64,000 nucleotides of DNA. Source: an uncultured virus (IMG/VR IMGVR_UViG_3300049893_002526). Its lineage: Duplodnaviria > Heunggongvirae > Uroviricota > Caudoviricetes. Positions 1 through 64,000 of this stretch are shown piece by piece (position 1 is the first letter of the stretch; every line of letters starts with the position of its first letter). Both the position numbers and the translations under genes were made by a program. The DNA is taken from the IMG/VR virus record IMGVR_UViG_3300049893_002526. The stretch is one strand, 5' to 3'. Below the pieces are notes generated by a model, which worked only from the letters and a program-made list of their open reading frames with translations, had not been told where the DNA came from and made no database searches.

Positions 1-10
1 GTGTAGTCCG

Positions 11-166
11 TCACTGGAATAATTGAGCGGTATATTTTTCAAAGCCAGGGTCTTCTTGCCCTTTTGACACGGCGACGGCCCGCTTATAAAAGTGTGACTC
101 AGTCTTACCAGCAGCTTCCAGGGCCGTTTTTACTTTGAGCCAGTTCTGGCGAGTTCGGTCGTCCAT
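11..166 (-). CDS. small hypothetical phage protein (51 aa, MDDRTRQNWLKVKTALEAAGK...)
   Basis: Hand-translated ATG 166 to TGA 11, below the ORF-track cutoff; co-oriented with neighbours. Confidence 0.6.
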   Translation of the reverse strand: MDDRTRQNWLKVKTALEAAGKTESHFYKRAVAVSKGQEDPGFEKYTAQLFQ

Positions 167-199
167 GACTGCGCCTCGGGATAACGCTGTGGAATTGCG

Positions 200-385
200 T
201 TAGTCGAGAGCTGCGGCTTCTTGGCGTAACCAATCTGATGTTTCACCCGGATCTAGATCTAGGTGTTTATCGCCACGTTCCTCGACTTCATTGGCAATTA
301 ACTCCAATATAGTCTTTATTTGGGCATTTGTAAGACATAAAGGATACAGTTCAGGATTATTTTGTAATTTGTGTATTATGTTCAC
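200..385 (-). CDS. hypothetical protein
   Basis: ORF with 4-nt overlap to the upstream gene. Confidence 0.6.
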   Translation of the reverse strand: MNIIHKLQNNPELYPLCLTNAQIKTILELIANEVEERGDKHLDLDPGETSDWLRQEAAALD

Positions 386-627
386 AGGTTACCCCACTTC
401 TCTAGAACTTGTTGGGCGTATATTACGTGCATATATCGCATCCTGTTTGGGTCGGCCCACACCTCATCCCACAAGGCGTTTAATTCATCGTCTGTTGGGC
501 AGTGTTCTGGGTGGTCGTCTAAGTAATCCCTACAACGATCAGCTAGACATCCGAGAGCTAGCGGAGGGGTTGTTTTATCAACCTCCTCCACAAGCTCCAG
601 CAGCAGTTGGCGCAGCTTGTGAGCCAT
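382..627 (-). CDS. hypothetical protein
   Basis: ORF in tightly packed leftward run. Confidence 0.65.
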   Translation of the reverse strand: MAHKLRQLLLELVEEVDKTTPPLALGCLADRCRDYLDDHPEHCPTDDELNALWDEVWADPNRMRYMHVIYAQQVLEKWGNL

Positions 628-648
628 CTCGATTTTTCTTTACTTTAC

Positions 649-1392
649 TTAATTTTGGACGATAAGCTTGCTGACATTGAAGTGTTTGATCCAGGTGACT
701 AGCTTCACCGTGGCGTCTGTGTTTTCAAGACCAATGCAGCCGCTAGTGCCTGACTCACCGTTTAGCTTGCCCCAGGACGGATCGACATGAAAACCGAGCT
801 CTGATCGCCCCGTGGAGAATAGAGGGGTTATCGGAACCCAGAAACCAGTGCCTAGTTCCGGATCTGCGAAGGGTCCTCGTTCGATCCCGCTTCGGTCTAT
901 GCGGTAAGTGCCTGCAGGTAGAGGAGCTTTTGTTCCCGCGACGTGTCTGTTCACTGCTTGTCGATTTGCCCGACCTGTTACAGCTTTTAGGGTGTCTAAA
1001 ACTGTTCCGTCTTTACTTATTAGTTCTAAGTTCCATATAGGATCTTTGGTTTGTTTTACTGTGTTTGAGGTCTTTTTGAGGACTAGGAACGGGGCGTTGG
1101 ATAGGGGAGGAAGCGGCGGGATCTGCTCCTTGAATTGAATAGAAGGTCGCATCGACCCCGCTTCTACTGGGTAATCGGGTTCCGGGGTCGCGTCTGCAGG
1201 AAGATAACCATCCGGATACGACCGCGAGGGGTCATTGCCCATTTCAAGCGGCTGCTCCATGGCGAGCATTAGCTGTTGGTGGTACTCGCTTACCTCTTGT
1301 CGCGCAGTAAAGAAGCCTTTACCGTGATGCACTCCGAAGGCAACAGCGGCACCACCAAGGGTTCCAATCAAAGCGTACATTTTTAAGTTCAT
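649..1392 (-). CDS. membrane-anchored L,D-transpeptidase-like protein (YkuD / Tlde1-DUF2778 type)
   Basis: N-terminal hydrophobic segment; P.G.Y motif; C-terminal FHVDPSWGKLNGESGTSGCIGL fits the His...GC catalytic signature. Confidence 0.7.
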   Translation of the reverse strand: MNLKMYALIGTLGGAAVAFGVHHGKGFFTARQEVSEYHQQLMLAMEQPLEMGNDPSRSYPDGYLPADATPEPDYPVEAGSMRPSIQFKEQIPPLPPLSNAPFLVLKKTSNTVKQTKDPIWNLELISKDGTVLDTLKAVTGRANRQAVNRHVAGTKAPLPAGTYRIDRSGIERGPFADPELGTGFWVPITPLFSTGRSELGFHVDPSWGKLNGESGTSGCIGLENTDATVKLVTWIKHFNVSKLIVQN

Positions 1393-1397
1393 GAAAA

Positions 1398-1832
1398 TTA
1401 CATGTTGCCCGGACCGGTCCGTGGAGCCGGCGGTGGACTGTAGGGTGCAGGCGCATCGAAGTTGCCTGGACCTACTCTAGGAGCAGGAGGGGCCGCAGGG
1501 ACACTTGTTGCCTTTTGTGGCGCAGGAGTTTCTGGAGGGGTTTCGACTAAAGGTTCTTCGGGTTGAGCCTGTGCCGGTTGTGCTTCGGAGCCGCTTTCGG
1601 ATTTTTTGGTTTCCGTGGTTTGCGCATCCTGTTTAGGACCGCCTCCTTCTAGTTGTTGGAGCCATTCTGCTTTGGATTTTTCTTGAGGGTCTGGGTCTAG
1701 CTTCCCAGCGGGGTCGACTTTATTCGGGTTTGGGATGACTGCGTTAACCAGCACGCCCAGGACATTCGCAGCTGTCACAGCGAACACGAAGGCGACTGTG
1801 CCGATTAGAGCGTATTTAACTTTTTGATTCAC
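1398..1832 (-). CDS. membrane-anchored Pro-rich protein
   Basis: N-terminal TM helix, P/E/Q-rich linker, two R.GPGN repeats at the C-terminus. Confidence 0.7.
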   Translation of the reverse strand: MNQKVKYALIGTVAFVFAVTAANVLGVLVNAVIPNPNKVDPAGKLDPDPQEKSKAEWLQQLEGGGPKQDAQTTETKKSESGSEAQPAQAQPEEPLVETPPETPAPQKATSVPAAPPAPRVGPGNFDAPAPYSPPPAPRTGPGNM

Positions 1833-1838
1833 TAGGTT

Positions 1839-2117
1839 TTACTTGCAGAGGTAATCGCCGCGCATCCAGCCAACAAGTCCGTTGTATTCGACTTTCCACC
1901 AGCTCATTTGGTCGCTTCCCCAGACCCAGGTCAAGGCGCGGATATAGTTCTCGTTGGGGATTGAGGCGATTATTGTTGCCCGTGTTGAGGGCTGATTTCG
2001 CAGATTTACAGAGCTGCGGAAATCACGGGTGCAGGTCATGGCCCACTGTGCTCGTGCCGGTGTGGCCGCGCCCAAGGTCAAGAAACCAGTCAGAGCCAGA
2101 AAGAGCAGTCGTTTCAT
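1839..2117 (-). CDS. secreted bacterial SH3 (SH3b) domain protein
   Basis: Signal peptide MKRLLFLALTG...ARA; VNLR..PS...WWKVEYNGLVGWM SH3b pattern; start reassigned to ATG 2117. Confidence 0.8.
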   Translation of the reverse strand: MKRLLFLALTGFLTLGAATPARAQWAMTCTRDFRSSVNLRNQPSTRATIIASIPNENYIRALTWVWGSDQMSWWKVEYNGLVGWMRGDYLCK

Positions 2118-2231
2118 TTGGAGGTGATGTGATTGTTTAATCGTAGCAGCCAGAAGACTGCACAGCAATCATACTGTGCCACTACGCTTACCGCGCTACT
2201 CTTGTAGGGTATTTTTTAAATATTTAAATAG

Positions 2232-2486
2232 TTAGCGTCGTCTGCGTTCGCTGGCAAGGATGAGCTCGGCGAACTCGCGCAGGTTGTTCATTTTTTCCTG
2301 AGCACGCAACCGGATGTGGTTTGCGATTCGTTGTTTCTCGTCGCGTTCATTCGCTGTTTGCGAATGGCGAATCCATTTCTCTGTTTCTTCAGCTGCGCCA
2401 ATGGCGTACAGCTCGGTAAGGTCCCAGCACTGGGCCACGCACAAGCCAGCTCTGTTTGCTGCTTCGATCAGTTCTAGGTCAGTCAT
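2232..2486 (-). CDS. hypothetical protein
   Basis: ORF, co-oriented run. Confidence 0.65.
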   Translation of the reverse strand: MTDLELIEAANRAGLCVAQCWDLTELYAIGAAEETEKWIRHSQTANERDEKQRIANHIRLRAQEKMNNLREFAELILASERRRR

Positions 2487-2501
2487 AGTTAGTTGATCGG
2501 A

Positions 2502-2732
2502 CTACTGAGCGTGCTTCCAGTCAGTGTCTGGCTGATGCTTGCGTAGAAACTCCACCAACAGATGGTGTGCTTCTCCTGCATCCTCAATGAACTGCCCTCG
2601 GTAGTGAAAGCCTTGGGCGTCGATGCGGATGACGCAGTCAAAGCCGCTGTGGAAGGCAATGCTGGACTGTGCCATTGCATCGGCGGCGGAAAATACATTT
2701 TCGCCGTTGTTAGGCATGGTGAGATTGGTCAT
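2502..2732 (-). CDS. hypothetical protein
   Basis: ORF, co-oriented run. Confidence 0.6.
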   Translation of the reverse strand: MTNLTMPNNGENVFSAADAMAQSSIAFHSGFDCVIRIDAQGFHYRGQFIEDAGEAHHLLVEFLRKHQPDTDWKHAQ

Positions 2733-2926
2733 GGTAAGTAGTGTGTAGAACTAATTAGATGGGGGCAGTAGCGATCTGAAGTTTTTAGAGTTGCAGCATT
2801 TGACACGTTGAAGTCGCCGCCTTTATCTAGCCAACGGAGGCATTCGTGCCGTTGTTCGCACGAGTCGTCGTTACACCGGGTGTAATCACGAGGCAGCGTG
2901 GTTCTAGTCTGTCGGAGGTTTTTCAC
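2729..2926 (-). CDS. small Cys-rich hypothetical protein
   Basis: C-x4-C-x5-C...C pattern; start uncertain (GTG 2926). Confidence 0.45.
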   Translation of the reverse strand: MKNLRQTRTTLPRDYTRCNDDSCEQRHECLRWLDKGGDFNVSNAATLKTSDRYCPHLISSTHYLP

Positions 2927-3143
2927 TGAATCCCCAGAATTGTTCTGCTTTTTTTGCTTCATGTAAGAGCCACAAGCGTGTGTCTTCTGCGGTATTTTCG
3001 TACACACCGTGTTCATCCTCGCCCGAAACGACGATTTCTCCCGCAATAACAGCTAGGATCCGACCGATCTTCTGGGGCCAGATGGATCCGTACAGATCCT
3101 CTGAATCTCGGATCAGTTCAAATAGGTGCTTCTGATTCGTCAT
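2904..3143 (-). CDS. hypothetical protein
   Basis: ORF, co-oriented run. Confidence 0.6.
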   Translation of the reverse strand: MTNQKHLFELIRDSEDLYGSIWPQKIGRILAVIAGEIVVSGEDEHGVYENTAEDTRLWLLHEAKKAEQFWGFSEKPPTD

Positions 3144-3435
3144 TTAAATTGGCCAGGTCTTCGGCCAGTTTAAGATCGTATTCTTCGGCGACTTTGCGCA
3201 TATCTTCGAATGAGCGACCTTCCCGAAAGGCCAGGTTGGTGGCGCCACGCATGATGCTGAGTTCCGAAAAGCCCTGAGCTCCCAGGATCTTTTCGAACAA
3301 GGCGAACCATCCGTGGGCGGTCATGTCCGCAAAGTCGATACGGAATTCGATTGTGTGTTCGGGAAGACCGTCGAAGGTTTCATCGGAATCGAACTCCAGG
3401 GTTATTTTGGCTTCGTGTTTGGGGCACATGTTCAT
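3118..3435 (-). CDS. hypothetical protein
   Basis: ORF; start reassigned to an internal ATG. Confidence 0.6.
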   Translation of the reverse strand: MNMCPKHEAKITLEFDSDETFDGLPEHTIEFRIDFADMTAHGWFALFEKILGAQGFSELSIMRGATNLAFREGRSFEDMRKVAEEYDLKLAEDLANLNDESEAPI

Positions 3436-3655
3436 TTGACTTCTGTGTTTTAAAGTTCTCAACGGCGTCTAAAGCTGTGGAGATGAATTTAAGTCGCGGC
3501 TCTAGGTGCGCCTTTTCTTGAGTCAGGATAGCGCTTAGATCTAAGCTCAAATCCCTGAAGCCTTGTTCGTCATCGAGATATTCGAAGATGCAGTTTTCTA
3601 GGCGTTCGTACCGGTTTTGCTTGTACACGGAGTCGAAGTTCGGATCTATGAACAT
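3380..3655 (-). CDS. hypothetical protein
   Basis: ORF, co-oriented run. Confidence 0.6.
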   Translation of the reverse strand: MFIDPNFDSVYKQNRYERLENCIFEYLDDEQGFRDLSLDLSAILTQEKAHLEPRLKFISTALDAVENFKTQKSNEHVPQTRSQNNPGVRFR

Positions 3656-3755
3656 GATGTTTTTGGGGTTCAGGGAAGAACTTTAGAGGCAATCCAAAGG
3701 AGAATAAAGCAGGTCAGAACATAGGCGATCGATAAGTAAATGAAGAGCGGGAGTG

Positions 3756-4370
3756 TCATTGTTTGACAGTCCAAAGTTGCCAACCGCAGTATACGCCTTT
3801 TGTCAAGCCGCAAGCGGTAACACAGGCATCAACGGCGTTTTTAACGTCGGGGTGTCCATAGTCGTCGAACAGGACAGCGCCGCCGGATTTAACGTGAGGT
3901 ACGTACAGCATGATGTCGCGCATAACTGAGATTGTATCATGTGCACCATCGATGTACAGGATGTCGATGCCGTCAGTGAACTCGGCCTTGAGGTCTGGGT
4001 AGAGGTCCCAGGAGCAGCCTTTGTGGATTGAGACCTTGCCGGGCCACGCAGACTTAGCGACGTTGGTTCGGGCGATGAACTCGATTCGGTCCAGCGTGGG
4101 ATGCTGCTGGGGGTCGTTCTGTTGTTCTGGTGAGCCGGTGAATGGGTCGATACTGATCAGCCTGCTGTAGGGGTGCTCCAACAGGTTGTCGGAGAACCAA
4201 ACTGTGGAAGCACCCTCATAAATCCCGATTTCGACGATAATTCTTCGGTCGAGTGGATTAAAGTGAAGTTCTGGTGTTTGAGGCTCCGATTTGGCGAGTT
4301 CCCACGCGGAGACCAGATTGCGCACCCAGTCATTGTGAATGTTGTACTTTGGGTCTAGACTGTGCGGCAC
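3756..4370 (-). CDS. class I SAM-dependent methyltransferase (Methyltransf_24-like)
   Basis: VEIGIYEGAS motif I, IDPF, DILYIDGAH, GG.VLFDDY; probable GTG start at 4370. Confidence 0.85.
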   Translation of the reverse strand: MPHSLDPKYNIHNDWVRNLVSAWELAKSEPQTPELHFNPLDRRIIVEIGIYEGASTVWFSDNLLEHPYSRLISIDPFTGSPEQQNDPQQHPTLDRIEFIARTNVAKSAWPGKVSIHKGCSWDLYPDLKAEFTDGIDILYIDGAHDTISVMRDIMLYVPHVKSGGAVLFDDYGHPDVKNAVDACVTACGLTKGVYCGWQLWTVKQ

Positions 4371-4397
4371 GGGGGATAGCACTTGGGTAGTAGCAGT

Positions 4398-4613
4398 ATG
4401 ACAGAACAAACAAACGCAGACAACTGTGAATTTGATTTTGACGTGGCAATAGCTGAAAACGTACGTTCTAGCCCACACAACGACGGAGACTCAGTCGTAA
4501 TCGAGTCAGTGTGGGGCGACAAATGCTATGTAAGTTCTTGGCACTTGGTGCGGGAGAAAGAGCTGTACTTTGTGAGGAAGGCGATTAGGGAAGGGAAATT
4601 GATGGCCGGTTGA
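4398..4613 (+). CDS. hypothetical protein
   Basis: ORF from ATG 4398. Confidence 0.55.
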   Translation: MTEQTNADNCEFDFDVAIAENVRSSPHNDGDSVVIESVWGDKCYVSSWHLVREKELYFVRKAIREGKLMAG

Positions 4614-4663
4614 TTGTTACAAGTTTGTTGCGGGCCGAAAATTTCGGGCTAATCTGGCGGGGC

Positions 4664-4745
4664 GCCCAGGTGGTGGAATGGTAGACACACAGCACTTAAA
4701 ATGCTGAGGCGTTATGCCGTACGAGTTCGAGTCTCGTCCTGGGTA
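4664..4745 (+). tRNA. trnL: tRNA-Leu (anticodon TAA), intronless, CCA not encoded
   Basis: Acceptor GCCCAGG/CCTGGGT, D-loop GGAATGGTAGAC, anticodon arm CAGCA-CTTAAAA-TGCTG, long variable arm, T-arm ACGAG-TTCGAGT-CTCGT. Confidence 0.95.
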
Positions 4746-4763
4746 TTTCACTAACTAAATCAC

Positions 4764-4997
4764 ATGGAAACGCACCCCTTACTTAAATATGTGGCCATGC
4801 AACTGGCCGAGTCTCATGAGTCACATGATTGGTATTCGCACTTGGCAGATGCCCGCGTGGTGATGGAGGCTACAGCCGAGTGGATTGAGGCGTTGTATCG
4901 CGACGCGCAAGCCGATGTGCTGAGTGAGGACTGCTATATTACCGCTCATTACTTGCGCGGCATCCTCGATGGAAGCTATCCAGGAACAGCTGGATAA
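4764..4997 (+). CDS. hypothetical protein
   Basis: ORF directly after the tRNA. Confidence 0.65.
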   Translation: METHPLLKYVAMQLAESHESHDWYSHLADARVVMEATAEWIEALYRDAQADVLSEDCYITAHYLRGILDGSYPGTAG

Positions 4998-5220
4998 ACT
5001 CAAGACTGCCAAGCACGCTTGTCTGGACTGCGGCAAACGCAACGGGGATTACTCGGCGCGTGACCCGCAGTTTTTTGTTGCTGAGTGCCCACTCTGCGGA
5101 AAGCGCACAAAAGTGACGGACGCCCAACACTTTGGTTTTTTCTACCGGGGCTTGTGTAGGCTTCGGATCCACAAGGCTCGCCTGGAGCGCAATGCCCGAG
5201 CACAATCCAAATCTGCTTGA
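4969..5220 (+). CDS. zinc-ribbon protein
   Basis: CLDC...CPLC; start reassigned to ATG 4969. Confidence 0.65.
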   Translation: MEAIQEQLDKLKTAKHACLDCGKRNGDYSARDPQFFVAECPLCGKRTKVTDAQHFGFFYRGLCRLRIHKARLERNARAQSKSA

Positions 5221-5578
5221 GCTCGGACTTTATGCTTTTTGGCATGAAGATTTTAAAGACGAAATTCTGGATTCTCCCGCTCGCATGGCAGCCGTGTTAA
5301 ACATGTTGAGAGATAACGGAGTCTGTATGACTGCAACCGAACAGCCGAACATGAGGTTCGCCGTGGGAGATCGGATCGCTAAACGTACGTGTTCTGCGGG
5401 AATGTCTTTGCCTAATAAAAAAGGCGAAGTCACAGGGTATAAAAAGACACTAAGGAAAGATGGAAAACCTCAATGGCGATATATCGTCAAGCTGGATAAC
5501 GGTAAAATGGAAGAGTGGGTACCGGGCATGGTGTACGCCTGCGACGACCCGAAAGCCGACCGAGTTGCTTTCGTATGA
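5192..5578 (+). CDS. hypothetical protein with an SH3/KOW-like beta-barrel C-terminus
   Basis: RFAVGDRI...GEV...YIVKLDNG pattern; start ATG 5192. Confidence 0.55.
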   Translation: MPEHNPNLLELGLYAFWHEDFKDEILDSPARMAAVLNMLRDNGVCMTATEQPNMRFAVGDRIAKRTCSAGMSLPNKKGEVTGYKKTLRKDGKPQWRYIVKLDNGKMEEWVPGMVYACDDPKADRVAFV

Positions 5579-6024
5579 CGGAGAAGTGGGATCGCAGGTT
5601 TCTAGACCTCGCAAAACATATCAGTGACTGGAGCCTCGATCCCTCTACGAAGGTTGGCGCCGTTGCCGTCAAGGATCGGCGAGTTCTTGCGACTGGGTAC
5701 AACGGGTTGCCCCGTGGAATTGCCGACTTACCAGGGCGACTCAACAACCGGGACGAGAAGTATCTGCGCACTGTACACGCTGAAGCAAATATAGTTGCTC
5801 AGGCTGCTAGGTTCGGTATTGATATGTCCGGATCTACGGTATATGTGTGGCCGTTCCTGCCTTGCTGTAACTGCACCACACTTATGATTCAGGCGGGTGT
5901 TCGGCGTATTGTCGTGCCAGAGCTGCCGATTCCTGATCGTTGGCAAGCCAACTTCAATTTGTCGGTCGACATGCTGCGCGAGTCCGGCGTGGATCTTATG
6001 CAGATTCTCGTCGAAGAGCAATGA
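5575..6024 (+). CDS. dCMP deaminase
   Basis: S.DPSTKVGAV, TGYNG.PRG, HAE.N and PC..C zinc motifs; start ATG 5575. Confidence 0.93.
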   Translation: MTEKWDRRFLDLAKHISDWSLDPSTKVGAVAVKDRRVLATGYNGLPRGIADLPGRLNNRDEKYLRTVHAEANIVAQAARFGIDMSGSTVYVWPFLPCCNCTTLMIQAGVRRIVVPELPIPDRWQANFNLSVDMLRESGVDLMQILVEEQ

Positions 6025-6715
6025 ACATGTTGTCGAAGCCTTTAATGTGTCCGACTTGGTAAGGAAGTTCGTTCATCAGGTATTTAAAGAGCTCAGAGCG
6101 CTTTTGATTATGAGCGCCCGGCCCGTTGGACTCAAATAAGATTGGCGGGAAATCGCAACGTTTCAGAGTTTCGCGTGCACCCTGGATTGCTTCGAGTTCC
6201 GCGCCTTCAACGTCCAGTTTGATCAGTCCCACGTCGGACCACTCGAAGTTGTCGATGTGGATGGTTTCGACGGTTTCTTTGGACTTGATCTGGGCTTCGT
6301 CTGGTTTGATGGTCGAGGAGCCGCCACCGTCGTCGCTGACTACGTACAGTGTTGTGTGACTGTATGTGTGTGAGTGATTGGTCAGTGCGAAATTATGCGG
6401 GGTGATGTTGGTTTTTTCGTTGATGTAGATGTTGCCGCAGAGTTGGAAGTAGGTGCGGCGCTGAGCTTCGAACGCCTCAACTGCATTAAATGTTTCGGCA
6501 AGCAAGATGCTATACGCGCCCATATGCGCGCCGCCGTCGATAAAACGAGCCCGTTGCGGATCAAAGAACTGTTTGCAGAATTCGATAAGCTCGCGCTCGG
6601 GAATTCCCACGCGGAACATCTGGCAGAGACCCGAATCGTCCTCGTTCATGAGGAACGCTGGTTTCGGCGTGGGGATAATGGTTTTGCTTTCGGGACCCCA
6701 GATGTACTTGGTCAT
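5996..6715 (-). CDS. FkbM-family methyltransferase
   Basis: FIDGGAHMG, AFE, IKLDVEGAEL...GA, ILFE motifs. Confidence 0.9.
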   Translation of the reverse strand: MTKYIWGPESKTIIPTPKPAFLMNEDDSGLCQMFRVGIPERELIEFCKQFFDPQRARFIDGGAHMGAYSILLAETFNAVEAFEAQRRTYFQLCGNIYINEKTNITPHNFALTNHSHTYSHTTLYVVSDDGGGSSTIKPDEAQIKSKETVETIHIDNFEWSDVGLIKLDVEGAELEAIQGARETLKRCDFPPILFESNGPGAHNQKRSELFKYLMNELPYQVGHIKGFDNMFIALRRESA

Positions 6716-6798
6716 TTAAGTTTGTTTAATGCCAGTAAACTAGCATAATTACTAAACAAGGTATAGGTTTATAATTAACGTAAAAGAATTTAGGTCCA

Positions 6799-8145
6799 GT
6801 GGCTTCCCAGAATTTCATCGCGCGTCCTGGATTGCAGTTTACTCAGACTGGTTCAGGTGTCGTAAATCGTACTATAGAGTCCAAGCTTAGTGATTTAGTC
6901 AGTGTTAAAGATTATGGTGCGATAGGTAACGGTAGTGCTAACGACACGACAGCCGTTCAAAATGCTGCCGCTGCCGGTACCTACTACGTTCCCGCAGGGC
7001 TTTACAGCACTACGATTGCAACTAAGGCTTCGTTGCCTGGGCGTTTTTCGGGCTTAGGTTCTATCCGTTGTGCGGACAACAACAAGACCGGCCTTTACTA
7101 CTCCAACGTAAGCAGTCCGCCTACAAGTTCCGGTAACGCCGACTCCCCCCTAACAGCATTTAACGGTGATCTGACTAAATGTCAGTTCCCTGTTGAGCAT
7201 TGGATTACCGGTGCAAACACTGTAGGACAGCCCACTACAGGATATTCTTATACCCCTGAAGTATTCCCCCATTACACTTATCTTTATAACTCGTCAGGCT
7301 GGAACCAACAGACTTCCGGCAACGGCGGCCGGACAGGGATTGCCGCTTACCGTACAAAAATTTTTCAAGCTGGACAAGGGGATCTGGTCTGCTTCAACGG
7401 CAGTGCCTTTGTAACCGGAACGCGAGCGGGATCTACAAACTTCCTTGCCAACCCTGCCGCCGTCTTATTTAACGGCGATATGACTGCAGGGGCTAATGGC
7501 GTTTATATGAATCCTTATGAAACAATCTGTGACGATAACGGTTTTGATGCGGCGTGTGTAGGCGTCGTTAACAATTTCAATCGTACGGTGGCCACCGGGG
7601 CAAAAAGCGCCGTGTGGTTGGGCTACCGTGCGCAAAGTACAGGTGCTGCAACTTGCGATGCTCTCGTTAGCGCTACGGGTAAATGGGTTACCGGTTTAGA
7701 CTTGTCGATGAGCGGTCTCGACTTCGGCGCTAATAAAGCAGCTATTAGTTTAAAAGGCAATGATCGCATCTATTTTAATAACGCAGCTATTGCTTCTGGA
7801 AATCTAGATGGTGATTGGCGCACTACTGTATTTAATGGTGATTATTTAGAGTACAATTCCAGCGGCTCTTTTATTCACTTTGTTCGAGGCGGATCCTCTA
7901 AACTTCAAATAGGATCCTCCGACGTCATTGTCGCCAATGCTAATTTTGGTGTGAACGTCGGATCCGGTTCCACAGCTTTTGTACGAGGATTGCAAACTGG
8001 CTTTGGTCTACCTACCGGAACGACCAACACTGCTTCGTTCAATACAGCTACAGTCACATTGACGCAGCTTGCGGAGTATGTTGCCGGGCTTGTTGCTAGA
8101 ATCCACTCGTCTACTTCTGGTGCTCACGCTTTAATCGGACCTTGA
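6799..8145 (+). CDS. tailspike / receptor-binding protein 1
   Basis: RTIESKLSDLVSVKDYGAIGNG..NDT.A.Q tailspike neck motif; G/T/N-rich beta-rich body. Confidence 0.8.
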   Translation: MASQNFIARPGLQFTQTGSGVVNRTIESKLSDLVSVKDYGAIGNGSANDTTAVQNAAAAGTYYVPAGLYSTTIATKASLPGRFSGLGSIRCADNNKTGLYYSNVSSPPTSSGNADSPLTAFNGDLTKCQFPVEHWITGANTVGQPTTGYSYTPEVFPHYTYLYNSSGWNQQTSGNGGRTGIAAYRTKIFQAGQGDLVCFNGSAFVTGTRAGSTNFLANPAAVLFNGDMTAGANGVYMNPYETICDDNGFDAACVGVVNNFNRTVATGAKSAVWLGYRAQSTGAATCDALVSATGKWVTGLDLSMSGLDFGANKAAISLKGNDRIYFNNAAIASGNLDGDWRTTVFNGDYLEYNSSGSFIHFVRGGSSKLQIGSSDVIVANANFGVNVGSGSTAFVRGLQTGFGLPTGTTNTASFNTATVTLTQLAEYVAGLVARIHSSTSGAHALIGP

Positions 8146-8147
8146 TC

Positions 8148-8297
8148 ATGGAAAATGCCGTTTCTAAGTGTTCCCTTCCCTCTGAAGAGGTCAAACAGTT
8201 CTTGCTAGAGGTTCTGGATCACACAACTTTTAAAGGTTCTTTGGTTGAATTCGTTTCTGCGGTGAAGCAACTGATCAAAGACGCAGACATTAAGTAA
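8148..8297 (+). CDS. small protein downstream of the tailspike (possible chaperone)
   Basis: Hand-translated 49-aa ORF starting 2 nt after the tailspike stop. Confidence 0.5.
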   Translation: MENAVSKCSLPSEEVKQFLLEVLDHTTFKGSLVEFVSAVKQLIKDADIK

Positions 8298-8370
8298 TTA
8301 ACAGTCCAAAACCTGCTACTCGATACACCGGGGACTGTGTTAGTATGCTGGTAATTATACCGGCTTAAAC

Positions 8371-9138
8371 ATGCTCCCTGTTATCGGTACAGCCGTCGTC
8401 AATGCTCCTCATTGGGTCTATCGTCTTTTTTACAGCATAGATTACCCCGTGGAGACGTTCGTTGTTTTCAATAACAACGGCCGTGACCAAATAACAGAGG
8501 AGCTTGACGCTCTAAAAAACGTTCCCCATAAGTACGTTAAAAACGTAAAAGTTTGCCACTTGCCTGCGAACATAGGGTGTTCGGGCTATTGGAACTTGAC
8601 GATTAAGTGCTTTATGAATGCGCCTTATTGGCTCATCGTAAATCACGATGTTATGTTCACTCCCGGTTTTCTTCAGGCAATGCACGACAGTGCTCAAGAT
8701 CCTGAAGTTGGTGTCGTTCACGGGGATAACGGCGCCTGGGACGTTTTTTTACTCAAGGATTGGGCAGTCCAAAAGTACGGACTCTTCGATGAGAATCTTT
8801 ATCCGGCGTATTGCGAGGATCTCGATTGGGGAATGCGTTTTCAGCACGACGAAGACTTCAAACGCATCATGTCAGTAGGCATCCCGTATTACCACGGTGA
8901 GCTGACTGGATCATATGCTGACGGGTCGCAAACCTGGCGTTCGGAACCCGAATTAGCCAACCGAATTCATATGGCCCACGAATTGAACAAGACGTACATG
9001 CACGCCAAATGGTCCGAAGCGTGGCAAGGACACGTCGAGGGTAAGCCCTATAAAAATCCGTTTAATAACCCCGCCTTCCCTCCTTGTCTGACTACATATA
9101 ACCTTGAGTTCGTGCGAGCTAAAAATTTAGGTTTTTAG
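8371..9138 (+). CDS. glycosyltransferase, GT2/GT-A fold
   Basis: N.G....WN, LIVNHD (DxD position), GLFDENLYPAYCEDLD. Confidence 0.85.
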   Translation: MLPVIGTAVVNAPHWVYRLFYSIDYPVETFVVFNNNGRDQITEELDALKNVPHKYVKNVKVCHLPANIGCSGYWNLTIKCFMNAPYWLIVNHDVMFTPGFLQAMHDSAQDPEVGVVHGDNGAWDVFLLKDWAVQKYGLFDENLYPAYCEDLDWGMRFQHDEDFKRIMSVGIPYYHGELTGSYADGSQTWRSEPELANRIHMAHELNKTYMHAKWSEAWQGHVEGKPYKNPFNNPAFPPCLTTYNLEFVRAKNLGF

Positions 9139-9173
9139 CTTGATAGGATACAGCTATTAGTTAGCTAACCGCT

Positions 9174-9464
9174 GTGCCTTTTTATAGTTCACGTCCGTCC
9201 GAACGACGTTTAGTTAACCGGTTAGACGAGATTCTGACCGAGCGCGGCATCTCGTCCTTTAGGCTGAGCAAATTAGCTGATTTGTCACCGACAACGACGC
9301 GCAACATCTGTTCGGACGAGTTCTACATTCCGAGTCCAGAAGTGCTGGAGAAAATCTGCATCGTACTGGAGGTGCAACCCGGCGAAATCTTGAAGCTTCG
9401 TACTAAAATGGAACTAGAAGACGTAGCCGTTAGTTCATGTTCTCTGACTCCGATTACGAATTAG
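9174..9464 (+). CDS. Cro/C1-type helix-turn-helix regulator
   Basis: L..RGIS...LSKLADLS..T...LEKIC..L.VQPGEIL pattern. Confidence 0.85.
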   Translation: MPFYSSRPSERRLVNRLDEILTERGISSFRLSKLADLSPTTTRNICSDEFYIPSPEVLEKICIVLEVQPGEILKLRTKMELEDVAVSSCSLTPITN

Positions 9465-9940
9465 CGGCTCGCGTCCTGGGTTTACCTGTCCCCCGGACTC
9501 CGGCTGAGCGTGCTGCTGCGACTCCTATGGTCGCCACGGTGCTCAAGAACTACTACCGTGCCGCGCCTCCGATGCCTGGCATGGAAGGCAACGGCATGAT
9601 GACACAGCCGACTCGGTCGCTGAATGCGTATCCCGACACGTCTCAGCCTGAGATGAAAGTGCAACTGGAGCGACGTCTCCAGGCTGGCGTGTCCGACGAA
9701 GCTGCTGCCGAAGAAATTGAAGAGCTTGTTTCGGCGATTTTGGAGGATCCGTCGCTTATCGATGTGTTCCTGGCGTATATCCAGAACCTGACTCAGCAAG
9801 GTGACGAGGGTGCCGAGTACCTGAGCCGCCAGCGTCCCGCCGAATTTGATCTGCCTAACTACGGCGGTCAGTACTCGATGCTGAACGCACCCGCTTCGAA
9901 CAACATTCCGCCCAGCGTGGCATTCCAGAACCTGGGCTGA
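9437..9940 (+). CDS. hypothetical protein (putative virion protein)
   Basis: ORF, first of a translationally coupled run. Confidence 0.7.
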   Translation: MFSDSDYELAARVLGLPVPRTPAERAAATPMVATVLKNYYRAAPPMPGMEGNGMMTQPTRSLNAYPDTSQPEMKVQLERRLQAGVSDEAAAEEIEELVSAILEDPSLIDVFLAYIQNLTQQGDEGAEYLSRQRPAEFDLPNYGGQYSMLNAPASNNIPPSVAFQNLG

Positions 9941-10176
9941 TGAACCTACGCGAACAACAACTCAGGGAACGGGATGTTCGCCGTGACGCACCGGCGTTAG
10001 ATCCTGGTGCGTTTTTAAAAATGTATATTGCTTCTACATTCCCTCAGACATCTGCGTTACCTTCGCCGGAACAACTGCAGAATATGGTTGCTGCTAATAA
10101 CCCAGAAGATCAAGTAAAATCAAATAAGAAAATGGCTCTTTCGGGCACTCAATATGACAATCCGGGAGGTCAGTAA
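9940..10176 (+). CDS. hypothetical protein
   Basis: TGATG coupling. Confidence 0.65.
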   Translation: MNLREQQLRERDVRRDAPALDPGAFLKMYIASTFPQTSALPSPEQLQNMVAANNPEDQVKSNKKMALSGTQYDNPGGQ

Positions 10177-10179
10177 CTA

Positions 10180-10884
10180 ATGGTCGCTGCAGCCGCACCC
10201 GCCGCTGGCGGATTAGTCCAGTTAGCCACGCAGCTCACCGCTGCCGGCGTGGCTCCCGCCGTCATCCAGAGTATTTTACAAACTCAGACTGGCTCTCCGA
10301 CTACTGCTGATTTTGTCGGTACTCCTCCTGGATTTAACCGGCAGAATATCGTCGCACCTTTGTTAAGTTCGGCGGCCGGCGCAGCACTTCCGGATCTTGT
10401 TGCCGCGATGCGCGGCAAGCTTCCCGAAACTTCTGACGCTCCCGGTTCCAAGGCCATCCTCAGCGAGGATTTAATTCCTCGCCTGATCGAGCAAGAGCGA
10501 GCCCGTCAGCGGTTTGGTCGATTCTTTGGTCTGGACTCCGGTCCTTCGGCTGAGGATGTCTACGGTCAGATCCGAGCTGGGCGCAGCGCTGAACTTGAAG
10601 AGCTCGGTGCTCGTGAGCGTGCTCTGAAAGCTTTAGAGGGTCAGATCCAAGCTGCGATCCGGCAGATGGAACTGGGCGCTGATTTAAAGCGAGCTGAATT
10701 AGAAGTCGGCGGGGGAATCAAGCGGCAGGAACTTTCTACCCTTGGTGATATTCAGCGGCAACGTGTACAGTCCGGTTACTCGACAGCTCAAGGTCTGTTG
10801 AACACTGCGATTCAAAATATGACCGCTCCGCAGAATCTCGCTCAGAGTTCTGTGCTGCAGCAACTCGCCACCCAGGTGCCCTGA
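10180..10884 (+). CDS. putative internal virion/ejection protein
   Basis: A/G/Q-rich helical protein; function inferred from composition. Confidence 0.55.
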   Translation: MVAAAAPAAGGLVQLATQLTAAGVAPAVIQSILQTQTGSPTTADFVGTPPGFNRQNIVAPLLSSAAGAALPDLVAAMRGKLPETSDAPGSKAILSEDLIPRLIEQERARQRFGRFFGLDSGPSAEDVYGQIRAGRSAELEELGARERALKALEGQIQAAIRQMELGADLKRAELEVGGGIKRQELSTLGDIQRQRVQSGYSTAQGLLNTAIQNMTAPQNLAQSSVLQQLATQVP

Positions 10885-10885
10885 C

Positions 10886-11668
10886 ATGACGAACATCAAC
10901 GCTCGCGGCCCTTTTGAATACGCTACAGCTCTGCTTGATCCGGCAGGTTGGCTGCGTGGCGGGGGCGAACTGGCAATTCTGAACGGCAAACCCGTTCTTT
11001 GGGCAGGCCCTGCGATGGGTTGGCAGAGTCCCGAAAGTTTCGGGCGCATGGTTCAAGATCCGCAAGCTTTCGAGCGGATGACCGGTTCCAAAACACCGGC
11101 AGATATCTACGCCAAAGCCTCTTACATGGAGGGCTTTGACCCAGATAAAGGACGCCCTGCAGCTAAGCCCCCTCAACAAACTGCTGGTGCGGCTACACCT
11201 GAGTCCGGAACTTTAACCCCCGGAGAAGCACCTCCGGCACCTACTCTTCCGCCGCCTCCTTCGACTACGTTGCCTCCTACCACGACTCCGTATTCTGAAA
11301 CTACGATTCCTCAACAGCAAGACGAGACTGTTAAGGATCTTTTTGATTACTTGAAGCAGCTTGGCGATCCCGAGCGTCTTCGTCAAGTCGAGGATATGCG
11401 GCTTCAGAATCTTCTGAAGTCTCAACTTCTGACTTCTGAGCTGACTCGCCAAGGTGAGCGTGCTCGGTACGCACGCGATATCGAAAAGGCCAACATCGAT
11501 GCGTGGAAAGAGCGGCAGATAGCAATGTATAACGCTAATGCTGCTATGGCTGCCGGACTTGGTGCGGCTACTGTTGCAGCGTTCGCACCGCCTAATGCTT
11601 CTGCATTAAGTTCTACGCTTTCGGCTGCAATGCAGCCTTTTAGTAACATTGGTGTAAGGAAGGGCTGA
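10886..11668 (+). CDS. putative internal virion protein with a P/T-rich linker
   Basis: ORF; coiled-coil and hydrophobic A/G C-terminus. Confidence 0.55.
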   Translation: MTNINARGPFEYATALLDPAGWLRGGGELAILNGKPVLWAGPAMGWQSPESFGRMVQDPQAFERMTGSKTPADIYAKASYMEGFDPDKGRPAAKPPQQTAGAATPESGTLTPGEAPPAPTLPPPPSTTLPPTTTPYSETTIPQQQDETVKDLFDYLKQLGDPERLRQVEDMRLQNLLKSQLLTSELTRQGERARYARDIEKANIDAWKERQIAMYNANAAMAAGLGAATVAAFAPPNASALSSTLSAAMQPFSNIGVRKG

Positions 11669-11672
11669 TCTC

Positions 11673-12362
11673 ATGGCAATGGCACCGTTAGCCCTCGGGG
11701 CGATTAATGCAGGCGCTGCAGGCGGAGCTGCCGCAGGCGGATTAGGAGCTACTTTAGGCGGCATTGGAATGCTGGCCGGCGGACTTGGTTCTGCATTCGG
11801 CAGCATTTTCGGCGGCGGTTCTTCGCAACCCGCTGATTACAGTTCTCTTTATGCTCAACTAGCCCCGATCAATACCCGCCTGACCTACGCAGGGCAGGAG
11901 CTTATGGCGAATATGGCCCCTTATTTAGGTGCCGAAGCTGCGCAGACTAATCTGATCGGTCAGTCTATTTACGACATGTTTACGGGGGCTCGGTCTAAAG
12001 AGTCTCAAATGGCTGGTCTTCAGACCGGCATTGCTTCTCAGTTAGCTGGGGCAGCAATCGGTCAGCAGGAAATGGCGGCCAAAGGGCGTACCGCTCTGGA
12101 ACTTCTGGGCGGTGAGACTCAGGCTGATCTGGCTAAGAAAGGCGCTGACGTCTTAGGTCTTCAGTACACCAATCTGGCTAAAGGCATTACCGACGTGGGC
12201 ACTAGCGCTGCGAATACTCGTAACGCGCAGGTTCTCGCTCAGACACAAGCCAACCTAGATATCGGGAAGAACTTGGCACTTCTCAAAGGCCAAGGCGAAA
12301 AAGAATTGGCAATGCGTCGTGAAGCTCGCGGTGCTGCCCTTGGTGCTGGCGGTTTCGCATGA
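11673..12362 (+). CDS. putative ejection/pilot-like protein
   Basis: G/A-rich hydrophobic N-terminus, then A/Q helices typical of podovirus core proteins. Confidence 0.55.
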   Translation: MAMAPLALGAINAGAAGGAAAGGLGATLGGIGMLAGGLGSAFGSIFGGGSSQPADYSSLYAQLAPINTRLTYAGQELMANMAPYLGAEAAQTNLIGQSIYDMFTGARSKESQMAGLQTGIASQLAGAAIGQQEMAAKGRTALELLGGETQADLAKKGADVLGLQYTNLAKGITDVGTSAANTRNAQVLAQTQANLDIGKNLALLKGQGEKELAMRREARGAALGAGGFA

Positions 12363-12889
12363 TCAAATCTGCAATAGGTGATTCAACCACGGTTGCCTCG
12401 TGGTTAGCTTCACTTGACGCATCGAACAAAGATGCGTTTATTCACTACGCTAAAAATACTACTAGCGACATCGAAGCCTACCTATACGCCAGGTTCTTGC
12501 GCCCTGGTTACACAGGCAGCATCGCAGATTTGACCGCGTGGATCCAGGAGAAGTTTCCAAAAGAAGATCTGCGCAAAGTATTACTTCGTGAGATTGATGA
12601 CTTACAAATTGACATCCGAAATGTACGGGACATGGTACAAAATCAGATGCTTGACCCTGCCTCAGCCGCGACAAAGATTTCTGCGGTTCAGAAGGAACTT
12701 CGCAGCCATATTCAAGCTGTACGCGCTATTTCAGATGGCTTAGATCGCAGGGGTCTAATTCTCGCTGGCGCCGACCGCACCATCCGCGAGCTGATAAACA
12801 CCCTTGACGGACAGCCTGGTCTTCAACAATTAGTCGACGAGGCTGCCGTCTTGGTCTGGACTACGATTGAAAACGAAGAACGAGCTTAA
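12359..12889 (+). CDS. helical hypothetical protein (possible terminase small subunit)
   Basis: Last plus-strand gene before TerL; function suggested by position only. Confidence 0.5.
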   Translation: MIKSAIGDSTTVASWLASLDASNKDAFIHYAKNTTSDIEAYLYARFLRPGYTGSIADLTAWIQEKFPKEDLRKVLLREIDDLQIDIRNVRDMVQNQMLDPASAATKISAVQKELRSHIQAVRAISDGLDRRGLILAGADRTIRELINTLDGQPGLQQLVDEAAVLVWTTIENEERA

Positions 12890-13974
12890 TCGACTTTTCT
12901 CATCCGGCGCATAATATTTTCTAACTTAGTCCTAAAGATACCCATAAAAGCGTCGTTGACTCCCAAGGACATCACAAGCTCGTCACCTTCCATAAAGGCT
13001 CCGAACGGTAAGATCACTGCCGGCTGATTAGACACCGGATTGCCGAAAGTGTCTGTCCACTCGATGACTCTGTCGTTCAAGGAACCCGTAAACAAGGGCT
13101 CCTCGGTCATATAGGTCAGCTGAGTGAAGTCTTTGTTTACTAGATAAGCCCCGACGTGGTAAATCAGATAGGGCTTACCGTCTGGAGTGCACGTCATGTG
13201 CTTCCAGTGATAAAACACTAAGTAGCAATAGCCGAGGTCGATAGGCGCCGTGGAATTAAAAGTTGGGCAACCTTGTGCCGCTTTATCTAAAGCCTTTGTG
13301 TCGAGTTCGATGGGTGTGCCCGATTCTCGCTCGACAACTAGAGGTCGTGTTGAGTAGAGGCAATTCAGTTCGTTGTTCGCACTAAAGAACGCCCAGTTTT
13401 TTTCAGGTGCGCCCACGACTCGATTTTTTCCAATCGGAGGGATGGCTGCACTGACTGCGTCGAATTTGTCATTGATCCAGCAGACGATGACTTTAGGCTG
13501 CGAGAACAACTTATTTGGGTTCGAATCGAACTTACTGGCGTAAGTCGAAGCTACGAACTGTACATACAGATTGTCGTCAGGTCCGATAAAAAGACGCGGG
13601 TCCTCGTAACTAAGACGATGTTTTTTGGGACGAAGTTTCTTAGTGCCTATGACCGAGGCGTCATCTGATCCGAGCATCCCAAAGTAAATCTCGTTAGGTT
13701 GCCCGTTCAAATAAAAATACTTGTTGTCATATCGGAAGCCGAATGCCTCAGGCTGAGATCGCCACGCGATGTAAAGCGATCCGTTGAAGCGGACGATCGA
13801 GGGGTTGAAGTTAGCGACGTGGTCTTTTGGAAGCCCTTTTACGATTCTGGTGAATTTACCTCCCAGGCTTTCAGCTTGTTCGTAAACAGTCGGAACTCCG
13901 TCATCCGTTGATTTTGTCGGATGAATTACGTCACTGTAGAGGTGATAATAACGAGTTTGTGATTGCATGATCAA
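12886..13974 (-). CDS. GH130-like five-bladed beta-propeller glycosidase/phosphorylase
   Basis: FNPSI...R, YEDPRLF, EKNW.FF and G.ND motifs. Confidence 0.7.
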   Translation of the reverse strand: MIMQSQTRYYHLYSDVIHPTKSTDDGVPTVYEQAESLGGKFTRIVKGLPKDHVANFNPSIVRFNGSLYIAWRSQPEAFGFRYDNKYFYLNGQPNEIYFGMLGSDDASVIGTKKLRPKKHRLSYEDPRLFIGPDDNLYVQFVASTYASKFDSNPNKLFSQPKVIVCWINDKFDAVSAAIPPIGKNRVVGAPEKNWAFFSANNELNCLYSTRPLVVERESGTPIELDTKALDKAAQGCPTFNSTAPIDLGYCYLVFYHWKHMTCTPDGKPYLIYHVGAYLVNKDFTQLTYMTEEPLFTGSLNDRVIEWTDTFGNPVSNQPAVILPFGAFMEGDELVMSLGVNDAFMGIFRTKLENIMRRMRKVD

Positions 13975-15143
13975 ACTCCCAGATCCTTAATGGCTGCGCT
14001 GAAGCCTGCGGCTATCGATTCCCAGCGATATTCGGGCTTTTGTGTAACGGCGTAACACGCTTCGGCAACTTCGTTGTAGACATCCGCAGCAAAATATAAA
14101 TCGTCCAAAATGCGAGCAGCTTGCGTTATGTCGATGAGGCCTCGCTCAACTCCTAAGTCTTTATCCACAACCCATGTGGAAATGGGGATAAGTTCGGCTG
14201 CACCTTCCCAGATGTCCTGACACGCGGTGTGTTTGGGGACCACTTGAGGTTTCTGGCAGCTTGCGTGTTCGAAGCTGACGAGACCCCAGCCTTCCCCGTC
14301 GGATGTATTGATACCGACATCACAGGCGTTATAAATCGTATTTAGCAGTTCGTCCGGAGGTGCGCTCAGGTAGTTGATATTCGCCGAAGTCAGAATCAGG
14401 CGATTGGCGTCGTCTAGGCCACGGCGCTGCATCTCGTGTTTAAAGAGCGGCAGGATGTCCCAACCCATGTCTTTGGTACCCATGTGTAGGTACAGCATGG
14501 TGTCAGGTTTGTTTACTGCAAACTCGGCAAAGGTTTTGATCGTTAAATCGATGCGTTTACGAGGCTGGTTTCTGTTCGCGTTGAGAACCACGAATTTATC
14601 TTCGGGGATTCCGATTCGTTTGCGGGCTTCAGCTTTGTCGATCGGATAGAAGCGGCCGGTATCGACACCGTGGGGAAGAACAGCAAGTCGGGGGGCATTG
14701 GCCCCATATTTCATGATGCGTTCAGCAGAGGGTACGGTAAAAGTTATTGCTAAATCCCAGTGCTTTACATGCCGGAGCATATCTGGAAAATAGCTTTCGC
14801 TATCCACCGGGAAATAAGCGATGAACTTAAAGCCGATCTGATCTTTCAAAAACTGACAGCGTTCCCAGAATTGATTAACGACCCAAATGTCGTTAAGGCA
14901 GATCACGACGTCTGGTTTTTCCCTGTCAATAATTTCTGGAATTCTGCCGATTCCGAACCGATCACCTGAACCCGCAGGACAAGCCGGATATACCTTATAT
15001 GGTTTGTCGTGAGGATCGCCCGTGTGGTTGATCCCCATCACCACAATTTCGTGTTCGTTTTTAAGAACGTCCAGTACGCTGTGTGTTACTCTCGCAAAGC
15101 CTGTATTACTACAAGCATCACCATACCAAAGGATTTTCGACAT
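13971..15143 (-). CDS. glycosyltransferase, GT4/GT-B fold
   Basis: TGFARV, PHGVD...F, NRNQPRKR, EGWGL...E (E-x7-E); start ATG 15143. Confidence 0.92.
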   Translation of the reverse strand: MSKILWYGDACSNTGFARVTHSVLDVLKNEHEIVVMGINHTGDPHDKPYKVYPACPAGSGDRFGIGRIPEIIDREKPDVVICLNDIWVVNQFWERCQFLKDQIGFKFIAYFPVDSESYFPDMLRHVKHWDLAITFTVPSAERIMKYGANAPRLAVLPHGVDTGRFYPIDKAEARKRIGIPEDKFVVLNANRNQPRKRIDLTIKTFAEFAVNKPDTMLYLHMGTKDMGWDILPLFKHEMQRRGLDDANRLILTSANINYLSAPPDELLNTIYNACDVGINTSDGEGWGLVSFEHASCQKPQVVPKHTACQDIWEGAAELIPISTWVVDKDLGVERGLIDITQAARILDDLYFAADVYNEVAEACYAVTQKPEYRWESIAAGFSAAIKDLGV

Positions 15144-15197
15144 GCAAACGCGACGAATCGAGTACAATCACTATAACAGCGCTGTCAGTTTATCAAC

Positions 15198-16721
15198 ATG
15201 CCGAGTAGAGAGACTTTTGCGTATCGCCGTGGAGCTCAACTACGGGCTTTAAAGGCAGTCGAAGCGGGCGATAATAGTGCAATAGAAACTATTTATACCA
15301 AAGCAGCTAATGACTTTCACACTTTCTGTACTCTTTTAGACAAACCTCCTGCACCGCACATGCTCGAATGGCATGAGCACTTGGTAACTAATGAGAGTAA
15401 TAAGTATCTTTTGGACATAGCCGGGCCTAATCTTGATATTTTGGCGCCACGAGGTTCAGCTAAATCTACGGTGCTCAACATGTTCACCGCGTGGTGCATC
15501 GGTCGGCATACAGCCGCCAAGAGACCGCTGCAGATTATTTACGTTAGTTACAACATCGCTACCGCAATTCCGAAATCCAGGATTATTCGGCAAATCGTCG
15601 ACTCTTCAGAATTCCGCAAGATCTTCCCGACGTGCCGACTTAAGCCCGGGATGCAATCCGATATCGGCTGGTCTATTGATTATGATTACGCGAATATCCC
15701 TCGCTTAGGCGATGAAGAATTTACTCTAAGAGCTGCAGGTCTACGAGGTAGCATCACGTCTAAACGTGCTCACCTAGTGCTGATCGATGACCCTATAAAA
15801 AGCTCGGCTGACATCAAAAACCCGACGATTCGGGAGGAGATGAATAATAACTGGAGTAGCGTTATCGCTCCCATTGTGTTTGAAGGCGGTAGATCTATCT
15901 GTCTGGGCACTCGATTCCATCCGTTGGATATTCACAAAACGATGTTTGTGCCCGAAAAAGGGTGGAAGCAGGTTATGCAGGAAGCGCTGACATATGACGA
16001 CAAAGGTCAGCCTAAAAGTTACTGGCAGACTCAGTGGTCTGTCGATTATTTATTACAACAGAAAGAACTTGATCCCGTCGCATTCTGTTTCCAGTACCAA
16101 CAGCAGCCTGTAGCTACGAGCGATCTGGTTGTTTCCCCGGATCTTCTGATCAAAGGGGACGTGGCGACCGAATTCGACAGCCTGGCGCTCGGAATTGACC
16201 TTTCAGCCAGTAAAAACGAGACGTCTGACTACACGGCGTTTGTTCTTGGAGGCCGCTTAAAGGATAAGTACTATATCGTAGACGCACATCAGTGTCGTTC
16301 TATAGGAAATCTTGAAAAGATAGATCTGCTGTGTGATATGTTGCTTGAGTGGGGCATTTTGACTAAGTACAACGGGGAGTACCAGCCGACATATTCCACG
16401 GTGACGCTCGTTGTTGAATCCGTGGCATACCAAGCAAGCCTCGCTGCGGACCTGAGACGCGTTCTTTTGAACGAAAGGGGACTAAGTAATCTGCATATCC
16501 ACGAAGTTAAAGGGTTTAGAGGCGACAAAATCGCTCGTTTCCGAGGCACCTTGGGTCTTTTAGAAAATCAAAAAGTGATTTTTAACAAATATCGCAAGTT
16601 CGATGCGTTGTTCGACCAGCTGATTAACGTAGGCGCCACCGCGCATGATGACTTGTTGGACGCATACACTTGGTTAATAACTTTTCTTCAGCGGCGAGGT
16701 AGTTTTTCGGTCGAGTATTGA
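15198..16721 (+). CDS. terL: terminase large subunit
   Basis: APRGSAKST Walker A, LIDDP Walker B, GTRFH, GIDLS..., HDDLLDA RNase H-like nuclease end. Confidence 0.93.
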   Translation: MPSRETFAYRRGAQLRALKAVEAGDNSAIETIYTKAANDFHTFCTLLDKPPAPHMLEWHEHLVTNESNKYLLDIAGPNLDILAPRGSAKSTVLNMFTAWCIGRHTAAKRPLQIIYVSYNIATAIPKSRIIRQIVDSSEFRKIFPTCRLKPGMQSDIGWSIDYDYANIPRLGDEEFTLRAAGLRGSITSKRAHLVLIDDPIKSSADIKNPTIREEMNNNWSSVIAPIVFEGGRSICLGTRFHPLDIHKTMFVPEKGWKQVMQEALTYDDKGQPKSYWQTQWSVDYLLQQKELDPVAFCFQYQQQPVATSDLVVSPDLLIKGDVATEFDSLALGIDLSASKNETSDYTAFVLGGRLKDKYYIVDAHQCRSIGNLEKIDLLCDMLLEWGILTKYNGEYQPTYSTVTLVVESVAYQASLAADLRRVLLNERGLSNLHIHEVKGFRGDKIARFRGTLGLLENQKVIFNKYRKFDALFDQLINVGATAHDDLLDAYTWLITFLQRRGSFSVEY

Positions 16722-16722
16722 C

Positions 16723-17604
16723 ATGGTTTTTGACAAAACACTCTGGGTTGCTATCGCGGCTCACGATCCTTTAGCTCGGGTTGAGAAACTACTGAAGGTT
16801 TTAAAGCTCTACACAGAGTTTGAACTTAAAGTTTCTGTGTTTATATACGTGAATTATGAGGCTCAGAGTGACGTTGATAAACTAGCGCAGCTTTTAAGAC
16901 CTTTTAATGGCCTGTTAGAGCTGAATATAGTCATCGCCGGTCCCGAGTATGCCGGGTGGGGACTGACCTGGGCGCACAAACACGACTTAGTACAAGCTTG
17001 TATGAACTACAAGTACGATTATTACATATATCAGGAGAATGACATGCTTATAACTTGGGATCATTTTAAGTATTGGTTACGCTGGAAGCCTCGCTTAGCC
17101 GAGCATGGGCTTGAACCGGGGTTTATTCGCTACGAAAGCTTCAAAGGGCAAAAAATACCGTTTGATAATCACTACCGGTATCTTTTGACTAAGCGAACAC
17201 CGAACGTTTGGTCTGATCGAGGCTTCGACGTAAAGAAATTGCTCATAATTGACCGAGAGATTAAGTTTTTTGCCCAAATTGCAAGTCCTTATTACGCTGC
17301 GATGATTTTGGATAGTTTTGACGCGGTCAAATATGTCAGAAGCGACAGTATGGACCCAACAAAGAGCGTAGAAATTGTCGGATTCCGAAATTGGCCCCTT
17401 GCTGATCGAAGTTCCATGGGTTTAGCGTTCGAAAACGTCCCTTTGGGGCACGAACATCGGCGGTGCATCCCGGTTATTGAGGAAAATGGCGTTTATAAGC
17501 CTCATCCGTGCTGTTTATTAGCACATGACGACACTAAGTACTCGACAGAACTCGCTAAAAAGCAGACAGAGCTTATAACCTGCGATACAATGCTTCAGAT
17601 CTGA
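16723..17604 (+). CDS. putative GT-A fold glycosyltransferase
   Basis: YDYYIYQENDMLIT (DxD-like after a beta strand); aromatic-rich; starts 1 nt after terL. Confidence 0.55.
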   Translation: MVFDKTLWVAIAAHDPLARVEKLLKVLKLYTEFELKVSVFIYVNYEAQSDVDKLAQLLRPFNGLLELNIVIAGPEYAGWGLTWAHKHDLVQACMNYKYDYYIYQENDMLITWDHFKYWLRWKPRLAEHGLEPGFIRYESFKGQKIPFDNHYRYLLTKRTPNVWSDRGFDVKKLLIIDREIKFFAQIASPYYAAMILDSFDAVKYVRSDSMDPTKSVEIVGFRNWPLADRSSMGLAFENVPLGHEHRRCIPVIEENGVYKPHPCCLLAHDDTKYSTELAKKQTELITCDTMLQI

Positions 17605-17610
17605 ATTTTT

Positions 17611-17838
17611 ATGGACAACGTCAATCACCCTTCGCACTATACGTCAGGTGTTATTGAGTGCATCGACGCTTTGAAGGCTCAGTTAGGTCCTGAAGGGTTT
17701 AGAGACTACTGCCACGGGAATATCGCTAAATATGTTTGGCGATACAAGTTCAAAAACGGCGTGGAGGACCTCAAAAAAGCGGCTTGGTACCTTCAGTGTT
17801 TGATCGGTGAGTTAGAATCAAACAAAGAGAATCATTAA
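17611..17838 (+). CDS. DUF3310 family protein
   Basis: DNVNHPSHY...IECID...GN..KY.WR...KNG.EDLKKA.WYL. Confidence 0.9.
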   Translation: MDNVNHPSHYTSGVIECIDALKAQLGPEGFRDYCHGNIAKYVWRYKFKNGVEDLKKAAWYLQCLIGELESNKENH

Positions 17839-17841
17839 GTA

Positions 17842-18126
17842 GTGGACGTCAGAGCTTTTGGTTCGGTTTACGGTCAGACCTCGGCTTTGCCGTATGCCAG
17901 TGGCTTCGGCTGGAATCCTGCGTCAGGTTTAAAACGCTTTCCTGCGTGCCGAGCCATCTTTTTGGAAGAAGACCCTAACGCGAATAAGTCATACCTAACG
18001 GTTGAGTTAACAGACGCACCGGGCCAGCAAGCTTCGGCTACGAACCTGCAAGGTAACCAACTTATCCCTATTTCTTGTACAGCTATTATCAGCGGTAATG
18101 CTCCTGGTGTTTTTGTCTTGTACTGA
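17842..18126 (+). CDS. hypothetical (putative structural) protein
   Basis: GTG start downstream of a TAGAAT box. Confidence 0.65.
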   Translation: MDVRAFGSVYGQTSALPYASGFGWNPASGLKRFPACRAIFLEEDPNANKSYLTVELTDAPGQQASATNLQGNQLIPISCTAIISGNAPGVFVLY

Positions 18127-18323
18127 TGGCCGCTGATTACGCAAATCTGATCTCTTTACTCGGCGGCGGTGATTCGAGTTTTCGTCGAAGCACCGGTTTA
18201 GATGCCGATGACATTATTAGTTCATTGCGAAAAAGAGGCGGAGTTTCGTCTGATTTTATGTCGGCTCTTAAGTCTGATCTTTTAGCCAAAGCTCTTGCGG
18301 CGCAACAAATCGGCAGTATGTAA
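18126..18323 (+). CDS. hypothetical protein
   Basis: Coupled ORF. Confidence 0.6.
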   Translation: MAADYANLISLLGGGDSSFRRSTGLDADDIISSLRKRGGVSSDFMSALKSDLLAKALAAQQIGSM

Positions 18324-18335
18324 TAGAATATAACC

Positions 18336-18659
18336 ATGGCAGATCCGTTTCTCGAAGCTGGCGACTTTTTCACGAAGGCATTTAATGCCCAGGAATTAGC
18401 GTCACGTCGTCAACGTACCGCTCAACGGGCGGCTATGCGAAGCGATGGATACGAGAATCAAGTGAGTGAAGAAGCTCCTAACGCACCTATTCCTCCTCAG
18501 TACGGTCCCTACGGTACGTACGAAGATGAGTTCTCTCCTACTCAGGATCCCACAGAAGAAATAAAAGCGGAGATGCTTCGCAAAGCCGCCGCCAAGCGTG
18601 GTCCACGCACCGGTATTCCTGTCTCGCCGGGGGACGGAACCCCCGTGGCCAATGGCTGA
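18336..18659 (+). CDS. hypothetical protein
   Basis: ORF. Confidence 0.65.
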   Translation: MADPFLEAGDFFTKAFNAQELASRRQRTAQRAAMRSDGYENQVSEEAPNAPIPPQYGPYGTYEDEFSPTQDPTEEIKAEMLRKAAAKRGPRTGIPVSPGDGTPVANG

Positions 18660-18882
18660 AGTTGCGAAGAAGCGGGACCCTAAGAAGTGGGCCGCCGCTA
18701 AAGCTAAAGCACGCAAACGTTTAGGAGGTCATTCGGCGCGAGCTATGCAGCTTGCTGTTAAGTACTACAAGGAAGCAGGCGGAAGGTACGAGGGTAAGAA
18801 ATCAAGCGAAAACAAGCTCAGCCGTTGGGGTAAGGAAGATTGGCAAACTCGTGAAGAATACGAAAAAAGCAAAAAGTCCTAG
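18652..18882 (+). CDS. small Lys-rich protein
   Basis: Start ATG 18652; SARAMQLAVKYYKEAGGRY...W.KEDW. Confidence 0.7.
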   Translation: MAEVAKKRDPKKWAAAKAKARKRLGGHSARAMQLAVKYYKEAGGRYEGKKSSENKLSRWGKEDWQTREEYEKSKKS

Positions 18883-18884
18883 TT

Positions 18885-19103
18885 ATGGCTGATTTAGCGC
18901 GGGAAAAAGGTCGCACAGAACGCTATCTTCCCAAATCTGCGTGGGCTTCTATGAGCGCAGAAGAGCGTCGCGCTACGGATGAAAAGAAGAAACGTGCTAC
19001 TGCGGGTAATAAACCAGTAAATACTCAAGTACCGAATACTGAAAAAGCTAAAGAAGCTCGTCGTCGTGCTTCCGAATATATTAAAAGAAAGAATAAAGAC
19101 TGA
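18885..19103 (+). CDS. small Lys/Arg-rich protein
   Basis: ERYLPKSAW..MS..E...T..KK pattern. Confidence 0.7.
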   Translation: MADLAREKGRTERYLPKSAWASMSAEERRATDEKKKRATAGNKPVNTQVPNTEKAKEARRRASEYIKRKNKD

Positions 19104-19354
19104 TGGCTAAGATTCGCATGGCCGGAGAAGTGTTTGACGGGTATAACAAACCTCGTCGTGATTCTGGCGGCGGTAAGAAATTTGCCGTGGCCGCGAAAGA
19201 AGGTGATCAGGTTCGTTTGGTTCGTTTTGGCGATCCGAACATGACAATTAAGAAACACATCCCAGAGAGACGCGCCAATTTCAGAGCGCGACATAACTGC
19301 GATAACCCAGGGAGTAAGTTAAAAGCTCGCTATTGGGCGTGCCGCAGCTGGTGA
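19103..19354 (+). CDS. small basic protein
   Basis: VRFGDPNM.IK...P.RR.NFRARHNC...ARYWAC..W. Confidence 0.75.
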   Translation: MAKIRMAGEVFDGYNKPRRDSGGGKKFAVAAKEGDQVRLVRFGDPNMTIKKHIPERRANFRARHNCDNPGSKLKARYWACRSW

Positions 19355-19406
19355 GTGCTTTTCTTGCTAAATCTTGCTAAGCTATGCAGGCCCGTTCCGG
19401 CCTTCC

Positions 19407-20249
19407 ATGCTGTTTGATTGTTTTCTTTATTTCAACGAAGCAGAACTACTTGAACTCCGTGTAGAAATTCTTAAAGACATTGTAGATGGTTTCATTATCA
19501 CGGACGCCAATCGTACGTTTAAAGGTGACGAAAAGCCTTTTACTTGCTTAGAGACGATCCGAAAACTTGGGTTGCCCGAAGACAAACTTCAAGTTCTGCA
19601 CGTCGAGCTTCCGCCGCCGGATATCGCTCCTAGTCCTTGGATCCGCGAGTTCGCTCAGCGAGATGCCCTCGCTGTGGGAATGCGGATGACTCCGCCTGAT
19701 TCGGTCTTTTTCTTTTCCGACGTAGACGAAATACCCAAACCATCCGCTCTCTTAGAAGCTGTAGACCTGGCTAAGGCAGATCCTGCGCGATGTGTTCGTC
19801 TGTCGATGCCGATGATGTATGGCCGAGCGGACCTTCGTGTTGTGAGTCCAGACGGAGACAAAACAAAGCCTCCGACTAACTGGACTTGTGGGACCGTTGT
19901 CCTTCATGATCATTTGGATCAGACCCTCTCTGAGATCCGCAGAAATCCGAACGATATTGTCGTAGGAGATTGTGACGCCGGGTGGCATTTTAGTTGGATG
20001 GGAGGTCCGGATCGCCTTAAGCGTAAGTTGACGTCATTCTCTCACTGCTATGACGACATACCTAATGCACACGCTCCTGCATACAGCGAGGAAATGCTGG
20101 ATTATCTGGATAAGTACAAAGCCACAGTGGGCGGGACCGATCCGCTCGGGCGCAAAGATCATTTGCTGACCGCGTATCCGCATGATCTTTTACCGCCAGA
20201 ATTGTTTAAACTGGAACGAGTGAAGGAGTACCTTCTTCCGGACTCCTGA
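19407..20249 (+). CDS. glycosyltransferase family 17 (MGAT3-like beta-1,4-GlcNAc transferase)
   Basis: DCF.YFNE.ELLELR, E..QR, SDVDEIP, GWHFSW, K..SFSH motifs; start ATG 19407. Confidence 0.85.
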   Translation: MLFDCFLYFNEAELLELRVEILKDIVDGFIITDANRTFKGDEKPFTCLETIRKLGLPEDKLQVLHVELPPPDIAPSPWIREFAQRDALAVGMRMTPPDSVFFFSDVDEIPKPSALLEAVDLAKADPARCVRLSMPMMYGRADLRVVSPDGDKTKPPTNWTCGTVVLHDHLDQTLSEIRRNPNDIVVGDCDAGWHFSWMGGPDRLKRKLTSFSHCYDDIPNAHAPAYSEEMLDYLDKYKATVGGTDPLGRKDHLLTAYPHDLLPPELFKLERVKEYLLPDS

Positions 20250-20267
20250 TAACGTCGTTTTCGTAAA

Positions 20268-22508
20268 ATGCCTGCAGATCTTCTAAGTGTCCGAGGACGA
20301 TTCAGTGAGATTCTGGAGGCAGCCCGAACTCAGGATCGCTCTAAGCAATCCGCCACCATGGTGGTGCTGAGCCATGTCCAGCAGATGACCCTTCTTATGA
20401 TTAAGAAGGGTCTGTTTTTCTATTGTGAGCAGGATACGTATAAAGCTCGTAGTAAGTTTCTGGATGATCTGATAAAACTTAATAAACTTGATATCCGCTT
20501 CCCGGCTATCGTTCGGAATTTTTTGATCGACGGTTCGGGTCTTTTTTACTTCAGGCCCGACCCCAAGCTGAAGTATCAGATTTATTTTTTCAACAAAAAT
20601 CAGTATCGGGTTTATCACGACCTCAATGGAGAAATCGAAGAGGTTGTAATCCTTTATTCCTACAAAGTTAAGAATGGCAATTTAGGGCTGCCTTCAAATA
20701 CTTACGGTCAGAACAAGAGGTACGTCCGTATCTCGATTACGGCTGAGACGATCACAGAGTACGAAGCCGACACAGAGCTGAGTTTTGACTTAGAGCCGGG
20801 TTCCGTTATTACGCCTCGGAACAGCCGACCTAACACGCTCGGGTTTATCCCCGCCGTGGAGGTTCTTAACAAACCCAACGCTAGCGGCACTGAAGGCGAA
20901 GGCGAATTCGAGCCGTTCATGCAGCAGATTGTTCTGCATGATCAGATGATGCAGAATATCGCCAAGAACATCGAGTTCTTTGGCAACCCGACTCTGATCA
21001 GTTCGCGTCCGCGTAGTGATCTGGTGGAGGCGAGTGATACCGATCGTAACTTCCGTCCGACGATCAGCAGTCAGAGCGGATTTGGCGGTTTAGATTCTCC
21101 GTCCACGCGGGTCTCGGATCCTTTCGGATCGCAGTCTGGTATCGGGGGTCTTCGAGTTCCTCGAATTATTGCCAACGTCGAACCGACAGACCGAGTCGGT
21201 TATATGACCCCTGACCCCGTTAACGGGGACATGAATCGTTATGCCCTTTTATTACGAGAGGAAATTCGAACTGCACTCGGCGGCGTTGATGAAATATCGA
21301 TTAGCGCCGGTGCCACTGCGACTGAGATTAAGGGCCTTATGGGTCGTGCTCAGGCGACTGCTCTTCGTAAAAATAAGAGCTTTCTGAGCTACGGCTTCTG
21401 TCGTTTGCTGGAGATGATTATTTATCATCAAGAGCAAATTTTCCGCGAGAGTTTCATCTCGGTCATGGGCATGGCTCCGCCCAAAGAACCGAAAGAAGAT
21501 ACCCCGGAAGCCGCCGAGAAGTATCAGAAGCGTCTGGCCAAATACGAGCGGGACGTCGACGTGGCCATCCAAACGGCTCTGTCGGAAAACAAAGTCCCCG
21601 GCGGTGTGTTTGGATTACCTCCAGATGGCGACCGGGAAGTGACCTATCGCTTCCAAGGTGACGTCTATGAAGATACGGCGTACGACATCAACCAAAAGTC
21701 AATCGTTGTTCGAAATCTTCAAGAACTCGGTGTTGACAGCGTGGAAGCTCTGCGCTACTTGTTCCCAGACAAGAGTGATCTAGAACGATCTGAAATGTTG
21801 AAGGGATTCCCCTTCAGAATGATTCAACAAACGCAAGCCGCGCTACAAAATTTCCTGCTAACATTAAATCAGCTGATGCAGTCGCCGCACCCTCTTGCGC
21901 CGACCCAGCCCTTAGCGGCGGATCCGAGGTTAAATATAACGCCTCTCCTCTACCGCACATTCGATCACCTCGCGCAAGAACTAACTTACTCGGGCAGCTA
22001 TGAGCCAAGCGATCCCAGCTTCGACCCCGAGCCCGGTCTCCCCGGCAGTAGCGGCGCCCCAGGCGGCCTTCTCCCCGGATATGGGCTCAACCGCTTACCC
22101 TCAGTGGGTGGCGCAAACCCCTACCCCGGCGGTAGCTTCGGCAACTACAGCCCAAGCGCCGTCGCCGGCACAACTGGCTACGGCCCCTTCTATCAGCAGC
22201 CAGTCCAGCCAGTTTCCGTCAGCCTCCTCCCCGAGCAACCCGTGGGAAGCAGCGCTGGGCAGCCTGGACCGGATCGTCTCCCGGCTCTCCCCGTCCCCCA
22301 GCCAGACAGCATCGTTAGCGCAGCCCCAACTGGCGGCGCAGGATATTCAACAGAACAGTCTGGCTTCACAGGTCCAACAGCCCTGGGCTTACCAACCCCC
22401 TACGGCTCAGCCGATCTTATCCAGCAACGTCTATACGACCCCAACTTCCTCGCCGACTTCTACGGCTCAGGAGCCGCAGTTAAGCCAAGCAAGCGCCGCC
22501 GTCGTTAA
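20268..22508 (+). CDS. portal protein with a long low-complexity C-terminal extension
   Basis: Size, helical character and position between terL and scaffold/capsid. Confidence 0.7.
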   Translation: MPADLLSVRGRFSEILEAARTQDRSKQSATMVVLSHVQQMTLLMIKKGLFFYCEQDTYKARSKFLDDLIKLNKLDIRFPAIVRNFLIDGSGLFYFRPDPKLKYQIYFFNKNQYRVYHDLNGEIEEVVILYSYKVKNGNLGLPSNTYGQNKRYVRISITAETITEYEADTELSFDLEPGSVITPRNSRPNTLGFIPAVEVLNKPNASGTEGEGEFEPFMQQIVLHDQMMQNIAKNIEFFGNPTLISSRPRSDLVEASDTDRNFRPTISSQSGFGGLDSPSTRVSDPFGSQSGIGGLRVPRIIANVEPTDRVGYMTPDPVNGDMNRYALLLREEIRTALGGVDEISISAGATATEIKGLMGRAQATALRKNKSFLSYGFCRLLEMIIYHQEQIFRESFISVMGMAPPKEPKEDTPEAAEKYQKRLAKYERDVDVAIQTALSENKVPGGVFGLPPDGDREVTYRFQGDVYEDTAYDINQKSIVVRNLQELGVDSVEALRYLFPDKSDLERSEMLKGFPFRMIQQTQAALQNFLLTLNQLMQSPHPLAPTQPLAADPRLNITPLLYRTFDHLAQELTYSGSYEPSDPSFDPEPGLPGSSGAPGGLLPGYGLNRLPSVGGANPYPGGSFGNYSPSAVAGTTGYGPFYQQPVQPVSVSLLPEQPVGSSAGQPGPDRLPALPVPQPDSIVSAAPTGGAGYSTEQSGFTGPTALGLPTPYGSADLIQQRLYDPNFLADFYGSGAAVKPSKRRRR

Positions 22509-22950
22509 TCACTTCGGTCTGGAAGCTCCGGCGATTCTGAATCAGTACTCCACCACTCTGGAGGATGCCCTGATTCAGCAGCATCAAACTCTTGAGCAAA
22601 TTGCCACCCGTGGCATGGCGATGGAGCAGATTCTGACTGATCCTGATCAGCTCGCCGATTACACCAACCGGTTCTTCACCGAGGTGTATCCCACCGATCT
22701 GCGCACCGATGAGCAGATTGCTGCTGATGAAGCTCGCACTGCTATCCAGCAGAGCTATCAGCCCAACTATGACCAAGTGCCTGCTGTGCCTGCCGCTTCC
22801 ACCGGCGGTCAACCTCAGCAAGATCCCAACATGCAGTGGGAACAGTTCGGTCAGGTTATGAACCAAGCTCCCGATCAAGCTTGGCGTTATCTGAACAACA
22901 TGTCCCCCGAGGCTCTGCGAGCCAAGCTGTTGTTCCTTGATGGCAACTGA
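22000..22950 (+). CDS. putative capsid scaffolding protein
   Basis: P/S/Q/A-rich N-terminus, helical acidic C-terminus, upstream of the capsid gene; overlaps the portal gene in +1 frame. Confidence 0.6.
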   Translation: MSQAIPASTPSPVSPAVAAPQAAFSPDMGSTAYPQWVAQTPTPAVASATTAQAPSPAQLATAPSISSQSSQFPSASSPSNPWEAALGSLDRIVSRLSPSPSQTASLAQPQLAAQDIQQNSLASQVQQPWAYQPPTAQPILSSNVYTTPTSSPTSTAQEPQLSQASAAVVNHFGLEAPAILNQYSTTLEDALIQQHQTLEQIATRGMAMEQILTDPDQLADYTNRFFTEVYPTDLRTDEQIAADEARTAIQQSYQPNYDQVPAVPAASTGGQPQQDPNMQWEQFGQVMNQAPDQAWRYLNNMSPEALRAKLLFLDGN

Positions 22951-22964
22951 GTTAAAGTAAGTTC

Positions 22965-23035
22965 AGCGGTGTGGAGCACCGCTCGCATGGTGGACGAACA
23001 TAGCGTGACCCCCGTCTGGACAACGGGGGTTTTTT
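22965..23035 (+). ncRNA. candidate ~70-nt three-hairpin small RNA
   Basis: TAAAGT box 22953-22958; AGCGGTG/CACCGCT, CGCATG/CAT-A-GCG and terminator hairpins, each loop containing TGGA. Confidence 0.45.
23008..23035 (+). terminator. Rho-independent terminator
   Basis: ACCCCCGT-CTGGACA-ACGGGGGT followed by a T run. Confidence 0.9.
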
Positions 23036-23067
23036 ATTGGATATACTGTTAAAAAGCGTTTATCAAG

Positions 23068-23250
23068 ATGCCTTTTAAGTCTGAGGCACAAAGGCGTAAA
23101 TTCTACGCAATGCAAGAGCGAGGTGAAATCTCAAAAGCTAAAGTAGCTGAATACGAAAAAGAGACGAAAGGTAACTTGCCTGAGCGCGTCGAGAAACGCG
23201 AGGAGGCGAAGAAAAAAGCTGTAAAATACAAGAAGAGCAAAGGTAAGTAA
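23068..23250 (+). CDS. small Lys-rich protein
   Basis: MPFKSEAQRRKFYA...LPERV. Confidence 0.75.
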   Translation: MPFKSEAQRRKFYAMQERGEISKAKVAEYEKETKGNLPERVEKREEAKKKAVKYKKSKGK

Positions 23251-23253
23251 CTC

Positions 23254-23436
23254 GTGCCTAATCCCCTTGGTCGTCGCCGTGGCGGCGAAAATACCGAAGT
23301 CGAGCAGCTGAAAAAAGAGCTTGAAGAACTCAAGGCGAACTACGCTCGCGATGTAAATCTGATTAGCGAGGATATTCGGGCAATCGCCAGCCAGGTTTCC
23401 CCTACAGCTCCGGCTGAGGATACCCCCGCCGCTTAG
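23254..23436 (+). CDS. small coiled-coil protein
   Basis: ORF with a heptad pattern. Confidence 0.6.
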   Translation: MPNPLGRRRGGENTEVEQLKKELEELKANYARDVNLISEDIRAIASQVSPTAPAEDTPAA

Positions 23437-23462
23437 AATTAAGGCAGCTCTGGCTGCTTTAA

Positions 23463-24176
23463 ATGTATATATCGTATAGAAATTACAATTACGATTCGGG
23501 GCCGCATCGCGTCCAAACCGGCCCTTCGTATGAAGGTTATGTCGTTGTTAGCTCGGGTATTCGAGATACCGGAGCTGACGTCGGCGTAATTGTCGATGGG
23601 TCTCCTAGTTACAGCGGCACCTATTCAACGTCGTGGCGTCAAGTACCTACGGCGGTATCAGGGTACTGGACTGATTACGAGAATGTAGATTACGCACCTA
23701 GTGGTGTCTTAAGTTCGTATCAAGGATATCGACCAGTTACTGTCAGCACGATTGCTGGACGGAAAATTCAGACTTTTACCGGTCCTGACTACGGAGTCCG
23801 CGATGCCGGTAAATATACGTACTTCGGGGGATCTGCACCAGACTCTCAGACCTACGATCCTTACAACACACCGACAGGAAATACTGGACAGCAAGGAATT
23901 ACGGGTGGTGGAGTAACCCACGGTCGGTACGAGGGAGGCATTCTCACCAACTCGCTCGGTCCTCAGGGAACGGCGAATCGTTCTGAATGGGTTTACAACC
24001 CTCCGGTTTACTGCAAGACGTACACACAGACGATTCGTACAGAAGAGCCCGGACTGATGTCTGTGCCATTCCGGTTTATGTATCGCGGCGGCGCGGCCAA
24101 ATACGTTTCTAACTACGGTTCTATCTACTACCAGCTACCAGAGAGCGTACGCAATATCTACCGAAAGTTGGGCTAG
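23463..24176 (+). CDS. putative virion structural protein
   Basis: Y/G/S/T-rich; immediately upstream of the capsid gene. Confidence 0.65.
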   Translation: MYISYRNYNYDSGPHRVQTGPSYEGYVVVSSGIRDTGADVGVIVDGSPSYSGTYSTSWRQVPTAVSGYWTDYENVDYAPSGVLSSYQGYRPVTVSTIAGRKIQTFTGPDYGVRDAGKYTYFGGSAPDSQTYDPYNTPTGNTGQQGITGGGVTHGRYEGGILTNSLGPQGTANRSEWVYNPPVYCKTYTQTIRTEEPGLMSVPFRFMYRGGAAKYVSNYGSIYYQLPESVRNIYRKLG

Positions 24177-24256
24177 CGCTAAAAACGAGACATTTTTATG
24201 TGTCCTTAGCCTCTTTATCTATTAAACTTACTTTGTAGTTTCTGGAGCTATCGACA

Positions 24257-25372
24257 GTGTTTGTCGATAATGATTTCCCGAAGCTTCTCGGCGCCGAACT
24301 CTACCGTCCGCACCCTGCGTACGTTGTTGAGATGGCTGCAGAGCCTGTGGTCGTTCACGACTTCAGCAAGCAGCCTGGCCAGACTGTGCAGTTAGACCGC
24401 TACAGGTTCTGGGGTAATCCGGGAAGCAAAGAGTCACGTGAGCGTACTGCAGAGCAGACCATCGGTACTGCTAACAGCCGCAACATCGTGAAGGACAAGG
24501 TGCTGGTGACTCTTAAGGAGTACACCGGTCCTGCTGATCCGTCCGATCCCACCCAACCGAGCACCTTTAAGATTGCTCGGGAAACCCTGATCACTGCTCA
24601 GCGCCTGCTGCTGGACACCGGTAACCTGACCGCGTTCCACCAGTCGATCGGTTCGCTGACTCTGCTCGACGACTATCGTCGTTGGCGTGACCGGGTGTTC
24701 ATCAACGAACTCCTGAAAGCAGTTTCTAAGGGCCAAGCTTCCGATACCCAAGGTGGTTACTACTACCCTGGCGATCTGGCTGTTGGTTCCCTGACCTATA
24801 GCAACGCCGAACAAGCTAAGTTCGACGTTAAGGACGACCTGCTGCGCGTGGTGAAGAGCCTGCGTAAGCGTAACGTTCCTACCTATCAGGACGGTTTCTA
24901 TCGCTGTGTATGCGATCCTACCTTCCTGATGCACCTGCGTCAGAACAGCGACTTCCGTGAAGTGGCTCGTTATCCTGGCAACGGTCAGATCAACCCCCTT
25001 ATGTCGGGTATGCAGCCCAACGCTGCTATCTACATGGGTCAGGGCTTCGGTCAAGCCAGCTTCGTGGCTGGTGAGCCCATCATGCCCACCGGTTTCGTTT
25101 TCGAAGGCGTTCGCTTCTTCGAATCGACCAACATGCCCTCTCAGAGCCAGACCGCGACCATCGGCGGTACCGGCGCTTCCTATGAGAGTGCAATCGGTAT
25201 GTTCTTCGGTCCCCAGAGCGTGGGCGTCGGTATCGGCGGCAACAATGCTCAGGTGCTCCTGAATAACAACGACGACTTCAGCCGTTTCATCATGATGATT
25301 TGGAGCCTGTACGCAGGTTTCGAACTCCTGAACGCTGACTTCGCCACCATCGCTTACTCCTTTAACGCTTAA
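24257..25372 (+). CDS. major capsid protein
   Basis: 371 aa; strongly biased high-expression codons; HK97-like landmarks (DFSKQPGQTV, G...GVRFFEST, D.F.R....W); position. Confidence 0.85.
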   Translation: MFVDNDFPKLLGAELYRPHPAYVVEMAAEPVVVHDFSKQPGQTVQLDRYRFWGNPGSKESRERTAEQTIGTANSRNIVKDKVLVTLKEYTGPADPSDPTQPSTFKIARETLITAQRLLLDTGNLTAFHQSIGSLTLLDDYRRWRDRVFINELLKAVSKGQASDTQGGYYYPGDLAVGSLTYSNAEQAKFDVKDDLLRVVKSLRKRNVPTYQDGFYRCVCDPTFLMHLRQNSDFREVARYPGNGQINPLMSGMQPNAAIYMGQGFGQASFVAGEPIMPTGFVFEGVRFFESTNMPSQSQTATIGGTGASYESAIGMFFGPQSVGVGIGGNNAQVLLNNNDDFSRFIMMIWSLYAGFELLNADFATIAYSFNA

Positions 25373-25387
25373 TAGGAGGTACTAACG

Positions 25388-26266
25388 ATGGCGATCAACT
25401 CTAACCAGCTCCAAGTTGCCAAGATCTATCCTGGTAACTACACTAACGTTCTTCGTTACTGGCACGAAGAAAAGTCCGTTGTTTTCAACAACGAGAACGG
25501 AACCTCCGAGACCCTGACCGGCCAACCCGTTGGCGGTCCTGTCGGTGTGGTGTTCCGTCCTGGCTGGATTGCTCAGCAGGCAATCGGTTATGTTGACCTT
25601 TCCTATCAGGCCAACGGTTCCGTTAACCAGCTTGAGTACTACGCTCAGCCTTACGGTTCTGGTCTGAACGGCTCTAACCAAGCCTTCAGCAGCGCCAACG
25701 TGATCATCCCCTCCCCGGATTATCACAAGGATGTCCGTTCCGACATCGCTGACGGTATCAAAGTGCCTGCTGGCGCTTATGTTTACCGCGCTTCGCTCCG
25801 CGTTGACGGCGGCGACGTGATCAGCAGCGGTGTGGGCGGCGGTTCCGCCACTCCTCAGCTCAGCCTGGTTCCCGCAGTGAACCAAGGTCTGCGCAGTGAC
25901 GGCACCGTGGTTTCTGGTCAGTTCGGTGTGTCCGTGACCGGCGCCAGCAGCCGGATCGAGAACGGCAGCAATGCTTCGGTGAACATCATTGATGCCAGCA
26001 AGCTGTCTGCCCTTAGCACCGAGACCACTTGGAAACTGTTTGCTACCCGTAACCTGGGCGGCGCTGTTGCTTCCGGTCTTACCCTCGCTTCGGGTACTTT
26101 CGATCCCCGCGCCCAGTCCGGCAAACTGGCCGGTAAGAACAAGGCGCTCGCTATTTGCGAGGTGTGCTGGATTGTCCCCGACGTCGCTCCTAAGCGCGAT
26201 GATCTGGTTCTGCAGCCCGGCGGCGTGGTGGAATCCACCATCTACAGCTCTACCGTTCCTTCCTGA
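25388..26266 (+). CDS. abundant virion protein (capsid decoration/minor capsid)
   Basis: AGGAGG RBS, same codon bias as the capsid gene, followed by a strong terminator. Confidence 0.65.
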   Translation: MAINSNQLQVAKIYPGNYTNVLRYWHEEKSVVFNNENGTSETLTGQPVGGPVGVVFRPGWIAQQAIGYVDLSYQANGSVNQLEYYAQPYGSGLNGSNQAFSSANVIIPSPDYHKDVRSDIADGIKVPAGAYVYRASLRVDGGDVISSGVGGGSATPQLSLVPAVNQGLRSDGTVVSGQFGVSVTGASSRIENGSNASVNIIDASKLSALSTETTWKLFATRNLGGAVASGLTLASGTFDPRAQSGKLAGKNKALAICEVCWIVPDVAPKRDDLVLQPGGVVESTIYSSTVPS

Positions 26267-26288
26267 TATACTCAGGTCGGCAAAGGGG

Positions 26289-26313
26289 ACCCCTCCTTCG
26301 GGAGGGGTTTTTT
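26289..26313 (+). terminator. Rho-independent terminator
   Basis: ACCCCTCC-TTCG-GGAGGGGT plus T run (cUUCGg loop). Confidence 0.93.
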
Positions 26314-26319
26314 ATTGCC

Positions 26320-26799
26320 TTAGCGCATCCTCATCATTCCCGAGGTTGGTAGCGGCACTTCGATTCCACGCAGGCGATTGCGAGCCTCCTGCATTAGTCG
26401 TTCTTTTTCTTCGTCGATTCGACCTTCAACAATTTGCTCTACCAGCTGTTCGGTGTACATGCTGGGGTTAATGGTGCGGGCGCGTGCATTCAAATTTCGA
26501 ATTATCTCGTTCCGGCTCAACCCTTCCTGACCTAAGGCTCTCAGGATTCCGGGATCTGTAGCCAGCTGAGTTAACTGCGGAATCGTTTCGGCGCCACCCA
26601 TGACGAGCGACGTGGCTACTTCAGCTGCCGTATTTAAAGCAGCCGTTTTTTCTTTTTTAGGTGACTTTTTCTCTGACATCATGAGCTCCACGGGAAGTCC
26701 TATACCCACGTCAGGAGCTACAGCGTAGATGGCCCTCAAGGCGTTACCTACGCCAGGAACTTGATTTGCAAATCTAAGTAAGTTAAAAGGGTTGGGCAT
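26320..26799 (-). CDS. hypothetical protein
   Basis: 159-aa ORF with its own TAGAAT box upstream on the minus strand. Confidence 0.65.
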   Translation of the reverse strand: MPNPFNLLRFANQVPGVGNALRAIYAVAPDVGIGLPVELMMSEKKSPKKEKTAALNTAAEVATSLVMGGAETIPQLTQLATDPGILRALGQEGLSRNEIIRNLNARARTINPSMYTEQLVEQIVEGRIDEEKERLMQEARNRLRGIEVPLPTSGMMRMR

Positions 26800-26858
26800 C
26801 GTTCGTTGACTTTTTTCTATTCTAACTTTGTCCTATACTGCGCGAAAGTCGTATCTCC

Positions 26859-27299
26859 ATGATGACTGCCACTGTTTCTAAAGACGTCACCTTCACTCCT
26901 AGTGGTGTAAAAGTCGACATTCTGAGTACTCATGATGACGGTGAGTACTTTATGGTGAAATCCAAGACAACAGGTAAAGTCTTTTTCGCTCATAAGAACC
27001 AGATCGAGCAAAAAGACGAGGTCGCGGAGGATGGCTCGGACGCAAAACCCGTTAAGTCTCGTAGGGGTCGACAGATTGTGAAACCGCAAGTGCCGGCGCC
27101 GAGTCGCTTCAATCTGAACGCGATGACACCTGAGCTGCTGACCCAAGTGTTACCCGGCGTGGGGCTTAAGACCGCCAACGAAATTATTGAGCTTCGGATG
27201 TCGTTGCCTGGTGAGCGTTTTACAAAGCTGGAACAGCTTCGCCAAATCAAACATGTAAATTGGGATGAGATCCTGAACGACTCTATTTTTGTGGAGTAA
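26859..27299 (+). CDS. helix-hairpin-helix (ComEA-like) DNA-binding protein
   Basis: NLNA.T.E.L...LPGVG.KTA..II..R. Confidence 0.8.
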   Translation: MMTATVSKDVTFTPSGVKVDILSTHDDGEYFMVKSKTTGKVFFAHKNQIEQKDEVAEDGSDAKPVKSRRGRQIVKPQVPAPSRFNLNAMTPELLTQVLPGVGLKTANEIIELRMSLPGERFTKLEQLRQIKHVNWDEILNDSIFVE

Positions 27300-27801
27300 T
27301 TTGCAACCAACTCCAAGATTCTTCATTTTTTATTGCGTATATATTTTTTCTATCTACGCTGTATTTTTTAGCCAGCTCTGTTATAAGTCCTCTATAAGGA
27401 TTTAACAGAGCTTTTTTTATTTCTATTACTTCTTGTTCTGTGAGTTTATTTTGATGATGTAGTTCTCCTCTAAGCTTTTCATTTTTATATCTATTTCTAT
27501 TTAGTTGCTGTTCTTTTTTAGTTGCCCATTTACAGTTTTCGGGACAATACCCTTTGTTGTTATCTATTCTTTCTAATGAATGATTTTTTGAAGGTTTGGG
27601 TCCCATATCTTCAACAAAATTTTTAAAACCTTCTGATGTTTTTCCTCCGTTCATTCTGTGTTTTAACCATCTCTCGCATACAGTTATCCCTCTTCCGCCG
27701 TATTTTTCGTAGCTTTGATTTCCTTTGTGATAGCAGCGACTTATCATCGATCTGTAAGTATCTTGTAACGGATGGTCGCACCATAAGCGCGGTTGAGCCA
27801 T
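27283..27801 (-). CDS. free-standing HNH homing endonuclease-like protein
   Basis: YGGRGITVCERW, F..DMG.KP, SLERIDNNKGY.PENCKWAT, C-terminal HTH; very AT-rich. Confidence 0.85.
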   Translation of the reverse strand: MAQPRLWCDHPLQDTYRSMISRCYHKGNQSYEKYGGRGITVCERWLKHRMNGGKTSEGFKNFVEDMGPKPSKNHSLERIDNNKGYCPENCKWATKKEQQLNRNRYKNEKLRGELHHQNKLTEQEVIEIKKALLNPYRGLITELAKKYSVDRKNIYAIKNEESWSWLQITPQK

Positions 27802-27847
27802 GTCTCGTTTGTGAGGGCCTATACTGTAACACAGGGCGGCGCTTTTT

Positions 27848-28468
27848 ATGGCTCAGTTTACGCAGCAAGAACTAGAGCAGCTCCAGAGTTATCTGGCGCA
27901 GCAAGGCGTCGTCTTTCAGCCCGACACAACAGATGCAACTAAGAGACAAGTAATATACGCTGCAGTAAACCAGCTAACTCGAAACCCGGCTCAAGTCTTC
28001 GGTTATAGGTTAGATGATTTTAACTTTAGTCGTGTAGCTTATCACTTAGGTTACAATATAGCCACTGTACCTGCTGGTGATTATGCCAGATTATTAGAGG
28101 CTTGTAATAGTATATCTAGTGAATTTTACTACGATAAAATTGTCCAACAGATTGAGCGCTGTGAGGAAGCTGAGCGCTTAACGGAACTCGCTGCAGGTCG
28201 CGCCACGAACCGCCAAGAAACCATTCTTGGGGATGTTAACCGTTCGATCAACATTCAAGATAAAACTGAAGTTGCCAAAGTTTGGCGTCAAAACTACCTG
28301 TATGAGACGGGTCGTTTGGCTGAGATGCTTTATGTAGCCAACTATAAAGACCCCGTGGCATCTCGGTATAGATTTGAACGGAGTGGCGCAGAATTCATCC
28401 AAGCTATTCCTGGTCCACCTGATGTGTCTCGTGCTGATCGTCTGTATTTCTACGCAGATTGGCGCTAA
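27848..28468 (+). CDS. putative head completion/adaptor protein
   Basis: Helical 206-aa ORF downstream of the capsid genes; positional inference. Confidence 0.5.
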   Translation: MAQFTQQELEQLQSYLAQQGVVFQPDTTDATKRQVIYAAVNQLTRNPAQVFGYRLDDFNFSRVAYHLGYNIATVPAGDYARLLEACNSISSEFYYDKIVQQIERCEEAERLTELAAGRATNRQETILGDVNRSINIQDKTEVAKVWRQNYLYETGRLAEMLYVANYKDPVASRYRFERSGAEFIQAIPGPPDVSRADRLYFYADWR

Positions 28469-28493
28469 TATAAACTCAGGCTAGGTCTTTAGG

Positions 28494-30377
28494 ATGTCGT
28501 ACAGCTCATACGAAAAGGCCATCCGAGCGCTCGTTGAGGGCGGTCTTCGGATGATCAATAACATGATTCCGGATGCACCGACTCCTCGGCAAATCCGGCA
28601 GACCATCCAACCGAGCCGCCCCGCTGTTCAAGCTGCGCCCGCTGGGCAAGCAGTCCAACCTCGTTTAAACGTACCTCCGGATACTCAGACCGGTCGTTTT
28701 CAAAAACAACTGCCGGTGCCTCGTGAGGTTCCCGCTGAGCAAGTACCTCGTCGTGCGGGCTATCCCCAGGCCGATGTTCCTCGGGAAGCTCTCCCTGCTC
28801 GGGTTCCTGGCATCGCTCCTGGACAACGTTCGTTGCCGGTGGGTCAAGAGATTCCCCGCAGCACGACTGTTCGGCCCTATCCGATTCCTAGCTCCCCTCA
28901 AGCACCTGAACCCGCGTTTGCTTACGGGAAGGAACTTATGCGTCGCGACCCTGAAGGGTATGGCCGCATTCGTTCCATTGTCGAGACCACCGCAGCCGAG
29001 CGTGGCGTCAACCCAGACGCTGTGATGGAAGCTCTGCTTGGCGCTGAAGGTTTTGATTCGCCGCTTATTCGTCAGCTTGAAGCTACCCCCGCTCAATATC
29101 TGAATCGTGGCGGCGCCCTGACCCGCACGCCGGAGTCTTTGACTGAGTCCGGTATCGAACGGGTCAATGTTTATGAAGTTCCTCAAGCCCAACGCGCTTT
29201 GCCCAAGGCCACTTCCGTTGATTCTCAAAGTTCTTCTTTTCGGATTCCTTTAGACGAACTGGACGGGTTGGTTATAGGTACAAGGCAAAAAACAGCTATG
29301 GGTGTTGACGATGTCACTAATTTAAACCAATTGAGAAAGTTGGGCTTAAATGATGCCGAAGCCTCTTATGTTTTAAATAAAGCGAATACCGCTCCTTATG
29401 TTTTTCAGCGGGGCGCTACTCCGTCGACTGCTGCCGGACAAACGCCGCCCCGAGCCAACGCTATGGGCGGTGTAAACACTGTCGATCTCGGTCAAATTTT
29501 CTCTTCGCCGGCAGCTGCCCAAGCTGCTGCGGCTGGCGGAACTGAAGCTGCCCGACGGATGCCTGTCGCACCTTTTGTCGGCGGCGGAATTCTGGGCGGT
29601 CTTGGCCTCGCTGCCTTTATGTCCGGACGTCAAGAGCAGCTTCCTGCGCCCGGTGAAACGCAGCTGGGTGTGCCCACAGCGACGCCTGAATTTGGTGCTA
29701 ACACTCCTTCCGTTACCGGTGCTCCCGTAGCTTCCGCTCCTCAACCTATTGCCGGTAGCACGAACGCCATCCCCGGCACCGTCAATCCCAGTTCGCTAAG
29801 TGCTCCTTCTACGCCTGCTGCTCCCAGTCTTCCGGCTCCCGTCGGCGGCCGAGCTCCGTCTGGTCCTGTAGGTAGCTCGATGGGTGCTGGATCGGTGCCT
29901 CAGCTTATGGATTCACGCGATTCCGAATATCGTCAAGCTGTTCAAAACGCAGCACAGGGTCTCCGTCAGGATGCTTCTCAGTACAAGAACATTGGTGATC
30001 TTTACAGTGTTCAATCGGCTTATGCGAACGCTCCTGGACGTGCGGAACAGATTGTCGGCGCACTTAAAGGTATGGGCGCTCCTGCTTCGGTAGGTATTGA
30101 AAACGAGGCCAATTTCGAGACCTGGGCTCGCGCTAATCCCGAGCTTGCGTACCGCCTGCAACTTCAGATGCAGCGCCGTGGCCCCAGCCAGCAAATGCCT
30201 GTAGCACAGGGGGCTGTACTCGGTACCTCTATGGGAACCAACACACCTAATAATGCAGCCGGTCAAGCTCGGGCCGCCGCGATGAACGCCGCCTTCGGTA
30301 CTCAAGGAGCGGCGGATCTTAACGCCACGCTTGCCCCGCAGGCGTACCAAACCCTTGAAAAAATGCCCTTGTTCTGA
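28494..30377 (+). CDS. large P/A/G-rich putative internal virion protein
   Basis: 627 aa, low complexity, one hydrophobic GGGILGGLGLAAF segment. Confidence 0.6.
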   Translation: MSYSSYEKAIRALVEGGLRMINNMIPDAPTPRQIRQTIQPSRPAVQAAPAGQAVQPRLNVPPDTQTGRFQKQLPVPREVPAEQVPRRAGYPQADVPREALPARVPGIAPGQRSLPVGQEIPRSTTVRPYPIPSSPQAPEPAFAYGKELMRRDPEGYGRIRSIVETTAAERGVNPDAVMEALLGAEGFDSPLIRQLEATPAQYLNRGGALTRTPESLTESGIERVNVYEVPQAQRALPKATSVDSQSSSFRIPLDELDGLVIGTRQKTAMGVDDVTNLNQLRKLGLNDAEASYVLNKANTAPYVFQRGATPSTAAGQTPPRANAMGGVNTVDLGQIFSSPAAAQAAAAGGTEAARRMPVAPFVGGGILGGLGLAAFMSGRQEQLPAPGETQLGVPTATPEFGANTPSVTGAPVASAPQPIAGSTNAIPGTVNPSSLSAPSTPAAPSLPAPVGGRAPSGPVGSSMGAGSVPQLMDSRDSEYRQAVQNAAQGLRQDASQYKNIGDLYSVQSAYANAPGRAEQIVGALKGMGAPASVGIENEANFETWARANPELAYRLQLQMQRRGPSQQMPVAQGAVLGTSMGTNTPNNAAGQARAAAMNAAFGTQGAADLNATLAPQAYQTLEKMPLF

Positions 30378-30387
30378 GGCTTGATCC

Positions 30388-30828
30388 ATGGCGGACTATT
30401 TCTCTAATGCGCTGCCCATCAGTGGGTACGACTTCGGCACTTCTATCCCCGGTGGATTCGCCTCTCCGGAATATCGCGTCGACGAATTTTCTGCAGTGGC
30501 CGAGGGTTTGGCACCCTCTACAAGCCCTAGCCCCAGCAAGCCTGGCATTTCCGATAGCCCTTTTAGCAACGCTTGGGTCGGCGGCAGTTTATTGCTGGAG
30601 GGAATCGGCAACTTAGTCCGAGGCATCCGTGGCATGGAACCTGCGCCTCAGGGCATGGCGACCCGTATGATCTCCGATTACATCGCTCAACAGCGCGACG
30701 AACAGCGCCTCGAAAAAATTCTTGAGCGTATTGGCGGCTCTAAGGAAGATTCATCCCCGTTGTTGGCTGCCGCTTTAGGTAAGCCCGCTCCTCTTAAAAC
30801 CGATAACCCTTTACGGGGTTTAGGCTGA
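30388..30828 (+). CDS. hypothetical (putative virion) protein
   Basis: ORF. Confidence 0.65.
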   Translation: MADYFSNALPISGYDFGTSIPGGFASPEYRVDEFSAVAEGLAPSTSPSPSKPGISDSPFSNAWVGGSLLLEGIGNLVRGIRGMEPAPQGMATRMISDYIAQQRDEQRLEKILERIGGSKEDSSPLLAAALGKPAPLKTDNPLRGLG

Positions 30829-30850
30829 TTCACTTCACCCAGCGCGTACA

Positions 30851-31420
30851 ATGGCCTCAACTAGCACCAACAAGCAGCCCTGCTTAATCGATCGTCCGTT
30901 TTTGCGGGGGGCACGGATCACTAATGCCACGACGACTTGCGATCCTACCAACCCCTCTTTAGGGACCCTGATCCAGCTAGTGCGCGTGGGCGATCTCCCG
31001 TCCGAGGACGGTGCTCTCGTTGAGGACATCACCATCGTCAGCAACGAGGACTATCCCGATAACAGCGGCGTTCGCACGGCAGATATCGGTCTGTACGTCT
31101 ATATGCCAAACCAAGCGGCTCCTTCCACGTCGGCTGCTCTGATGATCGGACGCTTTGAGGTAGGACTGAGCGGTTCTACTTTTGGTTATCCGCTGGGTGT
31201 CCAGCTCCCCGCTGTGATGGCACCGGTTCCTCGCACCGGAGATACAAACTTGATCGCTCCTGTCCAAATCGGCAAGAACGAAGGTCTGTATCTTGAGAAG
31301 GGTTACATTCTCTGTGCCGGTTACATCGGCGTGGGACCTGCTGGCGCTTCTGGTGTAGCTGCCTCTGGCGGTTTAAGTGCTTCTGGTATCACTATTTTGG
31401 CTCAAGGCGGATTCTATTGA
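30851..31420 (+). CDS. putative tail structural protein
   Basis: Beta-rich ORF ending ITILAQGGFY. Confidence 0.6.
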   Translation: MASTSTNKQPCLIDRPFLRGARITNATTTCDPTNPSLGTLIQLVRVGDLPSEDGALVEDITIVSNEDYPDNSGVRTADIGLYVYMPNQAAPSTSAALMIGRFEVGLSGSTFGYPLGVQLPAVMAPVPRTGDTNLIAPVQIGKNEGLYLEKGYILCAGYIGVGPAGASGVAASGGLSASGITILAQGGFY

Positions 31421-31426
31421 TCTGCT

Positions 31427-32947
31427 ATGTCACGTCGGAAAGGATCGGATAATTTCGGGTTTCGCGCCTTCAATGCGAACTCAGGTATCCGATCTGTTCC
31501 TGATATTGCTGGGGCTGAACATCCGTCTCAATTAAGCAGGCCGCAACCTTTTAATAGGAGATTTCGTCCAGCTGTCAACACGAAAGATTTTAGTATTTTA
31601 AGCGATTATGATTACGCCTCGTTGTGGATTCGTTGGCGTAGAGGATATGAATTATCAATGTATGCTCAACAAGCATACGATGCACTAGCTTACGGTTTTA
31701 AATACTACTTAGGTCAAAATTCAGGATCTGGTCTTTATATACCTGCTTTATCTTTTTTGTATCCGACCACAAGGACGGATTCAAAAATGTGGATGGTCGG
31801 AATACGACCCAGAGATTCATTCAATTTTAAAGATTACGGTTACGCCGTAGAATCTGTAACTAATTACGACGCACAGACATACGCCGTAAAACTAACGTCT
31901 ACCTTTGGTGCCCCCATTTCTTTTTTTAAAGGAGAAGTTTTATCTAACCGTTTTACTCCTAACGGCACAGATAAACTCTACGGTTTTAATAACTATACTG
32001 TCACTGCTGTAGGCATAGACGGTGTTCCTACGGAGCCAGATAGTGCGCCTGTTTTTAACACTCTGTTTTTATCTCACGGCCCGGACAACAGCTGGAGCGT
32101 GGTTGATGCCACAACGATGAGTGTTCCTGCCTCTGGACCGCCCGCCCCAGGTGAATTTTTGACTACTGAAATGCGCAGTCAATGTAGTTGCCCTGATTTT
32201 TTGGGACGTGAATCTTTTGATCTTTATCAAAAGTCTTTAAAGATGAAGTATCCCTACACGGGAGTTTTCAACACGTCTCCTGGGTTTTTTGATGCAGGTC
32301 CGACAGAGACTCCTCGTGTTGTTCCTGCACAAGACAACCCGGGGTACGCTCGTTCTTTTGGTTTTATTTATCTTAACCAGATCTACAATATTCCTTCTTA
32401 CGAACAAGCTTCTTATTCAGATCCTAATTTGTTTTATTATCAACCCAGATGGTGTAAACATATCTACGCTGCAATGTGGGATTTAAAAAATAAATATCAA
32501 CAAGACGCCGCAACTACAATTTGGCTCCCGCAACCTAACGACGAGCCGATGAACGAGTGGTATAGAGAAAAGTTTGAGCGCGATTTAAAAAAACAGACTG
32601 ATTTTTATTATCGCGAGCGTAATTTAGTTTGGTGGAATAGATACGGTCCGTCTCCAGAGACGATGCCTACACAGATGCTATATCCTGATACTTATAACGT
32701 AGTCAGTAAGACTCTGAATATAGGCGAACTAGGTTCTTTTGTCTCTTTGGATCCTAATAAGATATCTTTGCTTCCTGTATCGGAATACGACCCTTACGCT
32801 CCGCAGCCTTCTGAAATTTATGACGGAGGCACCTATTTAAACGGTTCTCCTGTTCTTCAGCCTACAAACACGATTGACGGAGGGACGTACGCTAATGGTT
32901 CTATAGTTCCTCCGGTGGGACTCTCTCTAAACGGAGGCACGTACTGA
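31427..32947 (+). CDS. protein with a split SWIM-like zinc finger and C-terminal (D/N)GGTY repeats
   Basis: CSCPDF ... WCKHIYA; three GGTY repeats. Confidence 0.65.
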   Translation: MSRRKGSDNFGFRAFNANSGIRSVPDIAGAEHPSQLSRPQPFNRRFRPAVNTKDFSILSDYDYASLWIRWRRGYELSMYAQQAYDALAYGFKYYLGQNSGSGLYIPALSFLYPTTRTDSKMWMVGIRPRDSFNFKDYGYAVESVTNYDAQTYAVKLTSTFGAPISFFKGEVLSNRFTPNGTDKLYGFNNYTVTAVGIDGVPTEPDSAPVFNTLFLSHGPDNSWSVVDATTMSVPASGPPAPGEFLTTEMRSQCSCPDFLGRESFDLYQKSLKMKYPYTGVFNTSPGFFDAGPTETPRVVPAQDNPGYARSFGFIYLNQIYNIPSYEQASYSDPNLFYYQPRWCKHIYAAMWDLKNKYQQDAATTIWLPQPNDEPMNEWYREKFERDLKKQTDFYYRERNLVWWNRYGPSPETMPTQMLYPDTYNVVSKTLNIGELGSFVSLDPNKISLLPVSEYDPYAPQPSEIYDGGTYLNGSPVLQPTNTIDGGTYANGSIVPPVGLSLNGGTY

Positions 32948-33552
32948 TGACTTCTACGCCTTACATTCTTTTAAGTAATCGGTCTCCTCAGTCGTCCGAC
33001 CGACCAAATACAACGGCGGCTCAGGTCGGTCGTCTTGCTCTATCTTTCGGAAGTAGCGACCCCGGTCTTTATTTTCAGGATTCAGGTGGGAATATTCGGA
33101 AGATAGGACCCAACCATTACTCCACTACAGCACCTAATGCTTCTCCGGCAGGTGTAGCAGGCAATTCCACCGGGGAGACATGGGTAGATAGTAGTACTTC
33201 TGCGTACTACATGAAGGTCTGGACTGGATCCACGTGGCAAACTATCGGCTCAGCCTACGCTGATTTTGCTATTTCAGCCTCGGGCGCCATCATGGCGTCA
33301 GGTTGTATTTTAGCTTCTGGGTGTATTGCAGCTTCTGGGTGTATTGCAGCTTCTGGTTCAATAATTGCGTCCGGAGCTATTGCCGCATCAGGATCCTACT
33401 TTGCTGTTCTTTCTTCTGGTTGTATTGAAGCCTCCGGTGTGCCGATTACTACTGGATTGCCTGTAAGTTCACCTGAAGGCACCGTCATGTACCAAGCGGC
33501 AGCACCTTCAGGTTTATATATTTATGTCGGCGGCCAGTGGGTTCAGATTTAA
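32947..33552 (+). CDS. short tail-fibre-like protein with xxxASG hexapeptide repeats
   Basis: DPGLYF.DS.G...KIGP, GETW.D...MKVWTGS.W fibre motifs. Confidence 0.7.
   Translation: MTSTPYILLSNRSPQSSDRPNTTAAQVGRLALSFGSSDPGLYFQDSGGNIRKIGPNHYSTTAPNASPAGVAGNSTGETWVDSSTSAYYMKVWTGSTWQTIGSAYADFAISASGAIMASGCILASGCIAASGCIAASGSIIASGAIAASGSYFAVLSSGCIEASGVPITTGLPVSSPEGTVMYQAAAPSGLYIYVGGQWVQI
33271..33393 (+). repeat. 18-bp tandem repeat encoding (xIxASG)n, about 7 units
   Basis: GCTTCTGGGTGTATTGCA exact twice, plus diverged copies. Confidence 0.85.
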
Positions 33553-34088
33553 CCCCGAAGTGTGCTCTTAAGAAACCACGCTGCTTTAAAAGACTCGTCG
33601 ACTAGCTGAGCTGCGTAGTTTTCTACATCAGGAGCTTTGACTGTACGAGCCAGTTCGCCGAGATCTTTAGCTTGCATTCCAAAATCTTCCAAGTTTTTCA
33701 GATAAGTCACTAACATATCGCGAGTTTCATAAGATTTGCAGTGTTTAAAACCTTTATAAGCGTTAAGTAGACCTTTCTGACACATAGGCATCAGAGTATC
33801 CATGGTGCGTACGAACTCGGCCAGCTTGTCAAACTGGCCGACATGTAGTTCGTACTGACCTTTTAAGAATTCGTGGATAGGCAGGAACAGAGGACCTTCG
33901 ACGTTTAGATGAATTAAGTGAGATTGTGCGTACAGTTGATGTGCGTAAGACGACAGAGCCACCAGATTCAAGAGAAGATCCTGAAGCTGGGGCTCTGGTT
34001 CCACCGAGATAATTCGCTCCTCAATTTGCGTGGGCATTAAAGCCGACGCCGGAGTAGAAGCAAAAGTCTCGGTGTACGTCATGTTCAA
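33549..34088 (-). CDS. dps: Dps / ferritin-like DNA-protection protein
   Basis: H.NVEGPLF..IH.....Y......D.LAE ferroxidase pattern; K.AWFL C-terminus. Confidence 0.85.
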   Translation of the reverse strand: MNMTYTETFASTPASALMPTQIEERIISVEPEPQLQDLLLNLVALSSYAHQLYAQSHLIHLNVEGPLFLPIHEFLKGQYELHVGQFDKLAEFVRTMDTLMPMCQKGLLNAYKGFKHCKSYETRDMLVTYLKNLEDFGMQAKDLGELARTVKAPDVENYAAQLVDESFKAAWFLKSTLRG

Positions 34089-34354
34089 AAAGCTGCCGCT
34101 ACGGCGGGCTCTGCTGCGTCGTCCTCTACTTTAGCCGACGAATCCGCACCGTTCAGATAGTTCTGAAGAGCATCTTTGTTGATGCGATACAGAGATTTAG
34201 CGCCAGAGGGCTGGAGGTTCACGTAGATATCTTTAGGCCAGCCGCCGGGGTTATTGGATTCGGTCAGTGCGATGCGCTTGCGCACAAAGCCGCTGGAACA
34301 GTTGAGGAACTCTGCAGTCTCAGCAATCGTCAGGAGAGTCTTACCTTCAAACAT
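34085..34354 (-). CDS. excisionase-like HTH DNA-binding protein
   Basis: LLTIAETAEFLNCS...VRK.I...YRI....L..YL. Confidence 0.75.
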   Translation of the reverse strand: MFEGKTLLTIAETAEFLNCSSGFVRKRIALTESNNPGGWPKDIYVNLQPSGAKSLYRINKDALQNYLNGADSSAKVEDDAAEPAVAAAF

Positions 34355-34522
34355 CTGCCGTGTGAATGAGGATGGCTCAGTAATGATAACGAGCTTTCTA
34401 GGGCTTGTAAAGGTCTCAGGTGGGTCCTAGCCCGGACTTTATATTGTTTACAGAAAGCACTTAGTCTTCTGAGACGTACGTTAATGATTCGGTGTAGGAT
34501 AAACAGAGAGTGGGTTCTGCCC

Positions 34523-34780
34523 GTGGCCACCGCCGACTTTAGTGACGGGATGCGAAATCTTCATTGCGGTTTGACGCTGGAAGACGAGTTCGTACTGACC
34601 CGCATCCGAGCCAAAGCTAAATCTTTAAATAATAGAAGTGACCGAGACCAGTTTTTCTGGGTGATGATCTTAAAGTTAATGTGTAAAGAGAGGGCGTATA
34701 AAACCGTTATGCAGCAGATAGGGGTCGCTGTAGAAACTAATGTGCAGATGTTCGACGATTCAGAAGATTCGGTAGAATGA
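34523..34780 (+). CDS. nblA: NblA-like phycobilisome degradation protein
   Basis: LTLEDEF...helix-loop-helix...MCKERAYKTVM resembles NblA L[ST]LEQ.F...M..E..Y; start GTG 34523 or ATG 34550. Confidence 0.55.
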   Translation: MATADFSDGMRNLHCGLTLEDEFVLTRIRAKAKSLNNRSDRDQFFWVMILKLMCKERAYKTVMQQIGVAVETNVQMFDDSEDSVE

Positions 34781-34798
34781 TGAATAAATAGCAGACAG

Positions 34799-36121
34799 AT
34801 GGCGTTAGATAACCCGCTGACACGGCAGTGGCTTGATCTGATCGCGTACGCCGAAGGTACCGACAGCTCTCGTCGAGGCGGCGGTTACGACGTCATGTTT
34901 GGCGGCGGTCGTTTTCAAGATTTTTCTAAGCATCCGGATGTTGTTGTAAGAACCAAAGGTTTTCCTAGAGGCAGTGCTGCTGCCGGACGTTATCAATTTA
35001 TGCCCGGTACTTATGCCGGAGCGCAAAAAGCTTTAGGTCTACAGGGATTTGGTCCGCAAGAACAAGACCTCGCAGCTATTTATCTAATGAAGCGGCGTGG
35101 GGTCGATCCTACGAAAGATCCGATCACGCCGCAGACTATTGCAAAACTCGCTCCGGAATGGGCGAGTCTCCCCACGCTGCAGGGGCGAAGCTATTACGGT
35201 CAGCCTGTTAAATCCCTGAGCGAACTCCAGGGTTTTCTTCAGAAACCCGGTGGCGGGGTACCTTATCAAGTTCAACAAGACAGCCAGGCCGCTGGTGTTA
35301 CTCCGATCAGTCTGCCTAGGTATGATTTTCAAGGCGCGCTAAAGAATATCGTCACTCAGTACGCTTTGTCCGGAGCTGCCCAGCCCGCAGCGGGCGACAC
35401 TCAGAAAGCACAAGTTTATTTACAAGCCGCTGAAGCGATCAAAGCAGATCCCGAAAAATACGGAGAGGAGGGTTTAGCGCTCGCAGAGCAATACAAATAC
35501 AAAGCAAATGAAGCACTGTTCTTGGGAGGCTCTCCAGGAGGAAACGATCCTTCGAAATTAGTTATGGATATTCTAGGTGCTAAGATGACGCAAAAAGCAT
35601 ATGATAAAAGTCAGGCCAATCAAGAAGAATTAATAAACTCGCAGTTGTCTTCTTTTGTAGCCCCTGGAGCTCCTGCGTCAGCTCAGTCTTCCTTCGAGAG
35701 ACCTGCCTCTGTCGTGTACGAACAACCCAGCGGACAGCCTGGAGTTGATCTGTACTTCCCTAGCAAGCGCTTCCCCGCTGTCTTAGGCGGCGTGGTTAAA
35801 GATGTCAGTCGCGAAGGTGGTTACGGCAACTACGTTGTTGTCGAATCTCTCGACCCGCTAACTAATAAGAAGGTCGATGTTCTTTACGGTCACTTGGCTG
35901 ATAAGAGCGTTTTGGTTCGACCGGGTCAACAGGTTGCGCCGGGTCAAATTATCGGGCAACAAGGAGGGACAGGAAATGTCCGTTCGGCCGACGGCACGAT
36001 TGCCAGTATTGATTTTCTCGCTCCACGAGGTGCAGGCAGCCGAGATATGACACCATACAGTAATTTTGATCAATTACGCCGGCATATCGTGTCTACTTTT
36101 CAGGGCGGAGCAGGACGATAA
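34799..36121 (+). CDS. virion-associated lambda-type lysozyme (GH104-like) fused to a degenerate M23 domain
   Basis: LDLIAYAEGT, SAAAGRYQF, F.P..QD, EWASLP; C-terminal GYGNYV...YGHL...V..GQ.IG..G.TG. Confidence 0.85.
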   Translation: MALDNPLTRQWLDLIAYAEGTDSSRRGGGYDVMFGGGRFQDFSKHPDVVVRTKGFPRGSAAAGRYQFMPGTYAGAQKALGLQGFGPQEQDLAAIYLMKRRGVDPTKDPITPQTIAKLAPEWASLPTLQGRSYYGQPVKSLSELQGFLQKPGGGVPYQVQQDSQAAGVTPISLPRYDFQGALKNIVTQYALSGAAQPAAGDTQKAQVYLQAAEAIKADPEKYGEEGLALAEQYKYKANEALFLGGSPGGNDPSKLVMDILGAKMTQKAYDKSQANQEELINSQLSSFVAPGAPASAQSSFERPASVVYEQPSGQPGVDLYFPSKRFPAVLGGVVKDVSREGGYGNYVVVESLDPLTNKKVDVLYGHLADKSVLVRPGQQVAPGQIIGQQGGTGNVRSADGTIASIDFLAPRGAGSRDMTPYSNFDQLRRHIVSTFQGGAGR

Positions 36122-36181
36122 CAGGTAAGTGCTAACCGTCGCTGGTTGATTCGGTATACTTGAGTAAGGGTTTTTAAGATT

Positions 36182-36679
36182 ATGGGCGCTAATCCGCAAC
36201 AGAAAGCTTTAGAAGCGGCTCAGTCTTCGGTTGAGCAAGCTGTCAAAGAAGGTAAGCAGCTGGCAAAGAATCTGCAACAACGCGCAGGTAAATATCGAGG
36301 TTTGGCCGGAGATACTCAAGGTGAAATGCTTGGGTTCTTGGGAGAGGGCAACGATCCCTCTTCTTACTACAGCCGTATTCAAAATCAATTCGGTCCGTTT
36401 ATGACCGGGGAACAAGAGCGGTGGCAGACGCAACTCAATCAAGGAGATTACCCCGTTTTGGGTAGCCCCTCTCACCAACGCTTCGAAGATACCTTAGTTA
36501 AGAGCGCCAATCTTTACGACCAATACATCAAACGCGGTCTAGATGAAATTCAGCCTCGTTTCGCGGCCATCGCTAAGGACCCGGCATTTAATCTGCAGTA
36601 CGACCCACGGGCGATGGAAGTTGCTCAGGGAAATATCAATCAGGATCAGGTAAAGCGTCTGACCTCCTGGAATGTCTGA
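36182..36679 (+). CDS. hypothetical protein
   Basis: ORF with a TATACT box. Confidence 0.7.
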   Translation: MGANPQQKALEAAQSSVEQAVKEGKQLAKNLQQRAGKYRGLAGDTQGEMLGFLGEGNDPSSYYSRIQNQFGPFMTGEQERWQTQLNQGDYPVLGSPSHQRFEDTLVKSANLYDQYIKRGLDEIQPRFAAIAKDPAFNLQYDPRAMEVAQGNINQDQVKRLTSWNV

Positions 36680-36965
36680 TCAAATCCCTGTAGGGAAACA
36701 CGAGCGGAAGGTAGCTTTCCACACGGAAGCTCCTTTCGCCAAACACGATTACCGTTACCGCCAGCGTGGAGATATTCGCATGGCGGGAACGGTTTGGAAC
36801 GAGAGTCCTCAGGAACGAGGTCAGCGATTGTCGCGTGAATATTTACGCAAGAAAATGCGAGGTGTTCCCGTTGGCTTAGGTTTTGGGGAGAACGATAAAT
36901 TCGGTCCCGATAATTCTTACGACACTCGCGAAACAATCAGATATACACACGCCCGAGAGTACTAA
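36672..36965 (+). CDS. small basic hypothetical protein
   Basis: Coupled ORF; contains IRMAG. Confidence 0.6.
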   Translation: MSDQIPVGKHERKVAFHTEAPFAKHDYRYRQRGDIRMAGTVWNESPQERGQRLSREYLRKKMRGVPVGLGFGENDKFGPDNSYDTRETIRYTHAREY

Positions 36966-37515
36966 ATAGTGCACTGAATTCAAGGATCTTTCTATCTGCT
37001 TTATAAGGAGATGGAAAGTAGTAAATAAATCCGTATATCTTATTTGTATTGACTTTACTAAATTCTTTGTCGTCGTTTCTAAGTTTTGGGTGTTCTTTTA
37101 GTATACAGATAGGCAAATCTAGTCCTATTTTCTGAGCAGCTATTAACGCGACGTCCGTTGAAGTTAGGAACAGTAAACCTTCTTCGAACTCACCTAGCGT
37201 ATATTTACGCAGCATTTCCTCCATCCAGACTCTCTGGGCAGACTTAACGAATCTTTTTTTCTTTGTCCACAGATTTCTATCCGGCGGTTGTTCCGCCCCA
37301 GTCAAAAGATCCCGTGGCGGATACAGATAGACGGACTTAGCTTTCCAAATCTGTTTAAGTCCTTGATTTTCAGGACAAAAATATCTGTTGGCTCGTATAA
37401 GTGTATTCGCGTTATGACTACTAGCGGGATCTAAATCGATCTCTCCGTCAAAGAAAGTGGTTACGGCGGCTACTACGTCTACCGGCGAGACAAAATCTAC
37501 GGCGTTAATTGGCAC
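36937..37515 (-). CDS. phage Dam-like DNA adenine methyltransferase homologue with a degenerate catalytic motif
   Basis: IDLDPASS..AN....A.RYF.....GL.Q.W; VYLYPPR where NPPY is expected. Confidence 0.7.
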   Translation of the reverse strand: MPINAVDFVSPVDVVAAVTTFFDGEIDLDPASSHNANTLIRANRYFCPENQGLKQIWKAKSVYLYPPRDLLTGAEQPPDRNLWTKKKRFVKSAQRVWMEEMLRKYTLGEFEEGLLFLTSTDVALIAAQKIGLDLPICILKEHPKLRNDDKEFSKVNTNKIYGFIYYFPSPYKADRKILEFSALFSTLGRVYI

Positions 37516-37915
37516 TTGCGACTTGTTCTTCCAGAACCTGATCGATCTTGTTTTTATCCAAGACGTGAATGCTCATTCCGTTTATGTCGAGCATCACGAC
37601 GATAGGATCGTCCTTTTCTTTTTCGATAACTTTAATCAGTTTTTTAAAGAATGTTGCTAGGTCTTTGTTCATCATCTCCTCGGCCAGAGCCATGTCGGTT
37701 TGGATGTCCTTGACCGTCAGGAACTGAGATGCTTCAGCGTTGCTGGTATTGAAAAATAAAGCACCCTCCCCCTTATAAGTCTTGAATTCGTCGTGGAGGG
37801 TGATGATATCTCCAATGATCATGCGGGCGACATTAGCCGCCATACGTTTTTTGGTCTCCGAGCCTGAAAACAGGTTGAACTTGAGACGCTGTGCGACTTG
37901 ACTGAGGTCAGGCAT
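37505..37915 (-). CDS. hypothetical protein
   Basis: ORF; start ATG 37915. Confidence 0.65.
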   Translation of the reverse strand: MPDLSQVAQRLKFNLFSGSETKKRMAANVARMIIGDIITLHDEFKTYKGEGALFFNTSNAEASQFLTVKDIQTDMALAEEMMNKDLATFFKKLIKVIEKEKDDPIVVMLDINGMSIHVLDKNKIDQVLEEQVASAN

Positions 37916-38240
37916 CGGTATACCCCGTGAAATTGTTCCAAGCATCCGCTAGCACTCTAGCGCTATCGTAAAGATAGTTGCTTGTGTTGTTTTCCTCCGG
38001 ATCTAGCTTACAGAAATGTCTTCCTTCGACCAGTCCGGATTTCCCACCAGAGATAATTCCTTGGTAAATCAATTTGTCGATTTTTACCGAAGGCACACCA
38101 AGACGTTCAGCAAGAGCACGCTTGTTAATAAACGCCGTGGTTAATGACCCAGATTTAGAGTTCGCGATTACTTGAAGGGAAGTGTCGATGCTGCGTAGGA
38201 TTTTGTTGAGATCTGAGATGACGATTTGATTTTGTGACAT
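37908..38240 (-). CDS. putative HTH DNA-binding protein
   Basis: LAERLGVPS..I...GLVEGRHF pattern. Confidence 0.6.
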   Translation of the reverse strand: MSQNQIVISDLNKILRSIDTSLQVIANSKSGSLTTAFINKRALAERLGVPSVKIDKLIYQGIISGGKSGLVEGRHFCKLDPEENNTSNYLYDSARVLADAWNNFTGYTDA

Positions 38241-38248
38241 AGGTAGAA

Positions 38249-38329
38249 GGGGGCTGGGTCTTCACCGGGCGCCCGGCAAAGACCTTCACTTTCCAGCGCT
38301 CGGAAAGGGTGAAAACGAGCGCTACCCCC
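38249..38329. ncRNA. candidate structured cis-regulatory RNA (three-way junction with an alternative pairing)
   Basis: GGGGG/CCCCC closing stem, GGTCTT/AAGACC, CCGGG/CCCGG, AGCGCTCG/CGAGCGCT; linker complementary to a loop. Confidence 0.5.
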
Positions 38330-38376
38330 GACGGTAGCAGAAACGAACCCTTCTTGTCGTTACTGCTGGTTTTATT

Positions 38377-38793
38377 TTACAGAAGCTTTTCTAATTGAGC
38401 TATAAAGTCTTTAGGCTCTTCGATTAAGAGTTTGATAACCGCATCGAGTTTCGACATATTCAGAGTTTCTTGACGCTTATTAATTAGCAACCAATATGTG
38501 TACGCGTTTAAAAGATACATATGTGTCTGTTTTGCCCGCAACGCCTGGGTTTTCCATTTGTCGTGATCGAAAGCGCTGCCGTGGCGGGAGCTACCCGTCT
38601 TGAGTTCAAGCTCTCGGATCTCGATCTGAAGCTCGATATCCTTAATTGTGTACTCTAAAGAGCTGATTTTGGCCTTGCACTCTGGCTCGGTCCGAGGCTC
38701 TTCGTTGTCGGTGTAAATCCAACTTGGCAGATTTTCAACAATATGCTCGGAACGCCAAAGAAAAGGCTTTTGCGGGGTTTCAGAAAAACTCAT
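38377..38793 (-). CDS. coiled-coil hypothetical protein
   Basis: ORF. Confidence 0.7.
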   Translation of the reverse strand: MSFSETPQKPFLWRSEHIVENLPSWIYTDNEEPRTEPECKAKISSLEYTIKDIELQIEIRELELKTGSSRHGSAFDHDKWKTQALRAKQTHMYLLNAYTYWLLINKRQETLNMSKLDAVIKLLIEEPKDFIAQLEKLL

Positions 38794-39122
38794 TCTAAGA
38801 GTGAGGTATCTATGAGATCAGTAAAAATGCCGTTTGTACAGTAATAAACGTGATGCTCAAACTTGATTTGACAAACTAATTTTAAATTAATCAGTCGCTT
38901 GAGCTGGCTAAGAGCTGCCACTTTGGACATCCCTAAAGCTTCGGCTATTTCTGTAGCAGATAACGGCTGATCGGATTTTAACACCTCAATTAGATCGCGA
39001 TGCACTCTGATTGAAGCGGTTTGTTTCTTAGTGCGGAGATAGTCCTCACTGAAATATTTTGGCCGTGAGTCATCTCGATAAGCTCCTGAATTGCTCTGTT
39101 CGTCATTTTGCGCTTGGCCCAT
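38790..39122 (-). CDS. winged-helix DNA-binding protein
   Basis: LSATEIAEALGMSK......LKRL....LV; true start may be a GTG near 39004. Confidence 0.7.
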   Translation of the reverse strand: MGQAQNDEQSNSGAYRDDSRPKYFSEDYLRTKKQTASIRVHRDLIEVLKSDQPLSATEIAEALGMSKVAALSQLKRLINLKLVCQIKFEHHVYYCTNGIFTDLIDTSLLE

Positions 39123-39673
39123 CGCAGAACGTCTAGGTGCATGTCGGAGCTTACCTTTTTAGCAGGACTGGTCGCAAGGTGCATGTGGTGAGGGTTCAAA
39201 CAGTTCGCATCGCCACATTTCATAAGGACTTTGTCCTTCGTTTCGAGGTCTACACCGAAAAATCTGGCGTAGATAAAGCGGCGTGGACGCATCAAGGTGC
39301 CGTCGGTGGAATCGACAAGGCGTTTCGGCAGTACGGACGCGTACAGGTGTTCTGCAGGATCTATGACGTATTTATGTTGGAGCATCCAGGCTTGAAACCG
39401 ATCGGACGCTGAGCTGGTTGCGGCGCTCTTGAGCTCAGCCGTGCAAATCGGGCAGGCAAACGAACTGGCCAGTCGGCACCGGCGCTCGAAGTCCTTAGCT
39501 AGGAGGGCTACCGGAGGCGTCCGGCGGCATTGGCAGGTCGCGACGACACAGGAGCCGTGGCGGTCTATGCGCAGGTAGTCGAGCTGTTCGGTGTGCTCAG
39601 GCGGGTCTTCAGGCAGCGGTAGGGGTTCGGCGTCCAGCAGGCCGAACATAAGTAGTAGTACCGAGTTACACAT
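38990..39673 (-). CDS. zinc-finger / His-Me-finger-like / HTH protein
   Basis: CQC...CPIC, CGDANCLNPHHM, C-terminal ISVRTIS helix. Confidence 0.65.
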   Translation of the reverse strand: MCNSVLLLMFGLLDAEPLPLPEDPPEHTEQLDYLRIDRHGSCVVATCQCRRTPPVALLAKDFERRCRLASSFACPICTAELKSAATSSASDRFQAWMLQHKYVIDPAEHLYASVLPKRLVDSTDGTLMRPRRFIYARFFGVDLETKDKVLMKCGDANCLNPHHMHLATSPAKKVSSDMHLDVLRWAKRKMTNRAIQELIEMTHGQNISVRTISALRNKPLQSECIAI

Positions 39674-40170
39674 GAATCATGGTGCCTCAACATGCTCAGT
39701 GTAGCGCACAGCACGTATTGGTCTGTTTCCAGCAGATTTTCTTCCCGATCGGGACCGCATGTATTCTTAGGTGAGACAGATGAGACAGGCGTTTAGCCGG
39801 GTTTGAGCGCACAGAGTGCTCTGGTTTAGTGGGTCTGTTCAAAAGGCTCTTTAAAAAGGATTTTCTATTAAAGACTGACTTAACGGGTTTTGCTAGGTGC
39901 TGACGCCTTTAACTAAGCGCATTTAAGGTGTGCTTTTAAGGGAACGCATTAATACGCACTTTAAGGGGCGCCCTAATTGTTATAAAGTACCACTTACTTA
40001 TTTAAATACGTAACTAACTCAGTGTGAGTGCAATTTACGTTAAGCGGACAGAGCCCAGAAGGGTTTTATTCCAAGTTGTTTTTGCAGAAGCGCTGTGGTA
40101 ATACGGCAGTTTAAGGGGTTGACAACTACTGTCTAAAGGGTCTTATACTTGGTGCAACTTAATTCCGACC
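39674..40170. other. long non-coding divergent control region (candidate origin or genome-end region)
   Basis: ~500 bp without an ORF between leftward and rightward gene blocks; AT-rich core; repeated TTTAAGG. Confidence 0.55.
40119..40149 (+). promoter_or_regulatory. sigma70-type promoter TTGACA-N19-TATACT
   Basis: Consensus -35 and near-consensus -10, 21 nt before ATG 40171. Confidence 0.7.
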
Positions 40171-40344
40171 ATGGATTGTACGCTTTCTGCCCGGAATAAG
40201 ATCTTGGAATCACCTGATACCGAATTTTGGCAGTTATGTCGGGCTAAAAGCTCTGAGATCGGAGTGCCTGCCTGGATGCTGGCTGAGGAAGGTTTTCGCC
40301 ATGAGCAACGGACGTTACGGAAAGCGCACTCCGGAACTGTCTAA
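40171..40344 (+). CDS. small hypothetical protein (57 aa)
   Basis: Hand-translated MDCTLSARNKILESPDTEFW...; follows the promoter. Confidence 0.6.
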   Translation: MDCTLSARNKILESPDTEFWQLCRAKSSEIGVPAWMLAEEGFRHEQRTLRKAHSGTV

Positions 40345-40347
40345 GGG

Positions 40348-40376
40348 TTGACAGTTTGCTCTGAAGGGTCTAGCCT
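40348..40376 (+). promoter_or_regulatory. sigma70-type promoter TTGACA-N17-TAGCCT
   Basis: Consensus -35; flanks resemble the 40119 promoter; 21 nt before ATG 40398. Confidence 0.65.
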
Positions 40377-40397
40377 TCGGCGGGCTCCTAGTCCCTC

Positions 40398-40781
40398 ATG
40401 CAAATCAAATCTAAAGAAGACGTCCAAACGTACTGGGGTCAATACGCCAGTAAGGAAGCTCGACAAGAGCGTTTTGAACGTATTTACACTCTGTATATCC
40501 AGGAGGGTTTTTCGCTACAGCAAATCGCGGACCAGTTCGGAATCTCAAAACAGCGAGTACACCAGATACTTTTAAAGGAGGCAAAGGACCCCGAGCTGCT
40601 GGCCGTTAAAAAGCGAGCTGACATGTTGGAACGTAATACCTGGAGAACAAAAGAAATAGAATATCAACTTGAGCAAGGATTAAGTTGCACTAAAATTGCG
40701 ACTCTTTTAGATGTATCCGTAAATGTCGTTAAACGTGTTAGTGCTCGATATCGTAAGGCTAAGCGAGCAGAGATCCGGTAG
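40398..40781 (+). CDS. double-HTH (sigma region 4-like) transcription regulator
   Basis: EGFSLQQIADQFGISKQRVHQIL and QGLSCTKIATLLDVS.NVV. Confidence 0.8.
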   Translation: MQIKSKEDVQTYWGQYASKEARQERFERIYTLYIQEGFSLQQIADQFGISKQRVHQILLKEAKDPELLAVKKRADMLERNTWRTKEIEYQLEQGLSCTKIATLLDVSVNVVKRVSARYRKAKRAEIR

Positions 40782-40812
40782 AATACTGAGTTAGGAGGGG
40801 TTGCTGTACCTG

Positions 40813-42441
40813 ATGCCCGCAGAAGTCAACAACCCGCCATGCCCTGTACATGGCGCTTTTCCCAGAGCTTTACATGAGGAAAGTTTCCAGGGTGCGGTCG
40901 AAGTCCTCGAACAACTACTAGCCACGGTAAGCGGAGTGGGCACAACTACGTATACTCGGTGTCCGTACGGTTACGAAGCCAATTTCAATGGCCTAGTAAG
41001 AGCTTTGGAGGACTTAAATGCTTCTATAAGCGGTATCCAAGGCGGCGGTGGCGGCGGCGCTTTAAATATTGTTGGAAAGGGAGGTACTTCAGTAACCGTA
41101 TCTGGCTCTTATTACGTTATATCTAGTGTTTCCGGTCCTTTTGTCGGTTCCGGGCTACCTTCTTCTCCCGACTATGGTTCTCTTTGGTATAAACAAGATC
41201 AAGGACGTCTTCTTGTTTATGCGAGCGGCGGAAGTGCGCCGGCTGCCAGCTGGTATCAAACAAACGCAGAACCAATAATTTATAAATCTGAAGTTCCTCC
41301 TTCGGGTACAGGGCACAACGCCCCGCTTCGCGACGGGTTCCTTTGGTTTAACTCCCTACTCGGGAACATCCTCGTATACGACGCTGTTTCTAGTGGCTGG
41401 TACGAACCTGCTTCCCGCAGAACTGTCGCGTATCGGGACACCCCTCCCACCGCTGTGGTTGAAGGAGAGGTTTGGTACGACAAGTCGACGAGCATTATTA
41501 AGATTTGGAACGGCTCAGATTGGATTTCTCTCCTCGATTCTCCATCTGCTACTGTGACCAGCGTTTCAAGAAACGCGACTGTTCTGGATAGCTACCCGGC
41601 CACTTCTGTTGGTCCCCGAACTTATTCGATTGCTGTAAGCCGAGGCTTAGAAGTACAGAATTCTGATATAACTTTGATCAACAACGCATCTAATGCGTTT
41701 ACTTCTGAACACTCGATTGTTTATTCCAGCGGAACTCTTGCTGCGTTTAGCGGTCGTTTGGTCGATGGTTTTGTGGAACTGGTCGGTTATAGCAACAGCA
41801 TAGATCAGACTGTGTTCCGTCCTATTATTTGGAGTGGCACTGATTTAACTCCTTCTGTTACAACAGCTGCGTCTGGTCTGGTCATTGATTCTTACCCCGC
41901 GACTTTCTTGGGCACAAAGACTTACTCAGTTAATGTTGTCAGAGGCGGCGAAGTCCAGAATTCGGATCTTACCGTTATTAATACCGCTGCTAGCGGGTTT
42001 GTTTCACAGCATTCTGTTGTGTACTCCAGCGGTTCTTTAGCCACCTTCAGCGGAGAAGTTTATGGAGGCAACGTCAATATCGTTGCGTATAGCACTTCGA
42101 CCGACGCGACAACGTACCGCCCTGTGATCTGGGGCAATCCTCCCGGTATTCCGCTCTACACCGCGTCCGTATCCGAAGCTCTTATCGATCAATATCCCGT
42201 CCAAGCCTCCGGCACGAAAACCATTACGGTTAATGTCAACCGTGGAGGCGAAGTCCAGACATCTGACCTCACCATCGTACACACGCCGTCTGACGTGTAT
42301 CTGTCCGAACACTCCGCTGTTTACAGTTCGGGTACGCTGGCATCGTTCAGCGGTCTTGTTATCGACGATTTCGTCTCCATCGTCGCTTACAGCAACTCTG
42401 CTGCACCGACCACCTTCCGTCCTTATCGTGTAACTCCGTAA
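40813..42441 (+). CDS. tail fibre/virion structural protein with three ~100-aa C-terminal repeats
   Basis: G.LW...W fibre modules; three copies of D.YP...RG.EVQ.SD.T...HS.VYSSG.LA.FSG. Confidence 0.75.
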   Translation: MPAEVNNPPCPVHGAFPRALHEESFQGAVEVLEQLLATVSGVGTTTYTRCPYGYEANFNGLVRALEDLNASISGIQGGGGGGALNIVGKGGTSVTVSGSYYVISSVSGPFVGSGLPSSPDYGSLWYKQDQGRLLVYASGGSAPAASWYQTNAEPIIYKSEVPPSGTGHNAPLRDGFLWFNSLLGNILVYDAVSSGWYEPASRRTVAYRDTPPTAVVEGEVWYDKSTSIIKIWNGSDWISLLDSPSATVTSVSRNATVLDSYPATSVGPRTYSIAVSRGLEVQNSDITLINNASNAFTSEHSIVYSSGTLAAFSGRLVDGFVELVGYSNSIDQTVFRPIIWSGTDLTPSVTTAASGLVIDSYPATFLGTKTYSVNVVRGGEVQNSDLTVINTAASGFVSQHSVVYSSGSLATFSGEVYGGNVNIVAYSTSTDATTYRPVIWGNPPGIPLYTASVSEALIDQYPVQASGTKTITVNVNRGGEVQTSDLTIVHTPSDVYLSEHSAVYSSGTLASFSGLVIDDFVSIVAYSNSAAPTTFRPYRVTP

Positions 42442-42566
42442 TGGCTAAACCCAAAAGCACTCAACTGATCGAATCAAAACCAAAAACAACTTCTATTGGT
42501 CACAGTGTGCTGTCTCGCCCGAAACGGCGTGGCAAAAAACGTTATCGCGGGCAAGGGAAGGGCTAA
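42441..42566 (+). CDS. small basic protein (41 aa)
   Basis: Hand-translated MAKPKS...KKRYRGQGKG; TAATG coupling. Confidence 0.65.
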   Translation: MAKPKSTQLIESKPKTTSIGHSVLSRPKRRGKKRYRGQGKG

Positions 42567-42592
42567 ACTACACTTAGCTATCGTTTAGTAGT

Positions 42593-43069
42593 GTGTCGTT
42601 CAGTACTGTAGTTGCGGGTGAATATATTGGTAACGGTGTAGCCGTCGCAATCAACAGCAGCGGGTACGCCGTTACCGCTAATCCCTTTTCCGCTGACCGG
42701 TCTCGGGTTATAGGTATATCTGATGGTGCTGTCGAGGCCGGAGCTCGGGTTCGAATTGTTCTAACTGACTATGCCTCGGTTAGTACAGCAGGCATGAGCA
42801 TAAATAAGCCTGTTTATCTTTCTATTCACGGCTCTGGTATAGTAACAACTGATTTTAATAATGTTGCTTCTGGGTATGTAGACTTCTTTGATCCTTTCTA
42901 TGTTACCCAAGTAGGAACAGCACTAGGCGCTGGTGTTTTAAAAATCGAGATTGAAGAAGGTGTTCTAACGGCAAGCACTGAGTCGGCGTTGCTAACGGAA
43001 GATCAATCTCCTCTGATAGAATACTTAGTAGCCGAAGACGGCTCTAAAATACTTTTAGAGAATGCTTGA
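42593..43069 (+). CDS. putative virion structural protein
   Basis: AGE.I..G.AV...IG...VG.A pattern shared with 44964..45476 (capsid-fibre/cement-like). Confidence 0.6.
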   Translation: MSFSTVVAGEYIGNGVAVAINSSGYAVTANPFSADRSRVIGISDGAVEAGARVRIVLTDYASVSTAGMSINKPVYLSIHGSGIVTTDFNNVASGYVDFFDPFYVTQVGTALGAGVLKIEIEEGVLTASTESALLTEDQSPLIEYLVAEDGSKILLENA

Positions 43070-43072
43070 GTT

Positions 43073-43552
43073 GTGACCAACCGTAAAATTTCGGCTTTTT
43101 CGGACATTGGTCCTTCTCCCAGCGGATATATTTATCTGCCTGTCGTCGACCCAATCGAGCCGGTTACTTCCGCTCGTAACAAGCGGGTAACAATTAGTGG
43201 TCTGGATGCTCGCTATACGGGCTACCCGTATTTCCAAACCGCGTATTTAAACCCTGTCACGACAACAACGACGGCCGGAACCACTCTTGATGTTTTTGGC
43301 AGCGGCCTCTTAGATTCGGCTCGATACTACATCAAAGCCAAGCGTGGCCGAGAAGTTCAAACAAGCGAAGTACACTTAGTTCAAAACGGGGCTGTTACGA
43401 CTATTACGGAGTATGCCGTTCTTTACACAAGCGGCGTTCTTTGTACGTACAGCGGCACTTTTGCTAACAACAGCGGCGTCCTTCAGACGTTCTCTAATAG
43501 CAGTGCGTCGACCCGGTATACCATCGTTCGTTACGGCGATACGTTCGCTTAA
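43073..43552 (+). CDS. putative virion structural protein
   Basis: C-terminal domain homologous to the repeats of 40813..42441. Confidence 0.65.
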   Translation: MTNRKISAFSDIGPSPSGYIYLPVVDPIEPVTSARNKRVTISGLDARYTGYPYFQTAYLNPVTTTTTAGTTLDVFGSGLLDSARYYIKAKRGREVQTSEVHLVQNGAVTTITEYAVLYTSGVLCTYSGTFANNSGVLQTFSNSSASTRYTIVRYGDTFA

Positions 43553-43612
43553 ACGCTAATAACTAAGCTAAGCGAGTCCCTATGTTAGTATAGGGATAGA
43601 TTTTTTTCGGGT

Positions 43613-44128
43613 ATGTCAAAAACAGTAACCAACTTTTTGGATGCCGTTGAAACTCCCTCTGATATTAATGAGCACCTTGTCGCTCTGTATTCTCTCGCCG
43701 GGCGCTGTCACTCCGTGGTTGAGCTGGGAGTTCGTTATGCGCTTAGTAGCACGGCTCTTATTGCTGCCCGGCCCGACAGCTTAAAAAGTTACGACATCGA
43801 ACTTTCGCCAGAAGCGCTTCGGATCTTTAAAGACGGAGAAGAAGACGGAGTAAATTGCCAACTAATTCGAGGTTCTTCTTTTGATGTTACTTTAGACGAC
43901 GGTATAGATATGCTTTTTATTGACACTGATCACACTTATGAGTGTCTTAGTCTAGAACTCGCTTTGCACGGTAATAAACCCTCTAAGTATTTAGTTTTTC
44001 ACGATACTGTTTCCTACGCTTCTCAACTTTTGCCGGCTATAAATCAATTTTTGAGCTCTAATCCACACTGGCAGGTTTTAAAGCAGTTCGAGCACAATAA
44101 TGGTCTTTTAGTGCTTAGTAGGGGCTGA
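43613..44128 (+). CDS. class I SAM-dependent methyltransferase (Methyltransf_24-like)
   Basis: SDINEHL, VVELGVR, DMLFIDTDHTY, VFHDT, NNGL.VL. Confidence 0.85.
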   Translation: MSKTVTNFLDAVETPSDINEHLVALYSLAGRCHSVVELGVRYALSSTALIAARPDSLKSYDIELSPEALRIFKDGEEDGVNCQLIRGSSFDVTLDDGIDMLFIDTDHTYECLSLELALHGNKPSKYLVFHDTVSYASQLLPAINQFLSSNPHWQVLKQFEHNNGLLVLSRG

Positions 44129-44253
44129 TTGTTCTCGTTACTTGCGTTGTTATATTTTTAATTACTTAGTATAGTTTGTTTTTTGGTTCGCCGTCCGTTT
44201 GCGTAATTAGCTAAATTTTGTTTGATAGAATTACATTAGGTATTAGGTCGTAA

Positions 44254-44934
44254 ATGGCTACTCGTCGGCCTCTTGTTTATCTTAGTGGAGTTTCTTCAGA
44301 GCTTCCCCTAGGCGATAATATCGACGGTGCGCTATATCAGAGCCAGCAGATCGTCGCGGGTAGCGGTTTAGTCGGGGGAGGTACTTTTGGTAGTAATCCT
44401 AGATTAGACGTAGCTTTAGTCCTAAATCCGAGCGGTTTATATTTTTCCGCCGACAATAAGTTAGGCATTGACGGTCGCGCTCAGGCGTCAGGCAACGCAG
44501 GTATCGCCTTTGCCGCCGTAGCGCTTAGTTCGGGTAACGCCGCTCTTGCTCTGGGGGCCACCGCCCTTGCATCCGGCAACGCGGCCTTGGGTGTAGGCAC
44601 GGCTTCGTTGCCCTTGGCCGGCGGGACGATGCGAGGAACTATCGTTGCCAGCGGCGGCACGTCTGCAGCGCCAGGTATTCGCTTTGGCGTCGGAGGTATT
44701 TATGGTTCCGGTCAGTATTTCGTCGGAGTCGCGGTTAGCGGTGTAGGAAAACTGGCGGTCACACCTGATTTTGTCCGCGTGGAAGGCAATAACTTCCAGA
44801 TTCAAACTTCTAAGACTCCCAGTTCATCGAGTGACACCGGTACTCCAGGTCAGATAGCATGGGACTCTAATTACTTGTATGTCTGCGTCGCCACTAATAC
44901 CTGGAAACGCTCCGATTTGAACACTTTTCCTTGA
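44254..44934 (+). CDS. tail-fibre-like protein
   Basis: N-terminus R.PLV..SG...ELP.GD shared with 52985..55669; (A/S)SGNA repeats; GTPGQIAWDSNYLYVCVATNTWKR C-terminal motif. Confidence 0.7.
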   Translation: MATRRPLVYLSGVSSELPLGDNIDGALYQSQQIVAGSGLVGGGTFGSNPRLDVALVLNPSGLYFSADNKLGIDGRAQASGNAGIAFAAVALSSGNAALALGATALASGNAALGVGTASLPLAGGTMRGTIVASGGTSAAPGIRFGVGGIYGSGQYFVGVAVSGVGKLAVTPDFVRVEGNNFQIQTSKTPSSSSDTGTPGQIAWDSNYLYVCVATNTWKRSDLNTFP

Positions 44935-44963
44935 TAAACTGGAATTACTAGATTTTTAACAGC

Positions 44964-45476
44964 GTGACCGACCGGAACATTTTTAACAGGTCATACACCA
45001 GCTTCGATTCGAGCGGTAGTGAAGTCTGGTTAATTAACGGCGGCGGAATTACATCTAATTACACTTCACCTTACGTCTTATTTGCGGGCGAGAATCTCAT
45101 ACAGGGCGATGTTGTTTACGCTAGCGGCGCTGGAGTTGCTGTAAAAGCCACAGCCCTGAGCGGCGTCGATTCGAATTTCTATTACCCTATTGGTGTTGCA
45201 GCCACCTCTGCTACGGCCGGCACTGAAGTCCAGGTCAATTTAGATGGAGTCGTCGTTGTTGACGGTGACAACATTACCGCAGGGTCTCAATTAATACCTG
45301 GCCAGGATTACTTCTTGTCTAAATATAAAGGTCAGATTACATTGTATGCTACGGGGTCTGGTGTAATTCTCGCTTCTGGCCTTAACCAGTACGGCGCCTC
45401 CGTTCGTGTGGGGCGAGCCATTAGCACGTCTGAACTTGAAGTTGAGATTCAACCTCCAATTCTCCTTGTTAATTAA
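44964..45476 (+). CDS. putative virion structural protein
   Basis: AGENL..GDVVY...IGVA...L.PGQ.YFLS...VG.AIS..EL. Confidence 0.65.
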   Translation: MTDRNIFNRSYTSFDSSGSEVWLINGGGITSNYTSPYVLFAGENLIQGDVVYASGAGVAVKATALSGVDSNFYYPIGVAATSATAGTEVQVNLDGVVVVDGDNITAGSQLIPGQDYFLSKYKGQITLYATGSGVILASGLNQYGASVRVGRAISTSELEVEIQPPILLVN

Positions 45477-45535
45477 TTTTTAATTAACACTGCTTTATTT
45501 TTATCCTCTATAATAAGATCAACCTCACATACTTT

Positions 45536-45931
45536 GTGACGGAACTTGATCTTATTTTTGAGCTACAGTGTTTATCTAGATCTACCGCGCGTAAGCGATT
45601 TAGAAAAGATATTTTTGCCGCGTGGGATCACGAGTGTGCGTACTGCGGAAAAAAAGACCCCCAAACTTTGGATCATGTAGTACCAAAATCGCGCGGAGGC
45701 ACAACGACAAGGGCTAATCTTATACCTTCGTGCGGTTGTTGTAATCTTAAAAAATCTAATATTGAGTGGTGTGAATGGTATAGAACACAGCTGTTTTGGG
45801 AACACGAAAGAGAGTTAAAAATTTTAGAGTGGGTTAATCGCGATCACGACGAATCTGACTCGGCTAAACAATACGAAGAGCTATGTTCGGTGCCGCTATT
45901 ACCGCCACACGCAGGAAACGAGGCAGCCTAA
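45536..45931 (+). CDS. HNH endonuclease
   Basis: CAYCG...TLDHVVPKSRGG.....NL...C..CN..K. Confidence 0.9.
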   Translation: MTELDLIFELQCLSRSTARKRFRKDIFAAWDHECAYCGKKDPQTLDHVVPKSRGGTTTRANLIPSCGCCNLKKSNIEWCEWYRTQLFWEHERELKILEWVNRDHDESDSAKQYEELCSVPLLPPHAGNEAA

Positions 45932-45967
45932 ATACTTATAAAATAGAGTTGGAGATGATTTTGACCG

Positions 45968-46246
45968 ATGCCGGAATGGTTGTTAACGTTGGTCGTCTCC
46001 ACGGTGCTTAGTGGCGCGGGCCTTACTTGGAAGCGGTTTTCGGATGTTAATGACCGCGTGGATCGGCTGGAGATTCGATTAGCTGAGGACTTCGCAACCA
46101 AAGACGATATGAATACAGCGTTTGATAAAGTTGATCAATCGCTGTGTAGATTCGAAAATAAGTTGGATGCCCTCGTGATGTCGGAGCTACGCACTTTAAG
46201 GGAGGGATTTGTTCAAAAGGTCAGCCAGATAGAAGAATCTAGCTGA
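45968..46246 (+). CDS. single-TM coiled-coil protein (holin/antiholin-like)
   Basis: N-terminal TM followed by a coiled coil. Confidence 0.55.
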   Translation: MPEWLLTLVVSTVLSGAGLTWKRFSDVNDRVDRLEIRLAEDFATKDDMNTAFDKVDQSLCRFENKLDALVMSELRTLREGFVQKVSQIEESS

Positions 46247-46257
46247 CCCGAGTTGGT

Positions 46258-46446
46258 TTACTTTTTAGCGATTTTAGTTATCAGACCAGCAGCAACTTCG
46301 ATCACTTTGTACACCCTGTTGTATATCTTGTTATCGGTTTCTGAGGGAGTTAAGTTGACGATAACTAGGGCTAAACCGTGCACGGCAGCGCCAACGGCAA
46401 TGATGTCGGCCCAGTGATTAACGAGAAGGTTGATGGTGTTGGACAT
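46258..46446 (-). CDS. small membrane protein (holin-like)
   Basis: TM segment, IVNLTPS.TDN motif, basic C-terminus. Confidence 0.6.
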   Translation of the reverse strand: MSNTINLLVNHWADIIAVGAAVHGLALVIVNLTPSETDNKIYNRVYKVIEVAAGLITKIAKK

Positions 46447-46495
46447 TGGAGTCCTAGCGGGATATTTATAGTTTAGGTCCAGCAGGTTAAAAGTA

Positions 46496-46637
46496 GGTGT
46501 GCGGATAGTGCGGTATGGAAGTTATGTGTTTTGGCGTACCGCAGCTCCGGAGGAGCGAGGATAGGGTGATGGCCTGAGCGTAAAACGTCGCATCAGGACG
46601 AATCAGAGGCTCAGGCTCTATCGCTATTCAGCATACC
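46496..46637 (+). ncRNA. candidate ~140-nt multibranch structured RNA
   Basis: Several complementary stems with G-U pairs that only form on the plus strand, filling an ORF-free gap. Confidence 0.6.
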
Positions 46638-46647
46638 GATGACTTAG

Positions 46648-46956
46648 TCAGTCCCTACGCCAGGTCGATTTGATTTCCATGGTGCCGCCCAACAAGTCCT
46701 GAGCTCTCGACCCATCGGGTTCGTGCTCAATTATTTCGTACTTGGGTTTTTCCTGCGCCTCCCACTCTTTTACAATTTCCTGCGCCTGTCGGTCCACATC
46801 CTTCAGGGTCTGTTCCGTGCGCCACTCGACCCAGTCATGCCGGCACCAATTTAGTGCCGCACGAACCCACGGGTTTAGTTTTAGCCTTGGCCATACCTCA
46901 ATTAGCCCTATTAGAAGTTCATAAATTAACGCGTTAAACACAGCGTATTTTTTCAT
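46648..46956 (-). CDS. hypothetical protein
   Basis: ORF. Confidence 0.65.
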   Translation of the reverse strand: MKKYAVFNALIYELLIGLIEVWPRLKLNPWVRAALNWCRHDWVEWRTEQTLKDVDRQAQEIVKEWEAQEKPKYEIIEHEPDGSRAQDLLGGTMEIKSTWRRD

Positions 46957-47036
46957 TTCTCTTGCTTGTTGTGTACTTAAGTTTAAGACGCCCTTCGTAT
47001 GTCTCGGGTATAATTAAACTACGCCGGCAGTTAGTT

Positions 47037-48917
47037 ATGGTCGCTCGCAATTTTAAGGCGGTCCCTGGTATTGATACCGACTCTATTATTTACCTTGCTC
47101 CTGGAACTGGCGCCGTTAATCGCCAACTGGAGGACAAACTTCAAGATACTATTAGCGTAAAAGACTTTGGCGCCGTGGGCGACGGCGTGACCGACGATAC
47201 TGCCAGCATACAAACTGCTATTGATAGCTTATCGGCCGGAGATTGTTTATATTTTCCTGATGGTACCTATCTGACTACAGGTATTTATCTTTCGGGAACT
47301 TCACAGAATAAAACTCGGTTGAGTTTTGTGTCGGACTCGGCTGTTATTCAGCTTGCGGATGGTGTTACCGATAAGAACGTTGCCGAGTTGGTTTCGGGTG
47401 AGCGATATCTTATTCGCGGGCTGACTTTTAAAGGTAACAAGGGAACTGTATCACCTCCAGGAACGGATCTCAGCTACCGCTATTACAACGGTCTGTATGT
47501 CGGGGCAGTTGCTGGAAAGACGCTAAACAGTGTCCGCGTTGAAAACTGTCAGTTCGTAAGCAATGCTTATGTCGGCTTGATGGCTGGCAGCGGACCGGTT
47601 CAACCGGCGAACATCCTGCCCGGCGTGGACGGACTCACCGTAACCGGATGTACGTTTATCGGCAACGAAGTCGGAGTGGCCGGCGGGGTACAGCGGAATG
47701 TTGCTTACACAGGCAACGTTCTGCTTAGCAACGATATTTACGGCATTTTAATTGATATCGACAGCTACTCTGTTTCCGTAACCGGCAACACCGTTAATCA
47801 ATTAGATCTCGGAGGAACCAACGCCTGTCTGTTTGCTTATAACGCTGATTACGTTAGTTTTGTAGGTAATACCTGCACTAACGGTAAGCTCGGTATTCTT
47901 CTGCAAGCCGGTGCTAACTTCTGCACTGTTGTAGGTAATACTTGTGTTAGTCAGAGTATTTCCGGTATTCGCTTAGATAGTGCGTCCTATAACACAGTTG
48001 AGAGCAATACCATACGGGAGTGCGGACAATATGGAATTAGCGTAGCTAACTCTAGTGTATTCTCTAATATAAATAACAACGTTATTGATCTTGCTGACTT
48101 CGACGGCATTTTCTTAGACGCAGTATCTAACCTGACAATTAGCGGTAACAAGTGTACCGCTAACAACGGCTCTGGTATTTATGCACTGTCTTGCCTGTGG
48201 CTGCAGATTGTAAATAACACATGTGTAAATAACAATCGTTCTAACGGAAGTGCTGATAGCAGCGGCATCCGTCTAAATTCGACAGGTTCAACTCACGTTA
48301 TTTCTAATACTTGTTTTGACTTGCAGACGCCTAAGACTCAAAATTATGGTGTTCTTGAGCAAGGAACCTCAAACAATAACTACTACTCAGCTAATAACAT
48401 AGGAGGCAATAAGACGGCGGATAAAATTTTGGTCGGCACCGGTAACATCTTTAACGGATTCCCCGGTTCGCAACCTGTTAATCTTGCTCTTGCCGGATCT
48501 AATCTCACTCCTAGTTACTCTTTCATAGGAGACAGCCAAACTGGTCTTTATAGTGCTGCCTCGGGTGTGCTTGCCGCTTCTGCCGGCGGTTCTGTTTCTA
48601 CTGTGTTTCAGGCCGCATCTAGCGCTGTAAATTACCCTGTTTTACGGTCTGACAGCGGCGCCGATGTTTCGGTATTCTCAGAAGGTTCGTCCGCTAGTAT
48701 TAATCTTCGCCTAAATAGCAAAGGAAACGGCTCTGTCGTCTTGGGTAATAGTTTTGGCGGTGTGAGTTTAATTGCCGCTTCTGGTGTTCTCGGTTTCCAC
48801 GGAGCATCGGCAATTCTTAAGCCGACGATTACTGGGGCTAAGGGCGGCAACGTAGCGCTGACTAACCTGCTAACCGCTCTTGCGAATTACGGGTTAATTA
48901 CCGACTCCACTACGTAG
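47037..48917 (+). CDS. tailspike / receptor-binding protein 2 with a right-handed beta-helix
   Basis: ISVKDFGAVGDGVTDDTASIQ.AID; many GN/NN-GI PbH1 repeats; start ATG 47037. Confidence 0.88.
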   Translation: MVARNFKAVPGIDTDSIIYLAPGTGAVNRQLEDKLQDTISVKDFGAVGDGVTDDTASIQTAIDSLSAGDCLYFPDGTYLTTGIYLSGTSQNKTRLSFVSDSAVIQLADGVTDKNVAELVSGERYLIRGLTFKGNKGTVSPPGTDLSYRYYNGLYVGAVAGKTLNSVRVENCQFVSNAYVGLMAGSGPVQPANILPGVDGLTVTGCTFIGNEVGVAGGVQRNVAYTGNVLLSNDIYGILIDIDSYSVSVTGNTVNQLDLGGTNACLFAYNADYVSFVGNTCTNGKLGILLQAGANFCTVVGNTCVSQSISGIRLDSASYNTVESNTIRECGQYGISVANSSVFSNINNNVIDLADFDGIFLDAVSNLTISGNKCTANNGSGIYALSCLWLQIVNNTCVNNNRSNGSADSSGIRLNSTGSTHVISNTCFDLQTPKTQNYGVLEQGTSNNNYYSANNIGGNKTADKILVGTGNIFNGFPGSQPVNLALAGSNLTPSYSFIGDSQTGLYSAASGVLAASAGGSVSTVFQAASSAVNYPVLRSDSGADVSVFSEGSSASINLRLNSKGNGSVVLGNSFGGVSLIAASGVLGFHGASAILKPTITGAKGGNVALTNLLTALANYGLITDSTT

Positions 48918-48964
48918 TTTTTTCTAGCTGCTAAAGTTTATATAGATAGAATTACCCGTCAGAA

Positions 48965-49363
48965 ATGGCCGAAGCCACGTTTAATCGCGAACTCGGTGCA
49001 GCACCCGCCGGTATTACCCGCTTCGGTCAATTCCGCACCGATGACGGTTCGAACGTCACCGTGGATAGCTACCGCACTTTTGCGGCTGACGGCGGTCTGG
49101 GTCTGGCCGACGTGTATGAGCTGACCTACGGTGCTACCGGCGTAGCCACGGTTTATTTAGACCCTGAAGCTTTCGGTGTGTCCGGAATTGCGGTCTATAA
49201 AGCCGATGGGACTTTAGCCGGCGAAATCGACGCACCTAAAACGACCCGGAGGTCCGGCGCCGGCGTGGCATACAGCGTCAGTTCCAGCGATACTGCCACC
49301 GTGTATGTGTATCGCAAGGGTCGCAGCGAAACTGAATATCGCTTGCAAGCCTACGTGGTCTGA
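48965..49363 (+). CDS. putative virion protein
   Basis: Beta-rich ORF with high-expression codons. Confidence 0.65.
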   Translation: MAEATFNRELGAAPAGITRFGQFRTDDGSNVTVDSYRTFAADGGLGLADVYELTYGATGVATVYLDPEAFGVSGIAVYKADGTLAGEIDAPKTTRRSGAGVAYSVSSSDTATVYVYRKGRSETEYRLQAYVV

Positions 49364-49369
49364 TAGAGC

Positions 49370-50602
49370 ATGAAGCTCTCACAAACCGGTCTGGACCTGA
49401 TCAAGGAGTTTGAAGGTCTGCGCCTTAAGGCGTACTCGGACATTGGCGGCGTACCGACTATTGGGTACGGTACGACTGGGCCGGATATCAAACTCGGCAT
49501 GACAATCACCAAGGCCGAGGCTGAGGCGCTCTTGCGTGCCGACGTGGCCGCATTTGAACTGGGCGTCTCAAACTTAGTCAAGGTTGCGATCAACCAGAAC
49601 GAGTTCGACGCTTTAGTTTCGTTTAGCTACAACGTTGGGTTAAACGCCCTTAAGACAAGCACGCTTCTTCGTCTTCTGAATGCCAATGCAGATCGCTTAG
49701 TTGTCGCATCTGAGTTTCTTCGTTGGAACAAAGTCGGCACTCAAGTTGTCGAAGGGTTAACAAGGCGCCGAAAAGCTGAGCAGGCTTTATTCTTGCTGAA
49801 GCCTAAGCACCCTCAGTTGGCCAGCTCGATCTACGCCAAGGAAGATACCTGGCTTAAACGTCGTCCGATTCAAAGTTCGGAGCTGGCAGCTGAGGACAAA
49901 CTGTTCGTTCCCAAGGGCAGCGCGTGGGAGTGGACCGAAATTCGGCAATACCCTGGCGAACGTCATCAACGAGTGTTCCTACAAGCCAGACCGGACGCTG
50001 AGTGGTGGTTTTGGCCCGAGCACTTTAAGATCATAAACGACGTTGAGGTGCAGGAGAATCCTCCTAAACTTGACGGCGAGATTAAGCTCGTAGTTCCGTA
50101 CTTCAGCCAGCGCGATAATAAAAAAGATCCTCTTCGTACGTGTTTTAGTAGTAGCTGCGCGATGCTCTTGGCAGCTTTGGATCCGGACGCTATAGATAGC
50201 GACGATGAATATATAAACGAAGTTTATAAGTATGGTGATACTACAGAAGCTTCTGCTCAGCTCCAAGCTTTAAAGCATTACGGTATCGATGCTAGGTTTG
50301 TCCAAAACTGGGATTGGGCCAAAGTCGAATCTCAACTAAGGCTTGGTATTCCTGTCCCTATCGGTGTGCTTCATAAAGGTTCGGTGTCCAGCCCCACCGG
50401 CGGCGGGCATTGGCTCGTCGTGGTCGGTATAACAGCGGACGGCACAAAGCTATGGGTACACGATCCTTTCGGCGAAATGGACCTTGTTAATGGTGGCTAT
50501 CCCAGCACCGACGGTAAGTACAGGCTGTATTCGAAAAAGAATCTGAGTCCCCGCTGGATGGTCGAGGGAAACGGTTCTGGATGGGCTATTGTCGCGAAAT
50601 AG
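49370..50602 (+). CDS. endolysin: GH24 lysozyme + C39-like peptidase
   Basis: IKEFEG..L.AY.D..G.PTIGYG.T, GL.RRR.AE; VPYFSQRDN...CFSSSCAM...GHW...VHDP. Confidence 0.92.
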   Translation: MKLSQTGLDLIKEFEGLRLKAYSDIGGVPTIGYGTTGPDIKLGMTITKAEAEALLRADVAAFELGVSNLVKVAINQNEFDALVSFSYNVGLNALKTSTLLRLLNANADRLVVASEFLRWNKVGTQVVEGLTRRRKAEQALFLLKPKHPQLASSIYAKEDTWLKRRPIQSSELAAEDKLFVPKGSAWEWTEIRQYPGERHQRVFLQARPDAEWWFWPEHFKIINDVEVQENPPKLDGEIKLVVPYFSQRDNKKDPLRTCFSSSCAMLLAALDPDAIDSDDEYINEVYKYGDTTEASAQLQALKHYGIDARFVQNWDWAKVESQLRLGIPVPIGVLHKGSVSSPTGGGHWLVVVGITADGTKLWVHDPFGEMDLVNGGYPSTDGKYRLYSKKNLSPRWMVEGNGSGWAIVAK

Positions 50603-50666
50603 CGGCGACTTTTTCGTGAACTCTTCTGATTGGTTGAACATCGCCGACTGCGCTAATCAACGCGTG

Positions 50667-50888
50667 ATGTCGCAGACTTTTTCTTTTGATGAGGAAGAAA
50701 ATAACATCTTGGGCGATCTGGAGACTCGCGAAATGGCTAAGGCTCAGGCGTACCGTGAGAATCTCTTAACGGGGGCGTACACGGAAGTGACCTTGGAGCT
50801 GGCCCGCGCTCTTGACCGCAAAGATTTGTTGGCTGAGCTCGAATCACAGACCGTTACAGGCATCGAAATACGCGTACTGACCGCGTAA
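50667..50888 (+). CDS. hypothetical protein
   Basis: ORF; start uncertain (50616 or 50667). Confidence 0.55.
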   Translation: MSQTFSFDEEENNILGDLETREMAKAQAYRENLLTGAYTEVTLELARALDRKDLLAELESQTVTGIEIRVLTA

Positions 50889-50913
50889 ACTGAAAGGCCG
50901 AGTTTTAACCAGC

Positions 50914-51147
50914 GTGGCCAAGTCCGACAAGTACGAAGATCTGCTTGCTAACTGGGACGCGAATGCTGAACAGGATCGAGCCGACTTCCTTGAGTGGCTG
51001 TATGAGTTCTATAAGTGTACAGATGGCCTGTACACCGGGCTGTATCAGCGGTTTATCGAGGATTTGGCTGATGGGTTGCTGCTCGATTTGTATAACAATT
51101 ACCCTGAGTTGTTTTCTACCCTCAAGAAGCGGTTAAAGTGGTCTTAG
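50914..51147 (+). CDS. hypothetical protein
   Basis: GTG start after a TAAACT box. Confidence 0.65.
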   Translation: MAKSDKYEDLLANWDANAEQDRADFLEWLYEFYKCTDGLYTGLYQRFIEDLADGLLLDLYNNYPELFSTLKKRLKWS

Positions 51148-51160
51148 CTTAGTATGCCCC

Positions 51161-51385
51161 GTGAGCCGCGATTACGATAAAGAATATCGTGAATATCATG
51201 GTACTGAGGAACAAAAAAAGCGGCGAGCGGCGCGTAATAAGGCTCGACGTCATCTTGAAAAAACTGGTCGGGTCCACAACGGAGACGGTAAAGACGTCGA
51301 TCACAAAGACAGAAACCCGCACAATAATTCTTCCGCTAACATAAGAGTACGATCCAGAAGCGCTAACCGAGGAGATAACAAGTAA
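51161..51385 (+). CDS. small basic HNH-like protein
   Basis: RDY.KEY...RAARN.ARR...GDGKDVDHKD.NP.NN...N.RV.....NR. Confidence 0.75.
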   Translation: MSRDYDKEYREYHGTEEQKKRRAARNKARRHLEKTGRVHNGDGKDVDHKDRNPHNNSSANIRVRSRSANRGDNK

Positions 51386-51876
51386 TGCCGATCGTTCCCG
51401 GCTCTGACTCAGGCAAAGCTCCTGAAGCTGCTCCTCGGTTAGCGATGCCGACTTTCGGCATGTTAAATCAACCGCCCATGCCGGGAGTTCGCCGTGTGGC
51501 GCAACTCGATGACATGAATCGTGTGTCGTCTCAGTTCGCGCATGACCGCGGGATTTACAGTCGCCCTCCCGTAGGTCCCGTCGAATACGGCGAAGGAAAC
51601 ATCAAAAAATCTACGGCCCTTGTGGGGCCTGCGGGTTATAACCAGCGCAATATCCCTCTGCCTGAATCTCCGGATGATATGAGTCAGGCGGAGTACATGA
51701 TGTCGCTGAATGAGAATAACCCTAAAAACCGAATGATGATGCAGCAACTTACTTCTGTACCTAAGCAAACTATGCTTAATACACCTTCTTTTTCGGACGA
51801 ATATCCGTATCAGAGCAGCAACACGATGAACAATTTGCTGGCATTAGCTAAGCTCAAGAAGGATTCGCGGAAATGA
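51385..51876 (+). CDS. hypothetical protein
   Basis: Coupled ORF. Confidence 0.65.
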   Translation: MPIVPGSDSGKAPEAAPRLAMPTFGMLNQPPMPGVRRVAQLDDMNRVSSQFAHDRGIYSRPPVGPVEYGEGNIKKSTALVGPAGYNQRNIPLPESPDDMSQAEYMMSLNENNPKNRMMMQQLTSVPKQTMLNTPSFSDEYPYQSSNTMNNLLALAKLKKDSRK

Positions 51877-52004
51877 AGGACAACGATTTTCCGATCCGCA
51901 TGGCGGGACAGCGGTTTGGCTTAGATGCCGCACGCATGTCCGCCGTGACGCCTTCTGAGGTTACTTCGCGACTCCGTTACCAACAGACCTTCCCCAGAAC
52001 ATGA
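51873..52004 (+). CDS. small protein (43 aa, contains IRMAG)
   Basis: Hand-translated; ATGA overlaps at both ends. Confidence 0.6.
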   Translation: MKDNDFPIRMAGQRFGLDAARMSAVTPSEVTSRLRYQQTFPRT

Positions 52005-52180
52005 ATCGTTTTGCAGGCTCTCTGATCAACATCAATCCTTCCGCTATTCCGCAGTACGGCGACCGTTGGGCGGGGCAGGTGATTAAGGAGAACCCCGGCA
52101 TTGTGGAGCGCGTGGCATCCGCAATCGGTATAGTACCTACGACCCAACAGCCTGCCGGTGAACCGCTTGCACAACGCTAA
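52001..52180 (+). CDS. small protein (59 aa, contains RFAG and RWAG)
   Basis: Hand-translated; ATGA coupling. Confidence 0.55.
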   Translation: MNRFAGSLININPSAIPQYGDRWAGQVIKENPGIVERVASAIGIVPTTQQPAGEPLAQR

Positions 52181-52865
52181 GCTCGACTGGATTACTGACA
52201 GCCCTGAGAAGGTTGTTGCTAGACACGCCCGAGCCAGCACCAAGAATCCTGATAAAGAAGAGTTCCAGAAGCTCCTGACTTTTTGTATTAATCAGGGGCA
52301 CTGGAGTGTTTTCGAACAGGTTTGTGCTTCGTTTGAGATTATAACAAGTCGCGCAATCTCAGCGCAAATTATTCGTCACAGGGCTTTTCATTATCAAGAG
52401 CTATCTCAGCGTTATTGTAATCCTGATAAAATTCTGGATGACGCCTGGGAGGGTTGTTGGGATTTTGAGCTGAGAGCTCAAGATTTTAAAGATCGGCAAA
52501 ATAGCCTTGAGTTTTCCGACGAGACCGTCAAGGAAGTTTTAAAAGAGCGCATCAAGGAAGTCTTTTTAGATATTGAGGATCTGTACCATACGCTCCTTGA
52601 GTCCGGCGTGGCTCGGGAATGCGCCAGAAATATCCTTCCTATGTGTACTCCGACGCGCTTACACATGCAGGGCACATTAAGGGACTGGATATTTTACGTT
52701 GGACTCCGGGGTGCCAACGGAACTCAGAAAGAGCATAAGTTTATCGCTCACGATATTGGTCGTATTCTGTCGGCGTACGTCCCTACAACCGTAAAAGCAG
52801 TCTTGGCGTCCGACAATCCTGCTGTCGCAGGTTGGCGCGTTATTGAAAACCTAGAAATCTCCTAA
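52158..52865 (+). CDS. thyX: FAD-dependent thymidylate synthase
   Basis: GHWSVFE, RHR-x7-S (RHRAFHYQELSQRY), E.AR.ILP, LR.....Q.E. Confidence 0.95.
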   Translation: MNRLHNAKLDWITDSPEKVVARHARASTKNPDKEEFQKLLTFCINQGHWSVFEQVCASFEIITSRAISAQIIRHRAFHYQELSQRYCNPDKILDDAWEGCWDFELRAQDFKDRQNSLEFSDETVKEVLKERIKEVFLDIEDLYHTLLESGVARECARNILPMCTPTRLHMQGTLRDWIFYVGLRGANGTQKEHKFIAHDIGRILSAYVPTTVKAVLASDNPAVAGWRVIENLEIS

Positions 52866-52984
52866 TTAACTTAAAATTAGGAGAAAATTAGGAGTTCTTT
52901 TGACTTTTAGTTAGTCCGTAGAAAATGTCCTTAGTGCCCGGGCTTATTCGTATGATCTAAAATATAACGAGACTAGAAGAATCG

Positions 52985-55669
52985 ATGACAGCCCGCATTC
53001 CCCTTGTAATCATTAGCGGAAGTGTTACCGAATTACCTGCGGGCGATAGTTTACCTCCTTCTGTTGCTATATCTCCTGGACTTCCCCGACAACTTTTACA
53101 GACGAACGCGGCAGGTACTCAAGTTGAGTGGACAAGCGATATCGCTCTAAGCGGGTCTTTGTCTGTAGGTATTATTTCGTCCGGGGTTTGGCAAGGAACC
53201 CCTATTGCAGATACATATTTAGATACAATCAGCACTGCGGGCAAGGTTTCTAATAGCGCTACTACAGCAACTAACGCTAATACCGCCAACGCCATCGTGG
53301 CGCGTGATGCTAGCGGTAACTTCAGTGCAGGTACGATTACCGCTTCGCTTAATGGTAATGCCAATACCGCTACGTCCGCTACATCCGCTACGACAGCCAC
53401 GACAGCTGGTGCTCTGAGTTCGGCACGGACATTCGCTTTGACTGGCGATGTCACTGGTTCTGTCAGTAGTGACCTCACTTCTGGTGCCAGCATCGCGACT
53501 TCGATTGCTGCTGGTTCGATCGTGGATGCTGACGTAAACGCGTCTGCTGCTATTGCAGACACCAAACTCGCCACGATCAGTACTGCAGGCAAGGTTTCTA
53601 ACAGCGCTACCACAGCAACTAACGCTAATACCGCCAACGCCATCGTGGCGCGTGATGCTAGCGGTAACTTTAGTGCAGGAACTATTACTGCAACTCTTAA
53701 CGGTAATGCTAGTACTGCGACTTCCGCTACTTCCGCTACTTCCGCTACTTCCGCTACTTCGGCCACAACTGCTACGACAGCGCTGAATGTAGCTGCTACG
53801 GCAGACCAAGCTATTGTCAACCAAAACAACGGTAATTCTGCGGCTTGGTACGGTCGAATCCTCAGTAAAAACAGCACCTCCGATAAGGCCTCTTTCCTTG
53901 GCACCTATGGCTCTATTGCAGGTGTGTTTGCGCATAACAATGCACTAACCGCTTGGGCAGATCTTTACGTCAATACGGTAGACGGGACGACCGGCGGTAC
54001 TGTCCGGATGACAACGTCGCTTTTGTTAGGTGGTAACCAAGCTTTACACGCGGGAAATTACAACTCTTATGCCCCCACTTTGACCGGTACCGGAGCTTCT
54101 GGATCTTGGGGTATAAGCGTTACTGGGAGCTCTGCTAGCTGTACAGGCAACTCAGCTACAGCTACTACTGCTGTTAATCTTTCTACTATTAGAACAAATT
54201 GGTCATCTAACGGAACAATAACCGCTGTCGTAGGTCAGCTGGGGTGGAAAAATTACGGAAATAACCACACCATATTTGACGCATCTGCTTCTACGTCTCC
54301 TGACGCTACTTCTGTTAATAACACTGATGCTCAAGTTGCTTGGACGTCCACTTATCCGACCCTTATGGGTTGGAACGGGGCAAGCACATACGGTGTTCGT
54401 GTAGATTCTTCTAGAACTTCGGACAGATTGAGTAGTGCTAGAACTTTTGCTTTAACGGGAGACGTTACTGGTTCCGTAAGTAGCGATCTAATTTCTGGAG
54501 CAAGTATTTCAACTGCAATTGCTGCTAACTCAATTGTTAACGCCGATGTCAACGTTAGCGCTGCAATCGCAGGCACAAAAATTGATCCTAATTTTGGTTC
54601 CCAGACGGTAGGAACTACCGGCAACATAGGTGCCGGCACCGTGGGACCAGGAACTCGTTTTGATGCCTATGTATCAGGTTCAGGGAGTTCTATTATTCGC
54701 ACACGAAATGACTCTGTTTCTGTCTACTTAGACGCTAATAATGGATATAGTTATTTAAACACTTTAACGAATCATCCATTTTATATAGGAACAAATAACA
54801 GTATTCGTCTTAATGTAGCGGCTAACGGTCAAATATCTAACACCGTTAATACTTCCGGTTTAGTTTCTGCTTTTGGCGTATTAAATACAGATACGTCTAA
54901 TTCTCTCTCTTCTTCTCTAGGCGGCATCAGTATCTGTAACGATAACAGTGGTGCTTTTGGTAGGACGAGTGTCTTAACCTTCTGCCAAGGCGCCTTTACG
55001 AACGTACTTGCTTCCATAGCAGCCGTTTACACTAACTACTCTTCCTCTGTTGGCGGAGCTTTAGTTTTTTCTACTAACAACGGATCTTCCTCCGTTGCTG
55101 AAAAAGCCAGATTAACCTCGGATGGAAAGTTTTTAGTAGGGGCAATTGCGTCGCCCGCTTACCAACTTCAGGTTTCTACTGATTCTGCCGGTAAACCTGG
55201 GACTAATACCTGGACTATCGTTTCCGACGAGCGCATTAAAGATGATATCGAGCTGGCCGACTTGGATCTTTGTTACGAAGCGGTCAAAAATATTCCTCTT
55301 AAGAGGTTCAAATGGAAGGACGAAGTTTATACAGAAGAACAGGTTCCCGATAGGCATAAGCTCGGTTGGATCGCTCAAGACGTCGAGCGTGTCTTTCCTA
55401 AAGCGATTCGTTCCCACGAGTTCAAGTACGGACAAGTGTTCGAGGAGGTGATCCTCCCCGCCGTGGAAGAGGAGTTGGACGAGGAAGGTAATGTCGTTAC
55501 CCCCTACCAACCCGAGCAAATTATTAACGGGGAACTGTTAGACGAAAAAGTTATACCAGATTGCTTAGATTTAAATGCGGATCAAATCTATGCTGTCCTT
55601 TACGGTACTGTTCAAAAGTTGATACAAAAAATAGAAATTCTGGAAAACAAAGTGTTATATTCCGTGTAA
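52985..55669 (+). CDS. long tail fibre with a C-terminal intramolecular chaperone (peptidase S74)
   Basis: A/T/S-rich shaft repeats; SDERIK.DI...GWIAQDVE.VFP...LYGTVQKL. Confidence 0.9.
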   Translation: MTARIPLVIISGSVTELPAGDSLPPSVAISPGLPRQLLQTNAAGTQVEWTSDIALSGSLSVGIISSGVWQGTPIADTYLDTISTAGKVSNSATTATNANTANAIVARDASGNFSAGTITASLNGNANTATSATSATTATTAGALSSARTFALTGDVTGSVSSDLTSGASIATSIAAGSIVDADVNASAAIADTKLATISTAGKVSNSATTATNANTANAIVARDASGNFSAGTITATLNGNASTATSATSATSATSATSATTATTALNVAATADQAIVNQNNGNSAAWYGRILSKNSTSDKASFLGTYGSIAGVFAHNNALTAWADLYVNTVDGTTGGTVRMTTSLLLGGNQALHAGNYNSYAPTLTGTGASGSWGISVTGSSASCTGNSATATTAVNLSTIRTNWSSNGTITAVVGQLGWKNYGNNHTIFDASASTSPDATSVNNTDAQVAWTSTYPTLMGWNGASTYGVRVDSSRTSDRLSSARTFALTGDVTGSVSSDLISGASISTAIAANSIVNADVNVSAAIAGTKIDPNFGSQTVGTTGNIGAGTVGPGTRFDAYVSGSGSSIIRTRNDSVSVYLDANNGYSYLNTLTNHPFYIGTNNSIRLNVAANGQISNTVNTSGLVSAFGVLNTDTSNSLSSSLGGISICNDNSGAFGRTSVLTFCQGAFTNVLASIAAVYTNYSSSVGGALVFSTNNGSSSVAEKARLTSDGKFLVGAIASPAYQLQVSTDSAGKPGTNTWTIVSDERIKDDIELADLDLCYEAVKNIPLKRFKWKDEVYTEEQVPDRHKLGWIAQDVERVFPKAIRSHEFKYGQVFEEVILPAVEEELDEEGNVVTPYQPEQIINGELLDEKVIPDCLDLNADQIYAVLYGTVQKLIQKIEILENKVLYSV
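53225..53688 (+). repeat. ~116-bp near-identical direct repeat (53225-53340, 53573-53688) inside the tail fibre
   Basis: Both copies encode TISTAGKVSNSATTATNANTANAIVARDASGNFSAGTIT. Confidence 0.9.
53720..53760 (+). repeat. 9-bp tandem repeat (ACTTCCGCT)x4
   Basis: Read directly; encodes (TSA)n. Confidence 0.95.
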
Positions 55670-55685
55670 GTATAAGACGTTACTA

Positions 55686-55726
55686 GAAAGCCCCAGTAAT
55701 CCTTCATGGGGACGACCGGGGCTTTC
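55686..55726. terminator. hairpin between convergent genes (probable bidirectional terminator)
   Basis: GAAAGCCCC...GGGGCTTTC. Confidence 0.6.
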
Positions 55727-55742
55727 TTCGCGCGTTCTTTAA

Positions 55743-56360
55743 CTATAACATATTTTTCCAAGGATCGTCCATATTGTCGGGGGTTTGGTTATTTTTTTTG
55801 AATAGCTCATTGGCTACTTCTGTCGCCCGTGGAATAAAGTTTCGTGCTTGCGTGGCGGCTGTGAGCGTCTGGATTTGACTGCTCATGATCTGAATTTGTT
55901 GCTTTAAAACAGCGTTTTCTCTGATAACCTCATCTGCTTGATTATCTGCCCACGCTTTGGCGTTAAGGGTCAGTTGGGTCAAGATCTGTTCAGGGTGATC
56001 AAACGAGTAAACAACTCCCATAGGAGTATCCACACGTTGCCCTGCGTTTTGAGTCGTCATCAAGCTTTCTAAGAGCTTTTCTGCTTGCGGCAGTTCAAGC
56101 TCAGCGTGAAACGCCAACTGCTGCGGCGAGACCAGACCCTTGAAATTTTCGTAGCAATAACTAAGCGCTTTAGATACTTTTGTCGCTTGCTCTGCTTTTT
56201 CTTTTTCTCTATTTTTCTTGTTTGTGATCAAGCTCGCTGTAACGAGGGATCCTCCTGCTGCGGCACCGAGAACAGGAAACGTCTCGGGCCGCATTACAAC
56301 AGAGCTGAGTGCGAGACCGAATCCAGCGCACGTAGCGATCAGAGTTTTATTAATCGGCAT
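55743..56360 (-). CDS. membrane protein with two N-terminal TM segments and a coiled coil
   Basis: Start ATG 56360 overlapping the primase-helicase stop. Confidence 0.65.
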   Translation of the reverse strand: MPINKTLIATCAGFGLALSSVVMRPETFPVLGAAAGGSLVTASLITNKKNREKEKAEQATKVSKALSYCYENFKGLVSPQQLAFHAELELPQAEKLLESLMTTQNAGQRVDTPMGVVYSFDHPEQILTQLTLNAKAWADNQADEVIRENAVLKQQIQIMSSQIQTLTAATQARNFIPRATEVANELFKKNNQTPDNMDDPWKNML

Positions 56361-59115
56361 TTGATGGTTTGGGGTCGTGTTCGGCGAACGCCTTATCCCA
56401 GACGTTGGGGTTTGCAGCAAAGTCTACCGGGGACGGCAGTCGATTATCACCCCGGTTACGCGGATCCGTGGTCGGATCATAGGGCTTGATTACGAGTCCT
56501 TGAATGACAGCTTTGCCATTAATGAATTTAGACTGCACACCGGGTACTTTCAAGACGTTGTTCGTTGTCTCACGCAAACGATCCACGAAACGCGGTTTAG
56601 CGATCGTTCTAAACCCGTTGCACTTCGCGAAATTACAGTAGCTTGCATAGACTTCCGTAAAAGCGTTTTTAACGTATAGACCTTTTTCCTGTTCGTCGAT
56701 GTTTGGCTTGAGGGCGCCAGCACCGAGCACGGTATAGGAATTAGGTGCGTACATAGTGCACTCAGCCAGCCAGGCCACGATCGGGTTGTTGAAGATCAGA
56801 GCTTCAATGTTTGTCGTGTTCAGCGTGGGCGCGAACTTAGTTGGGTTGGCCAGCACCTCACGCATGTGGTCATGACCCATGCTGAGAGCCCACGCTGCGA
56901 TGTTTGGCAGCTCCGGCGCAAACTCACCCTCGATGTGATCCGGATACACACTGATCAGGTTCTTGCGCTTGGAGGGGTTGATGACGTTGTTCATCACGAT
57001 CGTCAGACGCCGCCGCTCCAGACCGCTGCTGATGTCCGAGCTGCTAATGTGCTCGTTCGACGCGATGGAAACGAGGAGCTCAGGTTTGAAGTTGATCACC
57101 TCTTTTCCGTACTTACGCTCAGCTCGCAGAGTGTCGCTTGCTGACGTCAGCTTTTTAAGGGTGTCTAGACGGCGGCTGAACGAAGCTTCGTCGGTCAAGA
57201 GCAGAAGCCGCTTTCCGATCAAACTATGCCCTTCGAACCGGTTCGTTTCGATGGTCTCAAGGTCGGACGTATGCGTGCCTGCGTAGCCTGCCAGGGCGAT
57301 CAGAACCTGCTGCAGCGTGGATTTACCGGAACCACCGGCACCGATCAGATGGAGGAAACGCTCACCGGTTGAATACCCGACAAGAACAGCTCGGCAGAAC
57401 GCTTGAATGATGACGACGTTATCTTTCCCAACCGCCCAGGTGAGCCACGTTAGGAACTTAGGGCAGTTGGGATCCTCGCTGAACTCGAACCCGAGACGGC
57501 TGCGGAAATAAAGATCACGCTGGAAACCGTCGGCAAAGTCCAGAGTCTCAACGTCCAGGACGCCGTTTCGGAACGCCACTTTGCCTCTGTTGGAAGTCCA
57601 TATGGACTTACGCCCGCCCTTGATGGACCGGAGCAGACGGGCTTTCAACAACAGGAAAATGCTGTTGACAGTTCCGCTGTTGTACCGCTGAAGAATACCT
57701 GTTTGTACAAACGTGTCTAGTGCTTTTAAAATGCGGCGTTTGATGTGCTGCTCGTCGCTCAGGAACCAGATGCCCTCCTCGTCGTCGTAGCTAAAGAACT
57801 CATCCAGGGAGGAATCGTACAGAAACTGATCGCCGTAGTTACTGGAAATAACCTCAGCGATATCGTTCTCGCTGAATGCACGGTCGTTGTTCTGGAGATT
57901 GATTAACTGAGCGGGAGTTTGCGGCGTGGCAGTAGCCATGGGCTCTTCGTCGGGTGTTTTTGTGGATGTTGATGTTGTTTTGGTTGACGGCTCGCTGGTG
58001 AGATCGAAGTCGTCGATTGAAAGCACAGAGTTTTTTGGTTGTGCTTTTTTGGCTTTGATCCGGTCCTTAACGGAGTCGGGGCACTGCTCTGCAAATACAG
58101 AACGGTTTGCGTATTTGATTTTTTTCCAGCACGCCGCCTCGGCGTCTTCCGCCACAATGGCTGCTGCTGGTCGGAGGCTCGTCGCGTCTGCGATCGAGTT
58201 CAGGATGCGGTTGAACTTGCCGTCTAGTTCTGGGGCGTACTCGTAGATAGCGTAGAACAGACGGTGCGCGACGTCAAGAGGGGCCTCGGTGAGTGGGACG
58301 TTATGCCCGTTGCACCAGTTCGCCCAGCCGATGATTTCCTTGAGACCCGTAGCCATCGCTAGGCTCCGGTCCTCGACGTCGCCATCGTTCAGCATGTTCT
58401 GAACGGACTTGCTCAGCAGAGGTTCGAGCTGACAGCCGTCCACCGCTATCGTGCAATCCAGCGCTTCGTACGCGTCATGCTTGAGGGTCGGATCCTGCGG
58501 CAGCGTGGCGAATACCTTGGCGCCTTCGTCAATTACTTTGGCTGGGATAAATTTGTCAGTTGCGCAGATCAGGTCCTCGGGTCCTCTTCCGCCGTAGAAC
58601 AGGTTGACCGTCTGGGTCGCCCGCTTGTCCGAGCCGGGAATCTGTACGGCGATCTGCCGTACAAACCACTGGTAGAAGTCAGGTTGTACGATGTCTCGTT
58701 CGAGTCCAAATACGAGACGGAACCTGGGCCAGTCTGGTGTATTGCTCGGCGAGTAGTACGCGAACGACAAATACTTCTTACATATATCTAGTTCAAGCGC
58801 TTGTTCTACAGTTAACTGAAGATCCTTTATTTTCTCTCCGTTCTCATCTTTGCCGTCAGCTTGATTATCGATATCAACGATGACTAAGCCGGCTTTGATG
58901 AACCCGGTGTCACCGCTCTTACGCTTCCCTTCAATCAACTGCGCCGCACATAAACCTGTACCCGCCGCGATCTTCTCGGCGATTACTTTCGTCGTGTCGC
59001 TGGAAGCTTTCCAGTTTTCATTGAAGGCGGCAAAGTTACCGCCAGAAGCTATCTTTCCGGTCTTGGGATTTAGGTATTCGCGAACTTTTTCATTGAACGA
59101 ATAACTAAATTCCAT
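56350..59115 (-). CDS. primase / D5-like SF3 helicase
   Basis: VDIDN and SPS...PRFRLVF primase motifs; AFRNGVLD D5-N; GAGGSGKST, LLLTDE, ASNE. Confidence 0.9.
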   Translation of the reverse strand: MEFSYSFNEKVREYLNPKTGKIASGGNFAAFNENWKASSDTTKVIAEKIAAGTGLCAAQLIEGKRKSGDTGFIKAGLVIVDIDNQADGKDENGEKIKDLQLTVEQALELDICKKYLSFAYYSPSNTPDWPRFRLVFGLERDIVQPDFYQWFVRQIAVQIPGSDKRATQTVNLFYGGRGPEDLICATDKFIPAKVIDEGAKVFATLPQDPTLKHDAYEALDCTIAVDGCQLEPLLSKSVQNMLNDGDVEDRSLAMATGLKEIIGWANWCNGHNVPLTEAPLDVAHRLFYAIYEYAPELDGKFNRILNSIADATSLRPAAAIVAEDAEAACWKKIKYANRSVFAEQCPDSVKDRIKAKKAQPKNSVLSIDDFDLTSEPSTKTTSTSTKTPDEEPMATATPQTPAQLINLQNNDRAFSENDIAEVISSNYGDQFLYDSSLDEFFSYDDEEGIWFLSDEQHIKRRILKALDTFVQTGILQRYNSGTVNSIFLLLKARLLRSIKGGRKSIWTSNRGKVAFRNGVLDVETLDFADGFQRDLYFRSRLGFEFSEDPNCPKFLTWLTWAVGKDNVVIIQAFCRAVLVGYSTGERFLHLIGAGGSGKSTLQQVLIALAGYAGTHTSDLETIETNRFEGHSLIGKRLLLLTDEASFSRRLDTLKKLTSASDTLRAERKYGKEVINFKPELLVSIASNEHISSSDISSGLERRRLTIVMNNVINPSKRKNLISVYPDHIEGEFAPELPNIAAWALSMGHDHMREVLANPTKFAPTLNTTNIEALIFNNPIVAWLAECTMYAPNSYTVLGAGALKPNIDEQEKGLYVKNAFTEVYASYCNFAKCNGFRTIAKPRFVDRLRETTNNVLKVPGVQSKFINGKAVIQGLVIKPYDPTTDPRNRGDNRLPSPVDFAANPNVWDKAFAEHDPKPSNAD

Positions 59116-59218
59116 GAGACCCCTTGTGGCCCGGACATTCTGGCACAGAAAAGCGCAACGCGCATGGTTTGCTCTGTAACAACCGAATCTCTCTAGATTC
59201 GATCATCTTAGATGAGAC

Positions 59219-60004
59219 TCACCCTGTTACGTCGTGAGTGTCGTAGTATTTTCGCACTATCTGCCACCAATTTTCTTTGTCTTTTTCTATATCCTTTTCT
59301 CCGAAACTAAACACTTGAACGCTGTATTCTGGTATGGGAGTAGATACGATTATTTGAGTTTTCGAGATTTTAATTCCTAAGCATTTTTCGGCTGCGATTG
59401 TATAGGCGGCGAGCTGAAGTTTCGTTTTTTTGAATTTGAAGACTCCGCTGATGAGGGCTTTCTTCAAGTTCTCCGGAATGTCAGCTTTGCTCGAAGGGAA
59501 CTTTGCGCTGTACGGTCCTACAGACGTTTTGAAGTCGCCCAGAATGATTTCTCCGTTGCTGTCCTTATAGATGATGTCGCAACATCCTGCCCATCCGTGA
59601 CCCGTGGGCGCGTCATAATAATGTATACGACCGACCCCGTCGTCTCCCACGTAACGGGACCAACTGGGTTGGTTGTAAGGTTTCTCGCTCCACAGAACTC
59701 GACCACTTCCAATCAGTTCGTCGACTTTCTCTGGTACGTCTTTCCAATACGGTTTTAGATCTTCTCTGGGGTTTACTGTAATACCTCTGATGTGATTCTC
59801 TACCGCCTCGTGAATCCAGCTTCCTCTGGCCGCTGCAGCATCCGCCACACCAGGATTTAAAGCGTTCCAATGCGCCAACTTACGTTGCGTCTCGGCGCTC
59901 TGCGTGGCGGAAAGAATCGATGTGACCGAGGGCAGAGGAACCTCTACACCTTCACAGCGATAGTGCCGTAAACCGTTAACTGTGAGCCTAGTACTATTTG
60001 ACAC
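59219..60004 (-). CDS. PD-(D/E)XK exonuclease
   Basis: LPSVTSIL, RG..IH...E, AG..D....DFKTS, QLAAY. Confidence 0.88.
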   Translation of the reverse strand: MSNSTRLTVNGLRHYRCEGVEVPLPSVTSILSATQSAETQRKLAHWNALNPGVADAAAARGSWIHEAVENHIRGITVNPREDLKPYWKDVPEKVDELIGSGRVLWSEKPYNQPSWSRYVGDDGVGRIHYYDAPTGHGWAGCCDIIYKDSNGEIILGDFKTSVGPYSAKFPSSKADIPENLKKALISGVFKFKKTKLQLAAYTIAAEKCLGIKISKTQIIVSTPIPEYSVQVFSFGEKDIEKDKENWWQIVRKYYDTHDVTG

Positions 60005-60066
60005 GTTAAGGAAGACGGAAATTTCCGTCTTAAATCTTTGAGTATTCTATACCGGTTAATAGCGAA

Positions 60067-60396
60067 TTAAAACTTTAAAGCTATTTGCGGAGAAGGACCT
60101 TCATCCTCGTCCTCTTCTTCATCGTCACTGTCTTTACTACCGATATAAAATTCGTCTACTTGATATTTGAAGTCTCTCTGCGCATCGATCATTTGCTCGT
60201 GCAAGCACATCCCTGCGCTAAAAGACTCATCCACAATCGTAGCGCACTCCTCTGCAGTTCTTGCTTCGCCGTCTGGTGATACACACTCCTGGAGTAACTG
60301 GGTTGAAACGAGGAGTGATGCGATGCGATCAAGAGCACGGTTTGTCTCCGTCAGTTTTTCGAGCAGTTCCCGGTGTAGTTTCTCAATCTTGTGCAC
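60067..60396 (-). CDS. hypothetical protein with an acidic tail
   Basis: ORF, coiled coil. Confidence 0.7.
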   Translation of the reverse strand: MHKIEKLHRELLEKLTETNRALDRIASLLVSTQLLQECVSPDGEARTAEECATIVDESFSAGMCLHEQMIDAQRDFKYQVDEFYIGSKDSDDEEEDEDEGPSPQIALKF

Positions 60397-60934
60397 TTGG
60401 ATTTAAAGGGAGGGGCGGAACTGACTGCCAATCTACAAGAAACTCGATGTTCGTGCCATCCATCCAATTTTCAGGGCGCCTGAAGACAAACCATGCGGAT
60501 GTTACAGAATCACGGGACTTGCTGATGGTGCTGAACTGCGGCCGTGGAGAGAAGATCATAAGATCAGACAGCTTATTATTTAGGAACAACTTGCGTCTTT
60601 TAGCAACGGGTTCCAGGAAGCTCAGGCGATCTAATATGATTACCCCTTTGTTAGCTATTGATGTGCCGTAGTCTAGGATGTAATAAGTCTCTTCCTTTAA
60701 CCCTGTTGTGTTTGCGATGACCCAGTCAAACACGCCTTGTTTTGCTGTCCACCAAAGCGGATCGAAGATATGAATTCCTTTTTCGTAGCTGTCGCAGTCG
60801 AGTCGTTGTTGGTTGAACTGAGCAGCTAACTGCCCGTCGATGTCACAGGGAAGTAAGAGTTTGCCGGTTAGAGAAAGTTTTGATGATAGTTGATAAACGA
60901 TGCCTTGAGGGATTTGGTAGAAGTTGGTGCTCAT
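60383..60934 (-). CDS. DNA methyltransferase homologue with degenerate motifs
   Basis: FY..P, LLPCDIDG (for LEPC.G.G), DWVIANTTG (for NPPF), RLSFLEP, DSVTSAWFVF. Confidence 0.65.
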   Translation of the reverse strand: MSTNFYQIPQGIVYQLSSKLSLTGKLLLPCDIDGQLAAQFNQQRLDCDSYEKGIHIFDPLWWTAKQGVFDWVIANTTGLKEETYYILDYGTSIANKGVIILDRLSFLEPVAKRRKLFLNNKLSDLMIFSPRPQFSTISKSRDSVTSAWFVFRRPENWMDGTNIEFLVDWQSVPPLPLNPSAQD

Positions 60935-61021
60935 GATGATTTGATTACGTTAGGAAAAGGTGAATTCTAATCCTGTTTTCGGTGCGCCGACCCTAGGCTT
61001 AACGTAGGGTCATCGAGTCTC

Positions 61022-61276
61022 ATGCGTCTCTTCGAGCTCACCACCGAACAAAGTTTCCTGCATCAGCGGGTCATCCGAGACGCAAACAAACTCAGCAAAG
61101 ACGAGCTCGTGAAGATCTTAGGGGATATACATAGGCTATATCTGATCAAGGGCGGCTTGTTTACGAGACTCGTTAATTGGTGCGCTCGGACCGGTGTGGA
61201 ACTTCCGCCGTTAACCGAGTTGTATGGAGGAGAGTCGCCTCTTTTAGATGCTGACGCGGACCCAGACGTTATCTGA
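61022..61276 (+). CDS. nblA: NblA-like phycobilisome degradation protein
   Basis: ELTTEQSF......A.KLSKDEL...L..I...Y.IK..LF matches the NblA helix-loop-helix pattern. Confidence 0.65.
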   Translation: MRLFELTTEQSFLHQRVIRDANKLSKDELVKILGDIHRLYLIKGGLFTRLVNWCARTGVELPPLTELYGGESPLLDADADPDVI

Positions 61277-61603
61277 CCCTTTTTCAAAGCCCCACCGTTC
61301 CGCGTAACGCATCAGCACATCACGAGTGTTGTCTTCGGGGTAGATGAATAAAGGGTGCGAAGTGTGGTCCAATACGAGACGCATGAGACGGGCGCAGGTT
61401 GCCCAGCACTTCAGGTCGCTTACGTTTTGAATACGGGCTGCCCTGCGTGCTCGCCTGTTCTTTCTGTTGCAGAACCAATCGTTTTGAGCCCGTTTGCTTC
61501 TGCAGATGCTCAGCGCCACGTTACCTGCGAACCCGTAATCCTGAATGACAATAGCGATCCACAAGTTCTTGTACTTAATCCGGTAGCGGTAATCAGCAAG
61601 CAT
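61244..61603 (-). CDS. hypothetical protein
   Basis: ORF. Confidence 0.55.
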   Translation of the reverse strand: MLADYRYRIKYKNLWIAIVIQDYGFAGNVALSICRSKRAQNDWFCNRKNRRARRAARIQNVSDLKCWATCARLMRLVLDHTSHPLFIYPEDNTRDVLMRYAERWGFEKGSDNVWVRVSI

Positions 61604-61605
61604 AT

Positions 61606-61630
61606 AAAAAAAGCCCCCGTGTAGGAGGCT
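61606..61630 (-). terminator. Rho-independent terminator
   Basis: Minus strand AGCCTCC-TACAC-GGGGGCT followed by a T run. Confidence 0.8.
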
Positions 61631-61657
61631 CGAACCTTGGTTTCAAACTAGGTTAGC

Positions 61658-62443
61658 TCAAAAATCAAGACCAAGCTTCTTAGCTTGTTCTTCTGTCAGC
61701 TCGACTTTCTTTTTTGCCGAGGGAGGTTCCGCAGCAGCCGCCAAGGCTTTGGGGTCGCCAGCGGACGCGAGCTGTTCGGTTGACGGGTGCGTGCGGGAAG
61801 CTTGGAAAGAAGCTTTGATCGCCGCGTGGTCTCCTCCGAGAGGAAGCTCAACGAGATCGCCACCTGGGATGACTGACTTGAGCACGTTGCTGGCAGCTTC
61901 AGCACCACCGTTCTTAAGCCACTCCGCAATGTCTTTGATCAGTTGCTCCTCTTCCTCGTTTTGAGGAGGACGATCGGCAAACGCAAGAGCGTTGTAGTTG
62001 ATCTTGGCACCGTCAGCACCGGTCATGGGATCCCGCTCGTTAAAGGAGCGAGTCTCGAACTTAGTGGTCGTAACCACAGTTCCTACGTTGATCCTGTTGT
62101 TGTACAGGTTCTGGAAGTAGGAGATGAAGTTCTTCTGCGAGGACTTGCCGCTGATGATGCTGGTCGTGACGCAGCGTGGAGGCAAGAGGCGATGCTTCGG
62201 AGAGACGCCGATATACGCAATGCGGAGAAACTCTTCGCCTTGGCGCATCCCAAGATTTCCGTAGAAGGGGCTGAAGCCCAACAGGATGAACTCGATGGGG
62301 ATGCCGTTGTCGTTTCGGTCGACGATTGCGGAGTCGGGGTCGACGTCGGATTTCCAACGACGAGCTTGAAGATCAATACGGAGTGTGTGCGGAGGTATGT
62401 TGCACAGGATTTCCGATTCGGAAAATTCGCCAGCGATGTACAT
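61658..62443 (-). CDS. replication/recombination-module hypothetical protein
   Basis: 261-aa ORF downstream of ssb, high-expression codons, ends LGLDF. Confidence 0.7.
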   Translation of the reverse strand: MYIAGEFSESEILCNIPPHTLRIDLQARRWKSDVDPDSAIVDRNDNGIPIEFILLGFSPFYGNLGMRQGEEFLRIAYIGVSPKHRLLPPRCVTTSIISGKSSQKNFISYFQNLYNNRINVGTVVTTTKFETRSFNERDPMTGADGAKINYNALAFADRPPQNEEEEQLIKDIAEWLKNGGAEAASNVLKSVIPGGDLVELPLGGDHAAIKASFQASRTHPSTEQLASAGDPKALAAAAEPPSAKKKVELTEEQAKKLGLDF

Positions 62444-62463
62444 CAGTTAGTAAGCGGAGGAGA

Positions 62464-63108
62464 TCAGAGCGAGAAATCAATAGATCCAAGGGCTGCGGCA
62501 GCGACCTTACCCTTCTCAGGATCGGCAGCCTTGGTGGGCGCCTTACGGGTCGACTTCGGAAGATAGAGAACTTTGTCCAGGTTGTAGTTCAGATAGTTCT
62601 TGTCGTCTTTTTCTGAGGTTGACACACGACCAACCGCGATGGTTGGTGTGCCCGGTGCAAGTTCAGAAAGTTGCTTGCTCAGCTCGTTCCACGCTGTGAT
62701 TTTGAACCACTGAGTTTCGCTATCTTCGGCTTGCCATGCCAGAGACCGATTGGTGACGGTCGAATCTCCGAGCTCCACCTCATCGGCTTTAGGACCTAAA
62801 CCACCCGTGGCGACGAAGAGATTGATCGCGAGCAGATCGCTGAAGTTCTCTTGTGTTACCACAAGCATGGGCTGCATCTGAAGCACGCCGTCGACGGTCG
62901 CCCGTGTGGGACCCAGAGCCAGAACGGTCTGATCCTTTTCGAGTTTGCCCAGAAGCTTGCCTACGTAATGGTCTGACTTTTGGAGGAGTTGGACTTTGGT
63001 TGCAACTCGTTTGTCGTTGGAGGGCAGTGCTTCGGCGAGTACGTTGGTAGTGCCTTCGTCTGTCTGCGCCTCAGAGGTGACGCGCAATCCCAGAATGAAA
63101 ACGTTCAT
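62464..63108 (-). CDS. ssb: single-stranded DNA-binding protein (tandem OB folds)
   Basis: ETQWFKITAWNELS..L.....GT...AVGRV; acidic-aromatic tail IDFSL. Confidence 0.8.
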   Translation of the reverse strand: MNVFILGLRVTSEAQTDEGTTNVLAEALPSNDKRVATKVQLLQKSDHYVGKLLGKLEKDQTVLALGPTRATVDGVLQMQPMLVVTQENFSDLLAINLFVATGGLGPKADEVELGDSTVTNRSLAWQAEDSETQWFKITAWNELSKQLSELAPGTPTIAVGRVSTSEKDDKNYLNYNLDKVLYLPKSTRKAPTKAADPEKGKVAAAALGSIDFSL

Positions 63109-63631
63109 CCTTGAGCTTCCTGTAAATCGTTGAGCGGTTGACGTTGAGTGCCTTGGCGATCTGACAAGCAGAAGCGCCTTGGCTATGGAAGGCTAACAGC
63201 ATTTGTATGTCGCCGCTACTGAGTTTCGCGTTTTTCTCACCGTGATACTCAAAGTGATACGGGTTTATACAGAGAGGGTTTCCGCAGCGTGGCTTGGGCA
63301 CCGCCCCGTCTCTAGGGATATCTAGATATTTAAGTATTGCTGTTCTTACGTAATATCTTTTACTTAATGCGTAGAAACATGGACTGCCGTTAGTTACCGA
63401 ACCGTCCCACAGATCGCAGTCATTATGATTGAACTCGTTTAGAGCTAGACGTTCGAAAAGATTTGAAACGAGAGTCGACTTGGACTTGGTGTACGTTATC
63501 TGATACCTGTCGCAATCTAAAGCCCTGCTTATGTCGAGCGCCTGACCCTGAGCGTGGGCCGTGTCGGCCGCAACGATAGGCAGGGCTAAAGATTTATTTC
63601 TGTGTTCAAATAATATGTTGTGATGCTCCAA
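63071..63631 (-). CDS. His-Me-finger-like + HTH protein
   Basis: C.LW.G, CGNPLCINPYHF, KLS..DI, QIAKALNVNRSTIYR. Confidence 0.75.
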   Translation of the reverse strand: MEHHNILFEHRNKSLALPIVAADTAHAQGQALDISRALDCDRYQITYTKSKSTLVSNLFERLALNEFNHNDCDLWDGSVTNGSPCFYALSKRYYVRTAILKYLDIPRDGAVPKPRCGNPLCINPYHFEYHGEKNAKLSSGDIQMLLAFHSQGASACQIAKALNVNRSTIYRKLKDERFHSGIARHL

Positions 63632-63632
63632 G

Positions 63633-64000
63633 TTATTTCTTCTTGTTTCCTGAAGCTGCTTGTTCGAGAGCTTGACGAGCTTGGTTTGAAAGCTCTATAT
63701 TACCTTTCTCCGCTTGGTTGAGCGCTCGCTGGGCAGCTTCGCGGTTATTACCGGGCGCAGCGATTAATGCCGCAGCTTCGTTGCGGTTTAAAGTTTCCCC
63801 CCGACCGCCGGCTGCCGCCAGGACGCCAATGTTCCCGGTGCTTTCCTGACGTTCTACGACGCGTTCGTACGCAGCTTGTGCGCCTGCGGGCGCAGATGCG
63901 CTGCTAGGAGATACGTAAGAACCGCGGTCCGTTGTGGATGCTACTTGACCTCCACCAGCTTGGCTAATCGTTGTCGGCCTCTGCGCTTTCGTTGTGGCCC
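63633..64000 (-). CDS. A/G-rich protein, C-terminal part (truncated by the window)
   Basis: Open frame from the window end to TAA at 63633. Confidence 0.6.
   Translation of the reverse strand, partial: ATTKAQRPTTISQAGGGQVASTTDRGSYVSPSSASAPAGAQAAYERVVERQESTGNIGVLAAAGGRGETLNRNEAAALIAAPGNNREAAQRALNQAEKGNIELSNQARQALEQAASGNKKK

Follow-up and report, generated by a model that had tools for sequence, protein, structure and literature searches.

A rod-shaped RNA of cyanophages as a candidate stand-alone mimic of an AbiF-type RNA antitoxin

Our results point to a small structured RNA, hereinafter module E, which is carried as a solitary element by many cyanophages and also stands directly before a host RNase gene, and is therefore most likely the viral copy of a host RNA antidote. 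We consider it probable (roughly 0.7) that E belongs to the AbiF-type RNA antitoxins as a new member and that the phage copy serves as a stand-alone decoy against abortive infection; in the best reading of our analysis, E would represent a new structural subtype of the type III RNA antitoxins of the AbiF family (Abi_2, HEPN) in picocyanobacteria. This reading builds on the fold of the RNA, its strand, its wide distribution among phages, its occupation of the antitoxin slot at three host loci and searches in which no phage toxin gene was found. The starting point was the window, i.e., the whole 64,000-nt stretch of IMG/VR record IMGVR_UViG_3300049893_002526, which, judging from genes including those for tail, endolysin, thyX and HNH proteins, is a segment of a cyanophage genome (Table 1). 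The same RNA is found in Synechococcus phage S-CBS2. An earlier note had drawn in this region a multibranch RNA of about 140 nt with a possible pseudoknot. E is a real, uncatalogued structured RNA, other than that molecule, and the flagged region is a chimaera joining two modules, E and A+D.

Table 1. Features of the E locus in the window (position 1 is the first nucleotide of the window)
Feature	Coordinates	Strand	Description
62-aa gene	46258..46446	-	conserved small hydrophobic phage protein; downstream of the cassette
putative -10 hexamer, 62-aa gene	46470..46475	-	overlaps TATAGT; kept in element-less relatives
four-way junction of the earlier note	46496..46637	+	how the chimaeric A+D+E cassette folds on the plus strand; not a conserved unit
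hairpin A	46509..46543	-	7-bp stem, 21-nt conserved C/A-rich loop
hairpin D	46544..46556	-	5 bp closing a 3-nt loop; the window shows one compensatory change
module E	46567..46622	-	56-nt rod; proposed stand-alone AbiF-type RNA antitoxin mimic
putative -10 hexamer TATGCT	46630..46635	-	7 nt upstream of the first base of E; contained in the closing helix (3' strand)
102-aa gene	46648..46956	-	conserved phage gene, function unassigned; upstream of E, same strand

Module E folds into a 12-bp basal stem with two bulged A residues, a 4x2 internal loop and an apical hairpin (z -4.39 for the module alone). In agreement with the earlier note, which did not recognise the element, no Rfam family matches it, either at the gathering threshold or at E ≤ 10, and E is absent from the families of Rfam 15. 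A first pattern scan for E yielded 79 matches, mostly due to chance and including some close copies. With a covariance model, divergent copies were recovered in which the stem pairs had been exchanged. The last pattern scan of IMG/VR, based on the conserved core, returned at least 120 matches; among the matches listed, a filter requiring the conserved 3' end and no fewer than 5 of the 7 stem pairs kept 108 copies and dropped 12. The 108 copies, among the matches listed, comprise 50 distinct sequences and are thus not independent. Consequently, alignment A7 contains 56 rows, namely, the 50 distinct copies, five earlier copies and the window. Across A7, the rod consists of 19 pairs, with 94.6% of cells paired and two-sided changes in 12 of the 19, and none of 500 shuffles reaches the observed covariation score. 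The members were prefiltered for stem pairing and the positions fixed by the pattern are conserved by construction; the most covariation is found at the four stem positions left free by the pattern (23, 14, 23 and 11 two-sided changes). Sensitivity differed between the searches: blastn recovered E in 2 of 50 records and missed most of the divergent copies detected by the covariance model. In 50 records that overlapped in part with the first set, the model found E in 12 (E ≤ 0.1), of which 7 matches were full-length (E ≤ 1e-5).

Several other structural readings of E were rejected. On 14 close copies, the minus strand could be read as an H-type pseudoknot, but on 56 the rod fits better. Hammerhead ribozymes are defined by a conserved CUGANGA and GAAA core around three stems; in E, the look-alike bases vary freely among homologues and no Rfam family matches. 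Ribozymes of the HDV-like/theta type form a nested double pseudoknot with P3/L3, for which E has no room, and the one alternative pseudoknot displays no two-sided change and has one pair broken in 11 of 56 rows. Pistol and twister readings were discarded on conservation and topology, and small open reading frames on either strand conserve neither length nor C-terminus. Among the functions suggested in the earlier note, a decoy or antitoxin matches the reading we favor, whereas a ribozyme or a packaging RNA found no support.

The link to host defense came from a search of cellular genomes with the covariance model R2. One of 151 cyanobacterial genomes matched, as did 3 of 151 genomes of the family of that match, mostly 1.3–4 Mb in size, which we read as picocyanobacteria; no match was found in 90 genomes of another order, and the genus of the host match contributed no further genome among 7. 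The three host copies score 71.8–72.2 bits. Each immediately precedes an Abi_2 gene in the same orientation and comes just after a sigma-70-type promoter (TTGAC...-10), of which the -10 hexamer, 6 nt before E and behind TTGAC, is similar to that in the window. The E-linked protein matches Pfam PF07751 (Abi_2; E 4e-48), PADLOC AbiD (E 1.2e-45) and PDB 8VZ6 (E 1.7e-25, with the R-x4-H HEPN motif aligned), the last being a complex of PbAbiF with RNA (PMC12737573). Given that the E-linked proteins are 88–98% identical, the three copies represent one clade and the host evidence comes close to a single independent observation. Type III antitoxins may come as repeated units with a terminator ahead of the toxin gene; each of these loci has a single copy of E with only a 4-U run after the stem, and abiF-type host loci also appear to be single-copy. 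One of them, L514, additionally holds a ParE-RHH pair and an HTH_3 antitoxin-like gene around E and Abi_2 (L514:507-981, 2491-2742).

Abi_2 genes are present in 19 of 401 genomes of the host family, at 21 loci. Nineteen of these were considered, the two left out being second fragments of split genes, and since one locus starts at a contig end, 18 had a 5' region. Upstream of the gene, 14 of the 18 carry an Rfam abiF match, none of which reaches the gathering score. Three have E, and the remaining one has a hairpin recognised by eye as abiF-shaped; no locus combines the two. The E-linked proteins form a group of their own, with 25–34% identity to the abiF-linked ones. Thus, with either E or an abiF-type RNA at these loci and never the two together, E fills the antitoxin slot of one Abi_2 group. 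Among 13 further cyanobacterial Abi_2 homologues (27–38% identity), 9 are accompanied by an Rfam abiF match and 4 by a similar hairpin recognised by eye, and E was found at 0 of 13. At L518, L519, L534 and L535, Abi_2 is preceded by yet another host RNA, the third subtype, in which the inserted hairpin is longer and the bulge is rich in C; the Abi_2 proteins of L518, L519 and L535 make up a separate group.

No counterpart of the toxin was detected in phages. Three host Abi_2 proteins matched neither the window nor any phage locus among 518 sequences, and PF07751 was absent from 5 of 5 phage records, including G001, the nearest record, which is 77% complete. Phage E thus appears, within the limits of a nearest record of 77% completeness, to be a homologue of a host antitoxin RNA without the toxin gene. 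E is common in phages and E-linked Abi_2 is rare in the sampled hosts (3 of 18 family loci); this imbalance counts against the reading and may reflect under-sampling, cross-reactivity or another role.

In phages, E is present but unannotated in six cultured Synechococcus viruses (S-CBS2, S-RIM8, S-SRM01, S-RIM32, S-CREM1 and S-SZBM1), and it often adjoins tRNA genes. Using ARAGORN at a lowered threshold, a tRNA was called in 61 of the 108 E loci among the matches listed. Among the same matches, the 3' end of E lies no more than 3 nt from the 5' end of a tRNA in 35 of 108 copies, and the start of E lies within 50 nt of a tRNA 3' end in 43 of 108; in S-CREM1 and S-RIM8, E abuts tRNA genes. Such an arrangement, together with the descent of the host copies from one clade, would be expected if E were a general processing or stabilising hairpin of phage tRNA and small-RNA operons, or a cis leader, with its site before Abi_2 resulting from a single capture. 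We consider this unlikely, given that 47 of the 108 loci among the matches listed, some of them shorter than 650 nt, have no tRNA call, that E takes the exact promoter-proximal slot of the abiF RNA at Abi_2 genes, and that recognised abiF RNAs occur in the same phage clusters. Indeed, an Rfam abiF RNA was found near E, as a neighbor and not as E itself, in 2 of 20 loci, and a custom regular expression recovered abiF-like RNAs in 26 of the 108 E loci among the matches listed, all on the same strand as E and none on the opposite one. Some of these abiF-like RNAs carry long hairpins inserted in the loop (L397, L411, L413, L415, L419, L454, L457, L470, L477 and L500); they sit in cyanophage ncRNA/tRNA clusters, are mostly missed by Rfam and are likely to be further solitary antitoxin mimics. 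Many siphoviral loci (L392-L505), and S-CBS2 too, also share a recurring short hairpin some 25 nt upstream of E.

The earlier note assigned the RNA to the plus strand, antisense to both flanking genes, on account of several G-U pairs. This assignment does not survive comparison. At three wobble positions of A7, the minus strand has G-U in 20, 19 and 35 of the 56 rows, and the same positions read on the plus strand are A-C. Furthermore, 228 of the 229 tRNA calls neighboring E among the matches listed lie on the same strand as E, and module A+D folds better on the minus strand (z -3.26) than on the plus strand (z -1.26). The wobble pairs, the tRNA strand and the orientation of the host genes all point to the minus strand as the one on which E would function.

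Whether the copy in the window is itself active deserves separate consideration. It has no tRNA neighbor (the single tRNA-Leu(TAA) gene of the window is at 4664-4745, plus strand) and it sits in a spacer between the 102-aa and 62-aa genes (46447-46647) that is an insertion hot spot, varying from about 20 to 1700 nt among relatives, some of which have E after thyX instead. In addition, its apical loop ends in C where A is usual, and no -35 element is seen, a promoter scan having found nothing there. E could then be of the antitoxin type and the window copy a silent passenger recombined into the hot spot. We regard this as decidedly improbable, because the copy, the sole significant match to R2 in the window and thus present once, scores 70.2 bits, equal to the host copies (72.2), keeps every invariant column of A7 and is preceded by a -10-like hexamer at the spacing seen in the hosts. 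Among the matches listed, a -10-like hexamer lies 4–8 nt 5' of E in 37 of the 108 copies, compared to 4.4% of random positions. In the RNA run X1, one contig of a relative joins across the element, without cover of E.

The larger molecule of the earlier note was a plus-strand fold, and as a fold it is well founded. All of the named helices are present in the window and together form the plus-strand minimum free energy structure of the 142-nt region (-61.3 kcal/mol), which is more stable than shuffled sequences (z -5.02; 0 of 200 shuffles as good); the minus strand also folds well (z -4.15). Covariation supports its 3' arm, i.e., module E, across 56 sequences. The 142-nt junction is not conserved as a unit: in relatives, the 5' half lacks the 3' arm, which lies elsewhere in the genome and without the 5' half. 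The 14-bp closing helix was seen only in the window and the nearest record, G001, and the 15-nt tail folds equally well in 33 of 2000 shuffled versions, so it is unusual but unsupported. The loop/bulge pseudoknot does have its 5-nt complementarity in the sequence, with 86.5% of cells paired in 14 close homologues, but it displays no two-sided change and lies on the wrong strand. Similarly, the TATAGT box invoked as a promoter is present at 46467-46472 (+), but L006 and L007, which have none of the element, retain it too, and it shares bases with a -10-like hexamer of the next gene on the minus strand; it is hence not evidence of a plus-strand RNA. Blastn of the whole element against GenBank phages gave 8 matches, all due to chance. 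The stability of the fold, the rarity of equally good tail shuffles and the retained loop/bulge pairing would favor a multibranch RNA with a pseudoknot functioning on the plus strand in this lineage; with its confinement to one lineage, the separation of its halves and the three lines of evidence for the minus strand, we hold that possibility to be highly improbable. What stands of the proposed independently transcribed RNA is that it is structured and uncatalogued, and what falls are its strand, its boundaries (56 rather than 142 nt), its topology (a rod) and its promoter.

The modular nature of the region emerges from relatives sharing the flanking genes, which are of three kinds: those without any element and with a spacer of 30–42 nt (e.g., L004 and L006-L008), those with the 5' half only, i.e., hairpins A and D (L001-L003), and those with A twice and other hairpins in between (L012 and L024). 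Of 68 loci from a metagenome scan, 8 were real, all of them syntenic, and two are apparently contigs already found. E adjoins D in none of these flank-gene or metagenome relatives, and is placed elsewhere, adjoining thyX, in five related records. The spacer of L005 holds small genes, including an HNH-like frame, and in L318 and L331 the thyX frame is about twice the usual length (460 aa in L318), which suggests an intein or another insertion. The 62-aa protein downstream has no Pfam and no PHROG match. Elsewhere in the window (49370-50602, plus strand), the endolysin gene encodes a phage lysozyme domain fused to a C39-like peptidase domain.

The other module, A+D (46490-46566), is limited to one clade. 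It is a second cassette, distinct from E, and may be another decoy. Hairpin A is confined to this locus of one phage clade and is duplicated in some relatives; 95.2% of cells are paired in 12 copies, yet 5 of the 7 pairs are invariant, and a wobble is G-U on the minus strand in 11 of the 12. In L012 (1525-1612), L024, L160 and L183, two more hairpin modules, B and C, each with an A/U triloop and with no homologue in other loci, lie between the duplicated A copies. A GTDB pattern scan for module A gave 84 matches, none with the flanks of the module, and blastn of A+D against the 401 host-family genomes gave 4 short chance-level matches and no host homologue. The search with the A+D model R3 returned one match (E 0.0015), inside a coding region; as both helices of the model were built one column off, it is a weak negative. 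The non-phage metagenome contig L190 shares the loop of hairpin A and some flank (1170-1250), nhmmer giving no significant match. Kinship of A+D with host abiF-type RNAs was rejected as well (5–19 of 1000 shuffles for two near-identical hosts and 64–912 of 1000 for five others). The same DNA might instead encode an arginine-rich plus-strand peptide of 18–21 aa, with the folds sequestering the start as in type I toxin mRNAs: the start codon is kept (GTG; ATG in L160), several changes are synonymous and an SD-like sequence precedes the second copies. This we find barely credible, in that the 18-codon frame (46508..46564, plus strand) is closed at codon 3 in L023 and ends at differing stops in other relatives, with variable C-termini, replacement changes are about as many as silent ones, the better fold of A+D is on the minus strand and the peptide lacks a hydrophobic stretch.

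Taking E as an antitoxin and phage decoy, the following scenario may be envisaged. In the host, E would be transcribed first from the Abi_2 promoter and should bind that RNase and keep it silent, acting as the antitoxin of the L514-group Abi_2 proteins. In phages, which carry E without the toxin, the transcript would start from its own -10 element or, alternatively, arise by read-through from the upstream gene or within tRNA operons, where tRNA 5' maturation, i.e., the action of RNase P, would cut the 3' end of E free. As the host antitoxin decays in infection, phage E would replace it and, given that the phage makes E without any toxin, would keep the RNase bound, such that abortive infection stays off. 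Expression, processing, binding and protection by phage E are in this scenario what we infer from the comparative analysis. A broader proposal, which we advance only tentatively, is that RNA antidotes may be kept by cyanophages as modular arrays, comprising E, several abiF-type RNAs and perhaps hairpins A, B, C and D, often positioned for release by host tRNA maturation, and that the bulge-less E may block AbiF-family RNases in a new manner and across toxin groups; the latter would account for E being commoner in phages than its cognate toxin in sampled hosts.

If correct, the decoy reading would provide a function for an unannotated RNA of many freshwater and estuarine cyanophages and a second structural antitoxin class for the AbiF family, the presumed origin of Cas13. 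It would also make RNA antitoxin mimicry a standing and widespread phage cargo rather than the escape of one phage, and it suggests that phage tRNA clusters be read as anti-defense RNA islands. The reading is directly testable, given that E is only 56 nt long, a candidate toxin has been identified and cultured carriers exist (S-CBS2, S-CREM1 and S-RIM8).

The closest known relatives of E, by position and in part by structure, are the abiF, AbiFr and RCd22 RNAs. The small RNA upstream of the AbiF gene binds and blocks the HEPN RNase in cis and in trans (10.1101/2025.04.15.648962, PMC13064643) and neutralises the toxin in trans (10.1101/2025.04.15.648962), and the single-stranded bulge of the RNA is the inhibitory part in the case of PbAbiF (PMC12737573). 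Like these RNAs, E is a short stem-loop directly 5' of a host Abi_2 gene; it shares with the abiF consensus the upper 3-bp AGC/GCU stem followed by CUCU, a feature partly fixed by the pattern and also present in copies found by the covariance model, and occurs in the same phage clusters as abiF RNAs. Nevertheless, the abiF family model RF03085 (membership threshold, a covariance-model score of at least 37 bits) does not match E in the window, at 20 E loci, at L416 (E ≤ 10) or at the three host loci; the 6-nt single-stranded 3' bulge of abiF is absent from all 56 rows of A7, E having instead a continuous 12-bp basal stem with two bulged A residues and an apical hairpin; and E is linked to a distinct Abi_2 group. 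The sequence likeness of E to abiF is weak, being matched by 9–668 of 1000 shuffles for the window copy and 344–965 of 1000 for the host copy. L387 (577-605, minus strand) and L388 (1501-1528, minus strand) combine the apex of E with an abiF-like base bearing the 6-nt bulge and, in sequence, look like intermediates between E and abiF. RCd22 differs further in being a two-motif array, whereas E is single-copy.

Our literature search found no description of E or of phage-borne AbiF decoys, with the proviso that Zilberzwige-Tal et al. 2025 may mention viral AbiF RNAs. In its available text, PMC9964418 notes an abiF RNA in cyanophage S-CREM1 and proposes no target; the motif of E was found in none of seven supplementary files of PMC10690425, of which files 1-2 may list E unnamed. 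Structured phage ncRNAs in or near tRNA clusters are represented by GOLLD and ROOL (PMC5737381) and by wcaG and manA (PMC9964418); E resembles them in this setting and differs in having no Rfam match, in being far smaller and in having a host gene partner. A CRISPR-repeat match on E was likewise not found in Rfam.

For type III systems, PMC3594212 and PMC13064643 describe how phage shut-off of host transcription frees the toxin of ToxIN and how phage RNA mimics suppress it. According to the same sources, pseudo-ToxI of phage PhiTE is a phage-encoded RNA that copies a type III antitoxin but comes without the toxin, as E would. The two differ in toxin family and fold (ToxN and pseudoknot repeats as opposed to the AbiF family and a rod), and pseudo-ToxI, as described there, arose in escape mutants of one phage, whereas E is a standing, widespread cargo, often tRNA-linked, of both siphoviral and T4-like cyanophages. 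The general kinds to which E would belong, the type III RNA antitoxin and the phage RNA mimic, are thus already known, and E would be a new variant among them.
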